Source of the DNA: an uncultured delta proteobacterium
Lineage (GTDB): Bacteria; Desulfobacterota; Desulfobacteria; Desulfobacterales; UBA2156
Direction: 5' to 3'
Assembly (NCBI GenBank): GCA_963736855.1
Contig: CAVTQK010000014.1
Span: forward strand, 1 to 64,000
DNA: 64,000 nucleotides
Part shown: positions 1 to 64,000 of the stretch, in pieces
How the letters are laid out: each line of letters starts with the position of its first letter
Numbering within the stretch: the first letter of the stretch is position 1
Made by a program: the position numbers and the translations under genes
The notes under the pieces: generated by a model
What the model was told of the DNA's origin: nothing
Seen by the model: only the letters and a program-made list of their open reading frames with translations
The model's database searches: none

Positions 1-688
1 GACTTCTCCGCCAGCCCGGATATGATCAAGGGGGTCCTGGCCTCGTCGATGAGGATACTGTCCACCTCGTCCACGATGGCATAATTCAGTTCCCTCTCGA
101 CAGGAGAAGCGGTCGAATTTCATGTTGCTGCGTAAATAGTCGAATCCGAATTCGTTGTTGGTGCCATAGGTAATATCACAGCGATAAGCTTCGTGGCGCT
201 CCCGATCGTCGATCCCGTGCACAATGGTTCCAACGGTCAACCCGAGAAAGCGATAGATATTTCCCATCCATTCCGTGTCGCGCCGTGCCAGGTAATCATT
301 CACCGTGACGATATGAACCCCTTTACGGCTCAGGGCGTTGAGATGGCGGGAAGGGTTGCAGCCAGTGTTTTTCCTTCACGGTTTTCATTTCCGCAATTAT
401 TCCCTGATGCAAGACGATTCCGCCGACCGACTGGGCATCGAAATGACGCATCTTGAGGGTGCAAACCAAGCCTCCCTAACGGTGGCAAAAGCTTCGGGAA
501 GGATCGCATCCAGAGGCTCCCCTTTCGACGCGTTCCCGATAAAGGTATGCCTGGGCTTTGAGCTGGGCATCGGACATGCCCTGCATCCGCGGCTCCAGGT
601 TGGTAATCTGGTCAACCAAGGGCACAAGCTTCTTGAGTTCTCGATCGTTCTTACTGCCGAATACTTTCGTTAAGACATTAAACAACAT
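1..688 (-). CDS. secA: Preprotein translocase SecA, 5' part (runs off window start; several apparent frameshifts)
   Basis: N-terminus [23 protein letters not shown] in another frame, and downstream DNA encoding [13 protein letters not shown] and [22 protein letters not shown]. Confidence 0.9.
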
Positions 689-851
689 GACTCAATCATC
701 TTTCAAAGCATCAAAATTGATATCCGGTAAACGAATTTTGTTATTATAACACAGACGCCCTCAGAGAAAAAGGTGCAAGGCAATCACTGGATCAGACCCG
801 TGATAAAGAGGCGGGGATGAAACTTATGACAAACCCGTAGATGGGTCAATG

Positions 852-1769
852 TTACATGAATTTTTTAGGATCTACCGGGGTACCGCCCACGATAATTTCG
901 TAATGAAGATGCGGTCCGGTGGTTCGACCGGTATCGCCCACCCTGGCGATCACCTCTCCGCGTTTGATGCGATCTCCCGGTTTTTTGTCGGCTATACTCA
1001 AGTGCCCGTATCGGGTAATGACACCATTGCCATGGTCAATGACCAGCACTTTCCCCAGGCCACCCTTACGTTCGACATTAATGACAATACCGTCCGCCGG
1101 CGATTTTATCGGCGCCCCATAATGAGAGGAAATATCCACGCCGCTATGAAATTCACGCATATCATTGAACGGTGATTGCCGCCAGCCATACCCGGAAGAA
1201 ATGTGCCCCGGCACCGGGCGTCCCGTGGGAGTGCATGAAAAGATCTCCCGCTGTCGTCCCAACAGGTCCAGAAGCTTTTCGAACTTTTTCTCCTGGTCGA
1301 TGGAGGTTTGCTGAAGCTGTTCCATCTCTTGTCGCATTTCAGAAAGGAAGTCCCCCGGCATGTTTTTGATTTCCGATTTGGGATCGACGTCCTCAGGAAG
1401 CGGTCCTCCAATGCCGTCTAATTTGGCAGTCGCTCCAAAATCCTCTTTGGCGATGAGTCTCAGCTTTTCCTCCAGAACGTACATTCGGGCCAGTTTCGAT
1501 TTTAACCAATTGATATCATAATCTAATTTTTTAATTTGGTCCCAAAGGTGTTCTGCAGATTCCTTTGCCGCGAGGCACTGTTTCCATCAGAGGCCAGCTC
1601 CATATGACGTTGTCGGAGCGAGAAATAGTCCATCATCAAAAACATCCATCCTGCAATGAGGACGATGATACAACCCGACAAAAATTTTAAGAATTTTTTA
1701 GAGAGGGTCACTTTCCTTGACGGGTCCAGTCGAATTGCTGGTTACAAAAAACGTGATCTTCTCCTTCAT
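852..1769 (-). CDS. M23 family metallopeptidase with N-terminal membrane anchor (frameshifted across ORFs 1523-1711 and 852-1484)
   Basis: HSGVD and TTGPHLHYE zinc motifs; hydrophobic segment in the upstream ORF; ATG at 1769. Confidence 0.8.
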
Positions 1770-1992
1770 GATTGTTAATTCCTTGAGGTGTTCGTTTCCT
1801 GGTTAAAGTGATCCCGGCGCCGGGTATCTCTGCACTTCCATCATAGAGCCGGGGTCAGGCGGATTGGTGTTTGGATGCCCCTTATGGGATCCGTTTCGGC
1901 CGATCGTTTTTTAAAAGGTGCTGTGTTTAAAGTCGAATCCTTTCGGCGAAACTCATAATGTGTATCCGCCGAAAGGATTCTAATTGAAAAAA

Positions 1993-2902
1993 TCAGGCAA
2001 TACCGAGCTTGAACTTCAGGGATTTCAGGGTGTTCTTCATGAGCATGGTGATGGTCATGGGTCCGAACGCCGCCGGGAACCGGGGTGATCCATCCGGCAA
2101 TCTCCTTGGCCGCATCGAAATCCACGTCTCCCTTTGAGGATGGCAACCTTTTTGCCGGTTTTCTCGCTGATCTTTTCCCCACCCGGTTGACCCCACATCA
2201 ATGACACAGGCGCCGGGTTTGATCCATCCGGGTTTACCAGGCCGGGCACGCCGGCGGCCACGATCAGGATGTCCGCCCGTTTGCAGTGAGCGTGCCATGT
2301 CCTTGGTGCCGGGTGTGGACAACGGTCACCGTGGAATTGGCGCCCGGGCCTTTTTGGAGCATCATGTTGGCGATGGGCTTTCCGACGATGTTGGATCGTC
2401 CCACGACCACCACCTCCGCGCCGGAGGTCTCAACTCCCGAGCGCACGATCAACTCCTGGATTCCGGCCGGTGTGCAAGGCGGATACTTGACTTCCGTTCC
2501 GCCGATCATCAGACGCCCCACATTGACGGGGTGAAACCCGTCCACGTCCTTGTCCGGGTCAATGGCGTTGAGAACTTTTTTCTCGTCGATATGCTTGGGC
2601 AGCGGCAACTGGACCAGGATGCCGTTGATGGTATCATCTTTGTTGTATTTGTCGATCAGGGCCAGAAGATCTTTTTCGGAAAGCTTCTCGGACTGACTGT
2701 CCTGGACCTCCTTGAACCCAACTCGATGGCCGTTTGTATCTTCAGGGTCACATAGGAAATGGATGCGGGATTTTGCCCTACGAGGATGGTTACCAGTCCC
2801 GGAACCACACCATGTGTTCTTTTTGATCTGGGCCACTTCGGCGGTGATCTCCTCCAGAATCTTCTCCCGGACCTCTGTCCCCACAATCAATTTTGCCGGC
2901 AT
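1993..2902 (-). CDS. folD: Methylenetetrahydrofolate dehydrogenase/cyclohydrolase (apparent frameshifts)
   Basis: GILVQLPLP, KDVDGFHPVNVG, PCTPAG, VVGRSNIVGKP, ITPVPGGVG and GPMTITMLMKNT spread across frames. Confidence 0.9.
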
Positions 2903-3157
2903 GTCGCTTCTCCTTTCTTGATGGTATTAACTCCTTTATCGATTGGATTTCGCCTCCATGATCGTCTTATTCTTGAAAGCCCACATCCGTAAAGACCGAA
3001 ATGCTCCTCATGGGATCAATCTAGATCTATGTAGTGAAAAAAGATAGCCCTGTCAAGTCACGCCGCCAGAAATGCCTTTTTAATTAGGTTTGACGGTCCA
3101 ATAATCATGCCACTTACGTCGATTGAGTCTTCCTTTTTCACACAGTGCAAATATCGA

Positions 3158-4195
3158 TCATATCGGATAGGGTACACCCGTCAGCCCTGTTCTTTCCTCC
3201 AGTTTACACATCAGGTTCATGTTCTGGACCGCCTGTCCGGATGCCCCCTTTACCAGGTTATCGATGGCCGACATGAGAATGATCCGTCCGGCCTCTTTGT
3301 CGATGACGAACCCGATATCGCAGAAATTGGTCCCCCGGACATGCAGCGTATCCGGAACGACCCCGTTCCCGCGGATCCGGATGAACGGTTTCCGGCCGTA
3401 ATGGCTTTCAAAACATTGCGTCACCGCTTCGGGTCCCGCGTCATGTTTCAAGGTCGCATAGACCGTGGAAAGCATCCCCCTGGACACGGGCAAAAGATGC
3501 GGGACAAAGGTGATATGCACTGGGCTTCCGGCGATATGACTTAAAACCTCCTCCATTTCTGGCGCATGCCTGTGGGAACCGACACCATAAGGCTTGAAGG
3601 ATTCAGCCACTTCACAAAAAAGCGTTTTCAGGGACGGCGACCGCCCTGCCCCGCTCACTCCTGACTTGGCATCGATGATTATGCCCTCCGTCTCGACGAG
3701 GCCTTCACGGATCAGGGGGATAAGCGGCAGCATGCTGCAGGTGGGATAACATCCCGGGTTGCCCACAAGTCTCGCCTTCGCGATCTGATCTGAAAAGACC
3801 TCGCTCAACCCGTAAACCGCCTCCTTCAAAAGATCGATTGCGGTGTGGGGCTGGTAGTATCGTTCGTAGGTGGTCGGATCCCGGAACCGGAAATCCGCGG
3901 AAAGATCGATCACTTTAAGGCCCCTTCCCAGGAGCCCGGGAATGATTTCCATGGGGAGCTTGTGCGGAAGGGCTGTGAAAACCGCATCCGCCTTATACCC
4001 CACCGCATCCGGATCGAAGGCCTCCAGGGTTTTCCGTACCGCCCCGGCCAGGGCCGGATAGACCTCTGAAATTTCCTTTCCCACATATTGCGTGGAGGTC
4101 AATACCGTCAACTCAACATCCGGATGCCCGCTGAGGATGCGGACCAGTTCCGCGCCGGTATAGCCGGTCGCGCCCACGATCCCTACCCTGATCAT
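3158..4195 (-). CDS. argC: N-acetyl-gamma-glutamyl-phosphate reductase
   Basis: GATGYTG, NPGCYPT, SGVSGAGR and DNLVKGASGQAVQNMN motifs; GGAGG RBS before ATG 4195. Confidence 0.95.
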   Translation of the reverse strand: MIRVGIVGATGYTGAELVRILSGHPDVELTVLTSTQYVGKEISEVYPALAGAVRKTLEAFDPDAVGYKADAVFTALPHKLPMEIIPGLLGRGLKVIDLSADFRFRDPTTYERYYQPHTAIDLLKEAVYGLSEVFSDQIAKARLVGNPGCYPTCSMLPLIPLIREGLVETEGIIIDAKSGVSGAGRSPSLKTLFCEVAESFKPYGVGSHRHAPEMEEVLSHIAGSPVHITFVPHLLPVSRGMLSTVYATLKHDAGPEAVTQCFESHYGRKPFIRIRGNGVVPDTLHVRGTNFCDIGFVIDKEAGRIILMSAIDNLVKGASGQAVQNMNLMCKLEERTGLTGVPYPI

Positions 4196-4401
4196 CTTTT
4201 TTCCTCCCTTCCCGCGGGGATTTTCCCACAGAAATGGTATTTCATCGAACCCCATGGCCGGGATACCAGATCCACGGCAAATTTCAAGCAAAACATCAAG
4301 CTGTGTTATCCGGTTGACTCTGCACGGTCGATTTTTTATCGTCTACTTAAAAGGTGCTTTTTCAACCGATTCTTTCGACATTAGGAAGGGATGGCCAGGC
4401 C

Positions 4402-4917
4402 ATGGAAGAAAAAGTCATGGTGGTGGATGCCGAAAATCGACCCATCGGTTCCGTGCCGCGCTCCGAAATGCGGGCTAAAAACCTTTTCCATCGGGCCGTG
4501 TATATCCTGGTGTTCAACTCCCGGGGAGAGCTTTTCAGGCACCAGCGGACCTTTACCAAGGACATCTACCCCGGATATTTTGACATCGCTGCAGGAGGCG
4601 TTGTTCTGGCCGACGAGGCCTGGGAAGCGGCGGCGGCCCGGGAACTTCAGGAGGAGATGGGGATCCAAGAAGTTCCTCTGAAATTGGCCTTCGACATTTT
4701 CTTCGAGGAGCCCAACAGCAGGGTTTTCGGCCGCGTCTATACCTGCGTTTTTGACGATGACATCACACTTCAAGCCGAAGAGGTCCTCCACGGCGCATTC
4801 CTGTCCATGGAAACCATCCTGGAGGAGTCAAAACGGCTCCCCTACACTCCCGACGGATGGATGATTCTCGAGCGCTGGTTAAACACCCCGAATTCCCTCA
4901 AGACGAAAATTGATTAA
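4402..4917 (+). CDS. NUDIX hydrolase (YfcD/IDI-like)
   Basis: Nudix box GGVVLADEAWEAAAARELQEEMGI; HRAVYILVFN. Confidence 0.85.
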   Translation: MEEKVMVVDAENRPIGSVPRSEMRAKNLFHRAVYILVFNSRGELFRHQRTFTKDIYPGYFDIAAGGVVLADEAWEAAAARELQEEMGIQEVPLKLAFDIFFEEPNSRVFGRVYTCVFDDDITLQAEEVLHGAFLSMETILEESKRLPYTPDGWMILERWLNTPNSLKTKID

Positions 4918-4987
4918 AAAAATCAAATCGTCCTTACCGCCGCTTTTATCAACTTTATCCTGAGATTATGGGGATAATGCCAACACA

Positions 4988-5405
4988 GGAGATTTTCTGG
5001 GGTTCAATCCCCACCTGCATGTACTCATTTCTGACGGATGTTTCCACGAAAGCGGAATACTCACCGTGGCGCATTGGATCGATTGCCGGACTCTGGAGCA
5101 TCTCTTCAGACATTACGTGCTCCAGATGCTCCTGGAAAACGGCAATATCACCCGGGATATGATCGCCCTACTGGATCGATGGCGGCATACCGGAATCAAA
5201 ATCTATTGCAGCAAATGAACTCTTGCCGATGAATTTCAGATTGACAGCGCATTCACCTGCGCGTATGTAAAAATCCATACGCAATGAAAATGTGTGTTCC
5301 CATATCTTGGGGTTCAGGTAATGGCAAAACACAATTCATTCAATCGATCTAGCGTAACCCGAAAAAACAAGTTCTTATCACCTCACCTATCACTTTATCA
5401 CCTTA
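4988..5405 (+). mobile_element. IS91-family (HUH/Y2) transposase remnant plus conserved 3' non-coding end, copy 1
   Basis: Encodes GDFLGFNPHLHVLISDG (HUH motif); clearly homologous to about 39115-39570. Confidence 0.8.
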
Positions 5406-5520
5406 CCTCACCTTGAGTGAGGTTTATCCAGATCCGCAAATGGCTGATGTTTCTTCGGCCCATGGCATTGGAATCGCGCAATTGGGATTTTAATGATAAA
5501 AACCAGAAAGAGGAAAGATT

Positions 5521-6402
5521 ATGCCGGCCGATGTGGATGAACTTGTCGTAAGGGTCGCCGACATCTGTTCTTACAAATGGGACATGATCCGTCACAGGCC
5601 CATGGCCTATCTCATTTCAGGATTCACCGGGGGGGCCATGGTCGTATTCGGAGCAACACTGGCCCTTGCGGTGAGCGCCGGTGTTCCGGAAAAACTTGCC
5701 CCCGGACTGGCCAACCTGCTCATGGGTCTCGTGTTCATGTTCTCCCTCGTGATCATCATGGTCAGCGGCATGACCCTTGTTACGGCCGACATGTACATCG
5801 GAATAATCGGCGTTTTCCACCGCCGCATTCGCTGGGGATGGTTCGTGTGGGGCATTACGCTCGGGTACGCGGGCAACTTCCTGGGCAGCATGATCTTCAT
5901 GTGGCTCATCAGTAAGTCCGGCAGTTATGCATACATGCCCTGGCTCCTAAGGGCGCATGCCATCGGTGTGTCAAAATTGGGCCAGACCGGAACCCAGATC
6001 TTTGTCATGGGCATCGTCTGCACATGGATGCTTCAGACCGCTGCCATACTCTATGTTAAAGCTGAAGGCGACATTGCCAAGATCGCCATGGCTGCCTACG
6101 GGCCGCTTGCTTTCGTGGCCGGCATGACAGAGCACTGCATCGCCAATATCGGATTTTTAGCTCTGCCGCTTTTTCAACAAGACATTTATCTGAAGGCTGT
6201 GGCGAACATGCCAGACGTAACTCCGATCCTCCTCCGCTGGGGATTCGGTCAGTACGGTTGGGCCCACAACCAGCTCTATACGGTTTTAGGCAACCTTATC
6301 GGAGGCATACTGTTCGTGGGGATCGCATTTCAACTCGTATCCCATCCGGAGAGGGTATCGGAACTGTATAAAAACAAAACAAATTACATGCTCAAACTCT
6401 AA
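5521..6402 (+). CDS. Formate/nitrite transporter (FNT) family channel, divergent
   Basis: About 6 hydrophobic segments; GYAGNFLG, EHCIAN and TVLGNLIGG FNT motifs; LVTAD in place of LFTGN. Confidence 0.85.
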   Translation: MPADVDELVVRVADICSYKWDMIRHRPMAYLISGFTGGAMVVFGATLALAVSAGVPEKLAPGLANLLMGLVFMFSLVIIMVSGMTLVTADMYIGIIGVFHRRIRWGWFVWGITLGYAGNFLGSMIFMWLISKSGSYAYMPWLLRAHAIGVSKLGQTGTQIFVMGIVCTWMLQTAAILYVKAEGDIAKIAMAAYGPLAFVAGMTEHCIANIGFLALPLFQQDIYLKAVANMPDVTPILLRWGFGQYGWAHNQLYTVLGNLIGGILFVGIAFQLVSHPERVSELYKNKTNYMLKL

Positions 6403-6431
6403 AATCAGCAGCTTAGAGGGAGGCTTGCTAC

Positions 6432-6575
6432 ATGATGGATTATTCACCGTTTAACGCCGTTGTCTGGCTTGTCTTTGCCGGATTCGTCGCAGTCACCTAC
6501 CTGACGGTCAGGGTATTCCACGGCAAGTATCCCAAGTATCCCAATGCGAAAAAAGAAAGGGAGAAACCAAACTGA
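6432..6575 (+). CDS. Small single-pass membrane protein, 47 aa (not in the ORF track)
   Basis: GAGGGAGG RBS; MMDYSPFNAVVWLVFAGFVAVTYLTVRVFHGKYPKYPNAKKEREKPN*, one TM segment plus a basic tail. Confidence 0.65.
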   Translation: MMDYSPFNAVVWLVFAGFVAVTYLTVRVFHGKYPKYPNAKKEREKPN

Positions 6576-6699
6576 AACCTTCGCCTAAAAACGAGAGTTA
6601 TTCTTCCAATCCAAGAAATGGACAATAGTCACCCGAATGCCGGGGGGATTTCTGCACAGGGCCCCGGTGCATCGAGCTAAGGGAAAGGAGGCAAAAGAC

Positions 6700-8841
6700 A
6701 TGAAGAAGTCAGAATGGATTCCGACTGTGTGCTATCAGTGCAAGGCGGAGTGCGCCATCATAGCACGGGTTGAAGACGGAAGGGTAAAGGAAATCAGGGG
6801 AAATCCAAAGGCCCGCGGTAAGGCCTGCGTCAAGGGGATGGCAGGTGTGTCTTCGGAATATTCTCAGGATCGCCTGACCTATCCGATGAAACGCGTGGGC
6901 GAGCGCGGCGGGGGAAAATTTGAAAGAATATCCTGGGATGAGGCGATCGACATCATCTACAGGAAACTCAAAGATCTGAAGGACCGTGGGGATGCCCACA
7001 AACTGACCGCCAACTTTTTTCCCCACAGTATAACAGATCCGAAATGGCGTTTTCTAAATGCCTATGGTGGGTTTATCAATACGGCGCTTCCTCACTGTGA
7101 TTCCGCCAAAATTGTGTCATTTATTAAAACAATGGGAGGAGTTCCGAACCATCATATCCCTCCTGCATGGTTCGCAGTGCCCAAAGGAGGGATCATGATA
7201 CTGGTAGGCCGCCACGCCTTTGGCGGTCTGGAAGACGCCGCGGTGCCAAGGGACATCCTCGATGCAAAAGCCCGCGGAGCCAAACTCGTTGTCATAGACC
7301 CCATTTTTACGGCCGAGGCTGCTAAGGCCGATCAGTGGATACCCATTAAACCAAGCGGCGACACGGCGTTCTTTGTCGGTATGATCCACCACATCATAAT
7401 GAACGGCCTGTATGACAAAGACTTTGTCGAAAACTGGATCCGTGAAGGGGACTTTGAAAAATTAAAGAAGTATGTTGCAGACAAAACTCCGGAAAAAATG
7501 AGCAAAATCTGTGATGTCCCTTCTGAAACGATCAAGCAATTGGCTGTGGAATGCGCAAAGGCGCCTTCCGTGGGTGTAGACAGCTTTAAAGGCGTGATGC
7601 TCGGCAATGCCCTCGATTTTGCCCATGCATGGTGCATCTTTTTAGCGATTACCGGAAATATCGATAATCCGGGGGGACAACCGCTCCCGGATCTGACCCC
7701 CATGTCGCCGGTGGCACCCGGCCCGGCCGGCCCGGCCCTGCACGAACTGGGATGGCATCGCACCGGTCCGGATAAAGATAAATTTGCCAAATACTCTTTT
7801 ATTATGGAGCCGACATGGTACGAAGCCCAGGCGATCAAAAACGGAGGTCTGAAAGTTCTTATTACCGCAGAGTCAAATCCTGCTTTAACGGAAATGGGGC
7901 AAAAATCCTGGCAGGAAGCGGTTTGCGAAAAAGATGAAAAGGGCGACTACAAGCTCGAGTTCCTTGTCAACTTTGAGATCATGCTGTCCGATACCGCTAA
8001 GTTTGCGGATTTGGTGTTGCCGGACAAGTCCTATTTTGAACGGTGGGAGCTTCTCTACATGCCGTGGTGGTATAATTTCGGCCATGGCGTGGCATTGCGC
8101 CAGCCGGTTGTTGAACCTCCGGGAGAATGCCGGCATTCCAATGAAGTCTTTATCGAACTGGGTAAACGGCTGGTGCCGGAGTACTTTCAATTCGAAAACG
8201 ATATCGCCTATTACGACATTCAACTTGCCGGCCTGGGGCTTTCCATTAAAAAACTTCAGGAAATCGGCGGCCTCTGGTCCCCCGGCACCATGGGGTTTAG
8301 AAAATACAAAAAAGCCGGCGGGTTCGGTACACCGAGTAAGAAAGTTCACCTTTACTGGGAAGATCTCGAGGAAGCCCCCTGGAGTCAGGCCCTGCCGAGA
8401 GTGGAGCTTGCACCCGAATACAGGGTAAATGTCGAGAAATATCCGTTTATCCTTATTTCTTATCGAACCATTTTTCATTCGGGATCCGGTCAATGGACCC
8501 ATAACAACCCTCAGCTTCGAGACAGGGTATCGGGATTCCATGAAAACCCGCTGATGGTGAATCCTGCAACTGCCGGTAAATTGGGCATTTCTCAAGGGGA
8601 TCGGGTAACGGTGGAATCCCCGAGCGGAAACATTCAGGTGAAGGTCCATCTTACCGAAGGGATTCGACCCGACTGTGTAGGGCTGGGACATGGTTTCGGA
8701 TCCAGCGTCGGTCGGGTTGCAACCGTCGGCAAAGGAGTAAGCAACAACCTCCTGGTTCCTGACGCAGGCTCCACCCTGGACTGGCAGGATGTTGTAGGGG
8801 GTGAATCACATGTCTCCACGCGCGTTCGCATCGTGAAATAA
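6700..8841 (+). CDS. Mo/W-bisPGD (DMSO reductase superfamily) catalytic subunit, no Tat signal
   Basis: CYQCKAEC...C 4Fe-4S motif, RISWDEA, ADLVLPDKSYFER and C-terminal molydop-binding domain; AAGGAGG RBS before ATG 6700. Confidence 0.9.
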   Translation: MKKSEWIPTVCYQCKAECAIIARVEDGRVKEIRGNPKARGKACVKGMAGVSSEYSQDRLTYPMKRVGERGGGKFERISWDEAIDIIYRKLKDLKDRGDAHKLTANFFPHSITDPKWRFLNAYGGFINTALPHCDSAKIVSFIKTMGGVPNHHIPPAWFAVPKGGIMILVGRHAFGGLEDAAVPRDILDAKARGAKLVVIDPIFTAEAAKADQWIPIKPSGDTAFFVGMIHHIIMNGLYDKDFVENWIREGDFEKLKKYVADKTPEKMSKICDVPSETIKQLAVECAKAPSVGVDSFKGVMLGNALDFAHAWCIFLAITGNIDNPGGQPLPDLTPMSPVAPGPAGPALHELGWHRTGPDKDKFAKYSFIMEPTWYEAQAIKNGGLKVLITAESNPALTEMGQKSWQEAVCEKDEKGDYKLEFLVNFEIMLSDTAKFADLVLPDKSYFERWELLYMPWWYNFGHGVALRQPVVEPPGECRHSNEVFIELGKRLVPEYFQFENDIAYYDIQLAGLGLSIKKLQEIGGLWSPGTMGFRKYKKAGGFGTPSKKVHLYWEDLEEAPWSQALPRVELAPEYRVNVEKYPFILISYRTIFHSGSGQWTHNNPQLRDRVSGFHENPLMVNPATAGKLGISQGDRVTVESPSGNIQVKVHLTEGIRPDCVGLGHGFGSSVGRVATVGKGVSNNLLVPDAGSTLDWQDVVGGESHVSTRVRIVK

Positions 8842-8852
8842 AGGAGGAAACC

Positions 8853-10850
8853 ATGAAACAGTTAAGTTTGATGATAGATCTGAATCGGTGTACCGGGTGC
8901 CGAACCTGCATTGTTGCCTGCAGAAACTATCATGAGATCATCGATCATGCCACGGCCATGCCGAATGAAATACCCTATTACCTGAGAGTGGAAAGCCGCA
9001 GCCGGGGAACATATCCAGCTCTTTCAGAGGACACATGGGTCGTTCCCTGTCAGCATTGCGGCGAGCCGAATTGCGCGGCCGCTTGCCCGGAGGGGGCAAT
9101 CCGCAAAGATCCTGAAACAGGGATCGTTCGCATCGATAAAGAGATTTGCAACGGGTGCAATGCACTCAAGGGATCTCTGACGGCGGATAAACAACTTACT
9201 TCGCCCTGCAAGGTCGCCTGCCCGGCGCATATGAATGTCCAGGGATACATCGGTCTGGTTGCCAAGGGGAAATTTAAGGAAGCGTTGAAGGTGATGAAGG
9301 AGGATAATCCCCTGCCCGCTATATGCGGCAGAGTCTGCGACCATCCTTGCGAGTCAAAGTGCAATCGGGGCGAAATTGACGAACCGGTCGCCATCAATGC
9401 GATTAAAAGATTCGTGGCGGATCTGGATTTAAAAGAAGATACACGGTATGTGCCTGAAATTAAAGATAAGAAAGAAGAGAAAATTGCAGTCGTCGGTTCG
9501 GGTCCTGCCGGTCTGAGCTGCGCCTATTTTCTTGCCCGTGAAGGGTATGCGGTCACTATATTTGAAAAAGCGCCTCTCTTAGGGGGTATGCTGACCTTCG
9601 GCATCCCATCGTACCGGCTCCCCAGAAACCTTATCGAAGCGGAAATCAAGGTCATCCAAGATATGGGGGTTGCCATGACAACAGGCATGGAACTCGGCAG
9701 GGATATCACCGTAGAGCAGTTGAGGCAGCAGGGTTTTAAAGCCTTTTTCATTGGAATCGGCGCCCAGGAATGCAAAAGCCTTGGCATAGAAGGCGAGGAT
9801 CTGAGTGGTGTATATCCGGGCATTGACTTTCTGAACAAAATTAACCTTGGAGAATCGGTTTCCCTGGGAAAACGGGTGGCTGTGATTGGAGGAGGCAATG
9901 TAGCGCTGGATGCGGTGCGGGCGGCCCGCCGCCTCGGCGGGAAAGAGGCCTGTATCATCTACCGGAGAAGCTTTGATGAAATGCCGGCAAATGCGGATGA
10001 AATCAAAGAATGTCAGGATGAGGGCATTCCCATGCATACCCTGACCCAGCCGGTTCGATTCATCGGAAAAAATGGACGCGTGAGTAAAATAGAATGCATA
10101 AAGATGAAATTGGGAGCGCCGGATGAAAGCGGACGTAAAGCCCCTGTGCCCGTCGCCGGTTCTGAGTTTACGATGGATGTGGATGCTGTCATCACCGCTT
10201 TGGGACAGGAAACGGACTGGGCCTGCCTGACTCCGGAATGCGCCTGCCGGTTGACGGACTGGGGAACCATGAACGTCGATCCGCTCACCTATCAAAGCGA
10301 TGATCCGGATATTTTTGCAGGAGGAGATGCGGTGACCGGACCCCGGACGGTCATTGAAGCAATTGCCGCCGGAAAAGAAGCGGCTATATCTATTGACCGG
10401 TTTATTCGAGGGGCTAATCTCCGTGAAGGCCGGGGCAAAGAATGGGCTGTTGCAGCCGAGATTCAAAAGGAGAAATATCATCCTGCAAAACGCACCCGGA
10501 TGCCTGCTCTGAAACCTGAAGAGAGGGTGAACAACTTCGATGAAGTGCAACTGGGATTAACCGAAGAAATGGCGGTTGAGGAAGCAAAGCGATGCCTGGG
10601 TTGCGGTTGTGCATGCGTTCAGGCCTGCCCTTATTATGTCATTCAGTTTGACCTGAAAGCCGGGATATCCCATAAATGTAACCTGTGTTATGACAAAACC
10701 CATGTGGGCGAATTGCCGGTCTGTGTGGAGGTATGCATGACAGACGCGATAAGATTTGGTGAATATGACCTTGTCAGACAATGGGCGCTTTGTGACGGCA
10801 AAACAATTGTTGCGGATCTGAGCAAGGAATCGCTTTTATATGTCAAATAG
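8853..10850 (+). CDS. DmsB/NrfC-like polyferredoxin with an inserted GltD/SudA-like FAD/NAD(P)H oxidoreductase module
   Basis: CTGCRTCIVAC, CQHCGEPNCAAACP, CNGC...; PCKVACP, CGRVCDHPCESKC, GSGPAG, GGGNVA, FAGGD; then CVQACP, KCNLC, CVEVC. Confidence 0.88.
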   Translation: MKQLSLMIDLNRCTGCRTCIVACRNYHEIIDHATAMPNEIPYYLRVESRSRGTYPALSEDTWVVPCQHCGEPNCAAACPEGAIRKDPETGIVRIDKEICNGCNALKGSLTADKQLTSPCKVACPAHMNVQGYIGLVAKGKFKEALKVMKEDNPLPAICGRVCDHPCESKCNRGEIDEPVAINAIKRFVADLDLKEDTRYVPEIKDKKEEKIAVVGSGPAGLSCAYFLAREGYAVTIFEKAPLLGGMLTFGIPSYRLPRNLIEAEIKVIQDMGVAMTTGMELGRDITVEQLRQQGFKAFFIGIGAQECKSLGIEGEDLSGVYPGIDFLNKINLGESVSLGKRVAVIGGGNVALDAVRAARRLGGKEACIIYRRSFDEMPANADEIKECQDEGIPMHTLTQPVRFIGKNGRVSKIECIKMKLGAPDESGRKAPVPVAGSEFTMDVDAVITALGQETDWACLTPECACRLTDWGTMNVDPLTYQSDDPDIFAGGDAVTGPRTVIEAIAAGKEAAISIDRFIRGANLREGRGKEWAVAAEIQKEKYHPAKRTRMPALKPEERVNNFDEVQLGLTEEMAVEEAKRCLGCGCACVQACPYYVIQFDLKAGISHKCNLCYDKTHVGELPVCVEVCMTDAIRFGEYDLVRQWALCDGKTIVADLSKESLLYVK

Positions 10851-10865
10851 GCTATGTTAACGCAT

Positions 10866-10899
10866 AAGGCCGCGGTCCAAAGGACGCGGCCTTTTTTTT
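10866..10899 (+). terminator. Intrinsic terminator of the FNT-molybdoenzyme operon
   Basis: AAGGCCGCG...CGCGGCC stem followed by T8. Confidence 0.85.
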
Positions 10900-10988
10900 A
10901 ATAAAAATCGATGGGGTGGCAAGCCCTGCTGCGCATTTTCTTGAAAATTTTGATATAAAAAAGTTTCAAGAGATATCGATGTGGCGTT

Positions 10989-12095
10989 ATGATGGGGACC
11001 ATGGGCATGATTGATCCACTCCAATTTGTACCACGCGGCATGGCCACCGGTATCGGCAGCCTGCCGTTTCAAGACCCCCTGGAAGCACTGGATCTGATAA
11101 TTTCCGAATTTCCCAAGTGCCCCCACTGGCCGCAACTGCCCCGCCGCTGCAGGGAGGAACATTTCGTCCACCAGTTTCTACAACCCCTGATGGAATGCGG
11201 CCTGCTGGTGAATCGCAACGACCGGTGGTACTTTGACATGTCATCCGACACCCGCGCTGACTGTCTTACCGTGTTTTATACCTCCTGCCTGGCGGCGGAA
11301 GCGGGTGATGCCTTGGCCTTGCAGTGCTTTTTACCCTCTTTGCAGGCAGCCGCCGGGCTCCACGCCTTTCTCGTCCGGGCCGGATCCGCCGAATTTTTAA
11401 AAAATGTCGATTTCGTCAAAGGACAGATCGCCGGACCCCTGACGGTCGCCCTGGAAATGAAAGACGAACAGGGCCGACCAGCCTATTATGACGATGACCT
11501 GCGCGATGTCATCGTGAGAACCCTGGCGCTGAGCGCCCGATCTCAGGCGGCGGCCCTGTCCGCCTTGGAGCGGGTGCCGATTATTTTCGTGGACGACCCG
11601 GCCGTCAGCGCCTTCGGTTCGCGGCTGCACCTGGCGTTGAGCCGGGAAAACATCGTGGCCGACCTGAACTTCATTTTCGAGGCTATACGGTCAGAGGGTG
11701 CATTCGCTGGAGTCCATTCCTGCGAAGCCATCGACTGGTCATTGTTGACGGACTCGACCGCCGACATCATCAGCGTCGATACCTTTCGTTTTGGAACTTC
11801 GCTGGCGCCTTATGCGGTGCAACTGCGCGGATTTCTCGAGCGCGGCGGCATCATTGCCTGGGGCATCACACCGACCCTCGATGACCCATTTGCCGAATCC
11901 GTTGAATCTTTGCTGCAGCGCCTGCAGCGGCTGTGGGAGGAATTGTTCTCCCGAGGCCCCGATAGAAATTACGTGCTGCGTCGGAGCATGATCACGCCGG
12001 CCTGCGGGACGGGCTTGCTTTCGCAGGCGCAGGCGCGGCAGATCTACCGCTTGACGGCTGCCGTTTCCGCCCGCATCGGCGAAATGACTCAATGA
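10989..12095 (+). CDS. Single-domain MetE-like (core methionine synthase-like) protein
   Basis: TGIGSLP, WPQLP, KGQIAGPLT, HSC and TPACG (putative Zn ligands). Confidence 0.65.
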   Translation: MMGTMGMIDPLQFVPRGMATGIGSLPFQDPLEALDLIISEFPKCPHWPQLPRRCREEHFVHQFLQPLMECGLLVNRNDRWYFDMSSDTRADCLTVFYTSCLAAEAGDALALQCFLPSLQAAAGLHAFLVRAGSAEFLKNVDFVKGQIAGPLTVALEMKDEQGRPAYYDDDLRDVIVRTLALSARSQAAALSALERVPIIFVDDPAVSAFGSRLHLALSRENIVADLNFIFEAIRSEGAFAGVHSCEAIDWSLLTDSTADIISVDTFRFGTSLAPYAVQLRGFLERGGIIAWGITPTLDDPFAESVESLLQRLQRLWEELFSRGPDRNYVLRRSMITPACGTGLLSQAQARQIYRLTAAVSARIGEMTQ

Positions 12096-12282
12096 TACGG
12101 ATGGATGATTCTCAACCGACTGCCGGAGCTTTTCAGAAAACCCCAAATTGCATTCTGATATCGTTCACATTTTCTGCTATATATTCCTACAAATCCCTGC
12201 ATTTTCCATTTGCTTAATGTGTCTCAATTTAGTACTTTAGAATTGCCATTTCACAATCAGAGGCGATTTCTCGTCATGCCCC

Positions 12283-13527
12283 ATGAATAAAACTTTTTTT
12301 CAAAAACATGCCCAAGTCGTCAAACAATTACTGATTGCTTTTTTTACCCTTGCCGCCTGCTGCCTGACCTATTATTTCCATGCGGTCCTGAGAGTGGGAA
12401 CGATTGTATCCCACTTTTATTACATCCCCATTATCTTAGCCTGTATTTGGTATCAGAAAAAAGGGATTTGGATCGCCGTTTTTTTGGTCACTTTTCTCCT
12501 GGCCAGTCATCAGCTTCTGAAACCCGCTGCATCAACATACACTCTTTACATACGGATATTCATGCTGATGACCATTGCGATCGTTGTAGCGGCACTGAGT
12601 GAAAGGATATCCGCAACAGAACGCCAGCTTAGAAACGCTCATGATCAACTGGAAAAGCGGGTTGTAGAACGAACAGCTCAACTGGCGGAAGTCAACCGCA
12701 AACTGGAACTGGAAATCGAACAGCATAAACGAAGCGAGGAGCGCCTGGCGCTGAGCGCCAAAAGATTGGAACAGCGCAACGAGGAAATCAAGAATTTCGC
12801 CTACATTGTTTCCCATGATTTGCGCGCACCCCTGGTCAACCTGAAAGGCTTTTCCGCTGAACTGCGGATCGCTCTGGACATTATCCGCCCCGTTTTGCAA
12901 ACCCTTATCACCCAGCCGGACCAGCAGCTCCAACCCGCTGTATCCACTGCCCTCCTGGATATATCCGAAGCGCTCGATTTTATCGGTTCTTCCACAAACC
13001 GCATGGACAGCCTGATCAACGCCCTCCTGCAGCTCTCCCGCCTGGGTCGTTCCGAACTCAAACGGGAACCCATCGACATGGAAAAAATGGTTCAGGAAAC
13101 CCTGAATGCGCTGGCGCATCAAATTGCCGAAAAACAGATCGACGTAAAAATTGGTCCTTTGCCGAAAATCGAAGCCGATCGGCTGGCAATGCAGCAGATC
13201 CTGGGCAATCTGCTCAACAATGCCGTTTTGTATTCACTTCCCGAACGCAAAAGCAGAATCGAAATCACGGCTGAAACCGGACTGGATCAGGTGACCATTT
13301 TCGTGAAAGACAACGGCCGGGGCATCGCCCCGGAAGATATGGATAAGGTTTTTGTACCGTTCAGACGGGCCGGCAAGGCGGACGTTCCCGGCGAAGGCAT
13401 GGGCCTGGCCTACACTCAGGCCCTGGTCAACCGCCATGGCGGTCATATCCAATGCCATTCCAAGGTCGGTGAGGGAAGCATCTTCTCCTTCACCATCCCC
13501 ATACACCTCTTAACCGACGAGGCGTAA
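12283..13527 (+). CDS. Membrane sensor histidine kinase
   Basis: N-terminal TM segments; H-box SHDLRAPL; N-box NLLNNA; DNGRGI and GMGL G-boxes. Confidence 0.92.
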   Translation: MNKTFFQKHAQVVKQLLIAFFTLAACCLTYYFHAVLRVGTIVSHFYYIPIILACIWYQKKGIWIAVFLVTFLLASHQLLKPAASTYTLYIRIFMLMTIAIVVAALSERISATERQLRNAHDQLEKRVVERTAQLAEVNRKLELEIEQHKRSEERLALSAKRLEQRNEEIKNFAYIVSHDLRAPLVNLKGFSAELRIALDIIRPVLQTLITQPDQQLQPAVSTALLDISEALDFIGSSTNRMDSLINALLQLSRLGRSELKREPIDMEKMVQETLNALAHQIAEKQIDVKIGPLPKIEADRLAMQQILGNLLNNAVLYSLPERKSRIEITAETGLDQVTIFVKDNGRGIAPEDMDKVFVPFRRAGKADVPGEGMGLAYTQALVNRHGGHIQCHSKVGEGSIFSFTIPIHLLTDEA

Positions 13528-13529
13528 CG

Positions 13530-13991
13530 ATGACGACTATCACAAAAAACATTACCATCCTGCTGGTGGAGGACGATCCGGGGCACGCCCGCCTGGTCGA
13601 AAAAAACCTGCGCCGCGCCAACCTCACCAATCCCATTATCATGCTCAGTGACGGCCGCCAGGCTATGGATTATCTTTTTCGTGAAGGCCCTTATTCAAGT
13701 GATCCGATACCGTCGAATCTGCTGGTGCTGCTTGATCTGAACCTGCCGGTGATTGACGGATATCAGGTCCTTGCCCGCATGAAGGAGAATGCTTCCACGC
13801 GGCGAATCCCGGTCATCATTCTTACCACCACGGATGATGCGCGGGAGATCGACCGCTGCTATGACTTGGGGTGTAATGTCTATATCACCAAACCGGTTGA
13901 TTACGAGGGATTCAGCGAAGCCATCCGCAAGCTCGGGTTGTTTCTTTCGGTGGTCTCCATCCCCATAGAAGGGTCCAACGGACATGAATGA
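13530..13991 (+). CDS. Single-domain response regulator (Rcp1-like)
   Basis: LLVEDD, LLDLNLP, ILTT, YITKP. Confidence 0.92.
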   Translation: MTTITKNITILLVEDDPGHARLVEKNLRRANLTNPIIMLSDGRQAMDYLFREGPYSSDPIPSNLLVLLDLNLPVIDGYQVLARMKENASTRRIPVIILTTTDDAREIDRCYDLGCNVYITKPVDYEGFSEAIRKLGLFLSVVSIPIEGSNGHE

Positions 13992-15033
13992 TTCGAAACC
14001 GATCCGCATTCTCTGCATGGAAGACGATCCCGGAGCCGCCCGCCTGGTTCAAAAAACCCTGGATCGCGCGGGCTATATCGTGGATATCGCCCACAACGGA
14101 CAGGAAGGGTTGGACATGCACGACGCCGGCAGCTATGCACTGCTGGTGGTGGATCAGTCCATGCCCGTAATGGAAGGCCTGGAGGTCCTGCAGAGGCTCT
14201 CTTCCCGGGCATCGACGGCGCCGGTCATCATGATAACCGGCCACGGCGACGAACGCCTTGCCGTGGAAGCGATGAAGCTCGGCGCCAGGGATTATATTGT
14301 CAAAGATGTCGATGGCAGTTTTCTGGAACTATTGCCTACCGTTATCCGGCGGGTTCTTCAACAGCAGCAGCTGATGGAAGAAAAACGGCAGGCGGAAGCG
14401 GCCTTGAAGGAGTCGGAAGAGCGGCTCGATTCCATCATCAAGAGCGTTCCAGATATCATCTACCGACTAGATACCCAAGGCTGCATCACCTTCATCAGTG
14501 ATGCCGTCATCCGTTACGGATACCTTCCCCGTGATTTATTGTCCAGAAAAATGCTGGAACTAGTTCATCCGGATGACCGGGAAAAGACCGAGCATCGCAT
14601 TAACGAAAGAAGAATGGTAAAGCGTGAACCAGACGATCTGGAAATTAGGTTCCTAGTGGGCAGGGACGGCCCCATCGCATCCGAATCCGAACCGATATTC
14701 CTGGTCAACGCCCAGGGACTCTATCGCACAGAGCAGCCGAATGCCAGGACATTCATCGGTACCCAGGGCATCGCCAGGGACATTACGGAACGCAAACGCA
14801 CGGAAGAGGAGCGTGAAAAGCTGCTTGCGGAGCTCCAAAATGCTTTGGCGCAGGTTAAAACCTTAAGCGGAATGATCCCCATTTGTGCATCCTGCAAAAA
14901 GATCCGCGACGATAAAGGCTATTGGAATCAAATCGAAAGCTATATCCGCGACCATTCCGATGCCCAGTTTAGCCACGGCATTTGTCCGGAATGCGCAAAA
15001 AAATTATACGGGGATCTTTTAGAAAAGATCTAA
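13984..15033 (+). CDS. Response regulator REC-PAS with C-terminal Cys/His motif
   Basis: REC (MEDD, VDQSMP), PAS (VHPDD, ARDITERK), ICASCKKIRDDKGYW...SHGICPEC. Confidence 0.85.
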   Translation: MNDSKPIRILCMEDDPGAARLVQKTLDRAGYIVDIAHNGQEGLDMHDAGSYALLVVDQSMPVMEGLEVLQRLSSRASTAPVIMITGHGDERLAVEAMKLGARDYIVKDVDGSFLELLPTVIRRVLQQQQLMEEKRQAEAALKESEERLDSIIKSVPDIIYRLDTQGCITFISDAVIRYGYLPRDLLSRKMLELVHPDDREKTEHRINERRMVKREPDDLEIRFLVGRDGPIASESEPIFLVNAQGLYRTEQPNARTFIGTQGIARDITERKRTEEEREKLLAELQNALAQVKTLSGMIPICASCKKIRDDKGYWNQIESYIRDHSDAQFSHGICPECAKKLYGDLLEKI

Positions 15034-15124
15034 ATCGTGTCTGACCGAAAAAAGGTGCGGATCGTTACAGACGTTCTGCAATCCCCGCACGCATAGATCA
15101 TAAGGAGGGGCACGGCAGGAGCAT

Positions 15125-16387
15125 ATGAAATTCATCCATGCTGCCGACATTCATCTTGACAGCCCGCTGGTCGGACTCCAGCGCTACGAAGGGGCGCCCG
15201 TCGAGGAGGTCCGCGGTGCTACCCGCGGGGCTCTTCAGAACCTCGTCGAGCTTGCCGTTGCCGAGAAGGTTGACTTCATCCTGATTGCGGGAGACCTCTA
15301 CGACGGGGACTGGAAAGACTACAACACCGGACTTTTCCTTTCGAGCCGGATGGCCAGGCTCCGTGACGAAGGCATCCGTGTCTTCATCATTTCGGGCAAC
15401 CACGACGCCGCAAGCCAGATCACCAGGCATTTAAGACTGCCGGATAATGTCAAGAGTTTCTCCATACGAAACCCCGAGACGGTCATCATCGAGGAACTTG
15501 GCCTTGCGATCCACGGACAGGGCTACCCCGTAAGGGCCGTCACCGAAGACATGGCGAGCGCCTACCCCCAGGGTTTAGCGCATCATTTCAACATCGGGCT
15601 TCTCCACACAAGCCTTGACGGCCGTCCAGGCCACGAGTCCTATGCGCCGACGAATACAGCCGCTCTCCTGACCAGGGGATACGACTATTGGGCGCTCGGA
15701 CACGTCCATACCCGGGAGATTGTCCACCAGGACCCCTGGGTTGTGTTCCCCGGTAACATCCAGGGCCGAAACATACGGGAAATCGGGCCGAAGGGCTGCA
15801 TGCTGGTCGAGGTAGAGGACGGCCGGGTCGTCGGCATCGAATTCAAGGAACTTGACGTTATGCGCTGGGCTGCGGCGACCGTCGATGCCGGAAAGGCCGC
15901 CGGGAGTGACGATGTACTCCACGCCGCATCCGGAATACTCAAACAAACCTTGAAGGAAAACAAGGAGATGCCCCTCGCCGTGCGCCTGGAGATTATCGGG
16001 GCCACAAAGGCGCATCGGGAGCTTCTGTCAAATCCTGAACGCTGGAAAAGCGAACTCCGGGCGCTGGCCACGGAGATCAGCGGCGGCACTTTGTGGCTCG
16101 AGAAGATCCGGTTCGGCACAAAAGACGCAATCGATTCAGCAACCCTTGCCTCAAAAAGCGAAGCCTTTGTCGAGTTGATGAACTCCATCGATGAACTTGA
16201 GACCCATCCGAATCTCGTGAAGGCCGCCCTCGAGGCGCTCTCTGACCTCGGAGAGAAGCTGCCTCACGAACTGAAAAGCGGAGTCGAGGCGATCCTCCTC
16301 GATGACCCCGAGACGGTTCGGCGGGCGGCCGAAGGCGTCAGGCAGATGCTGATGGACCGCATCCTGAACAGAGGGGTTGAGCTGTGA
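15125..16387 (+). CDS. Mre11/SbcD-like metallophosphoesterase nuclease (YhaO-like)
   Basis: ADIHLD, AGDLYD, GNHD, LHT and WALGHVH motifs. Confidence 0.9.
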   Translation: MKFIHAADIHLDSPLVGLQRYEGAPVEEVRGATRGALQNLVELAVAEKVDFILIAGDLYDGDWKDYNTGLFLSSRMARLRDEGIRVFIISGNHDAASQITRHLRLPDNVKSFSIRNPETVIIEELGLAIHGQGYPVRAVTEDMASAYPQGLAHHFNIGLLHTSLDGRPGHESYAPTNTAALLTRGYDYWALGHVHTREIVHQDPWVVFPGNIQGRNIREIGPKGCMLVEVEDGRVVGIEFKELDVMRWAAATVDAGKAAGSDDVLHAASGILKQTLKENKEMPLAVRLEIIGATKAHRELLSNPERWKSELRALATEISGGTLWLEKIRFGTKDAIDSATLASKSEAFVELMNSIDELETHPNLVKAALEALSDLGEKLPHELKSGVEAILLDDPETVRRAAEGVRQMLMDRILNRGVEL

Positions 16388-19300
16388 AAATCCTGGAACT
16401 CGATCTGCGCGCTTTCGGACCTTTCACCAATGTTAAACTCAACCTGGCTGACGGGCGCGAAGGGATGCACATCCTCTACGGACCCAACGAGGCAGGGAAG
16501 AGTTCTGCTCTCCGCGCTCTCAAATGCATGCTCTACGGGATTCCCAAAAACTCAGCCGATAATTTCCTCCACGACAACAAGGCCCTGCGCATCGGCGGGC
16601 GGCTGCAAAACTCCGACGGCGCCGAACTCGCGTTCCTGCGGCGCAAAGGAAACAAGGACACGCTCTTAAGTCCGGATGAAAAACCCATCGACGATCGAAA
16701 AATAGACCGCTTTCTTCACGGCATGACAGAGGAAATCTTCGGGCTTCTCTTCGGAATCGACCACGACGCGCTTGTTCGAGGCGGACGGAATATCCTGGAG
16801 GGCAAGGGCGAGACCGGCCAGAGTCTCTTTGCAGCCGGCGCCGGCGGTGCAAACCTGCGGACCGTGCTCGAAACCATCGAGGCCGATGCGGAGGTCCTTT
16901 TCAAAAACAGGGGGCAGCTTCCGGTCATCAACAAGAACATCGGCCGACACCAGGAACTCAGGAAGAAAATTTCGGAACTCGCGCAATCGAGTCGAGAGTG
17001 GGCCGAAAAGGATAAAGAACTCGCCAGGGCAATGGCCGAGCTCGAAATCCTCAGGAAGACTCAGGAGCGGGATACGGCTGAGATGAACAGGCTGCGGCGC
17101 CTCAAGGAGATCGTCCCCAGGGCGGGCCTTCGAAAAGAACTCCTGGCAAAGATGGAGGCCATGGGAGCGGTCACCATCCTGCCGGAGGACTTTACCGGCA
17201 AGCGCCACCGGGCCGAAAATAAGCTCAATGCCGCGCTGGAGGTCAAGCGTCAGGCGGAACTGGACCTCGAACGATTGAATGAAGACATCAGAAAAATCGT
17301 GTTGCCGCAGAAAATTCTTGACCAGGCCGACGCCGTTGAGGGGCTCCACAGAGCGGCTCGGCCAGCATACCAAAGCAGCCGAGGACCTGGGAAAGCTTCA
17401 GGGCAGGCTTCAGCAGAACAAGGCGGATATCCGGGTCCTGCTGCTGGAACTGAAGCCCGGTCTCGATACGGAGGCGGTCAGGAACCTCAGGCCGAAGGCC
17501 GCTGTAAAAACCCGTATCCAGAAGCTTGCGAGCAAGCACGCGTCCTTGCAGTCGGAACTGTCGAGGGCGGCAAAGGACCTGCGCGACGCGGAGCAGAAAC
17601 TCAACCGGCTGAAGGACGATCTGAAAACCCTTGAGACCCCGAAAGACCCGGCTCCTTTAAAGAAGACCCTGGCCAAACTTGCAAAGAGCGGCGACCTGTC
17701 ATCGGCCCTGCGGGATGCGCAGAAGGCGCTCCAGAACGAAGAGGAAAAGATCCGAAGCCTGCTGCAGCGCCTGCCTCTTTGGAGCCGAGCAGTCGAGGAT
17801 CTGGGCAAGAGTGCCCGTACCCTCATCGGAAACCGTCAGCCGTTTCGAAGACGCGTTTTCCGGCTGCAAGATCATTGCCGACAACCTGGAGGGCCGCCTG
17901 GACGATGCACGGGCTGCGCTGCAGGAAATCGAGCAGCAGATCGACGCCATCCGGCTGGCCGGCGCCGTCCCGACCGAGGAGGATCTCGATAAAGCCAGAG
18001 ACAGGCGGCAACAAGGGTGGGGCCTTGTAAGAAAGGCCTGGCTCCAGGGCGAAAATGTGGAGAACGAGAGCCGAGCCTATGACCCGGAGCATGACCTGGC
18101 GGAAGCCTACGAGGTATCCGTCGCGCAGGCCGATGAGACCGCCGATCGGCTGCGCCGGGAAGCCGCCCGGGTGGCGGAGTATGCCGCCCTTCTCGTGCAG
18201 GAGAAAAAGATAACGGAAGAGATCGTCAAGCTGGAGGCAGATCGGCGCAAGGCGGAACAATCCCTCGCCCTAAACAACGAGGAATGGAAAGCGCGTGGAC
18301 ACCCTCCGGCATTGAGCCCCTGACGCCCAAGGAGATGCGATCGTGGCTGGAGCAATACGGCAAGATCCTTCAGCGGCTGGAGAAGCTCGATGAGCAAAAG
18401 GGTTTGATCGAACAAACTCCAGGAGCAGATCGCCGGGCATCGGGAAGCGCTGATCCGGCGTCTCGAAGAGCTCGGCGAGAGGGGATCGACACCCGATGAG
18501 ACATTCGGGCCGCTCGTTGAGCGGTGCGAAACCGTCCTGGATAAACTGGAGAAGCTTGTCCGGCATCGTGAGGATCTGGAAACGAAGATTTCAACCCTTT
18601 GCCGACGATATCAAGGAGTACGTGCAGGCAAAGGCCGATGCGGAGCAGAGACACAAGACATGGCAGGCGGAGTGGTCGGAGGCCGTGAAAACGATAGGGC
18701 TGGATGAGGGAACCACTCCCGACGAGGCCCTTGTCACGCTCTCGAAGTTCGAAGATCTCTTCAAAAAGATCGATGAATGCGACACCCTGGAGCAGAGAAT
18801 CTTCGGTATCCATCGCGACGCCGAAGTGTTCCATGCGGACGTGAAGGCCCTCATCGGCCACGCCGCCCCCGAGTGGTCGAACCTGATGCCCGATCAAGCG
18901 GTGGTGCAGCTCAACGCGGAACTCACCCGCGCAAGAAAGGCAGCGGCCCGGCACGCGCAGCTTGCCGAAGAGATCGAACAGAAGCGCCGGGGGCTCGGCG
19001 ACGCGGAAAAGGAGATCGCCCTTGCAAGGGAAATTCTTGACAGCCTTTGCCGGCAGGCCGGATGCGCAAACCCCGATGAACTGGAATCCAGGGAAAAGCT
19101 GTCGGCCGACTACCAGGACCTGAGACGACAGATCCGGTCGCTGGAGGCGGACATCGTTGAACGCGGCGGCGGCGCAGCACTTGAACAGATCTTGCAGCAG
19201 ATCGAGACAGGTCGATATCGACGCCTTGGCCGCACAGATCGAAGACCTGGAGAGCCGCCTTGGGGAATTGAAGGAGCGTCAAAGACGAGATTCATGAAAA

Positions 19301-19892
19301 GGTCGGCAGCCTGCGCAGCGAGTTAGGACGCATCGACGGATCTGCCGCAGCGGCCGAGGCCGCCGAAGAAGCACAGGGGGTCCTCGCAATTATACGGGAT
19401 AATGTCGACGAGTATGTCAAGCTCCGCCTGTCCTCCATGGTTCTCCGGCATGCCATCGAAAAGTACCGGGCGAAAAATCAGGGACCTCTTCTTGAAAGGG
19501 CCGGCAAGCTGTTTACACGGTTGACACTCGGTTCCTTCTCGGGCCTCAGGACCGACTATGGCGAAAATGACGAACCGATCCTGCAGGGCGTGCGCCCCGA
19601 CGGCAAGGTCGTCGATGTCGCCGGCATGAGCGACGGCACCCTGGATCAGCTCTACCTCTCCCTGCGCCTGGCCACCCTGGAGAAATACCTCGAAACGAAC
19701 GAGCCGATGCCGTTCATCGTGGATGACATCCTGATCCGCTTCGATGACGACCGGTCGAAAGCCACCCTCGAAGTGCTGGCCGATCTGTCCCAAAAGACCC
19801 AGGTCTTATTTTTCACGCACCATGAACGGCTGGTGGAAATCGCAAAAACATTAAAATCCGGTGATGGCGTGTTCGTCCATCGGATGGGATGA
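16384..19892 (+). CDS. YhaN-like SMC/Rad50-type coiled-coil ATPase (about 4 apparent frameshifts)
   Basis: Walker A GPNEAGKSS; long coiled coil across ORFs 17279, 17679, 18284 and 18496; signature MSDGTLDQLYLSLRLA; Walker B IVDDILIRFDD; FFTHH. Confidence 0.85.
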
Positions 19893-19979
19893 TTTTTCGA
19901 AGATCGAAAAAAATATCGCGAATTTAAACAGAAAGAGAGATTTAAAACAGGAACCGAGAATGGACACGAATAAACGTGG

Positions 19980-20456
19980 ATGGAACGGGCCAAATATGGG
20001 GATAATCTCTTATCGGAACTTGCCAAACGCTTTACCGAACTCAAAATCAGCAACTGCAACCGACGCCAGCTTTGTCGTTATCTCCGCTTTTACCGTCTTT
20101 ATCCCGGAATTGTGCGGACACTGTCCGCACAATTGAAAACGCTGTTACCTCCAAGAGCGAATGACCTCGAGAAAGTGGGGACAGCGTCCCCACAATTGCA
20201 GATCCCCCAGGATAAGATCATCCATCGACTTTCCTATATTCACCTGGAATTGATCGTTGATCTTGACGACGACCTCAAACGTGTTTTCTACGAAATCGAG
20301 TGCATCCGAGGCAACTGGTCGGTACGGGAGCTGAAACGCCACATCGGCAGCCTCTACTATGAGCAATCCGGCTTATCCAAAGACAAGAAGAAGCGGACGA
20401 AAATCCGACCACGCTTAAAAACCCGTTTGATTATCCTGGGTCCTTGGATCCTCTAA
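19980..20456 (+). pseudogene. DUF1016/YhcG N-terminal domain fragment (nuclease domain absent)
   Basis: RAKYGDNLLSELAK and FYEIECIRGNWSVRELKRHIGSLYYE; homology appears to end near 20390. Confidence 0.75.
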
Positions 20457-20549
20457 CCAAAGAAAAAACATCTCTTACAAGAGAGGCCTCCCAGCTAGAA
20501 AGCGGGGCAGGCTCCTTGTCTCTCCCGGAGTTGTTTCACTCGTTGCAGC

Positions 20550-21770
20550 TTACGGCAGCCCAGCAAGCCACTGGCAAGCCGGAGCGACCAACATTTTCTG
20601 ATCGCCGTTTGAAAGCCTTCGAAACCCTTCCGCCTCCTCAACCAGTTGCACTGCGGGGATCTTCAAGGCATTCTGAAACTTGACCAGCGCCCTTGAGGGT
20701 TGCACCTCCGAAAACTTTGCCTCGATCAGCACAACGGGTTCATTCTCATTTGCAATGAGGAAATCAACTTCTTCCTGTTCCTTGTTCTTGATAAAATGAA
20801 GCGAAAACCGGCCGTACCCCATGTTGTTCCACAGGGTGATCGATCGAAAAAGCTCGCAGGCAACTCTGTTTTCAAAACGAGCCGCAGGGGCTTTGACAAG
20901 CGGCACATCCCAAAGATAGACTTTATGCTCTTTTTGAATCGCCCTTGCCACGCGGCGTGTCCAGGTGGAGATACTGAAAACCATAAAGAACCGCTCAAGG
21001 GTCGACAGCCAGCTCCGGACCGTATTGTACGAAACCTTTAAATCCCGGGATAGGGAAGAGACCGAAATCGGGCTCCCAACTTTGGTGGGAATCAAATGGT
21101 AGAGGGTTTCCACATCACCGATAGCCTTAATATCGGTTAGATCGCGGATATCCTCCCGGATCAACTGCTGCGAATACGCACTGGACCAGCGCCGATAGGT
21201 GGTCTTTCGACCCGAGAGAAACGGTTCCGGAAACCCGGAAAGCTCTGCTATGCTTGACCAGATCTCTCGGATATTCTTACTTATTTCCATTTCGATGCGA
21301 AGTGGGTCCTTCATAAACAGGTCGTGCGGAATGTTGCAGCCAGCCAGTTCTGCCACGGTAAACGGCCACAGGTGAAACAAGAAATACCGTCCGGCCAGTG
21401 AGTCTCCCCCCTTTTGATAGATGTCGAGCCGTCCGCTTCCGGATATTAGGAACTGAAATAAATTCTGGTATTGATCGTAGCTCCCCTTGAGATAATTTTT
21501 CCAGTCCCTGTATTTATGAATTTCATCAAATACAACCAGCGGAACGGATTCATCCTTTCGCTCGATGTGCTCAAAAAAAGCCGGGTCCTCCAGAAGACGC
21601 ATCCTGTCCTGTGGAATATCCCAGTTGAAATACAGGCTATTTGTAAAGGAACCCATGATCTGCCGACAAAGGGTGGTCTTTCCCGCCTGCCGGGGACCAG
21701 CCATAAATACCATGCTTTTTTCACCGGACAATTCCGTCCAGATGTTTAGGTAGAGAGGTCTGGATCGCAT
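20550..21770 (-). CDS. AAA_14 ATPase with DUF4143 and C-terminal PD-(D/E)xK-like motif
   Basis: GPRQAGKTT, VFDEIH, SGS, SGFPE, FENRV, EVDFL...IEAK. Confidence 0.88.
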   Translation of the reverse strand: MRSRPLYLNIWTELSGEKSMVFMAGPRQAGKTTLCRQIMGSFTNSLYFNWDIPQDRMRLLEDPAFFEHIERKDESVPLVVFDEIHKYRDWKNYLKGSYDQYQNLFQFLISGSGRLDIYQKGGDSLAGRYFLFHLWPFTVAELAGCNIPHDLFMKDPLRIEMEISKNIREIWSSIAELSGFPEPFLSGRKTTYRRWSSAYSQQLIREDIRDLTDIKAIGDVETLYHLIPTKVGSPISVSSLSRDLKVSYNTVRSWLSTLERFFMVFSISTWTRRVARAIQKEHKVYLWDVPLVKAPAARFENRVACELFRSITLWNNMGYGRFSLHFIKNKEQEEVDFLIANENEPVVLIEAKFSEVQPSRALVKFQNALKIPAVQLVEEAEGFRRLSNGDQKMLVAPACQWLAGLP

Positions 21771-21791
21771 AGTGGCAATATTTCATCTTAC

Positions 21792-21817
21792 TGAAAAATA
21801 GTCAAGACTATTTTTCA
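21792..21817. promoter_or_regulatory. Perfect 12-bp inverted repeat over the promoter region of the AAA-DUF4143 gene
   Basis: TGAAAAATAGTC-AA-GACTATTTTTCA; contains TTGACT on the minus strand. Confidence 0.65.
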
Positions 21818-22081
21818 ATAGGCTAAAAAATGGTCACAATATAGATCAGAAGGAATTCCTTTGCTGGAGGATTTTTTTGACCACATCCGGATCTTCAAAG
21901 ATGGAAAAAGCCGTATCTCTGTTCAAAATAGCACTACACATTCAGCTCTTTGACAACCTTCAGTTTACAATGGTCACCCGGCCGGGAGGCTGGACGCCGG
22001 AGACCTTGAACGGCTGGTAGGCAACGCCCTCAAAGTCGGTTCGGAAATGCGCTTCTACGCGTTATCAATCACCGATGCACA

Positions 22082-22489
22082 TTACGAAACCCAATTCTGC
22101 ACCTTTAATCCGGCGATGCGTCGAAATTCTCGTTCGTTGTTGGTAACGACCGTAAGGCCTGCCGCTTTAGCGTGTGCAGCGATCCATAAATCGTTGTTGC
22201 CGATAGACCGCCCCTGAGTTTCAAGTGCCGCCCGGATGATTCCATATGTATTCCCGGCCGTCTCCGGTATCGGCAGAACGGGAACAAAGGTCTTGAACTC
22301 CGCAAGCAACTCGAGAGCCTTTTTACGCTGCTTGCTTTTCTCTGCACCGTACAGCAGTTCGCCCCACGTGATAACGGATATCGCAGCATCTCCGGGTTCA
22401 AGTTTTTGGAAACGCGTCAATACGTTCCCCGGTCTTTGGCGTTGGATGTAAATACAGATATTGGTATCCAATAGAAAACGAGCCGCCAT
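22082..22489 (-). CDS. vapC: VapC PIN-domain toxin
   Basis: LLDTNICI, ELLYG, IGNNDLWIAAHA, VTNNEREF. Confidence 0.93.
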   Translation of the reverse strand: MAARFLLDTNICIYIQRQRPGNVLTRFQKLEPGDAAISVITWGELLYGAEKSKQRKKALELLAEFKTFVPVLPIPETAGNTYGIIRAALETQGRSIGNNDLWIAAHAKAAGLTVVTNNEREFRRIAGLKVQNWVS

Positions 22490-22719
22490 CACAATCCCTC
22501 CCGATGCTGAGGGAGTGTGTCCTGACGTCCTTCAGCAAAGAAATCATCAGGAAGTTCGGTCAACACTTCAAATGCTCGTCCCAGTCCTTTACCGGGTTCC
22601 CGCAGCACGATTTCGTCTCCGCGGCGAAGAATCTCAACAATCTTGCTCTTGACGGAGAATTCCTTTGGCAACCTTACTGCCTGGCTATTTCCTGATTTGA
22701 AAACTCTAGTTGTTTTCAT
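22489..22719 (-). CDS. vapB: VapB AbrB-type antitoxin
   Basis: TRVFKSGNSQAVRLPKEF; overlaps the vapC start; AGGAGG RBS. Confidence 0.93.
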   Translation of the reverse strand: MKTTRVFKSGNSQAVRLPKEFSVKSKIVEILRRGDEIVLREPGKGLGRAFEVLTELPDDFFAEGRQDTLPQHREGL

Positions 22720-22781
22720 AACAACCTCCTCGCCCTTCATCCGACTCGCATCTCCTTCAATCATCGGAGATTCTTCTATTT

Positions 22782-22807
22782 ATGTATACACTGGAAAGTA
22801 TATACAT
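22782..22807. promoter_or_regulatory. Putative vapBC operator
   Basis: ATGTATAC-ACTGGAAA-GTATATACAT, paired palindromic half-sites upstream of vapB. Confidence 0.55.
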
Positions 22808-23034
22808 GCGGATAAGAAATGTCAATTTCTGAATTTGCCGGTTTCATTCAATAAATATACAAAAAGCAAGGCTTATTTCTGTGTTTCCCATGATAAAGAC
22901 TTACGTTCATCAATCGTGAACAAGTCGAGATAGTGAACAACAGATGGAGACGTATCGTCGGTGATGTTTGAGACGACAGGAAGAAGATCTGTTTGCTGAG
23001 TTCGATCGGCTGGAAGCTCTGAAAAGAAAATCGA

Positions 23035-23747
<713 letters not shown>

Positions 23748-23751
<4 letters not shown>

Positions 23752-24518
23752 TCCACCACGTCTTTTCCCAGGTAGGCATCGATCACCTTGGGATTGCTGC
23801 GAATCTCTTCCGGTGTTCCTTCGGCGATGATTTCTCCGAAGACCAGGGTCTGGATGCTCTGGCAAAGCTCCATGACGACCCGGAGCCTGTGTTCGATGAG
23901 GAAAATGGCCAGACCGAGTTCTTCATGAACCTGCCGGATGGTCGCCACCATCCTCCCCAGCTCCTCCGGATTCATCCCTGCGGTGGGCTCGTCCAGGAAA
24001 AGCACCTTGGGTTCGGTGGCCAGGGCCCGGGCCATCTCCACGCGCCTCTGGGCGCCGTACGGCAGGTTGAGGATGTTCTGATCGGCCAACGGATCCACAC
24101 CGAACATGTTTAAAAAAAAATGCGCTTTCTCTTCTGATTCCGCCTCTTCCCGATGGCGCGCAGCGGTTCCGAAAAAGGCGCCGAAAAGCCCGTACTCCAG
24201 CTTGGAATACCGGGCCATCTTGACATGCTCCAGGACCGTCATGTGGCGCCAGAGCTGCATGTTCTGAAAAGTTCGTCCCAGGCCCATGGCCGCCACCTGG
24301 TGCGGCTTGAGGCCCTTGATGCTCGTTCCTTCGAGGAGGATCTCCCCTTCGGTGGGAGTGTGGATGCCGGTTATCAGGTTGAAAATCGTGCTCTTGCCGG
24401 CGCCGTTGGGTCCGATGAGTCCTTTAATCTGTCCCGGATCGATCTGCAGGTGATAGTCGTGAACCGCCCTCAGGCCTCCGAAGTAATGCGTCATTTTTTC
24501 AACATGCAAAAGACTCAT
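23748..24518 (-). CDS. livG: Branched-chain amino acid-type ABC ATPase
   Basis: FGGLRAV, GPNGAGKST, LPYGAQRRVE, LDEPTAG. Confidence 0.9.
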
Positions 24519-24527
24519 GAAAATCCC

Positions 24528-25800
24528 TCAAAAGGACTTGCCCTTCGGTTGGAGAACGCGTTTGGGATCAAACTCTTTGAAGGCGATTAAGCCTTTGGGC
24601 CTGAAAATCATCACCAGGATCAGAAGCAGCGGGATGATGATCCACTTGAACAGTTCGAGAGGCCTCAGGGCTTCCCCCAGCAGGTTGAGGCTTACGGCAC
24701 CCACGATGGAGCCATAGACGGAATTGAGTCCTCCGAAATAGACCATGGCCAGGACTTCCGCAAGATTCTGCACGGCGAAAGTCGCAGGGTTGATATATCG
24801 CAGGACGTGGGCAAAAAGACCGCCGGCGACTCCTGCCCAGAAGGCTGCAAACAGAAAAGCCGTCATCTTCGTGTTTCGGGTGTTCACGGTCATGGCGTCC
24901 GCGGCCAGTTCATCGTCCCGGACCGCATTCATTGCCTTTCCCAGGGTGGAGCGAACAAAGTTATTGATGATCCAGATGCATAATACGGTCCAGATAAAAA
25001 CAGTGGGAAGAGAGGCCAGATCCGGCTGCCCTCCCAGCCCCCGGGGACCGCCGACGAATTCCAGGTTTTCGATAAGGCTTTTAATGATGAACATGAAGGC
25101 CAGCGAAATGATGGCCAGGTAATCCCCCCGTGTCCGAAAAGAGGGGATGGCAATGATCAATGCGCCAAGTGCGGCGGCAAAACCTCCGAGAATCAAGCCA
25201 ATGGGGAAAAAATACGGCGCCAGAGACGAGGAAAGCCATGCCTTCCCGTAGAGCCGGCTGTCGGCAAAAAACATGAGGGTAAAGACCGAGCAGACATAGG
25301 CCCCCAAAGCCATGAAGCCGGGATGGGAGCAGGAGAATTCCCCCATGTACCCGTTGACGACATTCAGGCTCAGGGTCAGCATGATGGAGATCAGGGTCAG
25401 CTTCAAGGTCAGGACCCGGTAGGCGGAAATGTCCGACCACAGGTGGATGCAGGCATACAGAAGCACCAGGTGAATCGCGGCCGAAAGCCCCACGGAATGA
25501 CGGAGGAGACGGCCGGCCACTGCGTTTGCCGCAGGGGCGGAAAGCCTTGCGACAATCGAAATGGGCAGCACATAGACAAGCCCGACAAAGGCCAGTGAAC
25601 CGGGGATGAGAGCCGGTTTTTTCAGCATGATCACGAAACCGAACAGAACCGGAATCTTGGGAAGCCCCAGGATTCCGGCAAGGCTTTCCCCCAGATAGCG
25701 CTCCAGAAGGACTGCCGCCAAAATCCCGACAAGCCATCCCAGGAGCGGTATCCCGGAAAAAAACCTTCTGAAAAAAGTGCTTCGAATCGGTTTTCGCCAT
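24528..25800 (-). CDS. livM: ABC permease (probable frameshift in a homopolymer near 25760)
   Basis: SLNVVNGYMGEFS, RGDYLAI, GGLNSVYG. Confidence 0.85.
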
Positions 25801-25815
25801 CTCTCGTCGAACTTT

Positions 25816-26739
25816 TTACAGCCGCAGCTGCGCGGAGTACGGCTCGCCGAAGAAGCCGTGGGGCCGGAAAGTCAGAATCAGCAGGATGATGGAATAGGCG
25901 ATGAGATCCCGCAGGGTGGACGGAAAGATCATGGCCACGAAAATCTCGATGAAGCCCAGCAGAAAACCGGCCAGGCATGCCCCCATGATGGAGCCCCTTC
26001 CTCCCAGGATGGCGGCCACAAACGCCTTCCATCCGAACAGAATGCCCATGTACGGGTCCAGGACCGGATACGCCGTGCCGAAAAGGATCCCGGCCACGGC
26101 GGCCAGCGCCGATCCGATGGCAAAGGTCATCCGTGCGATGGTATTGATCGAGATTCCCATCAGAGGAACAATGAGGTAATCGAATGCCATGGCGCGGATG
26201 GCCATCCCCCATTTGCTTCTCCGGATGAATTGGTCCAACGCCAGCATGATCGCCAGCGACACCACCACGATCATGATTTTCTTGTTGGTGACGTAAACGC
26301 CCCCGAAGTTGTAGGTGGCGGTTTCGATCAGGCTCGGAAAGCTGACGCGCTGGGCGCCGAGAAGGGCGAGGTTCCCGGTTTCCAGGATGATCCCGATCAT
26401 GAGCCCCGTGATGGCCGCGGAAGCACGGGGCGCATCCCGCAGGGGGCGGTATCCGATCCGCTCCACCAGCATTCCGACAAAAGACGTCAGAAACATGGAA
26501 AAGAGGATGGTGAGCACCAGGATGAGCCAGTTGGGCAGGGCGATCACCCCCGACGCGGTCAGGGCGATGATCCCCGTCGATACCCCGAAACCGATATAGG
26601 CGCCGACCATGAAAATGTCGCCGTGGGCGAAATTAAACAGCATCAGGATACTGTAAACCATGGAGTATCCCAGGGCGATCAGCGCGTAGAAGCTTCCCCA
26701 CTGCAGCGCATTGATCATGTTCTGGAAGAAAAACACCAT
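25816..26739 (-). CDS. livH: ABC permease
   Basis: YALIALGYSMVY, NFAHGD, AFVAAILGG. Confidence 0.9.
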   Translation of the reverse strand: MVFFFQNMINALQWGSFYALIALGYSMVYSILMLFNFAHGDIFMVGAYIGFGVSTGIIALTASGVIALPNWLILVLTILFSMFLTSFVGMLVERIGYRPLRDAPRASAAITGLMIGIILETGNLALLGAQRVSFPSLIETATYNFGGVYVTNKKIMIVVVSLAIMLALDQFIRRSKWGMAIRAMAFDYLIVPLMGISINTIARMTFAIGSALAAVAGILFGTAYPVLDPYMGILFGWKAFVAAILGGRGSIMGACLAGFLLGFIEIFVAMIFPSTLRDLIAYSIILLILTFRPHGFFGEPYSAQLRL

Positions 26740-26773
26740 CGGTCAGGATCCCCTTGCAGGCGTTTCTTCTTTT

Positions 26774-26817
26774 AAAAGGGCGGGCGCGGGAGACTGTCTC
26801 CCGGGCCCGCCCTTTTT
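26774..26817. terminator. Intergenic stem-loop after the binding-protein gene
   Basis: AAAAGGGCGGGC...GCCCGCCCTTTT. Confidence 0.7.
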
Positions 26818-26843
26818 ATCGGTATTTTTACGATTTTATCAGG

Positions 26844-28016
26844 TTAAGGACAAACCGACTTGTAGAACTCGAACTCGCCTTTTTCGCTGATCCGAACGAT
26901 CACGGCGCACTTGATGGGATCCCCTTCCTCGGTAAAAGTCATTTTCCCGGTGATCCCCTCGAAATCCTTCAACTTTGCCAGAGCGTCGCGCAGGCACTGA
27001 CGGTCCTGCTCGATCTTGCCGGTGACCTTCCCGCATTTGGCCAGGGCGCTTTCCACGATCTTCATGGCATCCCAGGTCAGAGCCGCCACGTCGTCGGGAA
27101 CATATCCGTGCTTTTTGTTGTAGCGGTCAATGAACTTCTTGGTCTCTCCCTTGGCTCCGGCGGCCGCGTAATGGGTGGAAAAGAAGAGTCCGTAGCAGTC
27201 CTTTCCGCACAGTTTAACGGTCTCCGCACTGCCCCAGCTGTCGCTTCCCACGATTGGGGCCTTGAATCCCAGCTCATGGGCCTGCTGAACGATGAGGGCC
27301 ACTTCATTGTAATACTGCGGGGTGAAGAGGAACTCGGCACCGGATTTCTTGATCTTGGTCAGCTGGGAGCTGAAATCGGTGTCCTTGGTGGTGAAACTCT
27401 CATAAGCCACCACGGAACCCGGGCCGTTGACGCCTTCCCACGCTTTTTTGAAGAACTCGGCCAGTCCCTTGGGGTAGTCGCTGGCCACATCATACAGGAC
27501 AGCGGCTTTCTTGAATTTGTATTCCGCCTTGATGAAATTGGCCACCACCGGTCCCTGGAACGGATCGAGGAAGCACGCCCGGAAGACATAGGGTCGGTTC
27601 TTGGTGGTGTCCGGATTGGTGGACCAGGGGGAGATCATGGGGGTTTTATAGTTGTTGGCGACCTCACCGGCCGGAATGGCCTGTTTGGATGCCTGGGGTC
27701 CCACCATCACGATGATTTCATCCTCGGTGATCATCTTGGTGGCCACCTTCACGGCGGATTCGGCTTTTGCCTCGTTGTCCTCGATGACAAGCTCCACCGG
27801 ATATTTCTTGCCGCCGATGGTCAATCCGCCGGCCGCTTTAACATCCTCGAGCCACATCTGGGCCGCGAACTTGGTCCCTTCCCCGACTTTCGGGATATCC
27901 CCGGTGATGGGAGCGTTGATCCCGATTTTGATGGGTTTGGTTTGGCTCCAGGCAGACGGCATAACGATCAAGCCGATTGCCACACACATGATGACGAAAA
28001 TCAATCCCTTGCGCAT
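26844..28016 (-). CDS. LivK/LivJ-family substrate-binding protein
   Basis: Signal peptide, IKIG, DTDFSSQLTKIK; AGGAGG RBS before ATG 28016. Confidence 0.88.
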   Translation of the reverse strand: MRKGLIFVIMCVAIGLIVMPSAWSQTKPIKIGINAPITGDIPKVGEGTKFAAQMWLEDVKAAGGLTIGGKKYPVELVIEDNEAKAESAVKVATKMITEDEIIVMVGPQASKQAIPAGEVANNYKTPMISPWSTNPDTTKNRPYVFRACFLDPFQGPVVANFIKAEYKFKKAAVLYDVASDYPKGLAEFFKKAWEGVNGPGSVVAYESFTTKDTDFSSQLTKIKKSGAEFLFTPQYYNEVALIVQQAHELGFKAPIVGSDSWGSAETVKLCGKDCYGLFFSTHYAAAGAKGETKKFIDRYNKKHGYVPDDVAALTWDAMKIVESALAKCGKVTGKIEQDRQCLRDALAKLKDFEGITGKMTFTEEGDPIKCAVIVRISEKGEFEFYKSVCP

Positions 28017-28184
28017 GTCTCCTCCTTTTCGATCTGAGTCGGCCCCCAGGTAAGAAAACGGGCTAAAAGCCCGCATTTCAATGGTCCAAGAACCGACTCC
28101 GGTTGATATAACCCTAAAACGGGAAGCCTTTTCCCTCTTGAACGCCGTTTCGGCGGATATCATATGGTTTCAGGTTTGGCAATC

Positions 28185-29030
28185 CTAATCTATCATATTA
28201 AGTAGGCGAAAGAGCAGGTTCCCGGCCACCTGCCGCCGGTAGGCAGCGCTTGCCCGGACATCGTCGATGGGGGTGACCCTATTCCGGACGGCTGCGGCCG
28301 CGGTTTCGAGGGTTTCCGGAGACAGGGTTTTCCCGACAAGATCCTTTTCCACGTCCGGAAAGCAAAGGACCGTGGGTCCGACGCTTCCCCAAGCCAGCCG
28401 GATCTCGCGGATCTCCCCGGATTTGGTGATATCCGCTAGCGCCGCCATGCTGACAACGGCGCAGGCCAATGCATTTCGAAGCCCCACTTTTTCGTAGTGT
28501 TGGACGGCCCAGGGTCGGGGTTTAGGTATCAAAACGGTGGTGACAATCTCCTTGGAGTCGAGGCGGGTCCGTCCCGGCCCGACGATAAAATCGGAGAGTT
28601 TCATCTGCCGGCGGCGGTTCTCAGATGCCAACTGCACTTCGGCATTTAACAGATACAGCGGCGGCAGTGTGTCACCTGCCGGTGAGGCGGTCACGATATT
28701 CCCGCCGATGGTTCCCATGTGCCGGATGGGCGGGGAACCGAGTCGCGCAATGGCATGACAGAGAAGGGGGTACTCTTTTCGGATGATCGGATGACCCATG
28801 ATATGAGCATGCGACGTACAGGCACCGATGTGAACCGTTTCACCACGATCCTCGACACCTTGAAGCGCACCGATCCGATCGAGGCATATCAGCGCTTCAG
28901 GGTCAGCAATCCGTGCATGCATCTTAACAAAAAGGTCCGTCCCACCGCCATAAACCCCTGCTTTGGGATATTCCTCCCATATTTCCCAAAGTGCCTGCAG
29001 GGTCTTGGGCAGAAAGACGTTCCGATTCAC
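28185..29030 (-). CDS. Xanthine dehydrogenase family FAD-binding subunit
   Basis: GGGTDL, TIGGNIVTASPAGD, DDVRASAAYR. Confidence 0.9.
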   Translation of the reverse strand: MNRNVFLPKTLQALWEIWEEYPKAGVYGGGTDLFVKMHARIADPEALICLDRIGALQGVEDRGETVHIGACTSHAHIMGHPIIRKEYPLLCHAIARLGSPPIRHMGTIGGNIVTASPAGDTLPPLYLLNAEVQLASENRRRQMKLSDFIVGPGRTRLDSKEIVTTVLIPKPRPWAVQHYEKVGLRNALACAVVSMAALADITKSGEIREIRLAWGSVGPTVLCFPDVEKDLVGKTLSPETLETAAAAVRNRVTPIDDVRASAAYRRQVAGNLLFRLLNMID

Positions 29031-29500
29031 TTTTTCTCCTTACCGATTTCGGCGGAAGCGGCCTCAACCGCATCCACGATCTTCTGGTATCCGGTGCAAC
29101 GGCAGATGTTTCCGGAGATCCCTTCCCGGATCTGATCGCGCGTGGGATATCGGTTGCGCGATAACAGATCGTGTGCCGCCAGGATCATCCCGGGAGTACA
29201 GTAGCCGCACTGGACAGCCCCGTATTCCACAAAGGCCTGCTGGATGGGATGCAGCCGGTTATCTTGGGAGAGCCCTTCGATGGTGGCCAGCCGTCTGCCT
29301 TCCAGCTGGACCGCCAGCATCAGACATGAAAGCCTGCTCTCCCCGTCCACCAGAACGGTGCAGGCCCCGCATTCACCGGAGCCGCAACATTCCTTGGTAC
29401 CATAAAGGTTTAAATCTTCCCTCAGGATATCCACTACACGGCGGTCCGGCGGGACATCCAGGGTCATCTCCTTGTCATTCAGGATGAAATTGATTTTCAT
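29027..29500 (-). CDS. Xanthine dehydrogenase family 2Fe-2S subunit
   Basis: CGSGECGACTV, QCGYCTPG, GNICRCTGY. Confidence 0.93.
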   Translation of the reverse strand: MKINFILNDKEMTLDVPPDRRVVDILREDLNLYGTKECCGSGECGACTVLVDGESRLSCLMLAVQLEGRRLATIEGLSQDNRLHPIQQAFVEYGAVQCGYCTPGMILAAHDLLSRNRYPTRDQIREGISGNICRCTGYQKIVDAVEAASAEIGKEKK

Positions 29501-31799
29501 GCCTTCTCATCCTTTTGCTTTTGTGCCAAAGCAGACAGGACCTTTTCCGGCGTCATGGGCGGTTGAAAAATGCGAATCCCGCAGGCGTCGGCTAATGCAT
29601 TGGCTACCGCCGGAAGCGGACCGCTGATGGGGATTTCGCCTATGCCTTTCATTCCGAAAGGACCCGTTTCCTCGCGAAGCGGAAGCGCCACGCTGTCCAT
29701 TTCCGGAACATCCATGGCCGTCGGCAGGATATACGTCGTCAGGTTCGGGGTTCGGCTGCATCCATCTTCAACCCGGTAGTCCTCATATAGCCCGTAGCCG
29801 ATGCCTTGAGCGATGCCGCCATGGATCTGCTGTTCAAACACCTGCGGGTTGAGAACGGCGCCGCCGTCGGTCACCGCCAGGTACCGGCAGACGGTGACGG
29901 CTCCGGTCAGAAGATCCACCTCCACCAGTGCCAGGTGGGCGGCGAATGCAAAAATGATGTGCGGAAAACCGTAGACGGAGTTTAATTCTACCTTCAGCTT
30001 GTCCGTCGCCGTCGGCGCCTGCCAGGTATGCGTGGCCATCCGCTCGGCGGCCGACATGATCTCTCGCAAAGTTTGGAAAGCGCGATTTCACGCCCCGATG
30101 GGATATGGCGGATCTTTCCGGGAAGAAGTTCGAATTCTTCTTTTGAATCGATCCCCATCCGGGAGGCGGCTTTTTCGAAAAGCAATTGTTTCATCTTACC
30201 TGCCGCGCCGATCAGCGCATTGGCGTAAGTATAGGTGGTGCGGCTTGCCGCAGAGGATCCGGAGGGGAGTGTTTTATCGGTGTCCGGAAGGACAAGCGCC
30301 ATGCGGTCCCAGGGCTGGCGGAGCAGATCCGCTGCAATCTGAAGAAACGTGCTCGCGTTGCCCTGCCCCATGTCCGTTACGGCGGCATCGACCGTAAAGG
30401 TGCCGTCGGACAGAAGCTCGATCTTGGCGTTGCCGACATCCGGGACGATCGGTCCATACCCCATGCCATGGGCCAGCAGCGCAATGCCCGCACCCCGGCG
30501 CTTGAATTTTCCGGCGGATTTTTTCCACGCCTCGCGCCCCTGCCACAGGGGATGATGCTGAAGATGATTCAGACACTCCTCCGCACCCACGGAATGGGTC
30601 AGGGCGACCCCTACGGGGTTCTGATCCCCCCGGTGCACGACATTTTTAAGGCGCAGCGCCAGGGGATCCATGCCGAGCCTTTGGGCCAGCATGTCCATGA
30701 GTTGTTCGAAGACGGCCGTCGCCTGGGGGCCCCCAAAACCCCGGAAGGGTCCTGCGGGCGGATTGTTCGTATAAACCGAACGGCCGTTGATGACGACATG
30801 GGGAATCCGGTAAGAGGCGCCGGCATGCTCCACGGCAAGGGCCAGGATCTCTCCGCACAGGTGGTCATAGGCGCCGGCGTCCATTAAAATGCGGCAATCC
30901 ATAGCTTGGAGAAGGCCGTTTTCGGACGCCCCTAGCCGGCAGATGATCTCGGCCGGCATGCGTTTGACGCTGCAAAGAAAACTCTCTTCCCTGTCCCACC
31001 ACATTTTGACCGGACGGCCTCCAGCATTAAGCGCGGCCAGCGCCAGCAGCGCCTGGACGGTTGCACCGTCCTTCCCTCCGAATCCGCCGCCGAGATACGG
31101 CGCAATCACCCGGATCCGCTCCAGGGGAAGGCCCAGGGCTTCGGCCGTCTCTCTCCGATCCCGATGGGGCGACTGGGTCGATACCACGATCGTGATCTTT
31201 CCGGTTGCATCCATCTGCGCCCATCCGGCCTCGGTCTCAAGATAGGCATGCTCCTGGCGCGGAAGCGCGAATCGACCGGAGACAACAATCTCGCAGCCGG
31301 CAAGGGCTGCCTCGCCTTCCCCTTTTTCCACGTGAACCGCCGCCAGGATGTTTCCGGGGCTTTCCGAATGGATCAGGGGGTCTCCGGAAAGCGCGGCATC
31401 CGCATTAAAAACCGCAGGAAGCAAGTCATACTCCACCCGGATTTCTTCCAGGGCCTCAACCAGCGCGGTCCGGGTTTCGGCAAGGATCAATACGACGGGA
31501 TCCCCGATGCGCAGCACTTTTTCATTTGCCAGAACGGGCTGGTCCTTTTTTATGATTCCCTGGCGGTTGGGGCCGGGGACGTCTTTGGACGTCAGCACGG
31601 CAACAACGCCGGTCTGTCGGCGGGCCGATTCCGCGTGGATGTGCCTGATCCGGCCGTGGGCCACATCGGAGCGCTTCACTCCGGCCCAAAGGAAGTTTCC
31701 GTCATAGTAGTCCGCCGCGAATTTCTCTTTTCCGGCGACCTTGGTCCAGGCATCGACCCGGGCTGCGGGACTCCCCACTTCAGGTATTTCAGGATGCAT
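29497..31799 (-). CDS. Xanthine dehydrogenase family molybdopterin subunit (frameshift near 30065)
   Basis: HAYLE, GGGFGGK, FRGFG, DMGQG, SAASR; KGIGE in the 3' ORF. Confidence 0.88.
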
Positions 31800-32934
31800 C
31801 GCGACTCCTTTGAGAATGCGGTCCGCTGCGGCCCAGAAGATCGGCCAGGGCGCGGATAAACGCCTCCATGACTTCCTTATGGGAAAGCGTGACACGAATC
31901 CAGTTGGGAAATCGAAAGCCGGTCATGGTGCGGATCATGACCCCCTGGGTCATCAACTGCCGGTATGCCAGGGTGTCGCTCATGGGGAGCCTGATCATCA
32001 TGAAATTTCCCTCGTTGCAGAGAAATTCCAGCCCCAGCGCATTCAATTGTTCTGACAGAAAGGCCTTGCTTTCCCGGACCAGCTCCCGGCTGCGATGGAT
32101 GTGGCCGTCATCATCGAGGGCGGCCAGGGCGGCCTCCTGGGCCAGCACATTGACGGAATAGACCACGCAGGTTTTCCGGATGACATCCACCACGTCCCGG
32201 GTCCCCGCCAGATACCCGATCCGAAGGCCGGCCAGGGCATACATTTTGGAAAAGGTTCGGAATATCACCAGATTCGGATAGTTTTGGATCATCCGGATAC
32301 CGTCCGGGTAGTCCTCCTTCTCCACGAATTCGCAGTAGGCTTCGTCAACCACCACGATCTGACGGCCGCCGATCCGATCCAGAAACCGGGTCAGCCGGTC
32401 CATGCCCCAGTAGGTTCCGGTGGGGTTGTTGGGATTGCACAGGAAAAGGATTTTCGTGCGATTGTCGATTCCTGCCAGCATCCCTTCATCGTCGAATCCG
32501 AAATTTTTAAGCGGCACCAGGCGGGCTTCCATTCCCGAAAACTGGGCGACCCATTCATAAACGGCAAAGGTTTTATCCGCGGTGATGATGTTGTCCCCCT
32601 CCTGGCAGAAGGCTTTGATGACAAAGGCGATCACTTCATTGGCGCCGTTTCCCACGATGAACTGATCCGGATGGAGGCCGAATCTATCCGCCAGCCGGTG
32701 TCGGAGATCGTAGGCGTCGCCGCTCGGATAGACGGATGCCCGGGGCGGCGGAAAACCGTCGATGACCTTGCGGGCGGCCGTCGGGGGCCCCAATGGGTTT
32801 TCATTGTTGTTGAGCCGGTGCAGAACGCGGCAGCCGAAAAATTTTTTAAGCTCGTGATCCGGTTTGCTGGGAATATAGGCCTCAAAGCCTTTCAGATATT
32901 CCGGGACGAGTCTTTCGAGGGGCAGGCGGATCAT
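31789..32934 (-). CDS. HisC-like PLP aminotransferase (class II)
   Basis: NENPLG, NPNNPTG, DEAY, RTFSKMYALAGLRIGY. Confidence 0.88.
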   Translation of the reverse strand: MIRLPLERLVPEYLKGFEAYIPSKPDHELKKFFGCRVLHRLNNNENPLGPPTAARKVIDGFPPPRASVYPSGDAYDLRHRLADRFGLHPDQFIVGNGANEVIAFVIKAFCQEGDNIITADKTFAVYEWVAQFSGMEARLVPLKNFGFDDEGMLAGIDNRTKILFLCNPNNPTGTYWGMDRLTRFLDRIGGRQIVVVDEAYCEFVEKEDYPDGIRMIQNYPNLVIFRTFSKMYALAGLRIGYLAGTRDVVDVIRKTCVVYSVNVLAQEAALAALDDDGHIHRSRELVRESKAFLSEQLNALGLEFLCNEGNFMMIRLPMSDTLAYRQLMTQGVMIRTMTGFRFPNWIRVTLSHKEVMEAFIRALADLLGRSGPHSQRSRDAS

Positions 32935-34253
32935 GTTTCGGATGCATCCAACTGAAAAATGGCGATGTCTCCGTCCCCTGCATACGGAAGCACCGCCCTA
33001 GGGGTGAATCCCTGTTCGAGAAGGTGAGGTGTGAAAAGCGTCTGCCGGGGGTGGGCAAGATCCATGAAGAAAAAAACGCCTGTCGCCGGCTCCTTGGCCA
33101 GCACCTGCACATGGCTGCGGATGTTTTCCTTAGCATCCGTACCGAACTGCAAAGGCCTGATCGTCACCTGGGCCTGGGGGCGGTCGAATTCCGTCCAGAG
33201 GACCGAGAATGCCGGCATCGACTCTCCAAAATCTCTTACCGTTAAAATTTCACGGGGTAAAAATAATCGCCTGTACTCCTGTTGTAAAAAGGATTCCAAA
33301 TCCGGATGGCACCAGACCGACGTGCCGGGGTCCTCCTTCATCTGTCGGAAATAGGCGGTCCGTGTGATACGTGTCCCCTCCGGTAAAAATCCCATCCAGC
33401 CGCCCAGCCGTTCAAAGTGTTTCAGAGGCAGCTCATCGGTGGGGTATTGGTTGATGAGGCAAACGGCCTGGGTTTTGGCAATGTCGCCGATGCAGGCGTC
33501 AATGAGTTCTTCAGCCATGGGATGAGGAGACCGCTGGTTGAAAATATAGGGACCGAAACATTCGACGGTTTTGATGCCGTACCAGTGCCACAAAATACAC
33601 CCACCGATCCGATCGCCGTCTCCTTTGGCAAGGGCCGCCCGGTACTCGCCGCAGGCCACCATGTCCGACACCTTCCCGGGGAATCTGAAAAGAGACGGGA
33701 TCGACTGCTGCGGATACGCCTGGGTGATCCACTGGGAGACCAGCTTGAGTTCCTCCTGGAGTGGAGCGACCACCGTAAACGAGTTCAAGGGGTGAGTCTG
33801 GATCGATTCGGTTTTCAATACGACGGGATAGGCTTTTTCCTTGATCAGGCTCAACCGGGCCCCGCCGCCGTCGGTCTCTGAAAACTGCAGCCGGTCCACC
33901 AGGCGGGAAGCAATCCGCAATCCCATCTCCTCCAGATCGCCCTCGTCCGTGAGCGAAACGGAAGCGGTCAGGTTGAAGGCGCGCATGTTGAAGGCGCGGG
34001 TGGAAAGGAAAAAATCGATCCGAACATAATACCCGCCCCCCAGGCAGCGGATATCAACCGTCTGGGCGTTGCGATCCGCTTTGCAAAGATAAGCAAAGAC
34101 TTCCTCGATGGCCAGGGTCAACTCGGTTGCCTGGGTTGGGGCGAGCCCGAAGATCTGGGCGCCTTTCTCGACGAAGGCAGTCACCACCGGAAGGAACATC
34201 TCGTCGCTGCGAACCTGCAAACGCACGGCATTCTCCTGTTCGATGGGCGTCAT
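32931..34253 (-). CDS. Protein with degenerate RsbW-like HATPase N-terminus and uncharacterised, possibly GNAT-like, C-terminus
   Basis: ELTLAIEEVF and EMGLRIASRLVD resemble anti-sigma boxes. Confidence 0.55.
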   Translation of the reverse strand: MTPIEQENAVRLQVRSDEMFLPVVTAFVEKGAQIFGLAPTQATELTLAIEEVFAYLCKADRNAQTVDIRCLGGGYYVRIDFFLSTRAFNMRAFNLTASVSLTDEGDLEEMGLRIASRLVDRLQFSETDGGGARLSLIKEKAYPVVLKTESIQTHPLNSFTVVAPLQEELKLVSQWITQAYPQQSIPSLFRFPGKVSDMVACGEYRAALAKGDGDRIGGCILWHWYGIKTVECFGPYIFNQRSPHPMAEELIDACIGDIAKTQAVCLINQYPTDELPLKHFERLGGWMGFLPEGTRITRTAYFRQMKEDPGTSVWCHPDLESFLQQEYRRLFLPREILTVRDFGESMPAFSVLWTEFDRPQAQVTIRPLQFGTDAKENIRSHVQVLAKEPATGVFFFMDLAHPRQTLFTPHLLEQGFTPRAVLPYAGDGDIAIFQLDASET

Positions 34254-34281
34254 GATTGGGTTTCCTCTCTGGGATATCGCA

Positions 34282-36210
34282 TCAGGGTTGCGATCCGCCG
34301 TTGAATCTCAAGGCCATCATGGTGATGTCATCGGCCTGGGGCGCGCCTTTGGCAAAGGTATCGATGGACTCCATCACCTCGGCTACGATCTCTTTCACCG
34401 ACCGATCTCCCAGCTCCGACAACCGGCTTTCCAGGCGTGCCTCCGAAAACAGCTCGTCTTCGGCGTTCATGGCTTCCGTCACGCCGTCGGTATACAAAAA
34501 GAGGGTTTCGCCCTTTTCGAGGCGGATCGTTTTCGATTGATACTGAAAACCCTCTTCCACACCGAGGATCAACCCACCGGTCGGTTCCAGGATTCTCGGC
34601 CCCCCTTTTTTTTCGTTCAAAATATAGGGAGAGTTATGACCCGCATTGCTGTATTGAATCTCCCCGGTCCGGATATCCAGGATGCCCAGGATAAGGGTGA
34701 CGAACATCATGGAGGGATTCTCGAGCGACAGGTCTTCGTTGACCCGGGTCAAGACGGTTCCAGGGCTCATGACCTGAACGGCTTTGGTTTTGATCAGGGT
34801 GCGGGTTATCGCCATAAACAGCGCTGCCGGAACTCCTTTTCCGGATACGTCTCCGACGGCAAAACAAAGGTGATGGTCGTCCATTAAAAAGAAATCGTAT
34901 AAATCACCACCCACCTCTTTTGCCGGAGTGATGGCAGCATAAATGTCGAATTCCGTGCGCTCAGGGAAAGGCGGAAAGGTCTTGGGAAGCATTCCCATCT
35001 GAATATCATGGGCGATTTTCAGTTCACTCTCGATCCGCTCCTTGGCTGCAGTCGTCTCCGTCAACTGCCGAATATATTGTTGAAGTGATGTTTTCATCGC
35101 GGCGAAAGAGGCGGTGAGGCGCCCCACTTCATCGCCGCTTGTAATGGCCGGAAGTTCGATATCCAGGTTGCCCACAGCGACATGCTCGGTGGCCCTGGAA
35201 AGCGCCCTGATGGGACGGGTGATCGTTCCGGCAATCCAGACAATGACTCCCAGGATGATAAAAAAGCCGGTTATCCCCAAAAAGAGCACCGTACCGGTCA
35301 ACCGCCTGATGTCCGCCATCAGTTCATTCTGAGGGAACAAAACAGCCAGGGACCAGCCGTTGGTGGCCAGCGGCGCGTAAACCATCCAGCACTGCTTCCC
35401 TGTAAAGAGGCTGCGAAACTGGGTAAAACCGGTTTTTCCCCCGATCATCTGTCGTCCCAACTCGCGCATGCTTTCATCTTTTCGGTCTTCGGCAACACTG
35501 AAGATCGTCTCATTCATCACGAGCTTCGGATCCGGATGGGTAACAAAAGTGCCGTTCCTGGACAGGATGAATCCGTATCCCGTTTCGGCGATCTTGATGG
35601 AACTGACGATCTTCTGGAGCCATTCCAGGGAAACATCCGCAGTGATCACTCCCATGAATTTTCGATTTCCATCGACGGTTCGATAAATCGGAACCGAATA
35701 GGTGGATGTTACGATATCGCCGGCGCTTTCCCCGTAATAAGGTTCGGTCCATGCAGGGCGATCCAGCTCTTTCGGGATTTGATACCAGTCCCAATAAATA
35801 TAATCATAGTTAAGATAAGTCAGCCTCAGTTCATTTCGATACTTATAGCAATAAGGGGCAAGGGTTCGTTGGCCTCTGCCCATGGCATTTTCCTCATAGG
35901 CGATGGTGGCGCCGTAGATTTCCGGATTGTTGCCCACGACCATTCGGAGCAGATCGTTGATCTCCGTTGAAAGGATTGGAGCGCTTTCCATGAATGATGC
36001 CACGTTTCCGGGAACTTTCTCGATGGATCTCAAAACCATGTCGATACGGTTGACCGTTGCATTAGCCATATTATATGCATTTTTTTCGATATTTTGGATG
36101 ATAATGCGACGGGAGATCGCATAATTGTAAGCGAAGATAGCGGCAAAAATGACCGTGATACTCGCCAGGATCAAAACCGTGAGTTTGAGCGCAAGCCCTC
36201 TATTTTTCAT
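34282..36210 (-). CDS. Cache-HAMP-SpoIIE (PP2C) sensor phosphatase
   Basis: Two TM segments around WY...EPY Cache region; HAMP DEVGRL; VGGDLYD, GDVSGKG, YTDGVTEA, DDIT. Confidence 0.92.
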   Translation of the reverse strand: MKNRGLALKLTVLILASITVIFAAIFAYNYAISRRIIIQNIEKNAYNMANATVNRIDMVLRSIEKVPGNVASFMESAPILSTEINDLLRMVVGNNPEIYGATIAYEENAMGRGQRTLAPYCYKYRNELRLTYLNYDYIYWDWYQIPKELDRPAWTEPYYGESAGDIVTSTYSVPIYRTVDGNRKFMGVITADVSLEWLQKIVSSIKIAETGYGFILSRNGTFVTHPDPKLVMNETIFSVAEDRKDESMRELGRQMIGGKTGFTQFRSLFTGKQCWMVYAPLATNGWSLAVLFPQNELMADIRRLTGTVLFLGITGFFIILGVIVWIAGTITRPIRALSRATEHVAVGNLDIELPAITSGDEVGRLTASFAAMKTSLQQYIRQLTETTAAKERIESELKIAHDIQMGMLPKTFPPFPERTEFDIYAAITPAKEVGGDLYDFFLMDDHHLCFAVGDVSGKGVPAALFMAITRTLIKTKAVQVMSPGTVLTRVNEDLSLENPSMMFVTLILGILDIRTGEIQYSNAGHNSPYILNEKKGGPRILEPTGGLILGVEEGFQYQSKTIRLEKGETLFLYTDGVTEAMNAEDELFSEARLESRLSELGDRSVKEIVAEVMESIDTFAKGAPQADDITMMALRFNGGSQP

Positions 36211-37279
36211 GGCAATTGTAGTAAAAGGCGGGATACGTGGGAATTTGACGAATCAGATCGTTTTCCATCAATCCGGTGGCGACACGAAGATAGTCTTCCG
36301 GTTTCAACAACCCCATAGTAACAGTCGGGTCATCGGGAAGCATCAAATCCTTCATTCGTTCGAACATCCATTTTTGGTGAACCCGGGTGGCCGGGATGTA
36401 CGCCCGTTGCAGATTCATCATGACGGTGTCCAGTGTCTCCTTTGGATGCTCGAAAGCATAGCGCCACCCTTCCAGCGAAGCCCGAACAAATGCCTTGCAC
36501 AACTCCGGGTCTTTTACATAGGTCTCTTCGAGGGCGTAAATGCCGTCTTCAGGAAAGTTCAGTCCATACTCATGGAAAAAGAAAGTGGCCAATTCATCGG
36601 CATTGAATCCTGCATTGAGGATGGTATGATATTCATTATACCACATGGCTGAAGCGATATCCACACCATCCCGTAAAAAGAGGTTCACCGAAAAGGATTG
36701 CCGCACCACATGGACATCCAGGTTGTATTTCTTGAAAAACGCCTTCGGCTGAACCTGAAAAATCGGTCCCCAGAGACCCGCTTTTTTCCCGTTCATATCT
36801 TCAGGCCGTTGAATTCCTCTGCTTTTTTTGGCGATCAACATCAAGGCGGATCGCTGCATGGTTTGAGCGAGATTGACTACCGGGATGCCCTGATCCCGCA
36901 TCTGAATGGCTGAGGACAGCCAAAGGGTGGCAAAATCGGCTTTCCGGTCCTTTAAATATTGTCCGGAAGAGCGATCGGGACCTCCGGTAATGATGGTCAG
37001 GTCGATGCCGTGTTTCCGGTAGATTCCTTGCTGAAAGGCCACATAATATCCGGCAAATTGCGCCTGGGGGACCCACTGGGGGATAAAGGTCGCCTTTTTG
37101 AGGTCCTCGGCCCTGACGTCAGGGACAAAAACCACTCCGAAGAGTCCTGAAACCAGAAGGATGTTCAGAAGTGAAAAAAACAGATTCGCTAACCGAAAGG
37201 ATGAAGATGGCATCGGCAGGAAAAGCCCGCCGAGTTTAAATCCACGGCGCGTCCGGCCGTCGTTCGGATGCAGCTTCAT
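36200..37279 (-). CDS. NMT1/THI5-like substrate-binding protein (start uncertain)
   Basis: QWVPQAQFAGYYVA, FVRASLEGWRYA. Confidence 0.85.
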   Translation of the reverse strand: MKLHPNDGRTRRGFKLGGLFLPMPSSSFRLANLFFSLLNILLVSGLFGVVFVPDVRAEDLKKATFIPQWVPQAQFAGYYVAFQQGIYRKHGIDLTIITGGPDRSSGQYLKDRKADFATLWLSSAIQMRDQGIPVVNLAQTMQRSALMLIAKKSRGIQRPEDMNGKKAGLWGPIFQVQPKAFFKKYNLDVHVVRQSFSVNLFLRDGVDIASAMWYNEYHTILNAGFNADELATFFFHEYGLNFPEDGIYALEETYVKDPELCKAFVRASLEGWRYAFEHPKETLDTVMMNLQRAYIPATRVHQKWMFERMKDLMLPDDPTVTMGLLKPEDYLRVATGLMENDLIRQIPTYPAFYYNCHEK

Positions 37280-37296
37280 GATCTTTAGAGGGGCAC

Positions 37297-37629
37297 CTAC
37301 ATGTTTTCAAGGGCGTCTTCTACCCTTTCGTATATCGCCAAAATCGCATTGAACCCTGAAATTTCGAACACGTTTTTCGCCACTCCCGTAAGAGCCGCTA
37401 CAGAAAGGACGCCGTTTCCTTGCTTAAGCCGTTTTGAAACGTAAAGAATGCTTCGTAGCCCGGCGCTGGAGATGTAATTGAGCTGGCCGCCATCAATAAC
37501 CACAATCGTATTTCCCTGGTCGACAAACTCCAAAAGGCGCTTTTCAAAATCAGGTGCCGAGACCGCATCCAGTCTGCCGGCAACTGACACGACCAATCCC
37601 TTCCTCTCTCTTCTGGCATAAATTTCCAC
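37297..37629 (-). CDS. STAS anti-sigma-factor antagonist
   Basis: GRLDA, YISSAGLR, VFEISGF; GTG start with GGAGAGG RBS. Confidence 0.9.
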   Translation of the reverse strand: MEIYARRERKGLVVSVAGRLDAVSAPDFEKRLLEFVDQGNTIVVIDGGQLNYISSAGLRSILYVSKRLKQGNGVLSVAALTGVAKNVFEISGFNAILAIYERVEDALENM

Positions 37630-37891
37630 GGGCCCTCTCCTGTTTCCCAGCATCCGCGTCTCAGCCGGTGGTTTTATTTTTCCGATGCATGCCGCCAAAA
37701 ACGGCGATTGCGCATCGGCTTTCAGCTCCAGCCCAACCTTTCGAGACGTCGATTTAAACCAAAAAATGAATGTCTATTTCGATAAATGAAGCGAGTGTTG
37801 TTGTCAATCACAGTTTTGTGGGATTGGGTTAAAAGGCCGTGCCGACTCGAATCCGTCACGCTTTTCGGGTCTGTCGTATCGTCTTGGAAAG

Positions 37892-38048
37892 TTGATGAAA
37901 TCGTAAAAATTCAAAACTGGGATAGCAAAGTAAAAAGCTTCAGATGCAAGGCGCGCAAATCCTGAGGAATGAGGCGTACATATGGGTACGCCGCAATGAC
38001 GAAGGATGCAGTGCAACGCAGCAAATAAACTTTTTACGAAGCCAGCAA
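37892..38048. repeat. MITE/REP-like palindromic element
   Basis: Ends TTGATGAAATCGTAAAAA and TTTTTACGAAGCCAGCAA; internal GGCGTAC-ATATGG-GTACGCC hairpin. Confidence 0.7.
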
Positions 38049-38195
38049 AAGTTAATTCATTGACATTCAAGGATGGACTGTTGAATATTGGAAAAGCTCA
38101 AGCGAAAACTGACACCCAAAGCTATCAGCAGGGAGTCAGCTTCCGCCTTATAGACGATGGGAAATCGTCACGCTTTTTGCGGGAGTACACACCCG

Positions 38196-38609
38196 ATGCC
38201 GACAATCCGACTGGCCGCCGACTTACAAAACCTTGAAAAACTCGTGCAATTTGTTTCTTCCTTTGCCCGCAAACAGGGTTTCGACTCTAAGCGTTTGCAG
38301 GAGATCGAGTTGGGCACCGAGGAAGCCCTCGTCAACATCTTCAAGTATGCCTATCCGGGCGATCAAACGGGGGATGTGGAAGTGAATTGCGAATACGAAA
38401 AGCAAGCCGGGCTTGTCATCACGCTAACGGACAGCGGAGTCCCCTTTGACATCAAGTCCCTTCCCCCGCCGGAGTTTAGTGCTGACATCACGGACCGTCC
38501 CATCGGCGGCCTGGGGGTGTATTTGATCCATAAAATGATGGATGATATCCGATACCGCCGTGACGGAAACAAAAATATCCTCGAGCTTTTCGCTAAAAAG
38601 AGAAAGTGA
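38196..38609 (+). CDS. RsbW-like anti-sigma factor / Ser kinase
   Basis: EEALVNIFKYAY, DSGVPFD, GGLGVYLI. Confidence 0.9.
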   Translation: MPTIRLAADLQNLEKLVQFVSSFARKQGFDSKRLQEIELGTEEALVNIFKYAYPGDQTGDVEVNCEYEKQAGLVITLTDSGVPFDIKSLPPPEFSADITDRPIGGLGVYLIHKMMDDIRYRRDGNKNILELFAKKRK

Positions 38610-38647
38610 TCAATGGCCGGCTCCATCAGTCGTCGATTACGAAAAGG

Positions 38648-38920
38648 AACCGCTCAGTAACTAGGTTTTGAGGTCCTCGACCAATTTTTTCAGGATGATC
38701 CAGACCTTTTTTCCCCGTCTTCGGGCGATCTGGTGAGCGTCTTCCACCAGGGTTGCCGCCATTTCCGACAACCGGGACGCATCGGGCGGCGGGAGATTGG
38801 CTTTTTTATACCGCCATACCATCGGAATATCCGTTCGACATAAAACCGAATGCGCCCCCTGGGTTTTGCAGATGCACGATATTGAAAAATCCTTGGATGA
38901 CCGGAACGGATCCATTATGG
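38648..38920. repeat. Chimeric duplicate: 38648-38821 copies about 44352-44525, and 38822-38920 copies an lspA segment at about 46384-46482
   Basis: Direct comparison shows near identity with scattered substitutions. Confidence 0.92.
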
Positions 38921-39570
38921 GTTTGCCCGGGTCCGCTGCGGAGAGTGCGGTCATGAAGTATCCCAAAGATCCTCAGACGCTATTTTCTGTTTGACCGCAA
39001 GCTGTTATCCGAGCTCAGCCGCTGCGGGTGGAAAAGCCTGAAGGATTATTTCAGTTTGGCCTCACGAAATTCAACCACAGTACCCGGCGCCGCCATCGCC
39101 ATTCAAACATTCGGGGATTTTCTGGGGTTCAATCCCCACCTGCATGTGCTCATTTCTGATGGATACTTCCACGAAAGCGGCATGCTCAACGTCGCACATC
39201 GGATCGATTGCCGGACTCTGGAGCGCCTCTTCAGACATCGCGTGCTCAAGATGCTTTTGGAAAAAGCCAAAATCACCCGGGATATGATCACCCTTCCGGA
39301 TCAATGGCGGCATACCCTGTCTGCGCCTGCCTGTCGCGTTCACGACGCAGACAGGCGGCCTAGGCCCGAACGAGCCTGGTAAATGGCATCTTGCCGATAA
39401 AATCCGTATTGACAGTGGATTTCCCTTCAGTTAATCGAGAAGTTATACGCCACGACAAATGTGTGTTCCCATATCTTGGGGTGCAGACGATGGTAAGACA
39501 TAATTCATGCCCGTGCCTAACCCGTCCGCAAAAAAGCAACTTCTATCACTTCACTATCACTATCACTCAC
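38918..39570 (+). mobile_element. IS91-family transposase remnant with internal deletions plus conserved 3' end, copy 2
   Basis: GFARVRCGECGHE (Zn-binding part), IPKILRRYFLFDRKLL, IQTFGDFLGFNPHLHVLISDG. Confidence 0.85.
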
Positions 39571-39654
39571 TTTTGAAAGAAGCGGTGGGAATGCTCTATG
39601 AATCTCTATTTCGTTTATGCTGTTTAAACATCAGGTTGAAAAGGAACAGCAAAC

Positions 39655-41817
39655 ATGGAAGTTGAAGCGAATTTGTTTCCCAACCTCCCACAGCGCCTCA
39701 TAGGACTGGGTGAACTGGCTAAAAACCTCTGGTGGAGTTGGCATCCGGCGGCGAGGATGCTTTTTAAGAGGTTGGACCGCCAGGTATGGAAAGAAACAGG
39801 GCATAATCCGGATAAGACGCTCAAAGAACTGAAACGAGAGGTACTGGAGTCGGCCGCCCATGATCCGGATTACTTGAAGTGTTACGATGAAGTGCTTTCC
39901 AGATTCCGCAAAGACACCACCGAAGGGACCTGTTCTTATCTCCAGAACGCCGCGGCTCTAAATACGGACCCCGTGGCCTATTTTTCCGCGGAATTCGGGC
40001 TCCATCATTCCATTCCTTTCTACGCCGGGGGCCTAGGTTTTCTCGCTGGTGATCTGCTCAAAGAGTGCAGTGATTTGAAGGTCCCTATCGTAGGCGTTGG
40101 ATTCATGTATCCCGAGGGATACTTCCGTCAACACATCCGCGAAGACGGTTGGCAGGAACAGACTGATCAGATCCTTGACCGCGATGCGGCATCGATTACC
40201 AGGGTGATGAACGAAAAGGGAGAACAGGTCGTGGTCAAGGTCCCCTTGATGGAGCCTGCCATTTACGTGGCTGTGTGGAAAATATCGGTGGGTAAAGTGT
40301 GCCTTTTTCTCATGGACACCGACATCGAGATGAACGATCCCTGGAATCGGCAAATATCCGCCCATCTGTATATCGGCGATATGGAGCACCGGTTGCGGCA
40401 GGAAATCGTTCTCGGAATCGGGGGATCTGAGGTGTTGGAAAAGCTCGAAATCAGGTATTCCGTCCTCCATCTCAACGAGGGCCACCCTGCTTTTGCCCTG
40501 TTGGAAGAAATCAGAGATCGGGTCCAGAGGGGGATGGGGTTCGAAGAAGCCTGTCACCAAGTCCGGGCGGTTACAGTCTTTACCACCCATACTCCAGTTG
40601 CCGCCGGCCATGATGTATTCCCTTTTTTTTTGATGGAAAAATATTTTCGTTCCTATTGGCCGTCACTTGGGCTCAATCACGATACGTTTCTGCAATTAGG
40701 GGCGCACCCCGAATATCCGGGGGCCGGTTTCAACATGACGGCTTTTGCTCTGAGGATGTCCGGTTATCGAAATGGGGTCAGTGAAAAACACGGGCAAGTG
40801 ACCCGTCGTATGTGGCACAGTATATGGCCAGGGGTTCCGGAAGAAAAGGCGCCCATCGATCATGTGACCAACGGGGTTCATGTTCCCACTTGGATCGAAC
40901 CCAAAATGGAACTCCTTTTTAACCAGTATCTGGGGCCTGACTGGTTGGAACATCACGATGATCCGCAGCTTTGGGAATCCATTGAGAACATACCGGACGA
41001 CGTGCTATGGAAGACCCACTACTGGCTAAAGATCAAACTGATCGACGCCATCCGGGAGCGATCCCGCCAGCGTTGGACCGAGGAACGCGTGAGCCCCTCC
41101 ATTGCGTTGGCCGGAGGGGCCCTGTTGGATCCTTCCGTATTGACGATCGGTTTTGCCCGTCGCTTTGCCACATATAAGCGCGGGGATTTGCTGTTCCATG
41201 ACATACCCCGTTTGAAGAAACTTCTCAATGATCGTTGGCAGCCCATACAGATTATATTCGCCGGCAAGGCACACCCCGCGGACGATCCTGGTAAGCGCAT
41301 ACTTCAACGGGTATTCAATGCGACCCGTGACCCCGAGTTTGGAGGGCGGATCGCTTTTGTGGAAAACTATGGAGAGCAGTTCGCACAGTATATGGTTCAC
41401 GGGGTGGACGTCTGGTTAAACAATCCTATTCCTCCCATGGAAGCCAGTGGAACCAGCGGGATGAAGGCGGCGTTGAACGGGGTGCCACATTTAAGCATCC
41501 TGGATGGCTGGTGGGCGGAAGGATTCAATGAGAATAACGGCTGGGCTTTTGGACCGGACACGGCGAACGCGAACCGCGATGAAGCAGATGCCGCAGCGGT
41601 CTATGACCTTCTCGGAAAAAGGGTCATTCCTCTGTATTACACGGTTGCAGACGATGGGGTCCGTCATGACTGGGTGAAGGTCATGAAAGAGACCATCAAG
41701 AGCAATGCAGCCAAGTTTTCAGCCAGGAGAATGGTGAAGGAGTATATTCAGAAATATTACGCCAATGCCTTGAAACAAGCACATCATTTTAGAGAGTCGA
41801 TAAAGAAATTTGAGTGA
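39655..41817 (+). CDS. glgP: Alpha-glucan (glycogen) phosphorylase
   Basis: YAGGLG, HLNEGH, FARRFATYKR, EASGTSGMK, LDGWW. Confidence 0.95.
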   Translation: MEVEANLFPNLPQRLIGLGELAKNLWWSWHPAARMLFKRLDRQVWKETGHNPDKTLKELKREVLESAAHDPDYLKCYDEVLSRFRKDTTEGTCSYLQNAAALNTDPVAYFSAEFGLHHSIPFYAGGLGFLAGDLLKECSDLKVPIVGVGFMYPEGYFRQHIREDGWQEQTDQILDRDAASITRVMNEKGEQVVVKVPLMEPAIYVAVWKISVGKVCLFLMDTDIEMNDPWNRQISAHLYIGDMEHRLRQEIVLGIGGSEVLEKLEIRYSVLHLNEGHPAFALLEEIRDRVQRGMGFEEACHQVRAVTVFTTHTPVAAGHDVFPFFLMEKYFRSYWPSLGLNHDTFLQLGAHPEYPGAGFNMTAFALRMSGYRNGVSEKHGQVTRRMWHSIWPGVPEEKAPIDHVTNGVHVPTWIEPKMELLFNQYLGPDWLEHHDDPQLWESIENIPDDVLWKTHYWLKIKLIDAIRERSRQRWTEERVSPSIALAGGALLDPSVLTIGFARRFATYKRGDLLFHDIPRLKKLLNDRWQPIQIIFAGKAHPADDPGKRILQRVFNATRDPEFGGRIAFVENYGEQFAQYMVHGVDVWLNNPIPPMEASGTSGMKAALNGVPHLSILDGWWAEGFNENNGWAFGPDTANANRDEADAAAVYDLLGKRVIPLYYTVADDGVRHDWVKVMKETIKSNAAKFSARRMVKEYIQKYYANALKQAHHFRESIKKFE

Positions 41818-41952
41818 TGAACGGGCACTACGCATTTTTCTGGCGGCGCGACGGAAGACATCGTGGGGTGCGAGGCATGTCATGACAAAAAATGATACTT
41901 TTCGTTGCGGTTTCATCAGGAATAATGAAATAAGGAATTGATTCATATCCAT

Positions 41953-43383
41953 ATGAATACCCTTTCAAAATTTAGAAGTACGAAGGCTGTATGCACCATA
42001 GGTCCCGCCACTTCTACGGCCGATCAGATCAGGCGGCTTATCGTTGCGGGAATGGATGTGGCCAGACTCAATTTTTCCCATGGAGACTGCGACACCCATC
42101 GTGCGTCTTTTCGCACCATTAGGCAGATATCCCAGGAATTAGGAAAAGAGATCGGTATCCTCCAGGATCTTGGGGGGCCGAAGATTCGTATCGGGCAATT
42201 GCCGGTCCAAGAACGGCAACTCCAAGCCGGTGAGAAGGTCGTTCTCAGTCCAGGGGAATCATTGGATTCATCGGTTATTCCCGTCAATTATCCTTATATT
42301 GTCGAGGATGTAGAAGTCGGAAGTCGTATCCTCCTTGCGGATGGATTGATTGAATTGCAGGTAGAAGGCAAAGCGACGGATCGGCTTCTTTGCCGCGTTG
42401 TGGTGGCGGGCGTGGTGCAATCTCATAAAGGCATCAATTTGCCATCAAGCAACCTGAGGATACCAGCTTTTACAGACAAAGACCGGAAAGATCTCGAGGT
42501 CGGATTGGAAGAAGGCGCAGACTTTGTAGCCCTTTCTTTTGTTCGGCATGAACAGGACCTGGAGCCTGTGAAAGCGATTTTGAACCAGAAACCGAACGGC
42601 CCGCTGTTGATTGCCAAGATCGAAACACCGCAGGCCATTGAGAGGTTGGAGAAAATCCTGGCCATGGTCGATGGCGTCATGCTTGCTCGCGGTGATCTGG
42701 GTGTTGAAATGCCGTTGGAAGATGTGCCGATGATCCAGAAAAAGATTATTCGGATGGTCCGCCAGTCCGGCAAACCGGTGATCACGGCCACGCAGATGCT
42801 CCGATCTATGGTAAGCAGTCCGCGTCCCACCCGTGCCGAGGCAACGGACGTGGCTAACGCCATCCTGGACGGTACGGATGCGCTGATGCTTTCAGAGGAA
42901 ACCGCCATGGGAGCTTATCCCGTTGAAGCTGTACAAGTGCTGGATCGGATTGCTCGCGCCACGGAACCTTACTTAAAGGAGCGGGATTTTCTCAATGAGC
43001 CCATGTCTGAGCTTTTGCCTATGACTGCATCAGGGATCAGCCGATCCGCCTGCTGGATGGCCGACAGTTTTCATGCCGCCGGCATTGTTGCCGGTACGTC
43101 TTCAGGCAGTACGGCCCGCTTGGTTGTTCGATTCCGACCGGCTTGTCCTGTGGTGGGGTTGACGCCGTATCTTAAAACCCAACGCCAGTTGACCATGTCC
43201 TGGGGCGTGATTCCCACCCTGGTGCCTCCCTTCTCAGATATTGAGCAGATGTTTGACCTGGCCCGCTCATGGGCCTTGGAACACGGCATCGCCCGGCAAG
43301 GGGATCGTTTGATCATCACTGCAGGTGTGCCTGTCGGGACCCCTGGAAGCACAAACCTTCTGAAGGTGGTAGAGATGAAATAG
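41953..43383 (+). CDS. pyk: Pyruvate kinase
   Basis: TIGPA, RLNFSHG, IAKIE, ARGDLGVE, ATQML, PTRAE. Confidence 0.96.
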   Translation: MNTLSKFRSTKAVCTIGPATSTADQIRRLIVAGMDVARLNFSHGDCDTHRASFRTIRQISQELGKEIGILQDLGGPKIRIGQLPVQERQLQAGEKVVLSPGESLDSSVIPVNYPYIVEDVEVGSRILLADGLIELQVEGKATDRLLCRVVVAGVVQSHKGINLPSSNLRIPAFTDKDRKDLEVGLEEGADFVALSFVRHEQDLEPVKAILNQKPNGPLLIAKIETPQAIERLEKILAMVDGVMLARGDLGVEMPLEDVPMIQKKIIRMVRQSGKPVITATQMLRSMVSSPRPTRAEATDVANAILDGTDALMLSEETAMGAYPVEAVQVLDRIARATEPYLKERDFLNEPMSELLPMTASGISRSACWMADSFHAAGIVAGTSSGSTARLVVRFRPACPVVGLTPYLKTQRQLTMSWGVIPTLVPPFSDIEQMFDLARSWALEHGIARQGDRLIITAGVPVGTPGSTNLLKVVEMK

Positions 43384-43461
43384 TCTCGCAATGTCGTTGG
43401 CTGGTTCTGTTCATTTACTTCTCATGTTTCCCGGAATTTTCGGAAGAGGCCGTTATCAGAC

Positions 43462-44106
43462 ATGACTCAACTACTTTGGCCTGAGATCAGTATAGTTTCA
43501 CTCTGCCTCATTATATTATTGCTTTACCACGTCCAATTGGTCCTGGTTGTACGGAGGACTCCGCTGAAGACGTCCATCGGCCTTACGAACCACTTACGCA
43601 GGGACTGGGTCAGAGCGGTGATGGAGGGCAAGCTGGATCTTTTGGCCGTCCAGACGCTGCGCAACTGGGTCATGGCGTCCAGTTTTCTCGCTTCGGCGGC
43701 CATCGTGATCGGATTGAGCATCCTGAGTGCTGGTTTCAGAACCGATCACATTGCCGAGTGTGCGCATGCGCTCAACATTTTAGGGACCAAGGATGCAACC
43801 ATGTGGTCCATCAAGCTCATGATTCTGACGGTCTGTTTTTTCTTCGCGTTTTTCAGTTTCGCCCTTTCCATCAGGTATTACAACCATGCCAGTTTTGTGA
43901 TCAATGTTCCGACCGCAGATGATCCCATTGTCACCTACGATGCCGTCACGCATATTATCAACCGGGCCAACACCCACTATACGCTGGGCATGCGCGCGTA
44001 CTATCTATCGGTGCCGTTCACACTATGGCTCTTCGGTCCGACATGGATGCTCATGGGGACGGTGATTTTGACCATCCTCCTCTACAAGCTCGACCGGACC
44101 ATCTGA
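43462..44106 (+). CDS. DUF599 family membrane protein
   Basis: LAVQTLRN, SIRYYNH, GMRAYY, WLFGP. Confidence 0.8.
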   Translation: MTQLLWPEISIVSLCLIILLLYHVQLVLVVRRTPLKTSIGLTNHLRRDWVRAVMEGKLDLLAVQTLRNWVMASSFLASAAIVIGLSILSAGFRTDHIAECAHALNILGTKDATMWSIKLMILTVCFFFAFFSFALSIRYYNHASFVINVPTADDPIVTYDAVTHIINRANTHYTLGMRAYYLSVPFTLWLFGPTWMLMGTVILTILLYKLDRTI

Positions 44107-44364
44107 TCGAACAAGAAAAAATGGTTGAGATTTTATTGTTTCCTTCCAGGGGAAAAGATACTTCAAGGCTTTACCGACATTCTATGCTATATATATGGCA
44201 ACGTCGGCGTAACCCGGGAAGCTCTAAAAATTGTCTTTTGGCTCGATTTGTCGCGATGGTTGCGCCTGACGGCTTGAAAAACGCAATTCAGGCGCTATAG
44301 AGTGAGGTGGTCTGGGTTCTTAGGACAGGAGACAGGGATTTATAAGTGGGAAACCGCTCGGCAA

Positions 44365-44571
44365 CTAGGTTTTGAGGTCCTCGACCAATTCCTTCAGGAT
44401 GATCCAGACCTTTTTTCCCCGTCTTCGGGCGATCTGGTGAGCGTCTTCCACCAGGGTTGCCGCCATTTCCGACAACCGGGATGCATCGGGCGGCGGGAGA
44501 TTGGCTTTTTTATAACGCCATACCAGCAGCCGCATGGCCATCTGTTCTTCCTGCTTTCGGAAAAAACCCAT
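44365..44571 (-). CDS. Small hypothetical protein downstream of holA
   Basis: 68-aa ORF co-oriented with ileS-lspA-holA. Confidence 0.6.
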   Translation of the reverse strand: MGFFRKQEEQMAMRLLVWRYKKANLPPPDASRLSEMAATLVEDAHQIARRRGKKVWIILKELVEDLKT

Positions 44572-44599
44572 GGGAATCGCCTTTTCTCGTCAAAGCTCT

Positions 44600-46054
44600 T
44601 CATTCTGAAGGGTTACAAATCGTAAGAAGCACCTTTTCCAGCAGCAATCTCGGTGAAATGGGCGTGGACTTGAGGAGCCGATCGGTGTCGCCCAACAGCA
44701 TGAGGGCGTCTATTAATTCATCCTTCCGGAAGCGCTCCGAAGCCTCGATCAGCTTGAATGCCGGATAAACATTGGAGCCGCCTCGAGTGATCACCAGATC
44801 GGAGGCGATTTTATCGGTTTTTCTCTTCTTTCCTTTACCTGCCGGAGCGTTTTCCGTCTCCTCCTTATCCCATGAGGACAGCACCGCTTCGAGCTGTTTT
44901 CCGTGGGATTCAAGTAGCGGCATCACCTTTTCTTTGAACCGATTGTATGGATATCCCTTGCGCCATTCTCCTTTTAACTCTTTTTCGAAAAACTCTCGGG
45001 CAACGATCAGTCTTCGAACCTGATGGGTCAGGGCTGAAAGAATGGCCATGGGATGAAAATCGGATCTTAAAAGCGAATCTAAGAAAAAAAAGGCCTTGTC
45101 AGGGTTTCGTTCCATTACCGCCCCGGTCAATTCAAAAATCAAATCCACCTTCGTCCTTGAAAGGACTTCCTGGACGTCGCCGAGGGTGATTCGCGGGTGA
45201 TTTCCTGTAAAGGCAATGAGTTTTTCGAGATTTCCTTTCAATACCCCGAGGTTGAACCCTGTCATTTCACAAACCGTGGTGTATGCATCCGGATCCATTG
45301 TTTTACCGGCTTCTTTGAGTATCTCATGAATGATTGCTTTAAGAATATCATCCCGAGCCTTCTTATCCTTCGCGGTATTTCCGGCAGGGACCGAACAATC
45401 AATGACTTTCCCTTTTTCGACAACGGCCTGATAAAGCTCCATGCGCGAATCCACCCGGCTCGTGGTGACGATCAGGAAGTTCCCCTTCGGTAATCCCTTC
45501 CTTATGGCATCTTCGAGTATCTTTGCATCGCTTTTCACGTCGGGAATCGACAGATTGTTTTCTTTACAATAATGCACCAAATCCTCGATCCACGCTCCAT
45601 TCCCAACGGTTGCCGGATCGCGTTTACCGGTTTTATTTTTAATGATGTCCGGCATATCTTCAAAATCGATGCGGGATGCAGCCATCCAAGTCAAAAAATA
45701 TTGGGTCGCCTTTGGGGTTTCATCGGTTTCGTAGGCCTCTTTCGCCTTTTTCAGGATCGTATCCGAATCCGTTTGGGGGGAAAAAACCATGGCGTCAAGA
45801 AGGGCTACCACCTTCTTTTCCGAAAAAAGAGAAAAGGTGGCGATTTTTTGTACGGCTTCCCGGACATCGACAACGGTGCCGTCAAGAGGTTCATAACCAA
45901 AGCCCTCCCCTTCAGGAAATATCTTTCTCAAAAGGGCGCCCAGAGCCCGTTTGCAAAGAAAGGGCTCCCCGAAAATCAAATAGACCGAAGGGTTTTCCCC
46001 GTCTCGGATCTCATTTAAGCAGACTTTAAGTTCATTTGAATAGATCGCAGGCAC
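44600..46054 (-). CDS. holA: DNA polymerase III delta subunit (long form)
   Basis: VYLIFGE, NLEKL, IFEL, DRLLKS; GTG start with AGGAGG RBS. Confidence 0.75.
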   Translation of the reverse strand: MPAIYSNELKVCLNEIRDGENPSVYLIFGEPFLCKRALGALLRKIFPEGEGFGYEPLDGTVVDVREAVQKIATFSLFSEKKVVALLDAMVFSPQTDSDTILKKAKEAYETDETPKATQYFLTWMAASRIDFEDMPDIIKNKTGKRDPATVGNGAWIEDLVHYCKENNLSIPDVKSDAKILEDAIRKGLPKGNFLIVTTSRVDSRMELYQAVVEKGKVIDCSVPAGNTAKDKKARDDILKAIIHEILKEAGKTMDPDAYTTVCEMTGFNLGVLKGNLEKLIAFTGNHPRITLGDVQEVLSRTKVDLIFELTGAVMERNPDKAFFFLDSLLRSDFHPMAILSALTHQVRRLIVAREFFEKELKGEWRKGYPYNRFKEKVMPLLESHGKQLEAVLSSWDKEETENAPAGKGKKRKTDKIASDLVITRGGSNVYPAFKLIEASERFRKDELIDALMLLGDTDRLLKSTPISPRLLLEKVLLTICNPSE

Positions 46055-46091
46055 CGATCGCCTCCTGCCATGATGCTGCCGGAAAAGGACG

Positions 46092-46583
46092 TTAATCCGG
46101 TATCTTTTTAAAAATGAGGTAGAAAAGAAAAACGCCCGCACCCAGAGTTACGGCGCTGTCAGCCACGTTGAAAGCCGGCCAGTGAAGATCTTTCCAATAG
46201 AAGTCGAGGAAATCTACAACCCTTCCATAACGGATGCGGTCGATGACGTTTCCTGCGGCACCTCCCAGGATCAGGGCAATCCCTGCACGAAGCAAGGAGT
46301 ATTCTTTAGGGAGCTTCCGAAAAAGAACGATCAGTAGTGTCGCGGCGATAAGGGTTCCGGCCACAAAGAAGAGACGCTTGATGTCGGAATATCCGTTCGA
46401 CAAAAAACCGAATGCGCCGCCCGGGTTTTGCAGATGCACGATATTGAAAAACCCTTGGATGACCGGAACGGATCCATTACGGGGAATCGATGTCATGATC
46501 AGAGACTTGGTAGACTGATCGAGGATCAACACCAAAAGAGAAAGGGCGGCGAGCAGCACCCATTTAGATTTTGTGGGCGCCAT
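46092..46583 (-). CDS. lspA: Lipoprotein signal peptidase II
   Basis: DQSTK, NPGGAFG, GAAGNVIDR, VVDF, FNVADS. Confidence 0.95.
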   Translation of the reverse strand: MAPTKSKWVLLAALSLLVLILDQSTKSLIMTSIPRNGSVPVIQGFFNIVHLQNPGGAFGFLSNGYSDIKRLFFVAGTLIAATLLIVLFRKLPKEYSLLRAGIALILGGAAGNVIDRIRYGRVVDFLDFYWKDLHWPAFNVADSAVTLGAGVFLFYLIFKKIPD

Positions 46584-46633
46584 TTTTTTTATTCGATCGG
46601 ATTTCCCGAGTCGGTAAGGTTCATGATCCTGCC

Positions 46634-49442
46634 TCATTCCTTCAAACCCATCGCGTTCAATGCTTCGAGGCATCGGTGGCATATGTCCGGATGCCGGAGA
46701 TCGGTTCCTACGGAAGTTGTATGGACCCAGCACCTCTCACATTTTTTGCCGGGTGCATTTTTCACCAGAACGGCAAGCCCGTCGATGGCTGCGCTTATAA
46801 ATGCGTTATCTCCGGGTGCATCCGGTGTGAGGATTGCCTCCGATACGATCAGGATAGATCGCAAATCCGCATCGAATTCTTTTAAAAATTCATGGAGCTC
46901 CCCTTGGGCATACAGCGTAATCGACGCATCCAAGGGGTGCCCGATACGCTTTTCGGCCCTGGCCATCTCCAGTGCTTTCAGCGCCTCGCTGCGCACCTGA
47001 AGCATGCGGTTCCATTTTTGGGCCAATTCCGGTTTGATGTAGACAGGGTTCGTCTCGGGAAGCGCCGCCATGTGAATGCTTTCGGCCTGGTCACCACCGG
47101 CCGGCATATGCCGCCAGATCTCTTCCGCGGTGAATGCCAATATCGGGGCCATGAGCCGTGAAATGACATCCACGATGTTGTAGAGGACGGTCTGGGCGCT
47201 TCTGCGCGATGCGGATCGCGGCGGCGCGGTGTAGAGCCGGTCCTTTAGAACATCGAGGTAAAAAGCGCTCAGATCCAAGGCGCAGAAGTTGTGCAATGCA
47301 TGGTAGATGATGTGAAACTCATAGTCGTCGTAGGCTTTGACCCCTTTTTCGATGAGTTCCTGGAGCCGGTGTAATGCAAACCGATCGATCTCCGGCATAT
47401 CCGCATAGGCCACTGCATCTGCCTGAGGATTGAAATCGAAAAGGTTCCCCAGCATGAACCGGCACGTGTTTCGGATGCGTCGGTAGGCATCGGTAAGCTG
47501 TTTGAGGATGTTTTCCGAAATGCGGATGTCCTCCCTGTAGTCCGTGGCACACACCCACAAGCGCAGGATCTCGGCTCCATATTTCTCAATGACTTCCCTG
47601 GGAGCCACGATGTTTCCCAACGACTTGGACATTTTTCTTCCTTCGGCGTCCACCACAAAACCGTGGGTCAGCACCGCGTCATAAGGGGCCCGGCCCCGGG
47701 TCCCCACAGCAGTCAGCAAGGCACTGTGAAACCATCCCCGGTGCTGATCGCTTCCTTCCAGGTAAAGGTCTGCCGGCCATTTCAACCCCGGCCGTTTTTC
47801 CAGCACCGCCGCGTGGCTTACTCCGGAGTCGAACCAGACGTCCAAGATATCCGATTCCTTGACGAAATTTTTACTGCCACACTGGGAACAACATTTCCCT
47901 TCAGGCAAGAAATCCGATATTTCCTTTTCAAACCAGATGTCGGCTCCGTGGGCTTCAAACTGGGCATAGACCATCTCCATGATGGCATCGTCCAAAAGGA
48001 TCGTATTGCAATCCCTGCAATAGAATACCGCGATAGGAACCCCCCACGCCCGCTGCCGGGAGACGCACCAGTCGGGCCGACCTTCGATCATCCCATAGAT
48101 CCGCTCCCGTCCCCAGTGGGGAATCCACCTGACCCGATCGATTTCCTCCAGGGAACGTTTTCTCAATCCTGTCTTGTCCATAGAGATGAACCACTGTGGG
48201 GTTGCTCTAAAAATAACCGGATTTTTGCACCGCCAGCAGTGGGGATAAGGGTGGGTTATGGACCCCTCGTTCAAAAGGGCTCCTGTCTCTTTCAGCTTTC
48301 GATTGATGGCCGGGTTGGCATCAAAAACGAACTGCCCTCCGAAAAAGCCTACATCCTCCGCGAATCGGCCCTCATCGTCCACCGGCGAATAGATATCAAG
48401 ACCGTACTCAAGCCCAACCTCGTAGTCTTCCCTGCCGTGCCCCGGAGCGGTGTGGACACAACCGGTCCCGGCATCCAGGGTGACATGGTTCGCCAGAATG
48501 ATCTGCGATGTCCGATTGTAAAGGGGATGGCGGCAGGTTTTTCCCTCCAGACCCTTGGACTCCAAAGTGCCGATAATCGAGGCATCGGACCTGCCGAAGA
48601 TCTCCATACAGGCATGGGCCAGGTATTTGGCCATAATATAGACTTCTCCATTACCGGCATCCATCGCTGCATATTCGAAATCCGGGTGCAGGGCGATAGC
48701 CAGATTGGCAGGAATCGTCCATGGCGTGGTTGTCCAGATGACCATGGATACCCGCTTCCCCGATAGTGCCAGGGAGGGCCTCACTCAGGTCATCGATCAT
48801 CGGGAATTTAACGTATATGGAAGGGGATGCGTCATCCTTGTATTCGATTTCGGCCTCGGCCAGCGCCGTACGGCACGTATTACACCAGTAAATCGGCTTT
48901 TTACTCCGAAACAGGCTTCCGTTTTTTGCAAACTTTCCGCATTCCCGTGCGATGGTGGCCTCGTAGTCATAAGTCATGGTGAGATAAGGCGACTCCCAGT
49001 GGCCCATCACCCCCAGGCGCTTGAACTCTTCCCTTTGGATGTCGATGAACTTTTCGGCGTAAGCACGGCACAGCCGGCGTATCTGAGCCTGGGAGAGTGT
49101 CCTTTTCTTGTCCCCCAGCTCCTTATCGACATTGTGTTCGATGGGGAGTCCGTGGCAGTCCCATCCCGGCACATAAACCGCGTCAAACCCCGACATCTGG
49201 CGGGACCGTACGATGATGTCTTTCAAGATCTTGTTCAATGCAGTGCCGATATGGATATTACCGTTGGCGTAAGGGGGGCCGTCGTGGAGGATAAACTGTT
49301 TTCGGCCCGAGGAAAGCTTCCGGATTCGATCATGCAGGTGGATATCCTCCCAGGCTTTGAGTTGTTCAGGCTCACGTTTATACAGGTTAGCCTTCATGGG
49401 GAAAGATGTTTCAGGCAGGTTCAGTGTCTTTTTATAGTCCAT
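46634..49442 (-). CDS. ileS: Isoleucyl-tRNA synthetase (frameshift near 48780)
   Basis: [41 protein letters not shown]-terminal CERCW zinc finger. Confidence 0.95.
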
Positions 49443-49616
49443 TTTTTTCTCCGAGAGAACGATAAATTCAAAATTATAAATTTATGCGGATCTCCATTTG
49501 ATGTCAAGGGAAACCATTTTGCTTGTAAACTCGCGCCATATATGTCACTGAAAGATTTATCAAACTCCAAATCGGGGAATCAGACAGGCTTTCAAGAAAA
49601 GAGGTACACTCGGATC

Positions 49617-49889
49617 ATGAGTAATCGGAGCAAGAGAGATTACGTCCGGTTGAAAGTGTCCAGACCGGTCGAATTCACTGTCTGGGGACGGCGCTATGAA
49701 GGTAGGATCACCGATGAAGGCGGAGGAGGGGCATTTATCGATACCTCGGGACGGTTTAAGCTGGGGCAGGAAATCAAACTGAGCTATCTGTCTCCTCAGA
49801 GGATCCTCATTGAAAAAAGCGGAATGATTGTCCGCGTCGACGAAAACGGAATCGCCGTGCGCTTCCACCACCCGGGATATGCCCGGTGA
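49617..49889 (+). CDS. Stand-alone PilZ domain protein
   Basis: RDYVR and DEGGGGAF motifs. Confidence 0.7.
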   Translation: MSNRSKRDYVRLKVSRPVEFTVWGRRYEGRITDEGGGGAFIDTSGRFKLGQEIKLSYLSPQRILIEKSGMIVRVDENGIAVRFHHPGYAR

Positions 49890-49902
49890 ATTCAGGCTTT
49901 TT

Positions 49903-51549
49903 TCATAAGTCAGGGATTGTATCCGGTCCTGCCGATTGCCGTTTTTCCCGGTAGATCATCACCCCCATAATGCCCATCTGAAGCATGGAAAGGCCCACAA
50001 AATACCAGATCCACAATGGAAGCCCCACAATTACAGGATCCACACGCCCCCAGGACCAAAAATCGGTTCCCATAAAAAAAGTGAGACCCAGCAAGTAGAA
50101 ATAAGGCGATTGCATCCAGGCTGGAAAGGAAAAAACCAAGTGCCCCTTTTTCCATGCCAAAATCCCATAGGTCAATAGATAGATCCCGAATGCGATGAGC
50201 ATGACATAAACTACCGGTAAAAACCTGTTGGCGGATAACCACTTCAAATAAAAAGCGATCACGGCGGCTTCACCGGTGATAATAGATAACATGGCCGGCA
50301 GTGCATATCGGCGCTTGAAATAAAGGCCAAAGATGACGGTGGGAAAAAGCACCGCCAAACCGGTAAAGGTCTGGGTGGCGATCTGCAAGATGGTGGCCGG
50401 CGGCCGAAAGGCCAGAACCAGTCCTGCAAAGCCTAAAAGCGCCACAAACACTTTCCCGGTAGCCTCTTTTTGAACGGCGCTTGGACACATCAAGAATAAA
50501 ATGTCCCGGGAGAAAATCGAGCTTAGAGTCAACAACTGAGAATCCATCGTGGACATGAGGGCGGCCAGCCCGCCGGCGATCACAAGAGCCGCCATAGCAT
50601 CGCCTGAAAGGGAGGTCATCAACATGGGCAAAATGCGATCGGCCTGGCTTCCGGTCAACCCCGGTATCGAAAGGCGGCCTAGGACCCCGATTCCGACGGG
50701 CATGACGAAGACCGCTGTGCAGATCAGAGGATAATAAAGCATCATGAAACGGATCGTTTTTCGGCTGCGGGCGGCAAAAAACCGTTGAAAAAGTTGAGGA
50801 AACATCGGATCGCAGAAAAACCAGAGCATCATGAAACTCATCCAAATCCCGGGCGAGTATGCCCCCATGCCGCCGGGCCTGGAAAAAAGTTCCGGTGTCG
50901 TGGAAAGGGCCTTTTGGTGTGCCGCCACGAAGCCGCCATGATGTCCCGCTACGATGATGAGGGAGATCAATAGCATGACGAACATCAGCATCCCTTGAAA
51001 AAGGTCGGTCCAGGCCACCGCCCGCATCCCGCCGGTCAGGGTATAAAGCACGATGACGGCAGTCACCAGGGTGCAACCGCCAAAATAGGGCAATCCCAAC
51101 AGTTCCTCCAGGGCGTACCCGGCCGCCATGGGCTGCAATGCCAAATACGGCATGGTGAAGACGATCATTACCAGTGCAAATAAAATGGAAAGCGGGGGGC
51201 TTTCGTAAAGATGCCGGATCAACTCCGGCGGCGTAACGGCACCGGTTTTTCGGCCGACTTCCCAGATGCGCCGACCCAGGATCCAGAAAGTAACCGCCAT
51301 AAACCCGGTGCCGAACCCCATGATAGGGAAAAAGGCGTATCCGTCGCGATAGCCGGCTCCCGATGCTCCAAACACGGTAAAGGCCGAAAAATTTGTAGCG
51401 GCCATGGTCCCAAGCAAGACAACGGATCCGAGCTTTCGATCGGCCAGAAAATAACCTTCAGGGGTGAAATCAAACCGTCTCCTGGCCAACATCCCAATTA
51501 TCAGAACGATCAAAAAATAGCCTGACAATATAGCAATTCTAATAATCAT
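49903..51549 (-). CDS. Sodium:solute symporter (PanF/PutP family) with C-terminal DUF997/DUF3311-like extension
   Basis: YFLADR, TNFSAFT, GGMRAVAWTD, AALMSTMDSQLL; tail DFWSW...GLPLWIW. Confidence 0.88.
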   Translation of the reverse strand: MIIRIAILSGYFLIVLIIGMLARRRFDFTPEGYFLADRKLGSVVLLGTMAATNFSAFTVFGASGAGYRDGYAFFPIMGFGTGFMAVTFWILGRRIWEVGRKTGAVTPPELIRHLYESPPLSILFALVMIVFTMPYLALQPMAAGYALEELLGLPYFGGCTLVTAVIVLYTLTGGMRAVAWTDLFQGMLMFVMLLISLIIVAGHHGGFVAAHQKALSTTPELFSRPGGMGAYSPGIWMSFMMLWFFCDPMFPQLFQRFFAARSRKTIRFMMLYYPLICTAVFVMPVGIGVLGRLSIPGLTGSQADRILPMLMTSLSGDAMAALVIAGGLAALMSTMDSQLLTLSSIFSRDILFLMCPSAVQKEATGKVFVALLGFAGLVLAFRPPATILQIATQTFTGLAVLFPTVIFGLYFKRRYALPAMLSIITGEAAVIAFYLKWLSANRFLPVVYVMLIAFGIYLLTYGILAWKKGHLVFSFPAWMQSPYFYLLGLTFFMGTDFWSWGRVDPVIVGLPLWIWYFVGLSMLQMGIMGVMIYREKRQSAGPDTIPDL

Positions 51550-51560
51550 GTCATTCCCTC

Positions 51561-51615
51561 CAAAAAAAAATGCCACCCCGGTCGGGATGGCATCGCCTGA
51601 CATAACCTTTGATTG
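51561..51615 (-). promoter_or_regulatory. Leader attenuator / candidate riboswitch upstream of the symporter
   Basis: Minus strand GGTTATGTCAGGCGATGCCATCCCGACCGGGGTGGCAT plus T-run directly before the RBS; TTGATC-17-TAAATA promoter upstream. Confidence 0.65.
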
Positions 51616-51822
51616 GAAATAAATTTTTTGTGTATTTATCTGAAAACCATCAACAGATCAAGTCCTTTTTTAACCTCTTTTTTGATTTAATAAAGGGTTA
51701 AAATTTAATATCTAGAAAGGACTATGCCGAAGCGATGGCATCTTTTTTTAATTTTTTCTTGTATTTTAATGTTCGTTTATGATTGCTATGCAAAAAGATA
51801 AATTGATGACTTAGGCCTGAGG

Positions 51823-52019
51823 ATGGCTTTCTCTTCGAAAAAACCAGACTATTTTCCCGTCCAACGCCGCAACTTGATTCTTGATCGGAAGTCATCACCG
51901 ACGACCGCCTTGACCCTCGGATTTGGCGCCGGCTGGAAAAGCAGGGCGTTAAGGTATCGATAGCCCCATCCACAAGCCCATCGAGGGACTCCCATCAGGA
52001 AAGGAGAAAAACACGTTGA
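51823..52019 (+). pseudogene. DeoR-family regulator with large internal deletion
   Basis: MAFSSKKPDYFPVQRRNLILD joined out of frame to EVITDDRLDPRIWRRLEKQGVKVSIA; stop overlaps the panB start. Confidence 0.65.
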
Positions 52020-52861
52020 AAAAGAAACTGACGCGCTTTGATCTGCAAAACATGAAAGACAACGGCCGGCGCGCGGTTTGGATCACCGCATATGATTACA
52101 TCACCGCCCAACTGGCAGAGGAAGCGGGCATGGACATGCTTCTGGTAGGCGACAGCCTCGGAATGGCCATTTACGGGTATCCGGGAACCATCCCGGTCAC
52201 CATGGACCAGTGCATTTGCCACGCCGAAGCCGTTCGCAGGGGCGCTCCAAATACTTTCGTGATCGGCGATATGCCGTTTGGAGCTTACCAGATCAGTATC
52301 CATGACGCAGTGCGCAACGCTGTGCGATTCCATAAAGAGGCCGGGGTGGACTGTGTGAAACTGGAGGGCGGCAAACGGGTAGGCCGGGTTATCCGGGCCA
52401 TTGCTGACGCCGGGATGCTGGTGATGGGGCATGTGGGGCTGACGCCCCAGAGTTCGAGCGCTTTGGGCGGATTCAAAGCCCAAGGCCGCACCGCCGAGAG
52501 TGCCCGGGCCGTTATCGAGGATGCCAAGGCGGTGTACGATGCTGGGGCATTCTCCGTGCTGGTGGAAGGTGTCCCGCCAGAGGTCACCCGGATCATCTGC
52601 CGGGAGATTCCCATACCGGTTTACGGCATTGGGGCTGGAGACTGCGACGGTCAGGTCATGATCTGCGTGGACATCCTCGGTCTTTTCCAGGCATTCACAC
52701 CCAAGTTCGTCAAACGGTACGGTAATGTGGCCGACGAGTATCGGAAGGTGTTTTCTACCTATATCGAGGAAGTGCGCAAGGGGGATTTTCCCGGCAAAGA
52801 ACACGTCTACCATATGGAAGAAGGAGAGATCGAGAAGCTGGCGGCGGAGTGGAAAAAATAG
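52016..52861 (+). CDS. panB: Ketopantoate hydroxymethyltransferase family
   Basis: ITAYD, LVGDSLG, DMPF, VKLEGG, HVGLTPQ, GIGAG, PKFVK. Confidence 0.92.
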   Translation: MKKKLTRFDLQNMKDNGRRAVWITAYDYITAQLAEEAGMDMLLVGDSLGMAIYGYPGTIPVTMDQCICHAEAVRRGAPNTFVIGDMPFGAYQISIHDAVRNAVRFHKEAGVDCVKLEGGKRVGRVIRAIADAGMLVMGHVGLTPQSSSALGGFKAQGRTAESARAVIEDAKAVYDAGAFSVLVEGVPPEVTRIICREIPIPVYGIGAGDCDGQVMICVDILGLFQAFTPKFVKRYGNVADEYRKVFSTYIEEVRKGDFPGKEHVYHMEEGEIEKLAAEWKK

Positions 52862-52863
52862 CC

Positions 52864-54201
52864 ATGGGAGAGAAGCGCTTCATTCTGAAATATGGAAAGG
52901 GAGAGGTCAGCTTCTCCATTCCAGAAGCGCATCTTCTCTATGAACTCGTGGGGCGCAACCGCAGGCCTCCGTCCGATCTGGCCGCAGCCTACCGTCACGC
53001 CCTGGATCAGCCCATTGACAGTCCCCCACTTAGGGAACTGCTCAAACCCGGCGAGACGGTGGCCATAACGGTCAGCGATATCACCCGCGGGTGGCAGCGT
53101 AACGCGGACACGCTGCCGCTGCTGCTGGAATACCTGAACGCGGCCGGGATTTCCGATGACAATGTGACCGTTATTATTGCGGTGGGGGCGCACCGCCAGA
53201 ACACAGAGGCCGAATTTGTGGAGCTTTGCGGCGAGGGGATCTGCCATCGGGTCAGGGTGGTCAATCACAACGCCTGGGACACTGAAAACATGATCTATCT
53301 GGGAAAGACCAGCCGCGGCACTGAAGTCTCGATAAACCGGCTGGTCGCTGAAGCCGATAAAGTGATCCTCACCGGCGGAGTGATTTACCATTACATGGTC
53401 GGATACGGGGGAGGCCGGAAAAGCATCATGCCGGGCGTTTCATCGTTGAGGACCATCCAGCAGAGCCATATGTGGGCGATGCAGAGGGAAGTCGGTGCGG
53501 GTACGAATCCTCTGTCCGCCAACAAGATGACGAAAGGAAACCCTGCTCATGAAGATATGATGGAAGCAACGGCCTTTGTGAAGCCGGACTTCATCGTGAA
53601 TGTAGTCCCGAATCTGGACGGGGATATCGCAGGGATTTTCACGGGCAACTGGATTTCTGCATGGCTTGAGGCCACGCGGATGGTGGATGATATCTTCGGG
53701 GTGGAAATCCGCGAGCAGGCGGATATTGTGATTGCCACTGCGGGAGGATACCCCAAGGATATCAACTTGTACCAGACGCAGAAGACCATCGACAACGCCT
53801 TCTCTGCCATGAAACCGGGCGGGACGGCTGTCATCTTGGCCGAATGTTTGGACATAACCGAGCCCGCGGAATTCTTTGACTGGTTTAGCTGCCACACTTT
53901 CCTGGAAATGGAGAAAGCCGTGAGGGCCAATTTCCTGATTTCCGGATGGGTGGCGGTGCGACAGATGGAGTATTGTCGGAAGGGCACCATGATCCTCATG
54001 ACCCGCCGGGAAAACCTTGACCTTGCCGGAAGGGCCGGGGTTGTACCGGTCAGCAGCATGGACGATGCCCTGCGATTGGCCTATGAGAACAGCAGAACGG
54101 ACAGACCGAAAATCACGATCATGCCCCAGGGGGCGAACACCTTTCCCATACTCGTGGGAAAGGGGCAGGATTTTTCCCGGGAAAGCCTTATCGAGGCTTA
54201 A
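52864..54201 (+). CDS. LarA-family nickel-pincer 2-hydroxyacid racemase/epimerase
   Basis: SDITR, GAHR, HYMVGYGGGRKS, GNPAH, GGYPKDINLYQTQK. Confidence 0.88.
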   Translation: MGEKRFILKYGKGEVSFSIPEAHLLYELVGRNRRPPSDLAAAYRHALDQPIDSPPLRELLKPGETVAITVSDITRGWQRNADTLPLLLEYLNAAGISDDNVTVIIAVGAHRQNTEAEFVELCGEGICHRVRVVNHNAWDTENMIYLGKTSRGTEVSINRLVAEADKVILTGGVIYHYMVGYGGGRKSIMPGVSSLRTIQQSHMWAMQREVGAGTNPLSANKMTKGNPAHEDMMEATAFVKPDFIVNVVPNLDGDIAGIFTGNWISAWLEATRMVDDIFGVEIREQADIVIATAGGYPKDINLYQTQKTIDNAFSAMKPGGTAVILAECLDITEPAEFFDWFSCHTFLEMEKAVRANFLISGWVAVRQMEYCRKGTMILMTRRENLDLAGRAGVVPVSSMDDALRLAYENSRTDRPKITIMPQGANTFPILVGKGQDFSRESLIEA

Positions 54202-54229
54202 CCACATTTATCATAAAGGAGGATTGGAC

Positions 54230-55216
54230 ATGAAGAAAGCATTGGTGTCGAGTTTAGCGGTGTTGTTGGTTCTCGTGTGCGTCGGGCCGACTTGGGCCCA
54301 GTATAAGGCCACCATGAGGCTGGCCTCCGCCCTGCCCATGGACCATCCTTACATGGTCGGGGCGCAGAAATTTGCCGATCTCATCAAGGAAAGAACCCAA
54401 GGCCGCATCGAGATCAAGCTTTACCCCAGCAACCAGTTGGGCAAAGGCGAGCGCGAAATGACGGAGGGCATCCAACAGGGCGCCATCGACTTGTTGGTGA
54501 CCTCCACGGGGCCTTTAGGCGGGTTCAGCCCGTCCATCAACATCCTTGACTTCCCTTTTCTTTTCCGGGATTTCAACCATGTAGACCTTGTAATGGACGG
54601 TCCGATCGGCCGCAAGCTGCTGGACGACTTTGAGAAGGCCAATATCAAGGCCCTGTCTTTTTGGGAAAACGGGTTTCGTCACCTGACCAATTCCAAAGTC
54701 GAAGTCAAGAAGGTCACAGATGCTAAAGGTTTGAAGATCCGAACCATGGAAAACAAAGTTCATCTGTCGGCATGGAAGGACGCCGGCCTCAATCCCACCC
54801 CCATGGCCTGGGGCGAGGTTTACACCGCGCTGCAGCAGAAGGTCATTGATGGACAGGAAAACCCGATCGCCGTTTTCTACAGCTCCAAGTTCTGGGATGC
54901 GGGCCAGAAGCATTTCTCGCTCACGGCACACGTCTACTCCCCGTCCCCGTTCCTGATGAGCAAGAAAACCTTTGATTCCATGCCCAAGGAGGACCAGGAG
55001 CTTTTCGTGAAAACTTCTTATGAGGCAGGCAAGTTCCAGCGGAAAATCAACCGCGATGCCGAGGAGGCGAAATTGAAGGAGATGGCCGACAAGGGGGTCG
55101 CCATAGTGCGTGACGTGGACCGGGAGAGCTTCAAGAAGGCCATGGCACCGACCTATGAGGCTTTCAGCAGTCAGTACCCCAAAGCTGAAATCGAAGCCAT
55201 TATGAACGCCAAGTAG
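54230..55216 (+). CDS. dctP: TRAP transporter solute-binding protein
   Basis: Signal peptide, WENGFR, KGLKIR, EVYTALQQKVIDGQENP. Confidence 0.92.
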   Translation: MKKALVSSLAVLLVLVCVGPTWAQYKATMRLASALPMDHPYMVGAQKFADLIKERTQGRIEIKLYPSNQLGKGEREMTEGIQQGAIDLLVTSTGPLGGFSPSINILDFPFLFRDFNHVDLVMDGPIGRKLLDDFEKANIKALSFWENGFRHLTNSKVEVKKVTDAKGLKIRTMENKVHLSAWKDAGLNPTPMAWGEVYTALQQKVIDGQENPIAVFYSSKFWDAGQKHFSLTAHVYSPSPFLMSKKTFDSMPKEDQELFVKTSYEAGKFQRKINRDAEEAKLKEMADKGVAIVRDVDRESFKKAMAPTYEAFSSQYPKAEIEAIMNAK

Positions 55217-55228
55217 TCACCCTGCCAC

Positions 55229-55264
55229 AGGCGCCCTTCGGAGCCTTCCCAGAGAAGGGCGCCT
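55229..55264. other. Stem-loop after dctP
   Basis: AGGCGCCCTTC...GAAGGGCGCCT. Confidence 0.65.
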
Positions 55265-55346
55265 TATCGTTTTCGTAAAAACGCCGGATGGTCAGACCCA
55301 TCGTCATTCAGCCGGGCGTGAATATCGATTTGCCCTGGAGTATGTA

Positions 55347-55838
55347 ATGCGTGCATTGCAGATCTTCAACGAATGGATCGTGAAATTGGGGAGTTGGGGG
55401 ACGATTCTGTTCATGGCCGTCATCGCCGTCGTAATCCCCTATGAAGTCATCGGCCGATATCTGTTTCAGAGAATGAATATCTGGACGGGGGAGGTTTCTA
55501 CATACTCCCTGGTTTGGGCTTCCATGCTGGGCGGCGCCGTGGGGCTAAGAAAGGGCTACCTGGTAAGCATGACCTCGGTGCTGGAAGCCGTCCCGCCTGC
55601 AACGGCAAAAGCATTGAAGCTTGTAAGTTATTTATGCAGCCTCGTTTTCTTCGCCGCCTTGTTCGGCTATGGCCTTTTTCAGACCATCTATAACTGGAAA
55701 CAGACCTCCCCGGCCATGGGCTTGATCATGAGCTTTCCCTACGCTGCGCTTCCGGCCGGTTTTTTCATCATGTTTTTCGTCACCCTGGAACAGTTCCTGG
55801 GATTGCTCGGTCTCGGTGCGAAAGGAGAAGGCCGATGA
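55347..55838 (+). CDS. dctQ: TRAP small permease
   Basis: 4 TM segments, QTSPAMG, position between dctP and dctM. Confidence 0.85.
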   Translation: MRALQIFNEWIVKLGSWGTILFMAVIAVVIPYEVIGRYLFQRMNIWTGEVSTYSLVWASMLGGAVGLRKGYLVSMTSVLEAVPPATAKALKLVSYLCSLVFFAALFGYGLFQTIYNWKQTSPAMGLIMSFPYAALPAGFFIMFFVTLEQFLGLLGLGAKGEGR

Positions 55839-57112
55839 TCGTGTTTGTCGGCTCCTTTATCGCACTGTTGTGCATCTCCGCACCCATCCTCGTGGCACTG
55901 GGCGGCTGCTCCCTGGCCTATGCCCTGATCAGCGGGAATGTGCCCATCACGACGCTGATTCAAACCACATTCGGAGGCCTGGCGACATTCCCCCTGCTCG
56001 CCATACCGCTCTTCATGCTGGCGGGAAACCTCATGAATGCGGGCGGGATCACGCCGGTCCTCGTGGACTTTGCCCGCCTCCTGCTTGGGCATATCCGGGG
56101 CGGGCTGGGGCATGCCACGATCCTGGCCTGCGCCATCTTCGCGGCGATCTCCGGAGCTGCCGTCGCCACTGCAGTCGCCATCGGCGTGGTGATGATTCCC
56201 GCCATGCATCAGGCAGGCTACGACGATGATGTGGCCGCCGCCCTGACCTGCACGTCCTCTTGTATGGGGCCCATCATTCCTCCCAGCATCCCCTTCATCA
56301 TCTACGGAGTTGCCGCCAACGTTTCGATCGGCGCCCTCTTTCTGGGCGGAGTTTTTCCGGGCATCCTGCTCGGCCTGGCCTTGATGTCCTATATGGCCTA
56401 TGTGGCGACCAAGCGCAACTACCCGAAAGACCCCCGAAGGCCGATGAAAGAAGTCCTGGTAGCCACATGGAAGGCTTTGCCTGCCCTCTTCATGCCGATC
56501 ATGATCATGGGCGGGATCCTGACCGGTATGTTTACCCCAACCGAGGCCGCCGGCATCACGGTCGTTTATGCCGCCCTTGTGGGAGGTTTTATCTACCGCA
56601 AGTTGACCTTGAGAAACCTTCCCGATGTCCTGCTCAAAGCCGGTCTGGAATCGGGAATGGTCATGATGCTCATTGCCATGTCAGAACCTTTTGCCTGGAT
56701 CGTCGCCCTGAATCAGATCCCACAGTTTCTCATCGATTGGATTTCTACCTTGACCACCTCTCCCTGGGTGATCCTGCTGCTGGTCAATGTTTTTCTCCTG
56801 CTCCTCGGGATCCCCATGGAAACCGCACCCGCCCTCGTCATCGTCACACCGGTGCTCGCGCCCATAGCCGTCACCCTGGGCATCGATCCGGTGCATATGG
56901 GCATCGTCATCTGCCTAAACCTTGTTCTGGGTCTGATTACACCGCCGGTCGGCGCTGTGCTCTTTGCGGTCTGCGGGGTGGCGAATATCTCCCTCGACCG
57001 CCTGAGCAGGGCAATTTGGGCACCCTTTGCGGTCGCTCTGGTGGTGCTGCTTATCGTGACTTACATCCCCTGGTTCAGCACCTTCCTGCCTAGAATTTTC
57101 ATGGGAGGTTAA
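55835..57112 (+). CDS. dctM: TRAP large permease
   Basis: LLAIPLFMLAG, IIPPSI, FTPTEA, GIDPVH, TPPVG. Confidence 0.93.
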   Translation: MIVFVGSFIALLCISAPILVALGGCSLAYALISGNVPITTLIQTTFGGLATFPLLAIPLFMLAGNLMNAGGITPVLVDFARLLLGHIRGGLGHATILACAIFAAISGAAVATAVAIGVVMIPAMHQAGYDDDVAAALTCTSSCMGPIIPPSIPFIIYGVAANVSIGALFLGGVFPGILLGLALMSYMAYVATKRNYPKDPRRPMKEVLVATWKALPALFMPIMIMGGILTGMFTPTEAAGITVVYAALVGGFIYRKLTLRNLPDVLLKAGLESGMVMMLIAMSEPFAWIVALNQIPQFLIDWISTLTTSPWVILLLVNVFLLLLGIPMETAPALVIVTPVLAPIAVTLGIDPVHMGIVICLNLVLGLITPPVGAVLFAVCGVANISLDRLSRAIWAPFAVALVVLLIVTYIPWFSTFLPRIFMGG

Positions 57113-57443
57113 GGGTAGGGGCGCTATGGTTCAAGTCATTATCCCCTTTCATGGGAGACCTTATCGGTTCGATGTGCCGGACAGGAATCCGGCCGAGGTC
57201 TTGAGCCCCAGGTCCGCGCCGTCTGTTGACAATAAGGGACCGCCTCACGGTCGGACTGGCCGAGGGATGGCTCCAAGGCGGACTGATCCTGGGAATTGCT
57301 CCGCTTTCCCTGACGGGACCCACTGAAATTCCCGACCGGGTGGTCCGTGGGTTTGCCGAGGTGACTGAAGCTCTGATCAGACAGTCGGCGCCCCGCAATC
57401 CCTTTTACAACTCCTGAGACTTCTTTCATAAAGGCGGACTATA

Positions 57444-57911
57444 ATGGCAACAAACCAGAGACGACCGCTGTTGGGCATCCCCGCGCATCGCTGTGGCGGG
57501 TCTAAACCCTCACTGCAGAGAGGGCGGTTTGTTCGGCACCGAGGATGATGAGGAAATTGCCCCGGCCGTGGCCGAAGCGCGGGACGCCGGAATCAACGCC
57601 GAAGGCCCGCTTCCGGCCGACACGGTCTTTTCCAAAATGCTAGGAGGCATGTATGATCTGGTGGTGGTGATGTAACACGATCAGGGCCATATCCCGACCA
57701 AGCTTGTGGGGTTCAAATACGACGACAAGACCCAAACCTGGGGCAGCATGGCCGGCGTTACGTCACCCTGGGATTACCGATCATTCGCACATCCGTGGAT
57801 CACGGAACTGCCTTCGGCAAGGCCGGTGAGGGACGTGCCAATCCCCAATCGATGATCGACGTTATCCGCCTTGCGGCCTTGCTGGCATTGCAGGATAGAA
57901 AGTGGGGTTAG
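57444..57911 (+). pseudogene. pdxA: PdxA-family dehydrogenase pseudogene (internal deletion, nonsense codon, frameshift)
   Basis: [12 protein letters not shown] fused to [38 protein letters not shown]. Confidence 0.85.
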
Positions 57912-58043
57912 AGCACCGGGCGCGTTTTCATCATAGACGCCCGCTTCAAGTTGATAAAATAATAGTATTTGACGACTTAGAGTCAGTAAAAATAGATTTT
58001 TTTAAACCCATCCTTGACTTTAGTTTAAAAATATGATCTTTTA

Positions 58044-58832
58044 ATGAGCATGAGTCATCAAGTAAAAACTAAAATAAACCGGTTGATCACAGAATGGCCC
58101 AGAGGCACGGTTGGAGTTGCATCTTATTTGAACACCTTGGGCTTCGGCCATGATCTTCTGGCAAAATACAGAAAGAGCGGATGGATAGATTCCTTTGGAA
58201 GAGGCGCCTATACCCTCAATGAAGACAAAGTGGAATGGGCTGGTGCCCTTTATGCGCTTCAAACCCAACTGAAGCTCAATGTCCATGCAGGAGGGAAAAC
58301 ATCCCTTGAACTGAAAGGTTATGCCCATTACCTGCCAGTTCAACAGAAGAAGATATTTCTGTATGGCCCTCTCGGGCAGGTTTTGCCCATGTGGTTCAAA
58401 AGAGCCCCTTTAGGTGTCGATATAGTCATGACGCGCACAAATCTGTTTCCTGCCCACGTCCAAGATGGTTTTTCAGACTACACTGAGAGGGATTTCTTTT
58501 TAAGAATCTCCTCCCCTGAAAGGGCAGCGCTGGAAATGCTTCATTTGGTCCCCCGAAAAGTGACTTTCGAGGAGGCCTCATTAATCCTGGAGAATCTCGT
58601 CAGCCTCCGTCCGGAGCTTGTTCAGAAATTGCTTGATTCATGCCGGTCTGTCAAAGTGAAGAGGCTCTTCCTTTACATGGCGGAGAAACACGAGCATGCC
58701 TGGCTTTCGCAGCTCGATCTTTCCCGAGTCGATTTGGGGCATGGAAAGCGGATGCTGGTTCCGAACGGAAGGTATGAGAAGAAATATCGGATCACAGTTC
58801 CCAGGGATCATCAGGAAGAGGTCTCCGGATGA
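58044..58832 (+). CDS. Type IV TA antitoxin, AbiEi family
   Basis: SGWIDSFGRGAY, GGKTSL, SSPERAALE, SVKVKRLFLY. Confidence 0.85.
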   Translation: MSMSHQVKTKINRLITEWPRGTVGVASYLNTLGFGHDLLAKYRKSGWIDSFGRGAYTLNEDKVEWAGALYALQTQLKLNVHAGGKTSLELKGYAHYLPVQQKKIFLYGPLGQVLPMWFKRAPLGVDIVMTRTNLFPAHVQDGFSDYTERDFFLRISSPERAALEMLHLVPRKVTFEEASLILENLVSLRPELVQKLLDSCRSVKVKRLFLYMAEKHEHAWLSQLDLSRVDLGHGKRMLVPNGRYEKKYRITVPRDHQEEVSG

Positions 58833-59746
58833 AGGATACGGTATTCTTCAGACAGGCGGAATTGCTCCTCAGAATCTTGCCTTTGATTCATAGAGAGGAG
58901 GTGTTCGCCTTGAAGGGAGGGACGGCGATCAACTTCTTCGTTCGGGACCTCCCTCGTCTTTCAGTGGACATAGACCTTACGTATCTTCCGGTGAATGAAA
59001 GAGACTTTGCCCTGAACGATATCCGTAATGCTTTGATACGTATCTCTGAAGAGATCCAGAGGAGGATACCAGGGACAAAAGTGACCTTGAGAAAAATCCA
59101 CGGCGCAAATATCTTGAAGGGCATGGTTGTGGAAAGAGAGGGAGTCACCGTCAAAATAGAGCCAAATCTGGTCATGAGAGGCTCTGTGTATCCCCCCGAA
59201 GTACGAACCTTGTCCAGGAAAGCTCAAGAGGTCTTTGAACTTTCTATCCAGAACCGAATCCTTTCCACTGAAGAATTGTACGCCGGGAAAATCTGTGCAG
59301 CCCTTGACCGTCAGCATCCCAGGGATCTCTTCGATGTGCATTGGCTGATCAGAAATGAGGATCTCAGCCTTAGAACAAGAAAGGCATTCCTTGTCTATGT
59401 CATAAGCCACCCAAGACCCATGATCGAAATCCTGAATCCCCGCTTCAATGACATACGGGATGTCTTCGAAAATGAATTCAAGGAACTGGTAACTGAGAAA
59501 GTGAGCTATGAGGAGCTTTGCGCGACAAGAGAAAGCTTGGTTTCAATGCTAACGAATGAGGTTACGCCTGAGGAAAAACACTTCCTCGTTTCAGTAAAGG
59601 AAGGCGTGCCCAAGTGGGATCTTCTTGGGCTTGAAGGAGTTGAGAAACTGCCCGCAGTCAAGTGGAAGCTCCTGAATATCGGGAAAATGGAACCATCAAA
59701 ACACAGGGATGCTGTTCATAAGTTAAGGGATTATGTCGGTATGTAG
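58829..59746 (+). CDS. Type IV TA toxin, AbiEii nucleotidyltransferase
   Basis: LKGGTAIN, RLSVDID, KICAALDRQHPRDLFD; ATGA overlap with the antitoxin. Confidence 0.9.
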   Translation: MKDTVFFRQAELLLRILPLIHREEVFALKGGTAINFFVRDLPRLSVDIDLTYLPVNERDFALNDIRNALIRISEEIQRRIPGTKVTLRKIHGANILKGMVVEREGVTVKIEPNLVMRGSVYPPEVRTLSRKAQEVFELSIQNRILSTEELYAGKICAALDRQHPRDLFDVHWLIRNEDLSLRTRKAFLVYVISHPRPMIEILNPRFNDIRDVFENEFKELVTEKVSYEELCATRESLVSMLTNEVTPEEKHFLVSVKEGVPKWDLLGLEGVEKLPAVKWKLLNIGKMEPSKHRDAVHKLRDYVGM

Positions 59747-59949
59747 AACCCACCTGCCCGGGTAAGATGTGATCGTTGGGCGGCTCAACCTTTCTTCAGA
59801 AGCAAGGAAAAGTCCGCAAAATCGCCTGGAAATGGGAGAAAAGCCTTCAATTGACAGTCGCGCACAAGAAGAATAGAATCGCGTTGTAATTGGCTATTCG
59901 TTACAGACAGTTACCCAAGGCAAACACAACTCACTGGTGGACATGGCCT

Positions 59950-60874
59950 ATTCGGCCTGGTCAGCGATTTCCTTTCCTCATGCTGGAATCATCTGCGCTC
60001 CCAAAGCCGGGTCAACAAGCTGCAAGGTCGTATCCAATTCGGTGGCGCCTTGAGCGGACGCGACACGTCCGCCACGCAAAAAACGATAAGTGGACTACTC
60101 AAACTGATGTTTCCCGATCCCGAAGCCAATATCCCCAACGATGCCATCGAGTGGGCTGCTAAGCTCGCTCTGGAATGTCGCCGAAGGGTGAAGGAGCAAC
60201 AAAAACGCATAGGGGCTGCCGAATTCCGAAACACCCATTTCAGTTTCACCATGATCCCCGATGGGATTGAGCAATTCGTCTCAACACCTGAACTTCACCG
60301 CGAGAACAGCATCGGCAGCGACCCGCTCCCTGCCGATCAGATATGGGCGTTGTCTCCCGGCGGCACTGATGAGAATCCCGGACTGTTCTGCATTGAGGTG
60401 ACGGAAGGACCAGGAAGTGGGGTGAAGATTCTCAATCAAAGCCCTCCGGGGCCGCTCAAGGAGAGCGTGCGCTGTGCCGAACAAAATCTCTATGCCAGAG
60501 CAAGGGAACTGGTCGGTGATCGCGATCCACGTGCCCATGAGTTCACCATCCAGTTCCGTGCTTTTGATGCCTGCAAGAGCGCTGCGGCAACAGGAATACC
60601 CATCTTGCTCGCCATGAGTTCCGCGCTGGTCGAGCGCAGCCTGGAAGGCGGACTCGTCATCGTGGGCGGACTCAATCTCGGGGGATCCATCGAGCCCATA
60701 TACAACGCCGTCAGCATCATCGAACTGGCTGCCGACAAAGGAGCCCAGAAAATCCTCATTCCTGTCTCTGCGCGCAAGCAACTTTTCGAATTACCTGACG
60801 ACTTGGCCACCAAAGTCATTGTCGTGTATTATGCAGATGCAAAAGATGCCCTGCTCAAAGCGCTCAGTGAATAA
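59950..60874 (+). pseudogene. brxL: 5'-truncated BREX BrxL Lon-like protease
   Basis: GLVSDFL, GALSGRD, SGLLKL, ALECRRRVKEQQKRIG and Lon-like C-terminal domain; N-terminal part absent. Confidence 0.8.
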
Positions 60875-60930
60875 AAATCTGATATCAAATTAGCGTCTCA
60901 AAAACAAGAAACATACCTCCAGACGCAGAT

Positions 60931-61196
60931 GGGCACAATTTCGGGCACAATCTTCTTTTGACAATAAAAAAGGGAGTCGCAAAAATGGCTAACTCCCTGA
61001 AATTATTGGTGCCTGGAGCCGGAATCGAACCGGCACGGGGACTTAGCCCCAAGGGATTTTAAGTCCTAGAACACAAAACATGAAATATTGTTCAATTACA
61101 ACTACTTGATCTTGTGGCTATTTTTCAATGCGTTTTTGGTTTCATTTGGAAATATTTGAAAAAATTTGACCTTGACGGGCACAATTTGGGCACAAT
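60931..61196. mobile_element. Tyrosine-integrase att junction: paired GGGCACAAT repeats on both sides of a tRNA fragment
   Basis: GGGCACAAT at 60931, 60943, 61177 and 61188. Confidence 0.75.
61007..61066 (-). tRNA. 3' fragment of tRNA-Leu(TAA), att core, 5' half missing
   Basis: Minus strand GGACTTAAAATCC, long variable arm, GGTTCGATTCC and CACCA; no D-arm or 5' acceptor strand. Confidence 0.88.
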
Positions 61197-61807
61197 TTTT
61201 TATCCATCACATTCCCAACAACAAAACCAAAACGGAAATACGGGCAGTCTGTATATTTCAAAAACCGACTAAAAATTCATCTATTTGGAAATCCGAACCG
61301 TCCACACATTAGAGTGTTTGCGATCTCCTCCCCCACGGTCGCAATTGAAAACGTTCTGACCCTTATAGCATAATGTAATAACATAACAATTCCATTTGGT
61401 TATCCTCATCTTCCTCATTACAATCGGACCTTACCAGTCATCATTTCAATCCTGTAAAACTGAAAGAAAAGTGAGCAGAATAGACCCTAATCAGGTAGGA
61501 TAGTATAGAATAATCTAGGATAGCATCACGTCAAAGAAGGAAGGAAGGAAGAAAGGGGTGTTAGGGCTATCCTACTGTAATTTAGATGTATTTTTATTAT
61601 GGTACGGTAAAAAGCCCATGGTCACATACCAAGACATCAAATCAAAGCCCTATTTCAAACAGATCCTTCGTTATGTCGAGGAGTATTTGAATTGTCGGTT
61701 CCAGCGTACTGGTAAAGATAAATACAGCGCCCTTGTCCTTCTCCTTGCCTTCTGCTCGGTGTAAACCTGGTGTAAGGACTCTCACCTCACAAGCCCTGTG
61801 CCATGCT

Positions 61808-61863
61808 CGGTAACGAAAAAATCAGCCGGAGCGTAGCGATCGGCTGGATTGACCGTGTTGGAC
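61808..61863 (-). repeat. attC-like site 1
   Basis: Minus strand GTCCAAC...AATCCAGCCG...CGGCTGATT...GTTACCG with one extra base in the L box. Confidence 0.6.
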
Positions 61864-61953
61864 TATGGTTTATGTGTTGCATTATGTCCACTGTTACTGT
61901 CAAAGGCTAACTGGCTATCCTGATGCCAGAATTGCCGTGAGATAATGATTCTC

Positions 61954-62778
61954 TTACTGCACCGTGACGACGACTGAAGCCTCTTTGTTGAAGGGGTTAG
62001 TGCGCACAGCTAGGGAGAAGAGAAAAGGATAGTTATTTTTCAGATACTTCATATAGATAATCCATTCTGCCACCATCAGGTGGTAGCCCCGTTTGATATC
62101 TCCTGCAAGATGATTTACGTCTGGTTTCGGCACATCTTCGAAAGAACTACGGTAAGCTAACTCTTCGGTGAGATGAAAGACGGCGCGTAACAGATCGGTA
62201 AAGGACTGATGCTCCATGAGCACAGGGTTTTCTAAGAGCCTCAGGAGAAAGTCTCGTTTTGCTGTGAGAAAGCCCTTTAGTGCAAGAAAATCTACCTGCG
62301 AGACATCAACGCCGAAGTCGTGCTTCACAGACTCCTTACTGGCGGCAATAAACTCCTTGTCTTTCCAGGTTTCGGTTATGATTAAACTGCGCCTGATGGC
62401 GTCGAAATTGGGGTCGTAACGGGCGAATCGGGAGAGAAGTTCCAGACCGACCTCGCTGTAAAAGACACCGATAATCATGTTGAGTTTTTTCATGCGGCTT
62501 TCCATCTCCCGTTTTTCCAGCATGATCTCTGTAACATTGGCTATGACGCCAAGAAACGTGCCCACTCCGGTGACGATGATAAAAAGAGCAAAGATTTTCC
62601 CAAAATTAGTTACTGGATAGACATCGCCGTATCCCACCGTTGCCATGGTAACGATGACAAAATAAAAGGAATCGATAAGAGACTTTTTCTCAATGGTCAT
62701 CATGCCTATCGTACCTAAAACGATGACCGCAAAGAATATGATGAGGTATATTTTCAGCCGCGATTTGATATTTCCCAT
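61954..62778 (-). CDS. Two-TM potassium channel family protein
   Basis: Selectivity filter TVGYGD between two TM segments. Confidence 0.9.
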   Translation of the reverse strand: MGNIKSRLKIYLIIFFAVIVLGTIGMMTIEKKSLIDSFYFVIVTMATVGYGDVYPVTNFGKIFALFIIVTGVGTFLGVIANVTEIMLEKREMESRMKKLNMIIGVFYSEVGLELLSRFARYDPNFDAIRRSLIITETWKDKEFIAASKESVKHDFGVDVSQVDFLALKGFLTAKRDFLLRLLENPVLMEHQSFTDLLRAVFHLTEELAYRSSFEDVPKPDVNHLAGDIKRGYHLMVAEWIIYMKYLKNNYPFLFSLAVRTNPFNKEASVVVTVQ

Positions 62779-62813
62779 TAGGTAGTTCTCATTTATCTTT
62801 TTCTGCTGTACGC

Positions 62814-62972
62814 CGATAACGGGGCAGCGAGATGAGCCGCCGTCGGCTGGGGGCGGAAATTGCGTGTTTTATGCAATTTGCCGTGCCAGCCGACCGAAGC
62901 GGAGCGAACGTCAAGCTCACCTGGACCGAGGGCCGCAAGGCCCTTGGGATCAGGTGAAGCGACAGGTTCAGA
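62814..62972 (-). repeat. attC-like site 2 (62903-62972) abutting a truncated attC-like hairpin (62814-62902)
   Basis: Minus strand TCTGAAC (contains the corA stop)...GCTTCACC...GGTGAGC...GTTCGCT, followed by a long hairpin ending GTTATCG. Confidence 0.7.
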
Positions 62973-63903
62973 ACCATCTGTTTCTTATAAATATCAGGAC
63001 GCTGAGTAACGACAGAGTGAAAGAAATTCCTGTAACAATAAAGAAAGCATGGGGAGAGTGCTCAAACGGTAAATCGATATTCATCCCGTAAATGCTTGCA
63101 GTCAGCGTGGGAATCATCAGAATTATTGTTATTGATGTCAGAATTTTCAAGACAACATTCAGATTATTTGAGATAACCGATGCGAACGCGTCCATCATTC
63201 CGCTTAAAATGTTACTGTATATGTTAGCCATTTCGATTGCCTGTTTGTTGTCAATCAGCACATCTTCCAGCTTATCTTTGTCATCGGAGGTCAGTTTCAG
63301 CAGTTCCATTTTCAGCAGCCGTTCCATCATAAGTTCATTGGATTTCAGAGATGTTGTAAAAAAAACGAGACTCTTTTCTATATTCAGAAGTTTTATAAGC
63401 TCCTCGTTTTTTAACGACTTCTGCAATTCTCTTTCAATTTCTCCGGTACGTCTGTTTATTTCTTTCAGATGTTTTAGATAAAGCAGTGATGTTTTCAAAA
63501 ATATTTGAAGGACAACACTGCTTCTTTTTCCGGTAATAATGCCTTTTGTTCTACTGTTGCATAAATCCAGAATGTCCGTAATATCAGAAGAACTTATTGT
63601 AACAATTGTATCTTCTTTTGTGAGTATAATTCCCGCAGGGATTGTTGTGAAAGGGATTTCCGGATTGATTTCATCATATTTCGGTATTCTTAACACAATA
63701 AGCAGAACGCCGTCTTCGGTTTCGATTCTTGCCCTTTCATCAACATCCAGCGGGTCTGTCAGAAAATCGGTAGGGATAAACATTTCGCCTGACAACTTTA
63801 CCAACTCACTTTTTTCCGGACTGATTACATTAATCAGGCAGTGTCTTTCAATTTTATCAGCCGGAACAAATCTGTTTTCTGACCATCTTAATATTTTTAT
63901 CAT
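62968..63903 (-). CDS. corA: CorA family Mg2+/divalent cation transporter
   Basis: SNNLNVVLKILT, YGMN signature, two C-terminal TM segments; visibly AT-rich. Confidence 0.9.
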   Translation of the reverse strand: MIKILRWSENRFVPADKIERHCLINVISPEKSELVKLSGEMFIPTDFLTDPLDVDERARIETEDGVLLIVLRIPKYDEINPEIPFTTIPAGIILTKEDTIVTISSSDITDILDLCNSRTKGIITGKRSSVVLQIFLKTSLLYLKHLKEINRRTGEIERELQKSLKNEELIKLLNIEKSLVFFTTSLKSNELMMERLLKMELLKLTSDDKDKLEDVLIDNKQAIEMANIYSNILSGMMDAFASVISNNLNVVLKILTSITIILMIPTLTASIYGMNIDLPFEHSPHAFFIVTGISFTLSLLSVLIFIRNRWF

Positions 63904-63938
63904 GATATTATTACCTCTCAGAATACTACTGCATAGCG

Positions 63939-64000
63939 GCATAACATGATGCTCACCGGCGTGGCGCGCCGTTTTGCCACGTCCGGTGCAGCTACTTTTT
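63939..64000 (-). repeat. attC-like site 3 (at window edge)
   Basis: Plus strand GCATAAC-ATGATGCTCACCGG...CCGGTGCAGC; GTTATGC on the minus strand. Confidence 0.6.

Follow-up and report, generated by a model that had tools for sequence, protein, structure and literature searches.

What a panB gene does beside a larA-like gene and a TRAP transporter is the question raised by a 64,000-nucleotide stretch of DNA (the window) from an uncultured delta proteobacterium. The first-pass annotation had described a co-oriented unit here, and had suggested either pantoate salvage or catabolism, or breakdown of a branched sugar acid such as apionate by reverse PanB chemistry feeding folate. All genes of that unit are found, on the plus strand and at the position given then (51823..57911), and what were simply fragments can be named as pieces of larA2, a DUF1537 kinase gene and pdxA2. 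The explanation favored here, to which we give about an even chance, is catabolism of tetronates and 2,4-dihydroxybutyrate in two branches: the known kinase-PdxA2 route to DHAP, and an undescribed route via 4-hydroxy-2-oxobutyrate (HOB) that would employ the PanB paralog, PanB2. We infer the substrates throughout, as well as the direction of the PanB2 reaction and the route to HOB. No account of the operon or of a catabolic PanB was found in the literature searched, which took in a minority of subscription journals.

A decayed copy of a conserved operon

Table 1. Genes and gene remnants of the unit in the window
Feature	Position	Strand	State or basis
deoR remnant	51823..51965	+	N- and C-terminal pieces joined by deletion; repressor lost
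panB2, intact PanB paralog	52016..52861	+	PF02548, TIGR00222
larA1, intact, LarAH10 family	52849..54201	+	NF052525
dctP, TRAP solute-binding protein	54230..55216	+	38-45% identity to nearest solved relatives
dctQ, TRAP small permease	55347..55838	+	PF04290
dctM, TRAP large permease	55835..57112	+	PF06808, TIGR00786
larA2 remnant, first 34 codons of second LarA homologue	57126..57227	+	62-65% identity, intact LarA2 of L009 and L012
DUF1537 (tetronate kinase family) remnant, internal piece	57229..57420	+	tblastx, 36-61%, intact operons L006, L010, L015 and others
pdxA2 pseudogene	57444..57896	+	start, large deletion, stop 57673-57675, frameshift near 57760

The unit is the remnant of an operon with the conserved order deoR/iclR-panB2-larA1-dctPQM-larA2-DUF1537 kinase-pdxA2-(ilvD), which occurs in many sulfate reducers; the full operon is present in 25 of the 49 relative loci of sufficient length. 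The deoR pieces show 48-54% identity to the intact DeoR of relative L010, at weak tblastn E-values (0.006 and 7e-4); the intact counterpart of the DUF1537 remnant carries PF07005/PF17042, and the pdxA2 pseudogene is 76-79% identical to operon PdxA across 94-95 aa. A promoter scan upstream of panB2 gave no clear site. Contigs of three runs give little cover across 57284-57717.

PanB adjoins LarA1 in 51 of 80 relative loci by a strict cut, gene maps adding 9 loci with a more distant PanB, and this pairing is beyond chance; the linkage on which the first-pass annotation had made its proposal depend is conserved. Upstream of panB2 lies deoR in 20/80 loci and iclR in 6/80. Where larA2 is followed by at least 8 kb, the kinase gene, pdxA2, dctP and panB are present in every case (25/25) and ilvD in 9, which favors the HOB route; the kinase gene adjoins the pdxA paralog in all 25 larA2 loci, and it is of these two that the window keeps remnants. 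The gene groups are modular. PanB still accompanies the kinase module where larA1 is absent (L155, L349), again in favor of the HOB route, and in Bacillota a different PanB lineage adjoins DUF1537-pdxA or pdxA-larA2 (L192, L197, L198, L247); PanB paralogs also adjoin ilvD paralogs (L206, L207, L244, L246). Of the carrier genomes searched, 25/27 have acsB and 26/27 larE, a further point for the HOB route. Against it, ilvD lies near the operon in 13/80 loci and GlcD in 6/80, so that most operons are without a dedicated step to HOB. No panC occurs in any of the 80 larA1 loci, and in 8, apparently of a single lineage, panG is found no more than 10 kb from panB2-larA1. Peptide ABC/S58/M20 and C45/GGT/panG genes close to some panB2-larA1 pairs were rejected as members and taken as mere neighbors, since each set seems limited to a few related lineages and is missing from the full operon. 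Cultured carriers are Desulfofustis glycolicus DSM 9705 (L019) and Dethiosulfatarculus sandiegensis (L070).

Locus L004 has the same deoR deletion, larA2-kinase-pdxA2 collapse and pdxA stop as the window, and this recurrence shows the decay to be real; the pdxA frameshift, a single-base change, is absent from L004 and may be an assembly error. Purifying selection acts on panB2 (dN/dS 0.07-0.10), larA1 (0.09-0.15) and likewise dctPQM, whereas deletions have removed the repressor and the kinase branch. In L004 the 5' half of panB2 is gone with larA1 and dctPQM kept, which counts against the HOB route. Loss of the repressor and the kinase module would leave panB2-larA1-dctPQM probably unrepressed and constitutively expressed in this lineage, where these genes may now mainly supply pantoate/CoA; the window resembles a catabolic operon on the way to becoming a cofactor-supply unit.

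The PanB2 clade and the exclusion of canonical panB

Window PanB2 scores 336.4 bits against PF02548 (cut-off 28.7) and 292 bits against TIGR00222 (cut-off 207.55). With numbering by alignment to 1m3u, residues D45, S46, D84, K112, E114, H136 and E181, which we take to be the catalytic and metal-binding residues of PanB, are invariant in all 71 rows of the PanB2 clade. In a quick tree these rows form a separate paralog clade (SH-aLRT 99), outside the panG/panC-linked housekeeping PanB clade; among the best 30 canonical panB loci, 20 adjoin panG. The clade signature is an aromatic residue at 21, L179 and I214, each in 71/71 rows as against 0, 1 and 0 of 61 canonical rows. L179 and I214 add bulk at the substrate pocket or close to it and, as an argument from residue positions, suggest a smaller pocket in PanB2, in favor of HOB as substrate; in E. 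coli PanB, positions I202, I212 and V214 were mutated to enlarge the site (PMC7610986). Leucine at 179 occurs also in Neisseria PanB (1o66), and position 179 alone is therefore not diagnostic, a point against the HOB route.

In the sister subclade (10 rows, support 93; joint node 98), panB shares its operons with genes for DoeA-like and DoeB2-like hydrolases, for an aminotransferase or GDH, and for TRAP components; the next PanB subclade is found with Lrp and an amino-acid dehydrogenase. Ectoine yields an unbranched C4 skeleton, not pantoate; the ectoine-type context of the PanB clade supports an unbranched C4 substrate. Partial complementation by P. putida PanB as an HOB aldolase (10.1101/2025.02.17.638773) points the same way. 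PanB2 is proposed to be a 4-hydroxy-2-oxobutyrate:THF hydroxymethyltransferase that also keeps ketopantoate synthesis.

In the source genome panC (contig C9), a panE-like gene (C21), a second PanB (C13) and a separate full-length pdxA (C15) were found elsewhere, and panD was not found. In an Atlas search of two partners of the C13 PanB, the 393-aa one reached a best value of 0.89 without family assignment and the 316-aa one fell near U32-like clusters. That PanB2 is always an extra copy was suggested by a first sample, in which 18 of 20 genomes had a canonical-scoring PanB, and was overturned for operon carriers: the full-operon genomes have a canonical-type panB in 4/25, panC in 22/25 and panG in 1/25, and in the family of genome G122 canonical panB occurs in 0 of 14 larA1 genomes versus 56 of 67 others. 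The first-pass concern that this might be the sole panB is borne out for some carriers that keep panC (e.g. G124) and not for the source genome. Nine members of the G122 family that have no larA1 are likewise devoid of canonical panB, with only another catabolic-context paralog in its place, so that substitution is general to such paralogs. Since canonical panB is mostly absent and panC kept, CoA must depend on PanB2 or on pantoate import, and a purely catabolic PanB2 is disfavored. PanB2 seems, from this gene content, to have replaced canonical panB in the vitamin-B5 synthesis of its hosts; unless pantoate is imported, it must still accept ketoisovalerate, which weakens the argument from a shrunken pocket.

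Racemase, importer and the competing pathways

LarA1 matches NF052525 (LarAH10) at 599.9 bits (cut-off 540), and its residues D77, R80, H115, H181, K191, H207, Q309 and K312, which include NPN-binding and catalytic residues, are invariant; it is predicted to be an NPN-dependent 2-hydroxyacid racemase/epimerase. The source genome has larB and larC, and larE in two frames; of 26 other carriers, 25 have larE intact, G165 among them. A lactate racemase, the outcome that would have emptied the original proposal, is rejected on NF033504 (290.8 bits, below the cut-off of 460), and for M. elsdenii LarAH10 PMC11770544 (section 5) reports no activity on lactate. The same source gives kcat/KM values of 5.3 on 2,4-dihydroxybutyrate and 1.1-1.2 on 4-deoxy-tetronates, in favor of the HOB route, 0.13 on 2-hydroxy-3,3-dimethylbutyrate, and 170 on gluconate/mannonate, the best measured substrate, which speaks against it.

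The predicted fold of DctP reaches pLDDT 87 with an alignment (41 without). Its nearest solved relatives are 4PDD, 4PDH, 4P9K/4PAK and 4NQ8, whose ligands are presumably erythronate/pantoate. Pantoate- or erythronate-bound DctP homologues are mentioned, with entries unnamed, in the cited part of PMC11668362.

The TRAP system would import tetronates (erythronate/threonate), and probably 2,4-dihydroxybutyrate as well. Module 1 (LarA2, DUF1537 kinase and PdxA2) would extend the known DtnK/PdxA2 route by an epimerase: LarA2 would epimerize C2, the kinase form the 4-phosphate, and PdxA2 oxidize C3, with CO2 released and DHAP as the product. The tetronate route as described uses the DUF1537 kinase DtnK and PdxA2, a D-threonate 4-phosphate dehydrogenase (PMC7954711, PMC12994016). 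The operon kinase (200.9 against the NF047819 cut-off of 450) and PdxA2 (306.2 against the NF002891 cut-off of 583), one representative each, score below these D-threonate equivalog cut-offs, which counts against the two-branch scheme. In module 2 LarA1 and PanB2, together with either IlvD or a dehydrogenase of the GlcDF type, would convert the acid to HOB, either by tetronate dehydration or by racemization and oxidation of 2,4-dihydroxybutyrate; PanB2 in reverse would then yield pyruvate and methylene-THF from HOB and THF, the latter product entering the Wood-Ljungdahl pathway. Residual ketopantoate-forming activity of PanB2 would let carriers drop canonical panB. The operon IlvD counts against this branch by passing the ordinary DHAD model TIGR00110; the usual IlvD product is the normal PanB substrate. 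Also against it, the E. coli and S. solfataricus IlvD do not figure among those that act significantly on D-threonate in the cited part of PMC10079672.

Pantoate itself could be the object of the unit, which we consider unlikely though it is the main rival, and a live one because carriers mostly lack canonical panB. TRAP would then import pantoate and LarA1 racemize it for PanC in a salvage route, with surplus oxidized to ketopantoate and cleaved to ketoisovalerate and methylene-THF; or IlvD and PanB2 would make ketopantoate and LarA1 correct the stereochemistry in hosts that lack PanG, the kinase module being a passenger that shares the importer. The exclusion of canonical panB fits this, together with the retention of panC and the near absence of panG from full-operon genomes, as do the pantoate complexes presumably present among the nearest DctP structures, the retention of larA1 and dctPQM in L004 without intact panB2, and the nearby panG of one apparent lineage. 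It leaves unexplained the ectoine-type PanB operons and the independent PanB-kinase-pdxA linkages, and is further opposed by the missing panC neighbors, by the larA1-free G122-family members that have lost canonical panB all the same, by several pair-only carriers without a panC match, and by the 40-fold poorer activity of LarAH10 on the 3,3-dimethyl analogue (PMC11770544). The PanF-family symporter, formerly counted toward pantoate uptake, is dropped: this divergent SSF gene lies beside the operon in 1/80 loci, the closest relative, and scores 174.8 against TIGR02119 (cut-off 328).

A different cut of tetronate is improbable. Oxidation at C2 by a GlcDF-type enzyme or by LarA-cofactor hydride exchange would give 3,4-dihydroxy-2-oxobutyrate, which PanB2 would split into hydroxypyruvate and methylene-THF; no dehydratase is needed, and most loci have none, GlcD/GlcF is inside the operon in 6 Bacillota loci, and PanB keeps company with the kinase module without larA1. 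But Desulfobacterota operons have no dehydrogenase gene, hydrophobic bulk at the pocket would ill suit a C3 hydroxyl, and the ectoine context does not fit. Of the original branched-acid suggestion, reverse PanB chemistry feeding folate survives as the best reading and apionate is not supported: PanB2 removing hydroxymethyl groups from apionate or another C3-branched sugar acid after IlvD dehydration or oxidation, with the resulting tetronate passed to the kinase module, would link both modules through one substrate whose 2,3-dihydroxy-3,3-disubstituted shape should resemble that of a DHAD substrate, the operon IlvD being DHAD-type, but is very improbable given a kinase score of 19 bits against the OiaK model NF042436 (cut-off 700), a pocket that gains rather than loses bulk, and no recurring ApnO-like gene in the operon maps, ApnO being relied on by the apionate routes described in PMC13753588.

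Implications and comparison with known systems

The two-branch scheme may be one case of a wider pattern, advanced tentatively and at somewhat short of an even chance: the PanB paralog clade would supply an exit enzyme common to several anaerobic pathways as yet undescribed, cleaving unbranched 4-substituted 2-oxobutyrates to pyruvate and methylene-THF, and would repeatedly have displaced housekeeping panB. The pathways so covered would be those of tetronates and 2,4-dihydroxybutyrate here, and of ectoine/diaminobutyrate and another amino acid in the sister operons. If correct, there is a natural folate-coupled, Entner-Doudoroff-like C4 route feeding the Wood-Ljungdahl pathway, and a natural HOB hydroxymethyltransferase whose reverse reaction (pyruvate + C1 to HOB) is wanted for synthetic methylotrophy, where to our knowledge the HOB step is served by promiscuous aldolases only. 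Candidate native substrates would follow for two orphan LarA families, as would a candidate anaerobic tetronate and ectoine route in sediments, and caution would be due since 'panB' annotations in Desulfobacterota would often denote catabolic paralogs.

Compared with the DtnK/PdxA2 pathway, the operon shares the DUF1537 kinase with a pdxA paralog, DeoR, and a TRAP importer of the erythronate/pantoate-type group, but adds two LarA epimerases, the PanB paralog and often IlvD, and its hosts are anaerobes; in the window the kinase-PdxA2 module is deleted. LarA1 resembles the LarAH10/hydrophobic 2-hydroxyacid racemases in family score, NPN/catalytic residues and genomic larBCE, but adjoins PanB (COG0413), a family absent from the neighbors that Table S1 of PMC7583248 gives for the LarA groups. 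PanB2 agrees with PanB/KPHMT (EC 2.1.2.11) in all catalytic/metal residues and in passing both family cut-offs, but shares ~44-52% identity with housekeeping PanB from the same taxa, carries the W21/L179/I214/S216 signature, and lies beside catabolic genes rather than panC. Like the non-phosphorylating Entner-Doudoroff/Dahms pathways and engineered HOB aldolase steps, the proposed route would use a dehydratase and afterwards split a 2-oxo-4-hydroxy acid between C3 and C4 to give pyruvate; the C1 unit would be caught by THF instead of being set free as formaldehyde, and while the HOB routes in the literature searched are synthetic, that of PanB2 would be natural.

The eroded unit and its flanks

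The co-oriented unit named in the first-pass annotation (deoR remnant, panB, larA-like gene, dctPQM, fragments and pdxA remnant) is present throughout on the plus strand. A lactate-specific LarA, the case that annotation had set against its own proposal, does not hold: the larA1 product passes the LarAH10 cut-off and scores below that of lactate racemase (290.8 vs 460, profile score). Upstream of panB2 lie two short deoR pieces fused by a deletion, and the 770 bases 3' of dctPQM contain the start of a second larA (larA2), a DUF1537 kinase piece and a broken pdxA; i.e. the repressor and the larA2-kinase-pdxA2 module have been lost. This decay is biological, because the closest relative locus, L004 (LarA 93% identical), has the same deoR fusion point, the same loss of sequence 3' of dctPQM and the same pdxA stop codon. 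Decay is more advanced in L004, half of panB2 being gone, and a C-type PanB paralog (see below) is intact in that genome. The dN/dS of panB2, larA1 and dctPQM against four relatives is 0.06-0.15, and ileS and lspA are similar against L004. The window's genome (100% completeness, 25 contigs) yielded no canonical panB (the housekeeping, panG/panC-linked type), panG or panD. Given the panC, panE-like gene, housekeeping ilvD and several GlcD-type genes elsewhere in this genome, the remnant unit may remain able to take up and cleave a C4 acid with the help of outside enzymes, or may serve CoA synthesis.

Among the flanking genes, the ileS frameshift is an assembly error; this error in the same assembly, together with the intact larE of genome G165, makes the larE split probably another. 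The acsB of contig C9 (245-aa open frame) looks split in the same manner. The AbiEi/AbiEii pair is near-identical in L004 (dS 0.02-0.04 vs about 0.2-0.36 for operon genes); after it comes a truncated piece of the BREX gene brxL. The divergent symporter scores under every equivalog cut-off and is common to L004 only.

Features of the window, its genome (G000) and related loci
Feature	Location	Strand	Remarks
ileS	window 46092-49442		split by one-base insertion at 48771; insertion missing in contigs of two runs
Sodium:solute symporter	window 49903-51603	-	C-terminal extension; divergent from operon
panB2	window 52016-52861	+	intact; over family cut-off
larA1	window 52849-54201	+	LarAH10 equivalog 599.9 vs cut-off 540
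dctPQM	window 54230-57112	+	over family cut-offs
AbiEi/AbiEii	window 58044-60874		intact type IV toxin-antitoxin pair; directly 3' of decayed operon
larE	G000:C9:138722-139505		in two frames
Second PanB2	G000:C13:132300-136400 (L153:4296-8426)		then 393-aa protein, then Glu/Leu/Phe/Val-dehydrogenase-CBS fusion
iclR-panB2-U32-like-aminotransferase/GDH-doeA-like-doeB2-like-TRAP	L144:706-10258; also L146, L147, L161, L162, L236		many Desulfobacterota
Third PanB paralog	L156:769-7846; L157; L158; L281-L289		about 42% identical; last gene of TTT operon
PanB without panC	G148-G154, G130, G131, G133, G147, G155, G156, G164		genomes

The intact operon in relatives

Among 80 genome loci around relatives of larA1 (the best 80 of 93), the order deoR/iclR-panB-larA1-dctPQM-larA2-DUF1537-pdxA-(ilvD) spans several Thermodesulfobacteriota families. 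PanB adjoins larA1 in 51 of these 80 at a 50% identity cut, so that the panB-larA linkage is conserved; panC lies within none of them. A more distant PanB adjoins larA1 in nine further loci, mostly of Bacillota, six with GlcD-type dehydrogenases. Where at least 8 kb of downstream sequence was available (49 loci), larA2 was present in 25, all with kinase, pdxA, dctP and panB, and nine with ilvD. Around larA2 in metagenomes (the best 80 of 262 loci, many short) there were pdxA in 52, kinase in 47, PanB in nine and larA1 in seven. The operon is modular. Many metagenome contigs (several of L325-L399) carry larA2-DUF1537-pdxA2 or larA2-pdxA2 without PanB. LarA2 represents an unassigned branch of the LarA proteins (best NCBIfam score 299 vs a cut-off of 500) and is a candidate tetronate 2-epimerase. 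The distribution of larA1 is patchy (13/301 genomes of the class), and the carrier genomes searched have larE in 26/27 and acsB in 25/27.

The PanB paralog clade and the rarity of canonical panB in carriers

Of 121 PanB rows in a quick maximum-likelihood tree, 71, among them the window PanB, form a clade (support 99) separate from panG/panC-linked proteins; its three subgroups correspond to three gene contexts. Subgroup A has the deoR/iclR-panB-larA1 operon of the window type. Subgroup B lies in an ectoine-type catabolic operon (see table), whose DoeA and DoeB2 proteins are labelled "like" because their scores miss the cut-offs (468.7 vs 613 and 276.2 vs 550) and whose 316-aa U32-like protein has zero Pfam or NCBIfam matches; the operon is a candidate anaerobic ectoine pathway in which diaminobutyrate would exit via the PanB paralog. 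Subgroup C (lrp-panB-unknown 393 aa-amino-acid dehydrogenase) takes in the C13 protein, the second panB for which a search had been advised; its 393-aa neighbor matches no known family, and lrp is upstream in relatives. The third PanB paralog ends an operon of TTT transporter-xylose-isomerase-like-DUF1537-(class II aldolase/transketolase)-PanB and is the sole PanB found in 9/81 genomes of one family. One genome, G123, has six PanB homologues (L070, L164, L229-L232), several within differing catabolic-looking operons. Other PanB lineages adjoin DUF1537-pdxA or pdxA-larA2 in Bacillota, adjoin ilvD paralogs, or sit in TTT-isomerase-DUF1537 operons; links of PanB with kinase-pdxA-larA2/ilvD genes recur independently in these lineages.

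The catalytic residues are all retained across the clade. All 71 clade rows carry W/F at position 21, L at 179 and I at 214 by the numbering of E. coli PanB, vs only 0, 1 and 0 of 61 canonical rows; Neisseria PanB likewise has L179. Positions 21 and 179 presumably line the same pocket as the sites mutated in E. coli. Since smaller residues at I202, I212 or V214 of that enzyme admit larger substrates (available portions of PMC7610986, PMC7611260), the bulkier clade residues suggest, by analogy, a smaller substrate for PanB2.

That clade members are extra copies was rejected for carriers of the A operon: 18/20 first-sample genomes also had a canonical-scoring PanB, but the clade members in most of these genomes were of B and C types. 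In a hand tally of 25 full-A-operon genomes (25 of 27 larA2 loci; L007, with no kinase, and L032 left out), canonical-type PanB occurs in 4, two of them a variant form with only a putative housekeeping role, vs panC in 22, and panG in 1. In the family of genome G122 (81 genomes), canonical panB, called by score with a sequence check on 34/56, occurs in 0/14 larA1 carriers vs 56/67 others, and in the window's genus canonical-scoring PanB occurs in 4/4 genomes without larA1 vs 0/2 with it; all these counts come from kin genomes, many incomplete, and are not counts of independent losses, so that a Fisher test on them makes the contrast look stronger than it is. Another PanB paralog is present in 10/11 of the G122-family non-carriers without canonical panB. 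On the simplest reading the catabolic PanB paralogs would still make the small ketopantoate supply needed. Supply of pantoate by TRAP and LarA1 to carriers without canonical panB is rather unlikely, yet retains weight because it would also explain the missing gene, and the retention of panC by carriers mostly without canonical panB speaks for it. PanB, in seven cases also panG, occurs with zero panC match in 14/45 genomes searched, pointing to a different way of ligating pantothenate or to gaps in the assemblies.

Proposed chemistry and known systems

The steps of the PdxA2 route were reportedly set out by Zhang in 2016. The nearest solved relatives of DctP are 4PDD, 4PDH, 4P9K/4PAK and 4NQ8, presumably erythronate and pantoate complexes. 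PanB chemistry requires a 2-oxo acid bearing a C4 hydroxyl, the unbranched case being 4-hydroxy-2-oxobutyrate (HOB). DUF1537 kinases have a role in four-carbon acid-sugar catabolism (PMC7954711, in part), and by analogy the kinase-PdxA pair points to tetronates as substrate. The measured LarAH10 racemises 2,4-dihydroxybutyrate (5.3 per M per s) and 4-deoxy-tetronates (1.1-1.2), is poor on the gem-dimethyl analogue (0.13), and has gluconate/mannonate as top substrate (170; accessible text of PMC11770544). In vivo, P. putida PanB can partly act as an HOB aldolase (bioRxiv 2025.02.17.638773, in part). HOB or its 4-amino analogue would also be the only intermediate shareable with the ectoine context. 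Together these features lead to a two-branch scheme in which tetronate would yield DHAP and CO2, and HOB with tetrahydrofolate (THF) would yield pyruvate and methylene-THF, the latter entering the Wood-Ljungdahl pathway. HOB could be supplied by a dehydratase acting on tetronate, a route described with other enzymes in a synthetic pathway (available part of PMC10079672), or by a 2-hydroxyacid dehydrogenase acting on 2,4-dihydroxybutyrate.

The literature searched, mostly outside subscription journals, yielded no account of this operon or of a PanB clade with a catabolic role, and COG0413 (PanB) is not in the LarA neighborhood table of PMC7583248 in its available part. Every component of the operon falls in a known family. 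The larA2-kinase-pdxA2 module would act as in the DtnK/PdxA2 pathway but misses the equivalog cut-offs of that pathway. What this analysis adds is the PanB clade with its residue signature, an ectoine-type operon as the context of a sister subgroup, the mutual exclusion with canonical panB and the way in which the operon has decayed.
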